Positions 1-24,000 of a stretch of DNA of 24,000 nt are shown piece after piece; within the stretch, counting starts at the first letter, position 1; every line of letters begins with the position of its first letter. The stretch spans positions 8,510-32,509 of the forward strand of contig NZ_JAGGLI010000033.1 in the NCBI RefSeq assembly GCF_017874355.1, given 5' to 3'. The translations under genes were made by a program, and so were the position numbers. This stretch comes from Acetoanaerobium pronyense (GTDB taxonomy: Bacteria; Bacillota; Clostridia; Peptostreptococcales; Filifactoraceae). The notes beneath the pieces are model-generated. The model was not told the origin of the DNA and made no database searches. It saw only the letters and a list, made by a program, of their open reading frames with translations.

Positions 1-408
1 TGGATGCTCTGCAAAAATACCATTTTGAAGCATTGCCGCTCCAAAGCCTCGTTCATTTGCACCATTATAAGTTGCTAATACGCAGAATTCTGCAGCATTC
101 CCACACAGCACTACAAAATCTATATTTTTTTCTTTTAATATTTCTTCTAAATTAGTCTTCCAAAAACTATTGCTGAACTTCTTTAAAATTTCTATATCAT
201 TATCCTCAACTATTAGTTCTTCTACATTCTGAAATGATTCATCATCTCCACTCTCTATATCTCTAACTATTATTACAGGTCTACTCGCTTCTCTAAACAA
301 TTTTGCTGTTTCGTTTATATATTCAAATGTATTTTCATATTCTCTTTCACCTTTTCTATGTCCTATAAAAGCTTCCTGTACATCAATTATTAGAAATGCC
401 ATATTCAT
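1..408 (-). CDS. isochorismatase-family cysteine hydrolase (partial; C-terminus lies beyond window start)
   Basis: Not in the ORF track because it runs off the window edge. Minus-strand translation from ATG 408..406 gives MNMAFLIIDVQEAFIGHRKGE...IDFVVLCGNAAEFCVLATYNGANERGFGAAMLQNGIFAEHP. SD GGGGGA at 420..415, 6 nt upstream. The N-terminal IIDVQ..F and the conserved Cys in 'EFCVLAT' are isochorismatase-family hallmarks. It starts 20 nt after the TetR stop, so it is probably co-transcribed. Confidence 0.7.
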   Translation of the reverse strand, partial: MNMAFLIIDVQEAFIGHRKGEREYENTFEYINETAKLFREASRPVIIVRDIESGDDESFQNVEELIVEDNDIEILKKFSNSFWKTNLEEILKEKNIDFVVLCGNAAEFCVLATYNGANERGFGAAMLQNGIFAEHP

Positions 409-428
409 TACAATTCCCCCTTAAATAC

Positions 429-986
429 TTATATTCCTAATGTCTTTAAAAAAGCCTCCATTATCTCTTCATACTCCTCTAACATAGGACGGTGAATATC
501 TTCTCCTAAATATTTTTTTAATCCTCCTTCTTTCAAAAATATATATTGAATAGGTGCAACCACCTGCACCGCAAGATACTTGATTTCTTTTTCAGATAGA
601 TGTGGCTTTATATCTCTCAATAACCCTAAGATTGTCTCTGGTGTACTAAATCTCTCACTATTTAGCCCATCTTTAATAAGTATTGCAGAATATTTTTGAT
701 ATTTGCATACCACAATTGCCATAGCCTTTAAAAAAGTTCGAAGCTGCTCTTTCGGTGTGTCATTTTGATTTGACAATTCTTGAAACGCTTCAGCCGCTGC
801 ACTATCAATAATAGAAGAGATTGCTGCAACAATAAGGTTCCACTTGCTCCCAAAGTGATAATTTATAAGCCCTGTAGATATATGCGCCTCATATGCTATT
901 TGCCTAATGGTTAATTCTTCCACATCAAATTCATCATCAAGCAGATCTATGACTGATTTGATTAGTAGTGTTTTTATGTCAGGCAT
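429..986 (-). CDS. TetR/AcrR family transcriptional regulator
   Basis: 185 aa. The N-terminal HTH 'LTIRQIAYEAHISTGLINYHFGSKWNLI' is the classic TetR signature. GGAGGA SD in the 12-nt gap after the upstream hydrolase stop. Confidence 0.85.
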   Translation of the reverse strand: MPDIKTLLIKSVIDLLDDEFDVEELTIRQIAYEAHISTGLINYHFGSKWNLIVAAISSIIDSAAAEAFQELSNQNDTPKEQLRTFLKAMAIVVCKYQKYSAILIKDGLNSERFSTPETILGLLRDIKPHLSEKEIKYLAVQVVAPIQYIFLKEGGLKKYLGEDIHRPMLEEYEEIMEAFLKTLGI

Positions 987-998
987 ATATTTCCTCCT

Positions 999-1970
999 TT
1001 AATTCGCCTTATCAAAAAAGCCCCTTATCGTTTCTGAAATTTCATCATGATGACTAAAAAACATATGTCCACCTTCTTCAAAAGATAGTAAAGTAGAGTT
1101 TGGGATTTTTCCATGGGTATACTCTGCATAATAAAAAGGCTGCAGTGTATCATCCTTGGCATGAACTACTAGTGTTGGAGCATTTATCTTCCAAATCGGA
1201 TAATCCTTTGATGATAACTCTGCAAATTGTACATTTGCATTATAAATTCCATTTTTTCTAAGGGATATTGGATTCATAATGCTAAAGAATTCTCTAGCCA
1301 TTTCTATCTCATCTTTTGTCATTTTTTGCTGAACCTCCTTGGATACTCCAAGAACATTCATTAAATCAGACTGAATATATTTTGTAATCATCCAAAATAA
1401 AAAATCATTTTCAAATATTGTCCCAAATACTGCCGATTGCACAAAAGTTAATTTTGGTGGCGTCTTGCTTTTTGCACATATCATTGTAAGTGATTTTACA
1501 CGCTCAGGATAATTGATACTAAACTTGAGTCCAGAAGGTCCTCCATCAGATACTGCCACTACATGAACTTTATCTATTCCTAATTTGTCTAGCAGTCCTC
1601 TATACATTGCCGCTTGATTCTCAGGTGTTGGATTTTGCGAAAGTGGTGTGTTTAGATATCCAAACCTAGAAACTGCTATAATCATATTATCTTTTGGCAA
1701 AAATCTATCTGCGAGTAATAGGCCTTGATCGTATCCTCCGCCCGCTCCATGAATTATTAAAACAGGAACCCCGCTTCCAATAATTGAATATTCAATTATT
1801 TCTCCTTCCACTTCAGTCATCATGCTTTTAGTTTTGATTTTATCAATCTGTTCTATTTTGTCTTTTGAAAACTCCTTGTACTGTGCTGTTAAAAAAATAG
1901 CTGCTAAGCCTATTCCTCCAAGTGCGATTAAAAGTATTAACCTTTTAAAATTTTTATTAACTTTACTCAT
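999..1970 (-). CDS. membrane-anchored alpha/beta-fold hydrolase
   Basis: 323 aa. N-terminal hydrophobic helix (LILLIALGGIGLAAIFL). Oxyanion-type 'IIHGAGGG', nucleophile elbow 'AVSDGG', C-terminal 'GGHMFF' His. SD GGAGAAGGA just upstream of the ATG. Confidence 0.8.
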   Translation of the reverse strand: MSKVNKNFKRLILLIALGGIGLAAIFLTAQYKEFSKDKIEQIDKIKTKSMMTEVEGEIIEYSIIGSGVPVLIIHGAGGGYDQGLLLADRFLPKDNMIIAVSRFGYLNTPLSQNPTPENQAAMYRGLLDKLGIDKVHVVAVSDGGPSGLKFSINYPERVKSLTMICAKSKTPPKLTFVQSAVFGTIFENDFLFWMITKYIQSDLMNVLGVSKEVQQKMTKDEIEMAREFFSIMNPISLRKNGIYNANVQFAELSSKDYPIWKINAPTLVVHAKDDTLQPFYYAEYTHGKIPNSTLLSFEEGGHMFFSHHDEISETIRGFFDKAN

Positions 1971-1985
1971 TTTCCTTCTCCTTTC

Positions 1986-1999
1986 TTGAACGTGTTCAA
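1986..1999. promoter_or_regulatory. perfect 14-bp palindrome TTGAAC-GT-GTTCAA; candidate TetR operator
   Basis: Seen directly in the sequence. It lies between the predicted -10 (2014..2009) and the SD of the hydrolase/TetR/isochorismatase operon, which is the typical position for a TetR-type autoregulatory operator. Confidence 0.45.
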
Positions 2000-2008
2000 C
2001 TTAGGATA

Positions 2009-2037
2009 AGTATAGTCTTGAAAACAAGTAAAATCAA
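2009..2037 (-). promoter_or_regulatory. sigma-A-type promoter for the minus-strand hydrolase-TetR-isochorismatase operon
   Basis: Read on the minus strand: TTGATT (2037..2032), 17-nt spacer, TATACT (2014..2009). The palindrome starts 9 nt downstream. Confidence 0.4.
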
Positions 2038-2275
2038 TCAATCTTAGTTCAAATCGAATCCATTGAAAACTCTATGGTGTAGCTATTTGTTCAGCTCATT
2101 TTATAGCTATTTTGGAATCTATTAATATCATCCATATTATTCCCATATAAATCATTGATAAGAAAATCCAAATAGACTCTTACTTAGTTGGAGTACTTAA
2201 AACTTTATTCATGTTATACTTAGTTTAATATAAAACTATTTTTTTATAAACTGTTTTTATAAGGGAGGACTTAAC

Positions 2276-3280
2276 ATGAATAATAATTTCAAGGCAATGT
2301 TAGTATCCGAAACCGAGACAAAAGAATTTCATAGAGAAATTGTAACTAGAGAAATCAAAGATTTACCAGAAGGAGATATATTAATAAATGTGAAATATTC
2401 TTCACTAAACTACAAAGATGCCCTGTCTGCTACAGGAAGCCCAGGAGTCACAAGAAATTATCCCCATACACCGGGAATTGATGCTGCAGGAATTGTAGCA
2501 GAAAGTAATGATGATAATCTAAGAGCTGGAGATAAGGTACTCGTAACTGGGTATGATTTGGGAATGAATACATCTGGTGGCTATGGAGAATATATTAGGG
2601 TTCCTGCTAGCTGGGTTGTCAAACTTCCTGAAAATCTTTCTTTAAGAGAAAGTATGATATTTGGTACAGCTGGTTTTACTGCTGCACTCTCAGTTTATAA
2701 ACTAGTAAATTCAGGGGTTAAACCTCAAGATGGAGATATTTTAGTCACGGGTGCAACTGGCGGAGTGGGTAGCACAGCTGTTTCAATTTTAAATAAAATT
2801 GGATATAGCGTAATTGGGGCTACAGGAAAAACTAATGAAAAAGAAATGCTAATTGAAATTGGAGCAAAAGATATAATTGATAGAAAAGAGATAGATGATG
2901 CTTCTGGAAGAGCTCTTCTTAAAGGTAGATGGGCCGGTGTCATAGACACAGTAGGGGGAAATATCCTAGCAACAGCCATTAAATCAACTAATTATGGTGG
3001 CAGTGTAACGTGTTGCGGAAATGTTTCAGCTCATGAATTTTCAACTTCTGTTTATCCTTTTATTTTACGTGGAGTTACGCTCTTTGGAGTTGATTCTGTT
3101 CAGTGTCCTATGGACACTAGGCTTAAGATTTGGGATAAGCTTGCTTCAGATTGGAAGCCGGACAATTTAAATGATAATGTAGATGAGGTATCTTTAGAGG
3201 AGTTAATTAAAAAGATAGATATTATATTAGAGGGTAAAAACAAAGGCAGGACTATAGTGAATCTTGATTATAGTGAATAA
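2276..3280 (+). CDS. YhdH/YhfP (AcuI-like) NADPH-dependent quinone/acrylyl-CoA oxidoreductase, MDR superfamily
   Basis: 334 aa. 'FKAMLV...DLPEGDILINVKYSSLNYKDALSATG...PHTPGIDAAGIV' and the Rossmann motif 'VTGATGGVGSTAV' match the zinc-independent YhdH/AcuI subfamily. Strong SD AAGGGAGGA. Confidence 0.8.
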   Translation: MNNNFKAMLVSETETKEFHREIVTREIKDLPEGDILINVKYSSLNYKDALSATGSPGVTRNYPHTPGIDAAGIVAESNDDNLRAGDKVLVTGYDLGMNTSGGYGEYIRVPASWVVKLPENLSLRESMIFGTAGFTAALSVYKLVNSGVKPQDGDILVTGATGGVGSTAVSILNKIGYSVIGATGKTNEKEMLIEIGAKDIIDRKEIDDASGRALLKGRWAGVIDTVGGNILATAIKSTNYGGSVTCCGNVSAHEFSTSVYPFILRGVTLFGVDSVQCPMDTRLKIWDKLASDWKPDNLNDNVDEVSLEELIKKIDIILEGKNKGRTIVNLDYSE

Positions 3281-3294
3281 ATATATAATTTTTC

Positions 3295-3337
3295 AAAAAT
3301 GGACCTACTATTACTCAAGTAGTAGGTCCATTCTTTA
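3295..3337. terminator. bidirectional intrinsic terminator between convergent genes
   Basis: 12-bp perfect stem ATGGACCTACTA (3299..3310) / TAGTAGGTCCAT (3320..3331). An A-run precedes it and a T-rich tract follows. Confidence 0.6.
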
Positions 3338-3423
3338 TGGTCTTTATATTATCAACCTATCAAAAATCTAAATTCAAGATACTTTTCTTTAGCTTTAGAT
3401 TCATTAACCAAAATATATGATTA

Positions 3424-4314
3424 TTACCCTTTTGAATTCTCACTTTTAATTAATGCTATCCAAACTTCCTGATGATTATCCTGCATATACGACTCAATAA
3501 CAGGAAGGTCAGCTAGTTCATACCCTGAGTTTGGTAGCCACTCAGTATAAAACTGCTTATATATTTGCTGTACTGCCTCAGGAAGCTCTCCATTGGCTTC
3601 AAACACAGCCCATTTACAAGGTGGATAGCTAAATTCTTCCATTCCATCAGCTGGAGGTACATAGGTGCACTCTGGTCTATCCACATAGTTTGTAACTCCT
3701 AATATATAGTCCATTTCTTCAGATTCTCCCCACTGGCCACCCGAAGATATCCCTAAAAATCCAGCTGGTGCATAATCTACCTTTTGAAAAAATTCCATAA
3801 AAGCATTCATCGTCCCGTCTTGCCAAGCTTTTTCCCATATTCTAGGTATAGCCTCAAAAGCACTTGATGTGTTAATTCTATTTGATACACCTACTACCTT
3901 AAATCCTGGAAACTCTTCAATTCTATAATTCATATGCTTCTCTCCTTTTATGGTTATTTGGAAAGAAAGTTTAGGACATGATTTTAGCTGAGCTGTTTCA
4001 TTTCGAACAATAGAAGGCAGTACGCCATGATAATTTCTAAAAGCTCTAGAAAACGCATCTTGAGATTCATATCCGTACTTTAAGGAAATATCAATAATAC
4101 GCTCATTGGTATTTAGAACATCAAATGCTGAAAGAGTTAATCTTCTATTTCTTATATATTCAGATAAAGGCTTATCTGCAATATATGAAAACATCCTCTG
4201 AAAATTATATATAGAGCATCCAGCAATTTTTGATATCTTTTCATATGAAATTTCACCCGTGAGATTATCTTCAATATAATCTATTGCCTCATTAAGCTGC
4301 TTAATCCAGTCCAT
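3424..4314 (-). CDS. AraC-family transcriptional regulator with C-terminal GyrI-like small-molecule-binding domain
   Basis: 296 aa. N-terminal AraC HTH pair (ISKIAGCSIYNFQRMFS...ISLKYGYESQDAFSRAFRNYHG). The C-terminal ~150 aa (EFPGFKVVG...WAVFE...IESY) is typical of the GyrI-like/Rob effector domain. Confidence 0.85.
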   Translation of the reverse strand: MDWIKQLNEAIDYIEDNLTGEISYEKISKIAGCSIYNFQRMFSYIADKPLSEYIRNRRLTLSAFDVLNTNERIIDISLKYGYESQDAFSRAFRNYHGVLPSIVRNETAQLKSCPKLSFQITIKGEKHMNYRIEEFPGFKVVGVSNRINTSSAFEAIPRIWEKAWQDGTMNAFMEFFQKVDYAPAGFLGISSGGQWGESEEMDYILGVTNYVDRPECTYVPPADGMEEFSYPPCKWAVFEANGELPEAVQQIYKQFYTEWLPNSGYELADLPVIESYMQDNHQEVWIALIKSENSKG

Positions 4315-4474
4315 ATTCTCTCATCCACTTTATATAGAGCATATAATAATTAAATTGAATCAGCTCGACATACTGTGCCGCATCTTATCGGTTGTAAACA
4401 TATATGTTAGCCTATATTTAATTATATTCTAAAATTTCTCTTATTTAAAATATACGTTTAATCTTACTAGGTTT

Positions 4475-5701
4475 TTAATTAAATATTGGAGTCCTAGGTT
4501 CTCTAAAATTTCCTCTTCCTCTCATTTGATTTTGAGTGATTTGTGTGATTTTTTGACCGTTTACAGTTACGTCTCCTCCATTTAAGATGGCTACTCCGTC
4601 GGAGTCAAAAGCGGAAACTGCCTCTATATTGATAGTCCCTGCATTAATTGTAATATCTCCATTTGAGTCAAAAGCATCTGTATCTCCACTTGCCATTTTT
4701 ATATTGATGTTTCCCCCGTTCACTTCAATAAATACCTTATGATTAGTCTTTTGAGCTACATTTATGCCATCATCTTTTGCATATATATTTATATCTCCTC
4801 CGTTTATTTTGATGCTTGTTGCTTCTATTCCTTCTTCGCAACTTTCTATATTTATGATGCCTTCATCTATTTGAACAAGACTATTCCCTCTTATCGCATC
4901 ATCTCCTGCTATGATATTTAATGTTCCATTTTTGATATAGATATATCCAAGTGAATCATTTTCATTGTTTTCACTATGAAGTCCATCCTTACCAGCATCT
5001 AAATTTAAAGTCCCATCATAAATGCGGATTGAATCATTGGCCTCTAAAGTATGTCCCTTTGACTTTATGTTGTAGGTTCCTCCAGTGATTTTCAAATCAT
5101 CCTTTGAGCTTATCCCATTGCCTTGTGTTGATTCAATTTCTAAAACTCCAGTTCCATTAAAAGTGATATCTTCCTTTGAAAATATAACTGCATCTAAATT
5201 TGTCTCTTCATCTGCTGCGAAATATCCTGAAACCTCCATATAGTTATTACTCTCCGTAGTTGTTACAAACACCTTGTCTGCTGACTTTACATAGATTGCA
5301 GGAGAACTTTCATTTATTATTCTCACACCCGCAAGAACTAGTTGAACTTTTTCTTCCTTTGAGGTCTCCACTCTTACGGTTACGTTTTTTACATCTCCTT
5401 TTAATACATATATGCCTTCTTTATCTATTACAATATCTTTCCCACTCTCAAGAACTATATTTGTCCCAGCTTCAAGATCTGCCTCATGCTTTAAATCTCT
5501 ATTACTAAAAAGGTCTGAGGTATCAAGCTCAAACTCCAGTTCAGAAGAAGCTAATTGATTTGAAGGCATTTTAGTCTCTATTTTTTGGGTATTTATGGGA
5601 TTTTCTTTGGGTATTTCTGCATTCGTGCATCCACCTGCTGATACACTAAGAAATATAGCCAAAGAAAGAGCAGTTACTGTTTTAATACTTTTACTTTTCA
5701 T
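4475..5701 (-). CDS. lipoprotein with Cthe_2159-type (PF14262-like) beta-helix carbohydrate-binding domain
   Basis: 408 aa. Signal peptide with lipobox LSVSAGG-C. Repetitive beta-helix rungs (KVQLVLAGVRIINESSPAIYVKSADKVFV; DAVIFSKEDITFNGTG; KDDLKITGGTYNI; GGDINIYAKDDGINV; NGDITINAGTINIE). SD AGGAG. Confidence 0.65.
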   Translation of the reverse strand: MKSKSIKTVTALSLAIFLSVSAGGCTNAEIPKENPINTQKIETKMPSNQLASSELEFELDTSDLFSNRDLKHEADLEAGTNIVLESGKDIVIDKEGIYVLKGDVKNVTVRVETSKEEKVQLVLAGVRIINESSPAIYVKSADKVFVTTTESNNYMEVSGYFAADEETNLDAVIFSKEDITFNGTGVLEIESTQGNGISSKDDLKITGGTYNIKSKGHTLEANDSIRIYDGTLNLDAGKDGLHSENNENDSLGYIYIKNGTLNIIAGDDAIRGNSLVQIDEGIINIESCEEGIEATSIKINGGDINIYAKDDGINVAQKTNHKVFIEVNGGNINIKMASGDTDAFDSNGDITINAGTINIEAVSAFDSDGVAILNGGDVTVNGQKITQITQNQMRGRGNFREPRTPIFN

Positions 5702-6025
5702 TGATAAACACTCCTTTTATAATTCATAAAAATTTTATTAGACATATATCTTGTTGAATCCTATTTCAATAATATTCCTCAAACCTTAAATTAACCTTAA
5801 AGACTTTGGATTGATTGTATAGAAAATATTATCATTTATTAAATTCCATTTATTAACATATATAACTCTGAATAGTTTTAAAAATATTCAAGGTGGGTAA
5901 ATTAATCTCAAACAGAACTTCAATCAAAATCTTACATAATATATCAGCATTCTTAATTTGCCTTGGAAATATGTAAATGCTTCAAATGTTTCTTTACCTA
6001 ATGTTAGAATATGAGGAGGATTCAA

Positions 6026-6901
6026 ATGAATAAAATCAGTCATTCTATAATCATCAAAGCAAGACCAGAAGTCATATGGGAAACAATTATAGACCCTATT
6101 AAATACGTAAAATGGACCTATGTGTTCACTGAAGGATCGTACTTTGAAGGAGGCTGGAATGAAGGAGATTCTATTCATTTTCTTGTTGAAACAGAAGAAG
6201 ACAAGCTAGAGGGAATGGCTGCAGAAATTGCAGAAATCAGATATCCTGAATTCATATCAATAAGACAAATAGGATATGTATCAGATGGACTAGTTGATAC
6301 TACCAGTGATAGCGTAAAAGAATGGGCTCCTGCCTATGAAAACTATACTTTGAATTTAATTGACGAGCATCACACAAAATTCACAGTAGATGTAGAGACT
6401 CAGGATGAATACACAGAGATGTTTGATGATGTATGGCCGAAAGCTCTGGAGCTACTAAAGGATATTAGCGAGGCTACTCAGGATAAGCCTATGAAAATCA
6501 CTATTAAAACTACTATTCCAAAACCCTTAGAAGCTGTATGGAAATGCTTCACAATCGATGACCATATCACGAAATGGAATTTTGCATCAGACGAATGGCA
6601 CTGCCCTAAAGCAGTAAATAATCTCAAAGAAGGGGATATTTTCGACTATATTATGGCATCAAAAGACGGAAAAGCTTCTTTTCATTTTCAGGGAAAATAC
6701 ACTAAAATAGTTCCACACAAACAGATATCCTATGTTCTTGATGATAAAAGAGAAGTAGATATATACTTTAATGAAAAAAATGGAGAGGTAGAGGTAGAGG
6801 AAACCTTTGAAGCAGAAAGCACCCATAGCTATATAGAGCAAAGACAGGGCTGGCAAGCTATATTAGACAACTTTGGAAATTATGTAAAAGAAAATCTTTA
6901 A
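6026..6901 (+). CDS. tandem SRPBCC (AHSA1/START-like) domain protein
   Basis: The track ORF starts at 6011, but its codons 2-3 are the SD AGGAGG (6014..6019). The ATG at 6026 (MNKISHSIIIKARPEVIWETI...) sits 6 nt downstream. Two SRPBCC halves are present; the second begins at MKITIKTTIPKPLEAVWKCF. Confidence 0.75.
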   Translation: MNKISHSIIIKARPEVIWETIIDPIKYVKWTYVFTEGSYFEGGWNEGDSIHFLVETEEDKLEGMAAEIAEIRYPEFISIRQIGYVSDGLVDTTSDSVKEWAPAYENYTLNLIDEHHTKFTVDVETQDEYTEMFDDVWPKALELLKDISEATQDKPMKITIKTTIPKPLEAVWKCFTIDDHITKWNFASDEWHCPKAVNNLKEGDIFDYIMASKDGKASFHFQGKYTKIVPHKQISYVLDDKREVDIYFNEKNGEVEVEETFEAESTHSYIEQRQGWQAILDNFGNYVKENL

Positions 6902-6910
6902 GACAAATCA

Positions 6911-6940
6911 AAAAGACAAGGGAAATCCTCTTGTCTTTTT
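6911..6940. terminator. intrinsic terminator (bidirectional geometry)
   Basis: AAAAGACAAG (6911..6920) pairs with CTTGTCTTTT (6930..6939). Core stem GACAAG/CTTGTC is flanked by an A-run and a T-run. Confidence 0.6.
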
Positions 6941-6977
6941 AGCGCTCTAAAACCACATATTTGAATATTCTCTTGTC

Positions 6978-7685
6978 TTAATCAGGGTAAATAATCTCCA
7001 TATCAGGTTTTTCAGTGCAAAAATAATGTACCCATATATATGCATGTTGAAATATTGCTACAATTAACGCAGGTTGAGAGCCTTGAAATAAGGCAATCGA
7101 CCATAATAAAAGAAATGCAAATGAATACATCGAATTACTGCTGAATCTAAAAATTCCTTCTTTTACTAAAGGCATTTTTCTATAAGAAAGGCGAAAATGA
7201 TCAGCACCTAAAGCCCTAATTAATCCAAAATATCTAAAAACTGACCAAAGAGTGTATATGGCTGGAATTGCCAAAATAAATCCAATTGAAAAGGCAATGT
7301 TTTGTGGCAAAGCTAAAGTGTTTGAGCTAGAGCGAGCTAGCCCCAAAATAATAATAACCCTCGCTATAAGAAAAGGTAAAAAAACAATTGCCCACACTAA
7401 TAAATCATACTTCCCAAATAACTTTGTTAAAAAGCCCCACCCTAGCTGACCTCTAAAAACTATCCATACCACCACTTGATGAACAATAGGCACTCCTACT
7501 GCAAACCAAAACCAGGTAATATCGGTAATTCCCATCCACGACCCCTCCCCCATTACAGGAATTGCAAAAGACCATGTGATTGGAACTAATATTAAGACAG
7601 CAAATAAGCTCCAAATCTGCCTATGAAAGAAATACTTTAATGTGCGAGCTTCTTTATATTCAACAGGCAATTTATCAGATTTCAT
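6978..7685 (-). CDS. polytopic membrane protein, ICMT/PEMT-like methyltransferase family
   Basis: 235 aa, about 6 hydrophobic helices. The C-terminal 'LVKEGIFRFSSNSMYSFAFLLLW' resembles the L-x-T-x-G-x-Y-x-x-x-R-H-P-x-Y motif region of isoprenylcysteine carboxyl / phospholipid methyltransferases. SD GGAGGT. Confidence 0.5.
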   Translation of the reverse strand: MKSDKLPVEYKEARTLKYFFHRQIWSLFAVLILVPITWSFAIPVMGEGSWMGITDITWFWFAVGVPIVHQVVVWIVFRGQLGWGFLTKLFGKYDLLVWAIVFLPFLIARVIIILGLARSSSNTLALPQNIAFSIGFILAIPAIYTLWSVFRYFGLIRALGADHFRLSYRKMPLVKEGIFRFSSNSMYSFAFLLLWSIALFQGSQPALIVAIFQHAYIWVHYFCTEKPDMEIIYPD

Positions 7686-7785
7686 AATGCATACCTCCGA
7701 TATTTAATCATCCTAACAGATTTTATAACATATATATTTTTCTTATACCCACTAAAAAATTACTCTGTATTTGTTAAAAAGATTA

Positions 7786-8922
7786 TTATTTACTATGATT
7801 TTTTATCCATTTCGCCATCACATCAAGAGCAAGACCAAAGTTCCCTATCTGGCAATGATTATGTCCCTGGTCATCTCTAGTAAAGATTCGCTCTGTAATT
7901 GACTTTGCATTTGTAAGTGCCTTTACCTGCTTATGGTGCATTTTTAGAGGAATAAAATGGTCTTCTTCACCAGTAAGAATAAGGACATCTTGCTTTACTA
8001 AATCCGAATGAAGGTTCTCTTCACTTAGCTCTAAAATCATTTTGCTGGCATCTAAAGGAGTATCCTTTTTTGTAATATACATAAGATTATATATCCCCCA
8101 TTTTTCTTGGGGCATTTTTTTCATTTTCAATTCCGCTAAATAATTCATTAGCTTTGGATATTTGAAAAGAAATCTTGCAAATGATGCAATAAATTTAGGA
8201 GGAATCTGCATATAATCAAATGCAATGCTTGATGCAATTACCCTTTTAATTCTTGGCTCAAAAGCCGATGCTCTAAGGCAAAGCCATCCGCCCATAGATA
8301 TCCCTATTAATGTCACATCATCCAAATTAAAGTAATCAAGAATAGCTTTTATAGGCTTTTCCCACTCATGGGTAAGGGGAAGATTGTACTTTTTTAAAGT
8401 GGCCCCTTGACCTGGACCTTCAAACATAATAACTTCATATCCTAAGTTAGAAAAATATACTGCCATAGAATAAAATTCTTCTATGAATGAGTCAAACCCT
8501 CCATGAATAACAATTTGTCCTTTAGTCGTATCCATTCTTGATGGAACTTTCATTGAAGACAAATAACCATCTTCATAAGGTACTAAAACTCTTTCTATAT
8601 CGTCATTGGCAAATACATTATTATAAAATAAATCTATAAACTTATCATATAGCTTTAGCTTGTCAGGGTCAGATGGTAAGGTGAAAAATTCAGCCGCCCT
8701 ATAATAAAAGGCTCCGTTCATTGTTCTTCCTTCAGCAAGAGCTTTCTCTGCCTGTCTTATCATTTCTTCTTTCCAATCATCAGCTGTATTAATCCTTTTC
8801 CCTGCCTCTACCATATCTTCTAATCTCGCGTATCCAAAAGAATGCCATCTATTGAGCTGAAACTCTATGATTTTAATTTTATGCAAATTGTAATAGCCTA
8901 CCGGGAAATCAAATCTATCCAT
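7786..8922 (-). CDS. alpha/beta-fold hydrolase with N-terminal helical domain
   Basis: The track start at 8943 reads through the SD GGAGGG (8934..8929). The ATG at 8922 (MDRFDFPVGYY...) is 6 nt downstream. Nucleophile elbow GISMGG, 'GEEDHFIP' Asp and 'QGHNHCQ' His. Confidence 0.75.
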   Translation of the reverse strand: MDRFDFPVGYYNLHKIKIIEFQLNRWHSFGYARLEDMVEAGKRINTADDWKEEMIRQAEKALAEGRTMNGAFYYRAAEFFTLPSDPDKLKLYDKFIDLFYNNVFANDDIERVLVPYEDGYLSSMKVPSRMDTTKGQIVIHGGFDSFIEEFYSMAVYFSNLGYEVIMFEGPGQGATLKKYNLPLTHEWEKPIKAILDYFNLDDVTLIGISMGGWLCLRASAFEPRIKRVIASSIAFDYMQIPPKFIASFARFLFKYPKLMNYLAELKMKKMPQEKWGIYNLMYITKKDTPLDASKMILELSEENLHSDLVKQDVLILTGEEDHFIPLKMHHKQVKALTNAKSITERIFTRDDQGHNHCQIGNFGLALDVMAKWIKNHSK

Positions 8923-9234
8923 CTTCTTCCCTCCTAATTTCATTTACCTTAAAGTTTCATTTCAGTTAAGTATTTATCTATATTATACTCTTTTTTTAAT
9001 TAAGCAATCCCAATTGAGATAGTCTTAAAAACTTTTTAATTTAAAACCCCATTTTTTCTTCCACAATGAATAATCTCATTCTGTCTGGTTCAAATTATAC
9101 TTCTATTTCCATATATAGCCCCAAGATACCTTCCAATACTCTTATCTCTTTATGCTATACTATTAGAAAATATATTTTTATAGTTTTCTCTTAGTAAGTT
9201 GAATTTAGATTAATATAACTATTGGAGGTTTTGG

Positions 9235-9666
9235 ATGAATCAGAATTATCTAGACAATCTTATTGAATATTTTAGGAGATACAACAAAAAATCCCCCTTT
9301 GAAAGCTTCTTCAACATTGAAGTCGATGAGCTAAAAGAGGGAAAAAGCGTATATAAGATAAATACAGATGAAAAACACACAAACAGATATGAATATGTAC
9401 ATGGCGGTACCTTGTCATCCCTATGTGACGTAGCAATGGGAGCTGCATGTATTACCCTTGGGAAAAAAATCGTGACTATTGATATGAGCGTAAGTTATTT
9501 AAAGCCTACACCAAAGGGAGCAGTATTGACTGTAATAGGTGAGGTAGTAAGTAGGGGAAGCACTATCATCCATACAGAGGGTAAGATTTTTGATGAAGAA
9601 GGTCAGCTTCTTGTAAAGTCCCATGGAGCCTACTATATAAAAGGGGATTTTGAAATAAAAGAGTAA
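9235..9666 (+). CDS. PaaI-family hotdog-fold thioesterase
   Basis: 143 aa. 'NRYEYVHGGTLSSLCDVAMGAA' is the PaaI/4HBT-II signature. SD GGAGG. Confidence 0.85.
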   Translation: MNQNYLDNLIEYFRRYNKKSPFESFFNIEVDELKEGKSVYKINTDEKHTNRYEYVHGGTLSSLCDVAMGAACITLGKKIVTIDMSVSYLKPTPKGAVLTVIGEVVSRGSTIIHTEGKIFDEEGQLLVKSHGAYYIKGDFEIKE

Positions 9667-9682
9667 TCATTATATGAAAATA

Positions 9683-9702
9683 GGGGATGCATATGCATCC
9701 CC
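9683..9702. terminator. perfect 20-bp palindrome GGGGATGCAT/ATGCATCCCC between convergent genes
   Basis: Seen directly. It is the only GC-rich hairpin in the 47-nt convergent gap, with A/T-rich flanks on both sides. Confidence 0.55.
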
Positions 9703-9713
9703 TTAGCTTTTCA

Positions 9714-9980
9714 CTAATCTTGGAGCTCTGATAGCTCTGGCAGGTCAAAGAAGATTTTTTCCCCATCATTTACAACAATGCAAGGAAGTCCTACCTGCCC
9801 CTTTGCCTTTATTTCTTCAAACTCTTTTCTATTGTCTCTATACTTTAAAAAACTTTTTAGGTTAAACATCCCCTCAGAAATATCAAGGTATGCATGCTTT
9901 ATATTGTTTTGTGAAAGAAACTCCTTCACTGGATCACAATCTGGTCAAAACTTGCTTCCAAATACAATAATCTTTTTCAT
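9714..9980 (-). CDS. glutaredoxin/NrdH-like thioredoxin-fold protein with in-frame TGA (candidate selenocysteine) in a U-P-D-C redox motif
   Basis: The track shows only a 71-aa GTG-start ORF (9714..9929). The same frame continues upstream: ATG 9980..9978, SD AAGGAG (9995..9990), then MKKIIVFGSKF-TGA(9947..9945)-PDCDPVKEFLSQNNIKHAYLDISEG...GLPCIVVNDGEKIFF. The TGA falls where the first Cys of CxxC follows beta-strand 1. With U this gives 88 aa. Confidence 0.6.
9911..9929 (-). promoter_or_regulatory. candidate bacterial SECIS hairpin
   Basis: mRNA GUGAAGG-AGUUU-CUUUCAC: a 7-bp stem (one G.U pair) with a 5-nt loop containing GU. It starts 15 nt after the UGA, so the loop G is 24 nt after the UGA. 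Confidence 0.4.
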
Positions 9981-10017
9981 TAACTACAGCTCCTTTAATA
10001 AAATTTCTCTATATACC

Positions 10018-10046
10018 ATTTTAGTATTTTTTATAGATAATTACAA
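10018..10046 (-). promoter_or_regulatory. sigma-A-type promoter for the Grx-like gene
   Basis: Read on the minus strand: TTGTAA (10046..10041), 17-nt spacer, TAAAAT (10023..10018), about 40 nt upstream of ATG 9980. Confidence 0.4.
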
Positions 10047-10054
10047 ATACAATA

Positions 10055-10555
10055 CTAAAAATAATCTTTTAAAATCATTTCCATCACTAAAAATATCATA
10101 CTATCATCTAGGTTTTTTCTTTCAAATGTAACTGTTTTTTTAAACCCTATTCTTTCATATAATCTTATTGCTCTTTTATTAAACGAAGCAACTGTCAGTC
10201 TAAATTTCTTTGACAAAAACTTATTTTCTGCAAATCTTATCCCTTCAAGAAAAAAATCGTATCCTTCTCCACTTCCGCATAAATCAGGTCTCATACCTAA
10301 ACCAATATCAAGAAAGTTTATATCATCATATGCTTGATATTGCTTACCTATTGGTACTTGAGCCGCATTACCAAAACAATAAAATCCAACAATCTTATAT
10401 TTTTCATCTATTACTGAAAAATAGGACCCATTTAATAATTCTTCTATAAATTCTTCGTTCCTATTTCCATTATAGATGTTATATGGTTCTTTATAAGTCC
10501 ACGTTGATATATCTACAGAATGATTCTTGCTCATCTCTTTTATGGTATAATGCAT
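10055..10555 (-). CDS. GNAT-family N-acetyltransferase
   Basis: The track start at 10576 runs over the SD AGAGGGAA (10569..10562). The ATG at 10555 (MHYTIKEMSK...) is 6 nt downstream. 'FRLTVASFNKRAIRLYERIGFKK' is the GNAT motif A / acetyl-CoA region. Confidence 0.8.
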   Translation of the reverse strand: MHYTIKEMSKNHSVDISTWTYKEPYNIYNGNRNEEFIEELLNGSYFSVIDEKYKIVGFYCFGNAAQVPIGKQYQAYDDINFLDIGLGMRPDLCGSGEGYDFFLEGIRFAENKFLSKKFRLTVASFNKRAIRLYERIGFKKTVTFERKNLDDSMIFLVMEMILKDYF

Positions 10556-10654
10556 AATTGATTCCCTCTCAACCATTGATTTTTTTCTATAATATGTGTC
10601 TACAAAATCATACTAGCACCGCATTAAGAAAATTTAAATTTACTTCTTTTAATT

Positions 10655-11176
10655 TCATTTTACCTTATAATATAACTGAGAAAAATTGTTTATACTTTTA
10701 GTTTCTTTTAATATTAATTCAATTTCTAAATTATCTTCTTTAAATAGTCTTATTCCTTTTCCAATTATTATAGGAGCTATTTGTATAATAATTTCATCAA
10801 CTAACTTATGTTTTAGGAATTCATGGAGCAATTCGCCTCCGCCTACAAGCCAAATTCTTTTGCCTTCTTCATTTTTTATTTTATTAACAAAATCTCCAAT
10901 ATTATCATTAATAAATTCAACACACTCATTGTTTTCATTATATTGACGACTAAAAACATAGCATTTTTTATCCTTATATGGAAATTTACCGTTTTCTAAG
11001 ATAAGGATTTGCTCATAAGTTTTCCTACCCATTAGAATCGTATCTATTGTTTTATAAAACTCAGAATATCCGTTGTCACCTTCTCCTGAAGTTCTAAATA
11101 ACCAATCTAGTGAGTTATCTTCTCTAGCAATAAATCCATCCAAACTCATTGCAATATACAAAAGTAATTTTTTCAT
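10655..11176 (-). CDS. dihydrofolate-reductase-family protein (RibD C-terminal domain type)
   Basis: 173 aa. 'MKKLLLYIAMSLDGFIAREDNSLDWL...ILMGRKTYE...IWLVGGGEL' is typical of the RibD_C/YwjB-like family. SD GGAGGGAGGAG. Confidence 0.8.
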   Translation of the reverse strand: MKKLLLYIAMSLDGFIAREDNSLDWLFRTSGEGDNGYSEFYKTIDTILMGRKTYEQILILENGKFPYKDKKCYVFSRQYNENNECVEFINDNIGDFVNKIKNEEGKRIWLVGGGELLHEFLKHKLVDEIIIQIAPIIIGKGIRLFKEDNLEIELILKETKSINNFSQLYYKVK

Positions 11177-11258
11177 ATGTATACTCCTCCCTCCTCTTAT
11201 TTTAGATAATACTGCTAACTTATGGTTTTAAAAAATCTTTTATTATCATACTAATTCT

Positions 11259-11879
11259 TTAGGATTCTCCTATTATAATCATGTGGTTTTTAGATGTTTT
11301 AGATAATTCAATATATAAATTCTTTGCTCTTCTCATATGAAGGGCTACTTCTTTCCATGATGCTTGTTTATCCATATAGTCAGAAATTTTAAAAACCCAA
11401 TCTTTATATGATTTGTACTTGAACTCAGTATTATCTGTGTAATTTGTCTTTTTTAGAGATTTTTCTTTTTTATGTAACTCCTTAAAAAGATTACAAAATA
11501 CATTAACTCTAACGTCAAGGTTTTCTTCCGATTTAAGAGTGATTCCAGGCTCTATAGCCTCTTCGATTAGCACCATATTATGGTAACCTGCTTCAAATGG
11601 ATTGCATATAGCTTTACTTTTAAAACTATTTAAGGCCGCAGCTTCACTACTGAATTCATCAGGATTTCTTCCAAATTTCAGTACAATTGGTCCAAATTTA
11701 TTTGATTTCCCTTTAAAGACTAAGTTTGCTGAAAAATGGTCTATTAAATTTAATTCTGCTATATCCCATCTTATAGTTAATGGCTGAATTAAGGCTTTAA
11801 CTCTATTAAAAAACTCATTTCCAAATTGTTTTATTATCTTTTCTTTTTCTAATTTATTGATATTATGTATCATAATCAT
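11259..11879 (-). pseudogene. APH(6)/StrB-like aminoglycoside/hydroxyurea-resistance kinase family, C-terminally truncated
   Basis: 206 aa. The N-lobe pattern (NLVFKGKSNKFGPIVLKFG...EAAALNSF...MVLIEEAIEPGITL) resembles PF04655-type kinases. The ORF stops (..SKNHMIIIGES*) where the catalytic HGDLHxxN loop should begin. Only about 80 nt remain before the next gene, and a shifted frame there reads HDYNRRILKN*. Confidence 0.5.
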
Positions 11880-11952
11880 TACCCTTTCAGCTTAGACCTG
11901 TGTTTTCTATTAATTACGTTTCAACTATCTAAATCAAAAAGATACAAACAAA

Positions 11953-11991
11953 AGAAGCCGCTGAAAAAAGGTTTCTCTTGTTACGGCTTCT
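11953..11991 (-). terminator. probable intrinsic terminator downstream of the DsbA-like gene
   Basis: On the minus strand: AGAAGCCG ... CGGCTTCT (8-bp stem, large loop) followed by TTTGTTTG. Confidence 0.35.
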
Positions 11992-11998
11992 ATAGTAC

Positions 11999-12634
11999 TT
12001 ATCCATTATTTTTAACTGATGTGATGACATCTATAAATTTATCTACTGGCTGTGCACCATAAAGCGTTTCTTTTCCATCAAAGATAAAATAAGGAACACC
12101 GTCAATTCCTTTTGAACGTGCATCGCTCTCTGATTCTCTTACTTCCTGGGAATAATCCGAAGAAGTCAGAATTCGTTTTGCTTCCTCCTTGTCTAGGCCT
12201 ACTTCAGCTGCAAGATTTGAAAGTGTTTCCGAATCAGAAATATCAAGCCCTTCAGTAAAGTAACTTCTCATGACAGCTTCATTAAATTCACTCAGCTTAC
12301 TATTTTCCTTTGCATAATAGGATAATCGGTGGGCATCAAATGTATTTGTAGGTTTCAGGTCATCAAAGTTAAATATAAGCCCTGCCTCCATTGCACTTAG
12401 GATGAGTCTGTTGTTATTTTCTGTTGCACTTTCAACGCTCATACCATATTTGTTTGCTATCAACTCATGAATAGTTCCCTCATATTTTTTAGTTGCATCA
12501 GGATCCAATTCGAAAGATTTAAATATAATCTCAACTTCATCTGTCATACCTGATTGCTTAAGGGCTTGTTCGAGATTTCTTTTACCTATATAACAAAACG
12601 GGCATACATAATCTGACCATATTTCTATTTTCAA
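11999..12634 (-). CDS. DsbA/FrnE-family thiol:disulfide oxidoreductase (cytoplasmic type, no signal peptide)
   Basis: 'KIEIWSDYVCPFCYIGKRNLEQAL' carries the CPFC active site. The likely start is TTG at 12634, 6 nt after the SD AAGGAGAG (12648..12641). The track's ATG at 12670 has no SD. Confidence 0.8.
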   Translation of the reverse strand: MKIEIWSDYVCPFCYIGKRNLEQALKQSGMTDEVEIIFKSFELDPDATKKYEGTIHELIANKYGMSVESATENNNRLILSAMEAGLIFNFDDLKPTNTFDAHRLSYYAKENSKLSEFNEAVMRSYFTEGLDISDSETLSNLAAEVGLDKEEAKRILTSSDYSQEVRESESDARSKGIDGVPYFIFDGKETLYGAQPVDKFIDVITSVKNNG

Positions 12635-12736
12635 TACTATCTCTCCTTTATAAATATATCTTGGCATCATACTATAGTATAACTACCCAATATCTAAAGA
12701 AGTATTTACAAGTAGTATAGATATTGCATTAATATA

Positions 12737-12765
12737 TTGACAAATTCATAACGATGAAATATGAT
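12737..12765 (+). promoter_or_regulatory. sigma-A-type promoter of the ppnP / GRE-activase / hypD operon
   Basis: Consensus TTGACA (12737..12742), 17-nt spacer, TATGAT (12760..12765), about 55 nt upstream of ppnP. A 7-bp inverted repeat ATGAAAT (12754..12760) / ATTTCAT (12783..12789) brackets the -10 and the transcription start. Confidence 0.5.
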
Positions 12766-12820
12766 GTATTTAAAATAGAAAAATTTCATAATAATGAAAA
12801 AGAGAGTCGAGGGATGAAAT

Positions 12821-13102
12821 ATGTTGCATGTAAATGAATATTTTGAAGGCAAGGTAAAATCTATAGGGTGTAACAATTCAGAAGGAGAGCTTACAGTAGG
12901 GGTCATGGCTGTAGGTGAATTTACTTTCTCTACATCTAAAAAAGAATTTATGACTGTAGTAAGTGGAACATTGGAAGTAACACTCCCTGGAGAAACAAAA
13001 AGCAGAGTTGTAACTAAAAATGAACAATTTATAGTCCCTGCTAATGAAGAGTTTCAAGTAAAAGTTCCAGAGATAACAATATATACTTGTAGATATGAAT
13101 AG
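12821..13102 (+). CDS. ppnP: pyrimidine/purine nucleoside phosphorylase PpnP (DUF1255 cupin)
   Basis: 93 aa. MLHVNEYFEGKVKSIG...VGVMAVGEFTFST...MTVVSGTL...YTCRY aligns along its whole length with E. coli PpnP/YaiE as I recall it (MLQSNEYFSGKVKSIGF...VGVM.EGEYTFST..MTVISGAL...YLCRY). Confidence 0.85.
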   Translation: MLHVNEYFEGKVKSIGCNNSEGELTVGVMAVGEFTFSTSKKEFMTVVSGTLEVTLPGETKSRVVTKNEQFIVPANEEFQVKVPEITIYTCRYE

Positions 13103-13116
13103 AACAGAGGTGTAGT

Positions 13117-14019
13117 ATGAAAAACTTGGTATTTAACATACAAAAATACTCAATTCATGATGGTTACGGCATAAGAACCACAGTATTTTTTAAAGGATGC
13201 CCGATGACTTGTAAATGGTGTCATAATCCAGAGAGTCAATCATACAGACCTTCAGTATTACAAAATACCGAAAAATGTACGAGTTGTAAAAAATGCACTG
13301 TTATTTGCCAAGAAGGTGCAATTACTTATGAAGATGGAAGAGTAAAAACATCTGAGGAAAAATGCAAGCTTTGCGAAAAATGCATAGATGGCTGTATAAA
13401 TAATGCTAGGGAAATCGTTGGGAAGTATTATAGCTTAGATGATATTATGAAAGAAATAGAAAAAGATAAACTTTTCTACGAACAATCAGGTGGTGGAATA
13501 ACTCTTTCTGGTGGGGAGATAATGACTCAGGATATGGATTATATAGTAAAAATATTAAAAAAATGCCATAGACTGGGATACAGAGTAAATATTGACACTT
13601 GCGGACATGCTAAGTTTGAAAACTTTGAAAAAATTCTGCCATATATAGATACATTTTTATATGACATAAAACATATGGATAGTGATATTCATAAAGAACT
13701 TACAGGAGTAGGGAATGAACTTGTACTTGGAAATTTAAGAAAGTTAAGCGAAAACTCTGCTAAGATAAACATAAGAATACCTCTTGTGGAAGGAATCAAC
13801 AGCTCAGAAGAACATATAGACAAGATCATAACATTTTTAAAAGAGTTAAAGATATACAAAATTAATCTTCTTTCATATCACAATACTGGAAAGAGTAAAT
13901 ACGATAGATTAAATATCGCTTATGAAGGTGATGATTATAAAGCGCCAAGTAATGAAAGAATGGAAGAAATAAAGCTTAAGTTTGAAAAAAATAATTTTTG
14001 TACTCAAATAGGAGGTTAG
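13117..14019 (+). CDS. glycyl-radical enzyme activating protein (radical SAM) for HypD
   Basis: 300 aa. Radical-SAM CxxxCxxC 'CPMTCKWC' (C28/C32/C35), two ferredoxin-like clusters (CTSCKKCTVIC, CKLCEKCIDGC) and 'GGGITLSGGE'. It starts 14 nt after the ppnP stop and ends 1 nt before the hypD ATG. Confidence 0.9.
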   Translation: MKNLVFNIQKYSIHDGYGIRTTVFFKGCPMTCKWCHNPESQSYRPSVLQNTEKCTSCKKCTVICQEGAITYEDGRVKTSEEKCKLCEKCIDGCINNAREIVGKYYSLDDIMKEIEKDKLFYEQSGGGITLSGGEIMTQDMDYIVKILKKCHRLGYRVNIDTCGHAKFENFEKILPYIDTFLYDIKHMDSDIHKELTGVGNELVLGNLRKLSENSAKINIRIPLVEGINSSEEHIDKIITFLKELKIYKINLLSYHNTGKSKYDRLNIAYEGDDYKAPSNERMEEIKLKFEKNNFCTQIGG

Positions 14020-14020
14020 C

Positions 14021-16393
14021 ATGGAACGAGGAATAAATGAAAGAATAAAAAAGCTCAGAAAGCAAAGCATGGAAGCAGTACCTCATATAGACATTGAAAG
14101 AGCAAGATTATTTACAGAGGCTTACAAAAAATATGAAGGCAGTGTATCTATTCCAGAGTTAAGAGCCCTATCATTTAAATATTATATGGAAAATAGAACC
14201 CTTTGTATAAATGAAGGAGAGCTTATTGTAGGGGAAAAAGGAGATTCTCCACAGGCTGCACCTACTTTTCCAGAACTTTGCTGTCATACCCTAGAAGATA
14301 TGGATGTAATGGATTCAAGAGAAATTATATTTTTCAAAGTTAAGGATGAAGATAAAAAAATTCAAGAGGATGAAATTATACCATTTTGGGAAAAACGTTC
14401 TATTCGTAATAAAATTATAAACAGTGTTACACCTCAATGGAGGCAATGCTATGAATCAGGAATATTTACCGAGTTTATGGAACAAAGAGGTCCTGGACAT
14501 ACTGTTGGAGGTGATGTATTTTATAAGAAAGGTTTTTTAACTTTAAAAGAAGAAGCACAAGCAGCTATTGATAAGCTGGACTTCTTTAATGATAGTGAAG
14601 CACTTACTAAAAAACATCAGCTTGAGGCTATGAAAATCGCATGTGATGCAATAATTATATATGCACAAAGATATAAGGAATATGCAATTGAATTGGCTGA
14701 AAAAGAACAGAATTCCCCAAGGAAAGAAGAGCTTATGACCATTGCTGAAAACTGTTCAGTTGTACCGGCAAATCCGCCTCAAAACTATTATCAAGCTATT
14801 CAAATGTATTGGTTTGTTCATATAGGAGTAACCACAGAGCTCAACCCTTGGGATGCGTTTAGTCCTGGAAGATTAGATCAGCATCTTTATCCTTTTTACA
14901 AAAATGACACTACAAATGGAGCTCTTGATGATGAAAAAGCCCTAGAATTACTAGAATGTCTATGGGTGAAATTTAATAATCAGCCAGCACCGCCAAAAGT
15001 AGGTATAACCCTTAAAGAAAGTTCGACATATACAGATTTTGCAAATATCAATACAGGTGGAATTGCTCCAGATGGAAGTGACGGCGTAAATGATGTAAGT
15101 TATCTAATACTTGATTGCATGGATGAAATGCAACTCCTTCAACCAAGTTCAAATGTACAGATAAGTAGAAAAACACCCAATGCATTTTTGAAAAGGGCTT
15201 GTGATATTTCGAGAAAAGGATGGGGACAACCTGCTTTTTATAATACAGAAGCAATAATTCAGGAGCTTTTAAATGCAGGAAAAACACTTGAAGATGCCAG
15301 AAAAGGTGGAACCAGTGGTTGTGTTGAAACTGGTGCTTATGGAAATGAAGCATATATTCTTACAGGGTATCTAAATCTTCCTAAAATTGTAGAGCTTACC
15401 CTTATGAATGGTTACGATAAGGTTTCAAATCAACAGCTTGGACCAAAAACTGGTGATCCTAGAGATTTCAAATCATATGAGGATTTCTTTGATGCCTATA
15501 AAACACAATTAGAATATTTTGTAGATATTAAAGTAAAAGGTAATAATATAATTGAAAAAATATATGCAGAATACATGCCAGTACCATTCCTTTCAGTAGT
15601 TACAAATGATTGTATAAGTAGAGGTAAAGATTATAATTCAGGCGGCGCAAGATATAATACAAACTATATTCAAGGAGTAGGTATTGGAACGATAACAGAC
15701 TCGTTATCAGCTATAAAATACAATGTATATGATAAGCAAAAATTTAGTATGGATGAACTTTTGAAAGCTATGGAAAACAATTTTCAAGGATATGAAGAAA
15801 TCCACAATATGGTGATTAACAAAACGCCAAAATATGGAAATGATGATGATTATGCAGATGAGATAATGCAGTCTGTATTCAAGCTTTATCATGACACCGT
15901 AACAGATAGGCCTAATATGAAGGGTGGTAAGTATAGAATAAATATGCTTCCAACCACATGCCACGTTTATTTTGGGGAGGTTATGATGGCAAGTCCAAAT
16001 GGAAGACTTGCCCATAAACCAGTTTCAGAGGGAATATCTCCAGAAAAAGGCGCAGATACAAAAGGGCCTACAGCCGTTATAAAATCTTGTTCGAAAATGG
16101 ATCATCTCTCTACTGGCGGAACCCTTCTTAATCAAAAATTTACTCCATCAGTGGTAAAGGGCGATAATGGACTTGAGCAGATGGCAAATCTTGTGAGAAC
16201 ATATTTTAATATGGATGGCCATCATATACAATTTAATGTAATTGATACTCAAACCCTTATAGATGCTCAAAATAATCCTGATGATTATAAAGACCTTATA
16301 GTTAGAGTAGCGGGATATAGCGATCACTTCCATAACTTAAGTAAAGAACTTCAAGATGAGATTATTGGAAGAACAGAACAAACTTTTAATTAA
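14021..16393 (+). CDS. hypD: trans-4-hydroxy-L-proline dehydratase (glycyl radical enzyme HypD)
   Basis: 790 aa. Glycyl-radical motif RVAGYS (Gly codon 16313..16315) and thiyl Cys in GGTSGCVETG (15320..15322). Blocks GPGHTV, NPWDAFSPGRLDQHL, KESSTYTDFANINTGG, MLPTTCHVYFG and PVSEGISPEKG..GPTAVIKSC match the C. difficile HypD sequence as I recall it, almost residue for residue. The SD GGAGG lies inside the activase 3' end. Confidence 0.9.
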   Translation: MERGINERIKKLRKQSMEAVPHIDIERARLFTEAYKKYEGSVSIPELRALSFKYYMENRTLCINEGELIVGEKGDSPQAAPTFPELCCHTLEDMDVMDSREIIFFKVKDEDKKIQEDEIIPFWEKRSIRNKIINSVTPQWRQCYESGIFTEFMEQRGPGHTVGGDVFYKKGFLTLKEEAQAAIDKLDFFNDSEALTKKHQLEAMKIACDAIIIYAQRYKEYAIELAEKEQNSPRKEELMTIAENCSVVPANPPQNYYQAIQMYWFVHIGVTTELNPWDAFSPGRLDQHLYPFYKNDTTNGALDDEKALELLECLWVKFNNQPAPPKVGITLKESSTYTDFANINTGGIAPDGSDGVNDVSYLILDCMDEMQLLQPSSNVQISRKTPNAFLKRACDISRKGWGQPAFYNTEAIIQELLNAGKTLEDARKGGTSGCVETGAYGNEAYILTGYLNLPKIVELTLMNGYDKVSNQQLGPKTGDPRDFKSYEDFFDAYKTQLEYFVDIKVKGNNIIEKIYAEYMPVPFLSVVTNDCISRGKDYNSGGARYNTNYIQGVGIGTITDSLSAIKYNVYDKQKFSMDELLKAMENNFQGYEEIHNMVINKTPKYGNDDDYADEIMQSVFKLYHDTVTDRPNMKGGKYRINMLPTTCHVYFGEVMMASPNGRLAHKPVSEGISPEKGADTKGPTAVIKSCSKMDHLSTGGTLLNQKFTPSVVKGDNGLEQMANLVRTYFNMDGHHIQFNVIDTQTLIDAQNNPDDYKDLIVRVAGYSDHFHNLSKELQDEIIGRTEQTFN

Positions 16394-16409
16394 ATTTTAA
16401 CAATAATTC

Positions 16410-16445
16410 AAAACCAAGGTAATCTATATTGCCTTGGTTTTCATG
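16410..16445 (+). terminator. hairpin + short U-tract between hypD and proC (weak terminator / attenuator)
   Basis: AAAACCAAGG (16410..16419) / CCTTGGTTTT (16432..16441) with a 12-nt loop. The proC SD follows immediately. Confidence 0.45.
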
Positions 16446-16462
16446 TGACAAAGGAGAGTATA

Positions 16463-17263
16463 ATGGATAAAAAAATAGGATTTATAGGTTGTGGAAATAT
16501 GGCAAAAGCTATGATTGAAGGAATAATAGCTTCAGAATTAGTAAGTGCAAAAAATATAATAGTAAGTGATGCCTACTTAAAAGGACTAGAAGATAGTCGT
16601 GAAAAATATGGATTTAATATAACTCAAGATAATAAAGAAGTAGCATCAAATAGTGATGTAATTTTTCTTGCAGTAAAGCCAAATATGTATGAATCAGTAA
16701 TAAAAGAAATATCAGAATCTACAAGAAATGATTCAATAATAGTTAGCATAGCACCTGGAAAAACTTTAGCAAAAATAGAAGAAGCTTTTGGTAAAAATAT
16801 AAAAGTTTTAAGAACTATGCCAAATACACCAGCACTTGTAGGAGCAGGGGTTACAGCTATATGCCCTAACAAGAATATAACTAAAGATGAGTTTGAAATG
16901 CTAAAATCTATTATAGGAACTTTCAGTTTAGTTGAAGAAATAGAAGAAAAGCTTTTTGATGCAGTAGTTTCTGTAAGTGGGTCATCCCCAGCATATGTAT
17001 TTATGTTTATAGAAGCAATGGCAGATGCTGCGGTTATGCAGGGAATGCCAAGAGATAAAGCTTATAGATTTGCAGCACAGTCTGTTATGGGAAGTGCTAA
17101 AATGATATTAGAAACTCAAAAACACCCGGGAGAACTAAAAGATATGGTATGCTCTCCAGGTGGAACAACTATAGAGGCCGTTGCTGTACTAGAGGAAAAA
17201 GGATTTAGAACCTCAGTAATCGAAGCTATGAGAGCATGTGGCGAGAAATCATCTAGAATGTAA
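16463..17263 (+). CDS. proC: pyrroline-5-carboxylate reductase
   Basis: The track's GTG at 16445 precedes the SD AAGGAGAG (16451..16458). The ATG at 16463 gives MDKKIGFIGCGNMAKAMIEG (Rossmann GxGxxA). The C-terminal 'VCSPGGTTIEA' is the ProC signature. Confidence 0.9.
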   Translation: MDKKIGFIGCGNMAKAMIEGIIASELVSAKNIIVSDAYLKGLEDSREKYGFNITQDNKEVASNSDVIFLAVKPNMYESVIKEISESTRNDSIIVSIAPGKTLAKIEEAFGKNIKVLRTMPNTPALVGAGVTAICPNKNITKDEFEMLKSIIGTFSLVEEIEEKLFDAVVSVSGSSPAYVFMFIEAMADAAVMQGMPRDKAYRFAAQSVMGSAKMILETQKHPGELKDMVCSPGGTTIEAVAVLEEKGFRTSVIEAMRACGEKSSRM

Positions 17264-17292
17264 TTTAATAAACTATTTAAGGGAGATAATGA

Positions 17293-17880
17293 ATGAATGA
17301 TATGATAGATATAGGCTTAATCGTGAATAAGCTTAGAAAAGAAAAAAAAATCACATTAAAAGAATTGAGTGAAAAATCAGGTTTATCTACAGGTTTTCTG
17401 TCACAGTTTGAGCGAGGAATGACTACAATTGCAGTAGACTCACTTATGATAATTGCAAAGATTTTAGATGTAGATTTAGATGTATTTTTTGAAAAAAAAA
17501 CAACAAACACAAATAACGAAAGTCTTATAAGAAGCTACGATAGGGAAGTATCCTCAGTTAATTCTAAGTATATTCAGTTTAATCTAGTGAGGGATTTAGT
17601 AAAAGCCGAATTTTTGCCTAGAATATATGAAATTCTACCATCAAAATATGATTCAAAAGCTACTGAAAATTATGTCCATGAAGGTGTAGAATTTATATTT
17701 GTACTTGAAGGAGTACTTACTATGCATGTGAAAAATAAGGATTTTGAAATGTATCCAGAAGATAGTATATATTTGGATTCCAAAACACCACATAATTGGG
17801 AAAATAATACAAACAAGGTAGTTAGAATACTCACAGTAAACTATCCAAACCCATATCTTAATTCCAAAAAAAACTTTTAA
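17293..17880 (+). CDS. XRE-family HTH transcriptional regulator with C-terminal cupin sensor domain
   Basis: 195 aa. HTH_3 'LRKEKKITLKELSEKSGLSTGFLSQFERG' plus the cupin 'HEGVEFIFVLEGVLTM...PHNWEN'. SD GGGAGA. It starts 29 nt after the proC stop. Confidence 0.8.
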   Translation: MNDMIDIGLIVNKLRKEKKITLKELSEKSGLSTGFLSQFERGMTTIAVDSLMIIAKILDVDLDVFFEKKTTNTNNESLIRSYDREVSSVNSKYIQFNLVRDLVKAEFLPRIYEILPSKYDSKATENYVHEGVEFIFVLEGVLTMHVKNKDFEMYPEDSIYLDSKTPHNWENNTNKVVRILTVNYPNPYLNSKKNF

Positions 17881-17887
17881 AAATAGC

Positions 17888-17912
17888 TGCCTAGCTCTAT
17901 GTAAGCTAGGCA
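17888..17912. terminator. 9-bp hairpin between convergent XRE-cupin and recQ genes
   Basis: TGCCTAGCT (17888..17896) / AGCTAGGCA (17904..17912). A U-rich tail exists only in the minus-strand reading (GCTATTTTT), so it fits recQ termination better. Confidence 0.45.
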
Positions 17913-18014
17913 ACCATAAAAAACATATCCAAAATATCTACCAAAAATTTGGAGCAACTGATAGAAGTAGTTACAAGGGGATATATATTAAAGGGGCTTC
18001 AAAGGTCGTTCATA

Positions 18015-19823
18015 CTACATCTTGGATTCCTTAATTATGTCAATAAACCCTTCGCCATAATTTTCATACTTCTTATCACCTACGCCCTTTATTTCTAAGA
18101 AGGACTCTTTATTCACTGGCAGATAGGCCGCCATTTCTTTTAACGCTATATCGTGAAATATAACATATGGAGGTAGCCCTTTTTCTTGGGCTATCTTGTA
18201 TCTATATTGCTTTAGCTTTTCAAATAGCTCTATATCAAAGTCTATATTTCCACCTTTTATAGATTTACTAGCTTTCTCTTTTTCATCTTTCTTTTGTAAT
18301 AAATGTTTTTTATGATGGAGCTTAGTTTTTCCGCTCAGTACATCTGCAGATTTGCTGGTTAATTTTAGCACTGGGTATTTATCATGAGTCATATGAATAT
18401 ATCCACTTGATACCAGTGTCATGATTATCTCGCTGATAGCACTATCACTGTACTCCTTCATTATTCCATAGGTGGATACATTATCTAATCTAGCCTCTAA
18501 TACTTTTTTATTCTTTGACCCCCTAAGTACCTGTATCACCATGTTGGCTCCATATCTTTGACTTACCCTATATATGCAAGAAAGTATTTTCTGAGCTTCT
18601 AAAGTAATATCCATCATTTCCGAGCTATCTATACAGTTACTGCAGTTTTTGCATTTATCATTTGCAAAGTCCTCATCAAAATAATTTAGTATTTGATTTC
18701 TAAGACAGTCATTTGTATTGCAGTAATTAACTAGGTACTGCAAATTTTTGTACAGTATCTCTTGCCTTTTAGGGTCTATATCGTTGTTTTGAATCATGAG
18801 CTTTTGCTTTACTATATCTGAAGCAGAATAAAGTAAAATACAATCGCTTTTTTCTCCATCACGGCCTGCTCTTCCTGCCTCTTGGTAATAGGCTTCCATA
18901 TTTTTCGGCATGTTGTAGTGGATTACAAATCTAACATCTGGCTTATCTATTCCCATACCAAAAGCATTGGTTGCAACTATAATCCTTTTATTCCCAAGTA
19001 TAAAATCATCTTGATTCTTTTGGCGTTCCTCTGAGTTCATTCCCCCATGATATCCCACTGCCGAAAATCCCTTGTCACTTAAAACCTTAACCAGTGACTC
19101 AACTGACTTTCGAGTCGAGCAGTAAACTATCCCAGACTCAGTTTTAAAATTTTCATTTAGATACTCAATTAAAAATTTGGATTTATTGCTAACTTTTAGC
19201 ACCTGATAATAGAGATTTGGTCTATCAAAACCAGTAGTGACCTCTATAGGATTTCTCAGCCCTATAAGGCGATTAATTTCCTTAATGATTTCTTTGGTTG
19301 CAGTCGCCGTAAATGCTGCTACTGCTGGTCTTTGCTTTAAGGAATTAATAAATCTAGGAATCTCAAGATAGCTAGGCCTAAAATCATGCCCCCACTGACT
19401 GATACAGTGAGCCTCATCTACTGCCACAAGAGATATCCTTATATCCTTAACCAGATTTATAAAAGAGTCAGTATTTAATCTTTCAGGCGCAACATAAACT
19501 ATCTTGTAGCTATTACCTCGTATACCCTCTAATATCTGCAAAAACTCATCGTTATCAAGAGTGCTATTTATAAATGCCGCATTTATCCCTAGTTCATTTA
19601 ATGAATCCACTTGATCCTTCATAAGAGATATAAGCGGAGATATAACTATAGTAATTCCATCAAGTGCTATAGCCGGAAGCTGATAGCAGATAGATTTTCC
19701 TCCACCAGTTGGCATAATTCCTAGAGCATCTCTTCCTTTTATTATACTTTCTATCAATTTGTCTTGACCATTTCTAAACTCGTCATAGCCAAAATAGGTT
19801 TTTAAAATATTTTGTAAGTCCAT
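18015..19823 (-). CDS. recQ: ATP-dependent DNA helicase RecQ
   Basis: 602 aa. 'FGYDEFRNGQ', Walker A 'MPTGGGKS', DEAH box 'VDEAHCISQWGHDFRP', the Zn-binding Cys cluster (C..C..CKNCSNC), and the RQC plus C-terminal HRDC domain (YVIFHDIALKEMA). Confidence 0.92.
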   Translation of the reverse strand: MDLQNILKTYFGYDEFRNGQDKLIESIIKGRDALGIMPTGGGKSICYQLPAIALDGITIVISPLISLMKDQVDSLNELGINAAFINSTLDNDEFLQILEGIRGNSYKIVYVAPERLNTDSFINLVKDIRISLVAVDEAHCISQWGHDFRPSYLEIPRFINSLKQRPAVAAFTATATKEIIKEINRLIGLRNPIEVTTGFDRPNLYYQVLKVSNKSKFLIEYLNENFKTESGIVYCSTRKSVESLVKVLSDKGFSAVGYHGGMNSEERQKNQDDFILGNKRIIVATNAFGMGIDKPDVRFVIHYNMPKNMEAYYQEAGRAGRDGEKSDCILLYSASDIVKQKLMIQNNDIDPKRQEILYKNLQYLVNYCNTNDCLRNQILNYFDEDFANDKCKNCSNCIDSSEMMDITLEAQKILSCIYRVSQRYGANMVIQVLRGSKNKKVLEARLDNVSTYGIMKEYSDSAISEIIMTLVSSGYIHMTHDKYPVLKLTSKSADVLSGKTKLHHKKHLLQKKDEKEKASKSIKGGNIDFDIELFEKLKQYRYKIAQEKGLPPYVIFHDIALKEMAAYLPVNKESFLEIKGVGDKKYENYGEGFIDIIKESKM

Positions 19824-19910
19824 ATCCTTACCTCACTTTTTAGCTCTACTAAAAGATATGTTACTTGAATGTATCTTTTTTCATCTTCTTCTACAGCTAT
19901 AAAGTCTTTT

Positions 19911-19976
19911 GTACAAGACTTTTGTGTGCTATTTTTCGCTTTAGTCTTTTATATAAGACTTTTTTCATGGAATTGT
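19911..19976. repeat. two related palindromic hairpins (AGTCTTTT-N-AAGACTTTT) about 42 bp apart, upstream of recQ
   Basis: AAAGTCTT (19911..19918) / AAGACTTT (19925..19932), and AGTCTT (19953..19958) / AAGACT (19965..19970). Each is followed by a T-run on the plus strand. Confidence 0.4.
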
Positions 19977-20061
19977 TTATAACTTCAATATATCGGATTC
20001 AAACTGTTTTTTGAAACTAATTTAACTTCTATCGAAAACCCTTCCTCATATAAAATAGCTT

Positions 20062-20541
20062 TTATTTATGATAAGGCTCCCCCTTAATTATCCTAAATCC
20101 CCTATACACCTGCTCCAGCAGTATCACCTTCATCAGCTGGTGTGGAAATGTCATCTTTGAAAATGAGAGCTTGTAGTCTGCTCTTTTCATTACGCTGTCG
20201 CTCAGTCCAAGGGAGCCTCCTATTACGAAGGTGATGTGGCTTTTTCCTGATATTGCAAGGTCTTGCATCTTAGCAGCCAGTTCTTCTGATGATATCATCT
20301 TTCCTTCTATGGCTAGTGCTATGAGATATGTATTTTCTTTGACGTGGGCTAGTATCTTTTCCCCTTCTTTGTCCTTTATCATCTGCATTTCTTTGTCACT
20401 TAGAGTCTCTGGGGCCTTTTCGTCACTTACTTCAACTTGCTCTAGGTTGCAGTATTTTGAAAGCCTTTTTGCAAATTCATCTATACCAAGCTTTATATAT
20501 TTTTCTTTTATTTTTCCCACTGTTATTACCTTTATATTCAT
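20062..20541 (-). CDS. rlmH: 23S rRNA (pseudouridine1915-N3)-methyltransferase RlmH
   Basis: 159 aa. [27 protein letters not shown]...[10 protein letters not shown]...[27 protein letters not shown] is the SPOUT RlmH family along its full length. Confidence 0.92.
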
Positions 20542-21437
20542 TCCTTGATCACCTCTTTACTCTCGACTATCTCTACAAATTTTCTTGATGCTACTGATAG
20601 GGATACGCTCTTTAGATAGCAAAACCCTATGCTTCTATTTGGTATTTCTTCTTTTAGTTTTATTTCATAGAGTGAGCCGTCCTTCATATAGTCATGGGAG
20701 AATTCTCTGATTACGCATGCTATCCCTAGGTTTATTTTTGCAAACTCCAAAAGTAGGTCATGGGAGCCCAGCTCTATCTCTGGGGTTATCTTCACCCCAT
20801 TTTCCAAAAAGTATTTTTCTATATATTTTCTTGTGTTTGATTTTCCCTCTAAGAGTATGAGCGGTAGACTTGAAAGGTTTAGTATGTCTATAGGGTTCTT
20901 TGCAAGATCTTTGTACTGCTCTCCACATACGAATATGTCCTGCACTGTAAGGCATGGCTTTGACTCTATGGCAGAGTCATCTATCGGAAGGTTGCATATT
21001 GCAATGTCTATCTCCCCGGATTTTAGCATATCACAAAGCTCTAGAGTGGTTCTATTGATTATCTTGAGCTTTATATTTGGATATTTCCTATGAAACATCT
21101 CAAGATAAGGCATGAGAAAATACCTTGAAATGGTATCTCCTACTCCAATCTTTAACTCTCCTATCATCATCCCTTTTGTTTCTTTGAGCTTTTTTTCTCC
21201 TGTGCCAATAAGATTCATGGCGGAGTTTATATATTCAAAGAGGAGCTCTCCTTCGTTTGTAAGGGCTACACCTTTTGGCATCCTAGTAAACAGCCTTACC
21301 TGCAGCTCTCTTTCAAGCTGCATGATGGACTGGCTCACTGCTGGCTGGGTCATATAGAGTTCTTTGGCGGCTTTTGAAAAGCTACCACATTTTGCTACTT
21401 CACAAAATACTTTGTATAAGTCTAGCTTAATCGCCAT
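20538..21437 (-). CDS. LysR-family transcriptional regulator
   Basis: 299 aa. N-terminal wHTH '[33 protein letters not shown]' plus the LysR substrate-binding domain. Its TGA stop overlaps the rlmH ATG (ATGA at 20541..20538). Confidence 0.88.
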
Positions 21438-21552
21438 ATAATCATTCCTTATATATGATATATTGTATATTTATTTCACTTATATCATAAAAATAGTGTA
21501 TAGTACAGATGTATGGAAAAAAATATTTAAAAGTTTGATTATAAGGAGATGT

Positions 21553-22746
21553 ATGATGGAAAGAATAATAGGAACTGTTACTAGAGGACTTCGTACACCT
21601 ATCATAAATGAAGGCGACAATATAACTGATATAGTAGTAGATACAGTAATGAGAGCAGCTGAAATAGAAAAGTTCAATATAAATGATAAAGATATAGTTG
21701 CAATCACTGAATCTGTAGTTGCTAGAGCTCAAGGAAACTATGCAAGCATAGACGCAATAAAAAAGGATGTAAAGACTAAGTTTGAAGATGATACTATAGG
21801 AGTAATATTCCCTATACTTAGCCGTAATCGTTTTGCTATATGTCTTAGAGGTATCGCCAAAGGAGCTAAAAAAATCGTACTAATGCTGAGCTATCCATCT
21901 GATGAGGTTGGAAACCACCTTGTAGATATCGACCTTCTTGATGAAAAAGGGGTAGACCCTTGGAGCGACGTACTTACAGAGGCAGATTTTAGAGAGCATT
22001 TTGGATATATCAACCATACTTTCACAGGTGTTGACTATATAGACTACTACAAGTCACTTGTAGAAGGATATGGGGTAGAGTGCGAGGTTATATTCTCAAA
22101 CAATCCTAAAACTATATTAAAATATACTAGAAGCGTTCTTACTTGCGATATTCACACTAGATTTAGAACTAAGAGAATACTTAAAGCAAATGGAGCTACT
22201 AAGGTATATGGACTTGATGATATACTTTCAACTTCTATAGATGGAAATGGATACAATGAGGATTATGGCCTTCTTGGTTCAAACAAATCTACAGAGCAGA
22301 GCGTAAAGCTGTTTCCTAGAGATTCTAAAGAAGTAGTTGATAAGATACAGGAAAGGCTTAAAGAGCTAACTGGAAAGACAGTAGAAGTAATGATATACGG
22401 AGATGGAGCTTTCAAAGACCCTGTAGGAAAGATATGGGAGCTTGCTGATCCTGTAGTATCTCCTGGGTATACAGCTGGACTTGAAGGTACTCCAAATGAA
22501 GTAAAGATAAAATATCTAGCAGACAATGATTTTGCTCATCTTAAAGGTGAAGAGCTAAAGGCTGCAATACATGAATATATCAAAAACAAAAAAGCTGACC
22601 TTACTGGAGAGATGGCGGCTCAAGGTACTACTCCTAGAAGACTGACTGACCTTATAGGTTCACTTTGCGACCTTACATCAGGAAGCGGAGACAAGGGAAC
22701 TCCTGTAGTATATATCCAAGGATATTTTGACAACTATACTATATAA
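21553..22746 (+). CDS. CofE-like protein (F420-0:gamma-glutamyl ligase family, PF01996-like), function unknown in this context
   Basis: The track start at 21463 lies in the AT-rich promoter region. The SD AAGGAG (21543..21548) precedes ATGATG at 21553 (MMERIIGTVTRGLRTPII...). 'VAITESVVARAQGNY', 'LFPRDSKEVVDKIQERLKELTGKTVEVMIYGDGAFKDP' and the C-terminal 'SGSGDKGTPVVYIQGYF' mirror the CofE motif order. Confidence 0.55.
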   Translation: MMERIIGTVTRGLRTPIINEGDNITDIVVDTVMRAAEIEKFNINDKDIVAITESVVARAQGNYASIDAIKKDVKTKFEDDTIGVIFPILSRNRFAICLRGIAKGAKKIVLMLSYPSDEVGNHLVDIDLLDEKGVDPWSDVLTEADFREHFGYINHTFTGVDYIDYYKSLVEGYGVECEVIFSNNPKTILKYTRSVLTCDIHTRFRTKRILKANGATKVYGLDDILSTSIDGNGYNEDYGLLGSNKSTEQSVKLFPRDSKEVVDKIQERLKELTGKTVEVMIYGDGAFKDPVGKIWELADPVVSPGYTAGLEGTPNEVKIKYLADNDFAHLKGEELKAAIHEYIKNKKADLTGEMAAQGTTPRRLTDLIGSLCDLTSGSGDKGTPVVYIQGYFDNYTI

Positions 22747-22834
22747 GAGATTCAGGTCAGCAATTACCTAGTAATAAAGGTAAATCAAACCTTTTTCAGT
22801 TATTTGCAGGACTTTTTATCAATATTAATTCTAT

Positions 22835-22868
22835 AAAAAAGGATGTGGTAAATTCACATCCTTTTTTT
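22835..22868. terminator. bidirectional intrinsic terminator
   Basis: AAAAAA-GGATGTG (22841..22847), 7-nt loop, CACATCC (22855..22861)-TTTTTTT, between convergent genes. Confidence 0.7.
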
Positions 22869-22881
22869 GATAGATTTTTTA

Positions 22882-24000
22882 TTAAATTTGTTTAACCACA
22901 CCATCAATAAAAAGTTTGACAAGGTCTGGATCAAATCTTGTTCCTGACTCTTCTTTTATCTTCTCTATAGCTTCTTCCTTTGAGAGCGCCTTCTGATACG
23001 GTATTTCTGCCACAAGCTCTTCATAGGCTTCAGCAATTGCTAAAATTCTGGATTCTAGTGGAATCTTTAATTCTTTTAGTCCATCTGGATATCCGCTTCC
23101 ATCCCAGTTTTCATGATGACGGAGTATAATCTCGGCTATAGGCATATATTTTTTTGATGATTTCAAAATCTGATATCCTGCTTCAGAGTGTTTTTTGTAT
23201 TCTGAAAATTCCTCTTCGGTCAATGGCTCTTCTTTATTGAGAAGATTTCTATCTACAAAGTATTTTCCTATATCATGATAATATCCTGCAACCTGAAGCT
23301 TTTCAACTCTTTCTTCATCGAATTCAAGTTCATTTGCAAATAGCCCTAAAATTCTTCTTATTTTCTCACTATGCTCTTTTTCCCAAGCAACTTCATTTGA
23401 TAGCATGTCATATATTTTTTCCACCATCGTGTCTCTATATTCATTGCTTTGATTTGCCTTGTTTTTGTACATATTTTCATCTGCTTTTTTAATTATATCC
23501 TCTATATTTTGCTCTTCCCTAATCTTTGTTTCATACCCTAGTGAAACTGAAATGTCCAGTGAATCCACTTTTTGTTTTTTGAACTCTTCATTTACCCTCT
23601 TTATGAAAGCCTTAGCTTCATCTGTTCCTGTATTTGGCATTAGAAGGGTAAATTCGTCTCCCCCCATTCTGGCAAAGACATCATTTTTTCTAGATTCTTT
23701 AATCACTACATTTGCCACCTTTTGAATCAGTTCATCACCTGATTTATGACCCAGCAAATCATTAAATATCTTTAGTCCGTTTACATCAATCATAACTATT
23801 GTTAAAGGAAGGTTTCTTAGATTATCAAGCCTTTGCAGCTCTTCCTCAAAAAATCTTCTATTGTAAGCACCTGTAAGCTGGTCATGAAAGCTAAGATAAA
23901 GTATATCCTCTTCTTTTTTCTTCCTATCTGTAATATCTGTAATAAAATTAAGGGAGGCTGGTCTATTGTTCCAAGCTATCTTTATTCCCTTTGACTCCAC
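22882..24000 (-). CDS. PAS-GGDEF-HD-GYP signalling protein (partial; N-terminus beyond window end)
   Basis: The ORF is open to the window edge. It shows the end of a PAS domain, then GGDEF (RMGGDEF, 23664..23650) with an RxxD I-site (RKND, 23691..23680) 5 residues upstream, then HD-GYP (YYHDIGK ... HHENWDGSGYP). Confidence 0.85.
   Translation of the reverse strand: MESKGIKIAWNNRPASLNFITDITDRKKKEEDILYLSFHDQLTGAYNRRFFEEELQRLDNLRNLPLTIVMIDVNGLKIFNDLLGHKSGDELIQKVANVVIKESRKNDVFARMGGDEFTLLMPNTGTDEAKAFIKRVNEEFKKQKVDSLDISVSLGYETKIREEQNIEDIIKKADENMYKNKANQSNEYRDTMVEKIYDMLSNEVAWEKEHSEKIRRILGLFANELEFDEERVEKLQVAGYYHDIGKYFVDRNLLNKEEPLTEEEFSEYKKHSEAGYQILKSSKKYMPIAEIILRHHENWDGSGYPDGLKELKIPLESRILAIAEAYEELVAEIPYQKALSKEEAIEKIKEESGTRFDPDLVKLFIDGVVKQI

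Follow-up and report, generated by a model that had tools for sequence, protein, structure and literature searches.

Glutaredoxins with Sec (PF00462, UxxC) belong to the prokaryotic selenoprotein families that are catalogued as experimentally verified (PMC13188914), and Sec-glutaredoxin genes were predicted in 2006 in Geobacter, Moorella, and Alkaliphilus metalliredigens, the last with two copies (PMC1794560). In Clostridium (Alkaliphilus) oremlandii OhILAs, cGrx1 is a native selenoprotein with the motif U13-P-H-C16 and structures deposited as PDB 7C10/7C12 (PMC7642778); it reduces the selenoprotein MsrA (PMC4479559), and its literature includes Kim et al., 2011, Mol Microbiol (as cited in PMC13188914). 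In this study, we establish the gene structure, Sec/Cys pairing, RNA-level constraint, and predicted fold of a small minus-strand gene of Acetoanaerobium pronyense that lies in a stretch of 24,000 nucleotides, hereafter called the window. Taken together, the comparative sequence evidence indicates that this gene very probably encodes a bona fide UxxC selenoprotein of the glutaredoxin superfamily, mis-annotated at present, with Sec at the catalytic N-terminal position. UxxC Sec-glutaredoxins are already known and verified (PMC13188914; PMC7642778), and the gene is an additional one in a poorly annotated subfamily.

The gene at 9980..9714 is monocistronic, and its signals are collected in Table 1. 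Translated from the ATG, the minus-strand frame runs through MKKIIVFGSKF to the in-frame TGA, resumes with PDCDPVKEFLSQ and ends in SELQD and two stops, so that the full protein reads MKKIIVFGSKF-TGA-PDCDPVKEFLSQNNIKHAYLDISEGMFNLKSFLKYRDNRKEFEEIKAKGQVGLPCIVVNDGEKIFFDLPELSELQD. A first-pass annotation, made from the letters of the window and a list of open reading frames, had proposed this longer reading, and the positions it gave for the ATG, the TGA, and the Shine-Dalgarno sequence, as well as the promoter sequence, were every one correct in our sequence checks. As it had also stated, the mechanical list of open reading frames holds a 71-aa frame starting with GTG as the sole entry for this gene. 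It had further predicted truncation by gene callers, and this is what the public records show: in the RefSeq/GenBank annotation of A. pronyense the gene exists only as the 71-aa 'glutaredoxin-related / hypothetical protein' WP_209661648.1 / MBP2028598.1.

Table 1. Position of the gene, its signals, and adjoining features in the window
Feature	Position	Strand	Remarks
Full coding sequence, 88-residue glutaredoxin-like selenoprotein (predicted)	9714..9980	-	ATG 9980; Sec codon 12, Cys15, Pro66; stop TAG 9716..9714, then an immediate second stop
In-frame TGA, proposed selenocysteine codon	9945..9947	-	Residue 12, position 1 of the UPDC motif
TGT, resolving Cys15 of U-P-D-C	9936..9938	-	Cys in 65/65 Sec forms and in the alignment
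Shine-Dalgarno sequence AAGGAG	9990..9995	-	9 nt 5' of the ATG
Promoter-like site TTGTAA - 17 nt - TAAAAT	10018..10046	-	Consensus scan, 9/12 matches; consensus match only
Bidirectional intrinsic terminator AGGGGATGCATATGCATCCCCT	9682..9703	both	Perfect 9-bp stem, 6 GC pairs, T-runs on both strands
bSECIS-type hairpin	9911..9929	-	5' arm GUGAAGG 9929..9923, loop AGUUU 9922..9918, 3' arm CUUUCAC 9917..9911
Hairpin core GAAAG-AGUNU-CUUUC, family-invariant	9927..9913	-	Alignment of Sec forms
Truncated 71-aa GTG frame, the RefSeq/GenBank product	9714..9929	-	WP_209661648.1, MBP2028598.1; read here as an annotation artefact
Convergent 4HBT thioesterase gene	9235..9666	+	Terminator 9682..9703 common to both genes

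With U replaced by C, the protein matches the Pfam Glutaredoxin domain PF00462 with 35.5 bits (cutoff 22.9). The best NCBIfam match is GlrX_YruB (TIGR02196), with 34.6 against a curated cut-off of 88.55, followed by scores of 19.7 against 85.75 bits for NrdH (TIGR02194) and of 22 against 72 and 18 against 66 for the UXX-star models NF041114 and NF041212, and the same NCBIfam search gave no match at all between the 88-aa protein and SaoT (NF040730). Membership in the YruB, NrdH, and UXX-star families was rejected on these scores, which lie far under the curated cut-offs, and SaoT was set aside as unmatched. By sequence, the relatives described below appear to form a distinct subfamily, matched by no NCBIfam model above its cut-off. 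The 77 relatives recovered by protein search occur in three forms, namely full-length proteins with 'W' at the TGA site, a few full-length proteins with Cys at this site (for example in Tissierella praeacuta), and a block of proteins of 70-72 aa that begin at M/V-KEFLS.

At the DNA level, a scan of one genome per species yielded 328 related loci, the best 79 of which were fetched and aligned; these 79 come mostly from Tissierellia, Peptostreptococcaceae, Alkaliphilus, Sedimentibacter, and other Clostridia. Of these best 79 of 328 species loci, 68 show TGA at the codon aligned with residue 12 and the other 11 show TGC/TGT, which upholds the proposal of the first-pass annotation that the TGA takes the place of the N-terminal Cys of a CxxC motif, and the reading frame is open and conserved on both sides of this codon. 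Both the N-terminus MKKIIVFGSKx and the C-terminal part are conserved across the Sec-type sequences, and Pro66 is invariant in the family alignment.

The TGA is followed after 15 nt by a hairpin, GUGAAGG/AGUUU/CUUUCAC, with the loop G 24 nt after the TGA; this geometry, put forward in the first-pass annotation as compatible with a bacterial SECIS, was reproduced by folding. The published bSECIS model asks for a loop of 3-9 nt, a stem of 4-16 bp, a G in loop positions 1-2 within the pattern N1-G-[G/U]-N-N2, a UGA-to-loop distance of 16-37 nt, and an MFE of at most -7.5 kcal/mol (PMC13188914). The element in the window agrees with all of these constraints, having the loop AGUUU with G at position 2, a 7-bp stem that contains a 5-bp invariant core, a 22-nt spacing, and an MFE of -8.3 kcal/mol for the TGA plus 39 nt. 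Its stability is unexceptional when compared with shuffled sequences (-8.3 to -9.8 kcal/mol, z = -0.3 to -0.6), and because it matches that of shuffled sequence, the significance of the hairpin rests on comparative conservation. Among the 65 unique Sec-type sequences from the best 79 of 328 loci, nucleotides 21-35 after the T of the TGA read GA(A/G)AG-AG(U/G)NU-CUUUC almost without exception, and the consensus fold shows each of the five core pairs formed in 98-100% of sequences. The constraint is visible in synonymous sites. The Glu20 codon is GAG in 65/65 Sec forms, whereas another Glu column of the same genes is divided between GAA (39) and GAG (18); the Leu22 codon is CTT in 65/65, whereas six codons occur in each of the two other Leu columns that are invariant (H ~2.1-2.2 bits); and codon 18 ends in G in 63/65. 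Part of the conservation is at the protein level, because the hairpin overlaps the conserved peptide KE[F/Y]LS, and little covariation could arise in so constant a core, in which a single compensatory replacement of G-C by A-U was seen; at the sixth position of the stem, 27 of 63 sequences have U-A, 9 have C-G, and 27 are unpaired.

The fate of the hairpin in Cys-containing relatives bears directly on its meaning. Among the sequences from the best 79 of 328 loci, 64/65 of the Sec forms retain hairpin and loop G in full, compared with 2/11 of the Cys forms (Fisher p = 3.8e-9), so that the possibility entertained in the first-pass annotation, a hairpin that drifts independently of the TGA, is not what the family presents: the two are conserved together and the hairpin is lost with Cys. 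The hairpin thus appears, from the alignment, to be conserved at the RNA level and tied to the presence of the TGA. Three Cys forms that are near Sec forms (L013, L014, and L028) keep the 5-bp stem, with the loop G gone in L014, and by their sequences seem to have exchanged Sec for Cys recently, the hairpin remaining as a fossil. Outside the hairpins of this family, the core motif was absent from the window and from the 1.25 Mb of flanking DNA that was fetched. A search of the whole window with Rfam at gathering thresholds gave no match, and there is no usable Rfam model for the bacterial SECIS.

It is worth considering the annotated model, in which GTG 9929 is the start codon of a 71-aa protein lacking CxxC, and the TGA-containing frame ahead of it is either meaningless or the dead N-terminus of a pseudogene. 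It is the model of the current GenBank/RefSeq entry and of the mechanical caller, and many database homologues are likewise 70-72 aa long. However, inspection of the sequence finds no Shine-Dalgarno sequence before the GTG, and the codon aligned with it is GCG, GCT, or GTA, and hence not a start, in 34/64 Sec-type relatives from the best 79 of 328 loci. In the same set, an ATG lies eleven codons 5' of the TGA in 63/64 loci and an SD-like motif lies 4-16 nt 5' of the aligned ATG in 63/64, the upstream 11 codons, ATG, and SD being kept across dozens of genera. The conservation of ATG and SD together with non-start codons at the GTG position therefore leads us to exclude the 71-aa model and the pseudogene, for which we retain a very low probability. 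The 71-aa product would, in the predicted fold, be devoid of strand β1 and of the entire redox motif, as the first-pass annotation had held. Neither the decay nor the downstream starts for which it had advised examining the homologues were seen, the open reading frame being intact, and where a stop-type codon stands at site 12 it is TGA in 65/65 unique Sec-type sequences (best 79 of 328), never TAA or TAG, a pattern that decay would not keep. Still harder to believe is an error of sequencing or assembly at the TGA, or a nonsense mutation of TGT/TGC confined to this strain, even if one base change would restore a normal CxxC glutaredoxin and Cys forms exist in the family. Two independent assemblies, L001 (Logan) and L002 (ENA), contain genes with 95% protein identity to the window gene and both read TGA, which means that the TGA is no sequencing error; the exact 88-aa product, with W for the TGA, is recorded on 3 further contigs; and, as described above, the TGA recurs across species. 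We consider the probability of such an error to be negligible. Between the genes of L001/L002 and the window gene there are 11 differences, of which 7 are synonymous and 4 non-synonymous; none falls in the 33 nt before the TGA, in the TGA, or in the hairpin, and 1 base differs in the 70 nt 5' of the ATG. Because the changes all fall elsewhere, the N-terminal segment seems to be under constraint.

The TGA might instead be decoded by other means, as Trp under an alternative genetic code or through near-cognate Cys/Trp readthrough. Many metagenome gene calls do give W at this codon, and the Sec machinery of the host is a prediction from its genus. Yet the 'W' forms are artefacts of gene calling under code 4, because their DNA reads TGA and their products have no translation under table 11. 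Nor is TGA a general sense codon in the window, because it is a true stop in 2 genes (stop usage in the 23 other window genes: TAA 16, TAG 5, TGA 2) and Trp is always encoded by TGG (59/59 codons). The homologues have Cys at the site, with no case of TGG-Trp among the best 79 of 328 loci, and a hairpin of the Sec type that accompanies the TGA and disappears with Cys is difficult to reconcile with readthrough. On balance, decoding other than by Sec seems to us most improbable, and Sec at codon 12 remains the preferred reading.

The predicted structure is in agreement with this reading. An AlphaFold2 model (pLDDT 81.5) of a relative, P0001, which is 95% identical, has the same numbering, and carries W at position 12, gives the arrangement β1(4-8)-α1(15-24)-β2(29-33)-α2(38-50)+α2'(53-59)-β3(67-70)-β4(75-77)-α3(83-87). 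In the model, the thioredoxin fold is of the glutaredoxin/NrdH type, with residue 12 in the N-cap position of α1 and Pro66 ahead of β3. The top superpositions found by Foldseek against the PDB were Bacillus cereus BC3987 (3ZIT; TM 0.69/0.80, rmsd 2.2 A) and 'Dithiol cGrx1' 7C10 (TM 0.67/0.77), with further matches to methanoredoxin, A. fulgidus Grx, and NrdH. A third near-invariant Cys, C67, lies directly after the putative cis-Pro and beside U12/C15.

With regard to the host, the window has a G+C content of 33%, and exact-sequence look-up placed it on a 32.6-kb contig of A. pronyense and identified HypD as WP_209661654.1 and RecQ as WP_209661656.1 among the neighbours. The first-pass annotation had pointed to a HypD/ProC route in the same window, and indeed HypD (trans-4-hydroxy-L-proline dehydratase), the HypD activase, and ProC are located at 13117..17263. 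The sister species A. sticklandii possesses a complete Sec machinery and 8 selenoproteins (PMC3091704). No tRNA-Sec was found in the 24-kb window or in 57 related loci, no selA, selB, selC, or selD gene within the window or the flanks of related loci, and no signature of SelD, GrdA, or SelB in a motif scan of 1.25 Mb of flanks; published literature on A. pronyense contains nothing on selenium or Sec use. By analogy with its congener, and given the intact TGA, SECIS, and N-terminus of the gene, we infer that A. pronyense has a Sec machinery as well, and that Sec is inserted in A. pronyense itself.

It is possible to outline how the gene would work. During translation the UGA would be recoded: the hairpin, acting as a bacterial SECIS, would recruit SelB-GTP-Sec-tRNA(Sec), and Sec would be inserted in place of termination. 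The product is expected to be a selenol/thiol-disulfide (selenenylsulfide) exchange protein, in which Sec12 would attack a substrate disulfide or sulfenate, Cys15 would resolve the mixed bond, and the oxidised U-C bond would be re-reduced by a cellular reductant. Presumably a system of either the thioredoxin-reductase type or the low-molecular-weight thiol type would serve as this reductant, and if cGrx1 is a guide, the substrates may be oxidised proteins, MsrA for instance. When gene neighbourhoods were clustered across the loci, no redox partner proved to be conserved; the genes that did recur were ABC transporters of a generic kind, a DHH-CBS pyrophosphatase (in 11 loci), and a Cys paralogue in tandem (in 6 loci). 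Because the neighbourhood is not conserved, the physiological partner can only be proposed.

Our current understanding of Sec decoding is unchanged by these findings, which involve no new mechanism; their value lies in annotation, curation, and the prediction of physiology. The RefSeq/GenBank product WP_209661648.1 is truncated and has no active site, and databases carry most of the subfamily either as fragments of 70-72 aa or as 'W' translations under code 4. PGAP is unable to repair these genes because no NCBIfam model recognises the subfamily above its cut-off, and hundreds of genomes would be corrected by a curated full-length seed that contains U. For A. pronyense, an alkaliphilic Stickland-type fermenter from a serpentinising vent, the gene adds a redox selenoprotein to the predicted selenoproteome, and a selenium requirement is therefore predicted. 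The family also offers a clean natural case of a SECIS that is detectable via frozen synonymous sites, and the 'fossil' hairpins in apparent recent Sec-to-Cys converts should be useful for benchmarking selenoprotein finders.

A bolder proposal, which we regard as rather doubtful, is that these genes constitute a separate, widespread, mis-annotated family of Tissierellia and Clostridia (at least 328 species genomes) with its own mini-SECIS, a two-helix insert, and a third Cys, and perhaps with a non-GSH function. The features by which such a family would be recognised are a near-invariant mini-SECIS within the KE(F/Y)LS codons and the NLKxFLKYRD two-helix insert. If the proposal were true, C67 could form a Se/S/S site with U12/C15, and the function might then differ from classical GSH-dependent disulfide reduction, the protein acting, say, as a dedicated reductant of Stickland or Msr selenoenzymes or in metal(loid)/Fe-S binding.

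Leaving this proposal aside and returning to the reading as a Sec-glutaredoxin, several known systems can be set beside the window protein. GlrX_YruB, UXX-star, and SaoT are, like it, small glutaredoxin/thioredoxin-like proteins of anaerobes, some of them selenoproteins; in UXX-star, however, Sec lies three residues from the C-terminus, compared with residue 12 here. BC3987 (B. cereus, PDB 3ZIJ/3ZIT), the NrdH-redoxins, and methanoredoxin share the ~75-90-aa Grx-like fold and the N-terminal position of the CxxC motif, but they are Cys proteins with an identity of 13-26%; BC3987 and NrdH, among these structural neighbours, are GSH-independent proteins. With the catalogued Grx family (PF00462, UxxC), the window protein has in common the Pfam match, Sec as the N-terminal redox residue, and the existence of Cys homologues. 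That family is defined broadly by its Pfam domain, and its listed representative is WP_010943784.1 (Geobacter), whereas the subfamily described in this study has its centre in Tissierellia and Clostridia, and most of its members stand truncated or untranslated in databases.

The remaining comparison is with cGrx1. Both are small proteins of Clostridia (~84 aa in cGrx1) with U-P-x-C at the same place, U13/C16 there and U12/C15 here, both have the small Grx fold, that of the window protein being a predicted model, and phmmer aligns them over residues 2-39 including VKEFLSxNN, the peptide that overlaps the hairpin (E = 1.7e-6). The similarity does not extend over the full length, the match being limited to residues 2-39 with no significant sequence match past residue ~39, and identity in the structural alignment is ~27%. 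Moreover, the two-helix middle region of the window family, NLKxFLKYRDNxxEF, is longer and strongly conserved, and the family has a G-[LI]-P-C segment that includes the putative cis-Pro. The MsrA partner and the dependence on GSH are features of cGrx1, whereas the window family is known here from its genes and predicted fold. Because of the ~27% identity and the different conserved middle region, the window protein is not a cGrx1 orthologue; as judged from sequence, it is a predicted Sec-glutaredoxin of a known kind.

The selenocysteine TGA of the glutaredoxin-like genes is rendered as Trp by metagenome gene callers running a genetic-code-4 model, as in the related Logan/ENA proteins P0001-P0051. 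The 'GSKxWPDC' proteins found among metagenome gene calls are therefore spurious and the artefact is systematic, with the consequence that selenoproteins are concealed as seemingly full-length, Trp-containing entries.

The hairpin stem GCGAAAG...CTTTC that lies downstream of the TGA is still present in three forms carrying a Cys codon at the catalytic position, those of Paratissierella segnis (L013), a Tissierella praeacuta MAG (L014) and locus L028, and in the T. praeacuta MAG the loop G is gone. These hairpins look like fossil SECIS elements left after recent Sec-to-Cys conversion. Within the species name T. praeacuta, strain DSM 18095 (L018) has the TGA form, whereas the MAG has TGT. At six loci, the genome that carries the Sec-type gene was observed to have a Cys-type paralogue (MKKVIVYFSEHCKDCGPLKAALDEAGIKY...) as well, either directly downstream of it or nearby (examples in the table); therefore, both versions are kept by some organisms. 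It is possible that the Cys version serves as a selenium-independent backup where the Sec version is also present. The scan of genome contigs that gave the related loci did not return the window's own locus among its matches, the best identity being 78%, and it seems that the A. pronyense species representative is absent from, or masked in, the scanned collection despite its public genome.

In the predicted selenoprotein itself, the invariant Pro66, a putative cis-Pro, is immediately followed by a near-invariant Cys67, present in 63 of the 65 unique Sec-type sequences and replaced by Ala or Leu in the other two. In the thioredoxin fold, Cys67 is expected to lie close to the U12/C15 site, where it may either be buried and structural or act as a third redox or metal ligand. 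The gene, on the minus strand, shares its terminator, a perfect palindrome with T-runs on both strands, with the convergent 4HBT thioesterase gene.

Features in the window and in related loci
Feature	Location	Strand	Remarks
4HBT thioesterase gene	window 9235..9666	+	
Terminator	window 9682..9703		AGGGGATGCATATGCATCCCCT
Cys67	window 9780..9782		
Pro66	window 9783..9785		
206-aa ORF	window 11259..11879	-	
DsbA/FrnE-like oxidoreductase	window 11999..12670	-	CPFC; Pfam DSBA, 1e-40
Activase, HypD, ProC	window 13117..17263	+	
Sec and Cys copies	L070		TGA at nt 2485; Cys ORF 2850-3114
Sec and Cys copies	L075		Sec 638; Cys 1007-1252
Sec and Cys copies	L030		Cys 10001; Sec near 19766
W-translated	L001 156-422		
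W-translated	L003 1221-1487		

About 2 kb separate the Sec-Grx gene from the DsbA/FrnE-like gene, whose start site differs from that of the NCBI model WP_209661652.1, since the ORF has 223 aa in the window versus 211 aa in the model. The 206-aa ORF had no Pfam match at E <= 0.001. The products of the remaining cluster are a 300-aa activase of the glycyl-radical type, the trans-4-hydroxy-L-proline dehydratase HypD (790 aa, WP_209661654.1) and the pyrroline-5-carboxylate reductase ProC (272 aa). This hydroxyproline-to-proline route is typical of Stickland fermenters, and the cluster is consistent with, though it does not prove, a lifestyle based on proline reductase, itself a selenoprotein.
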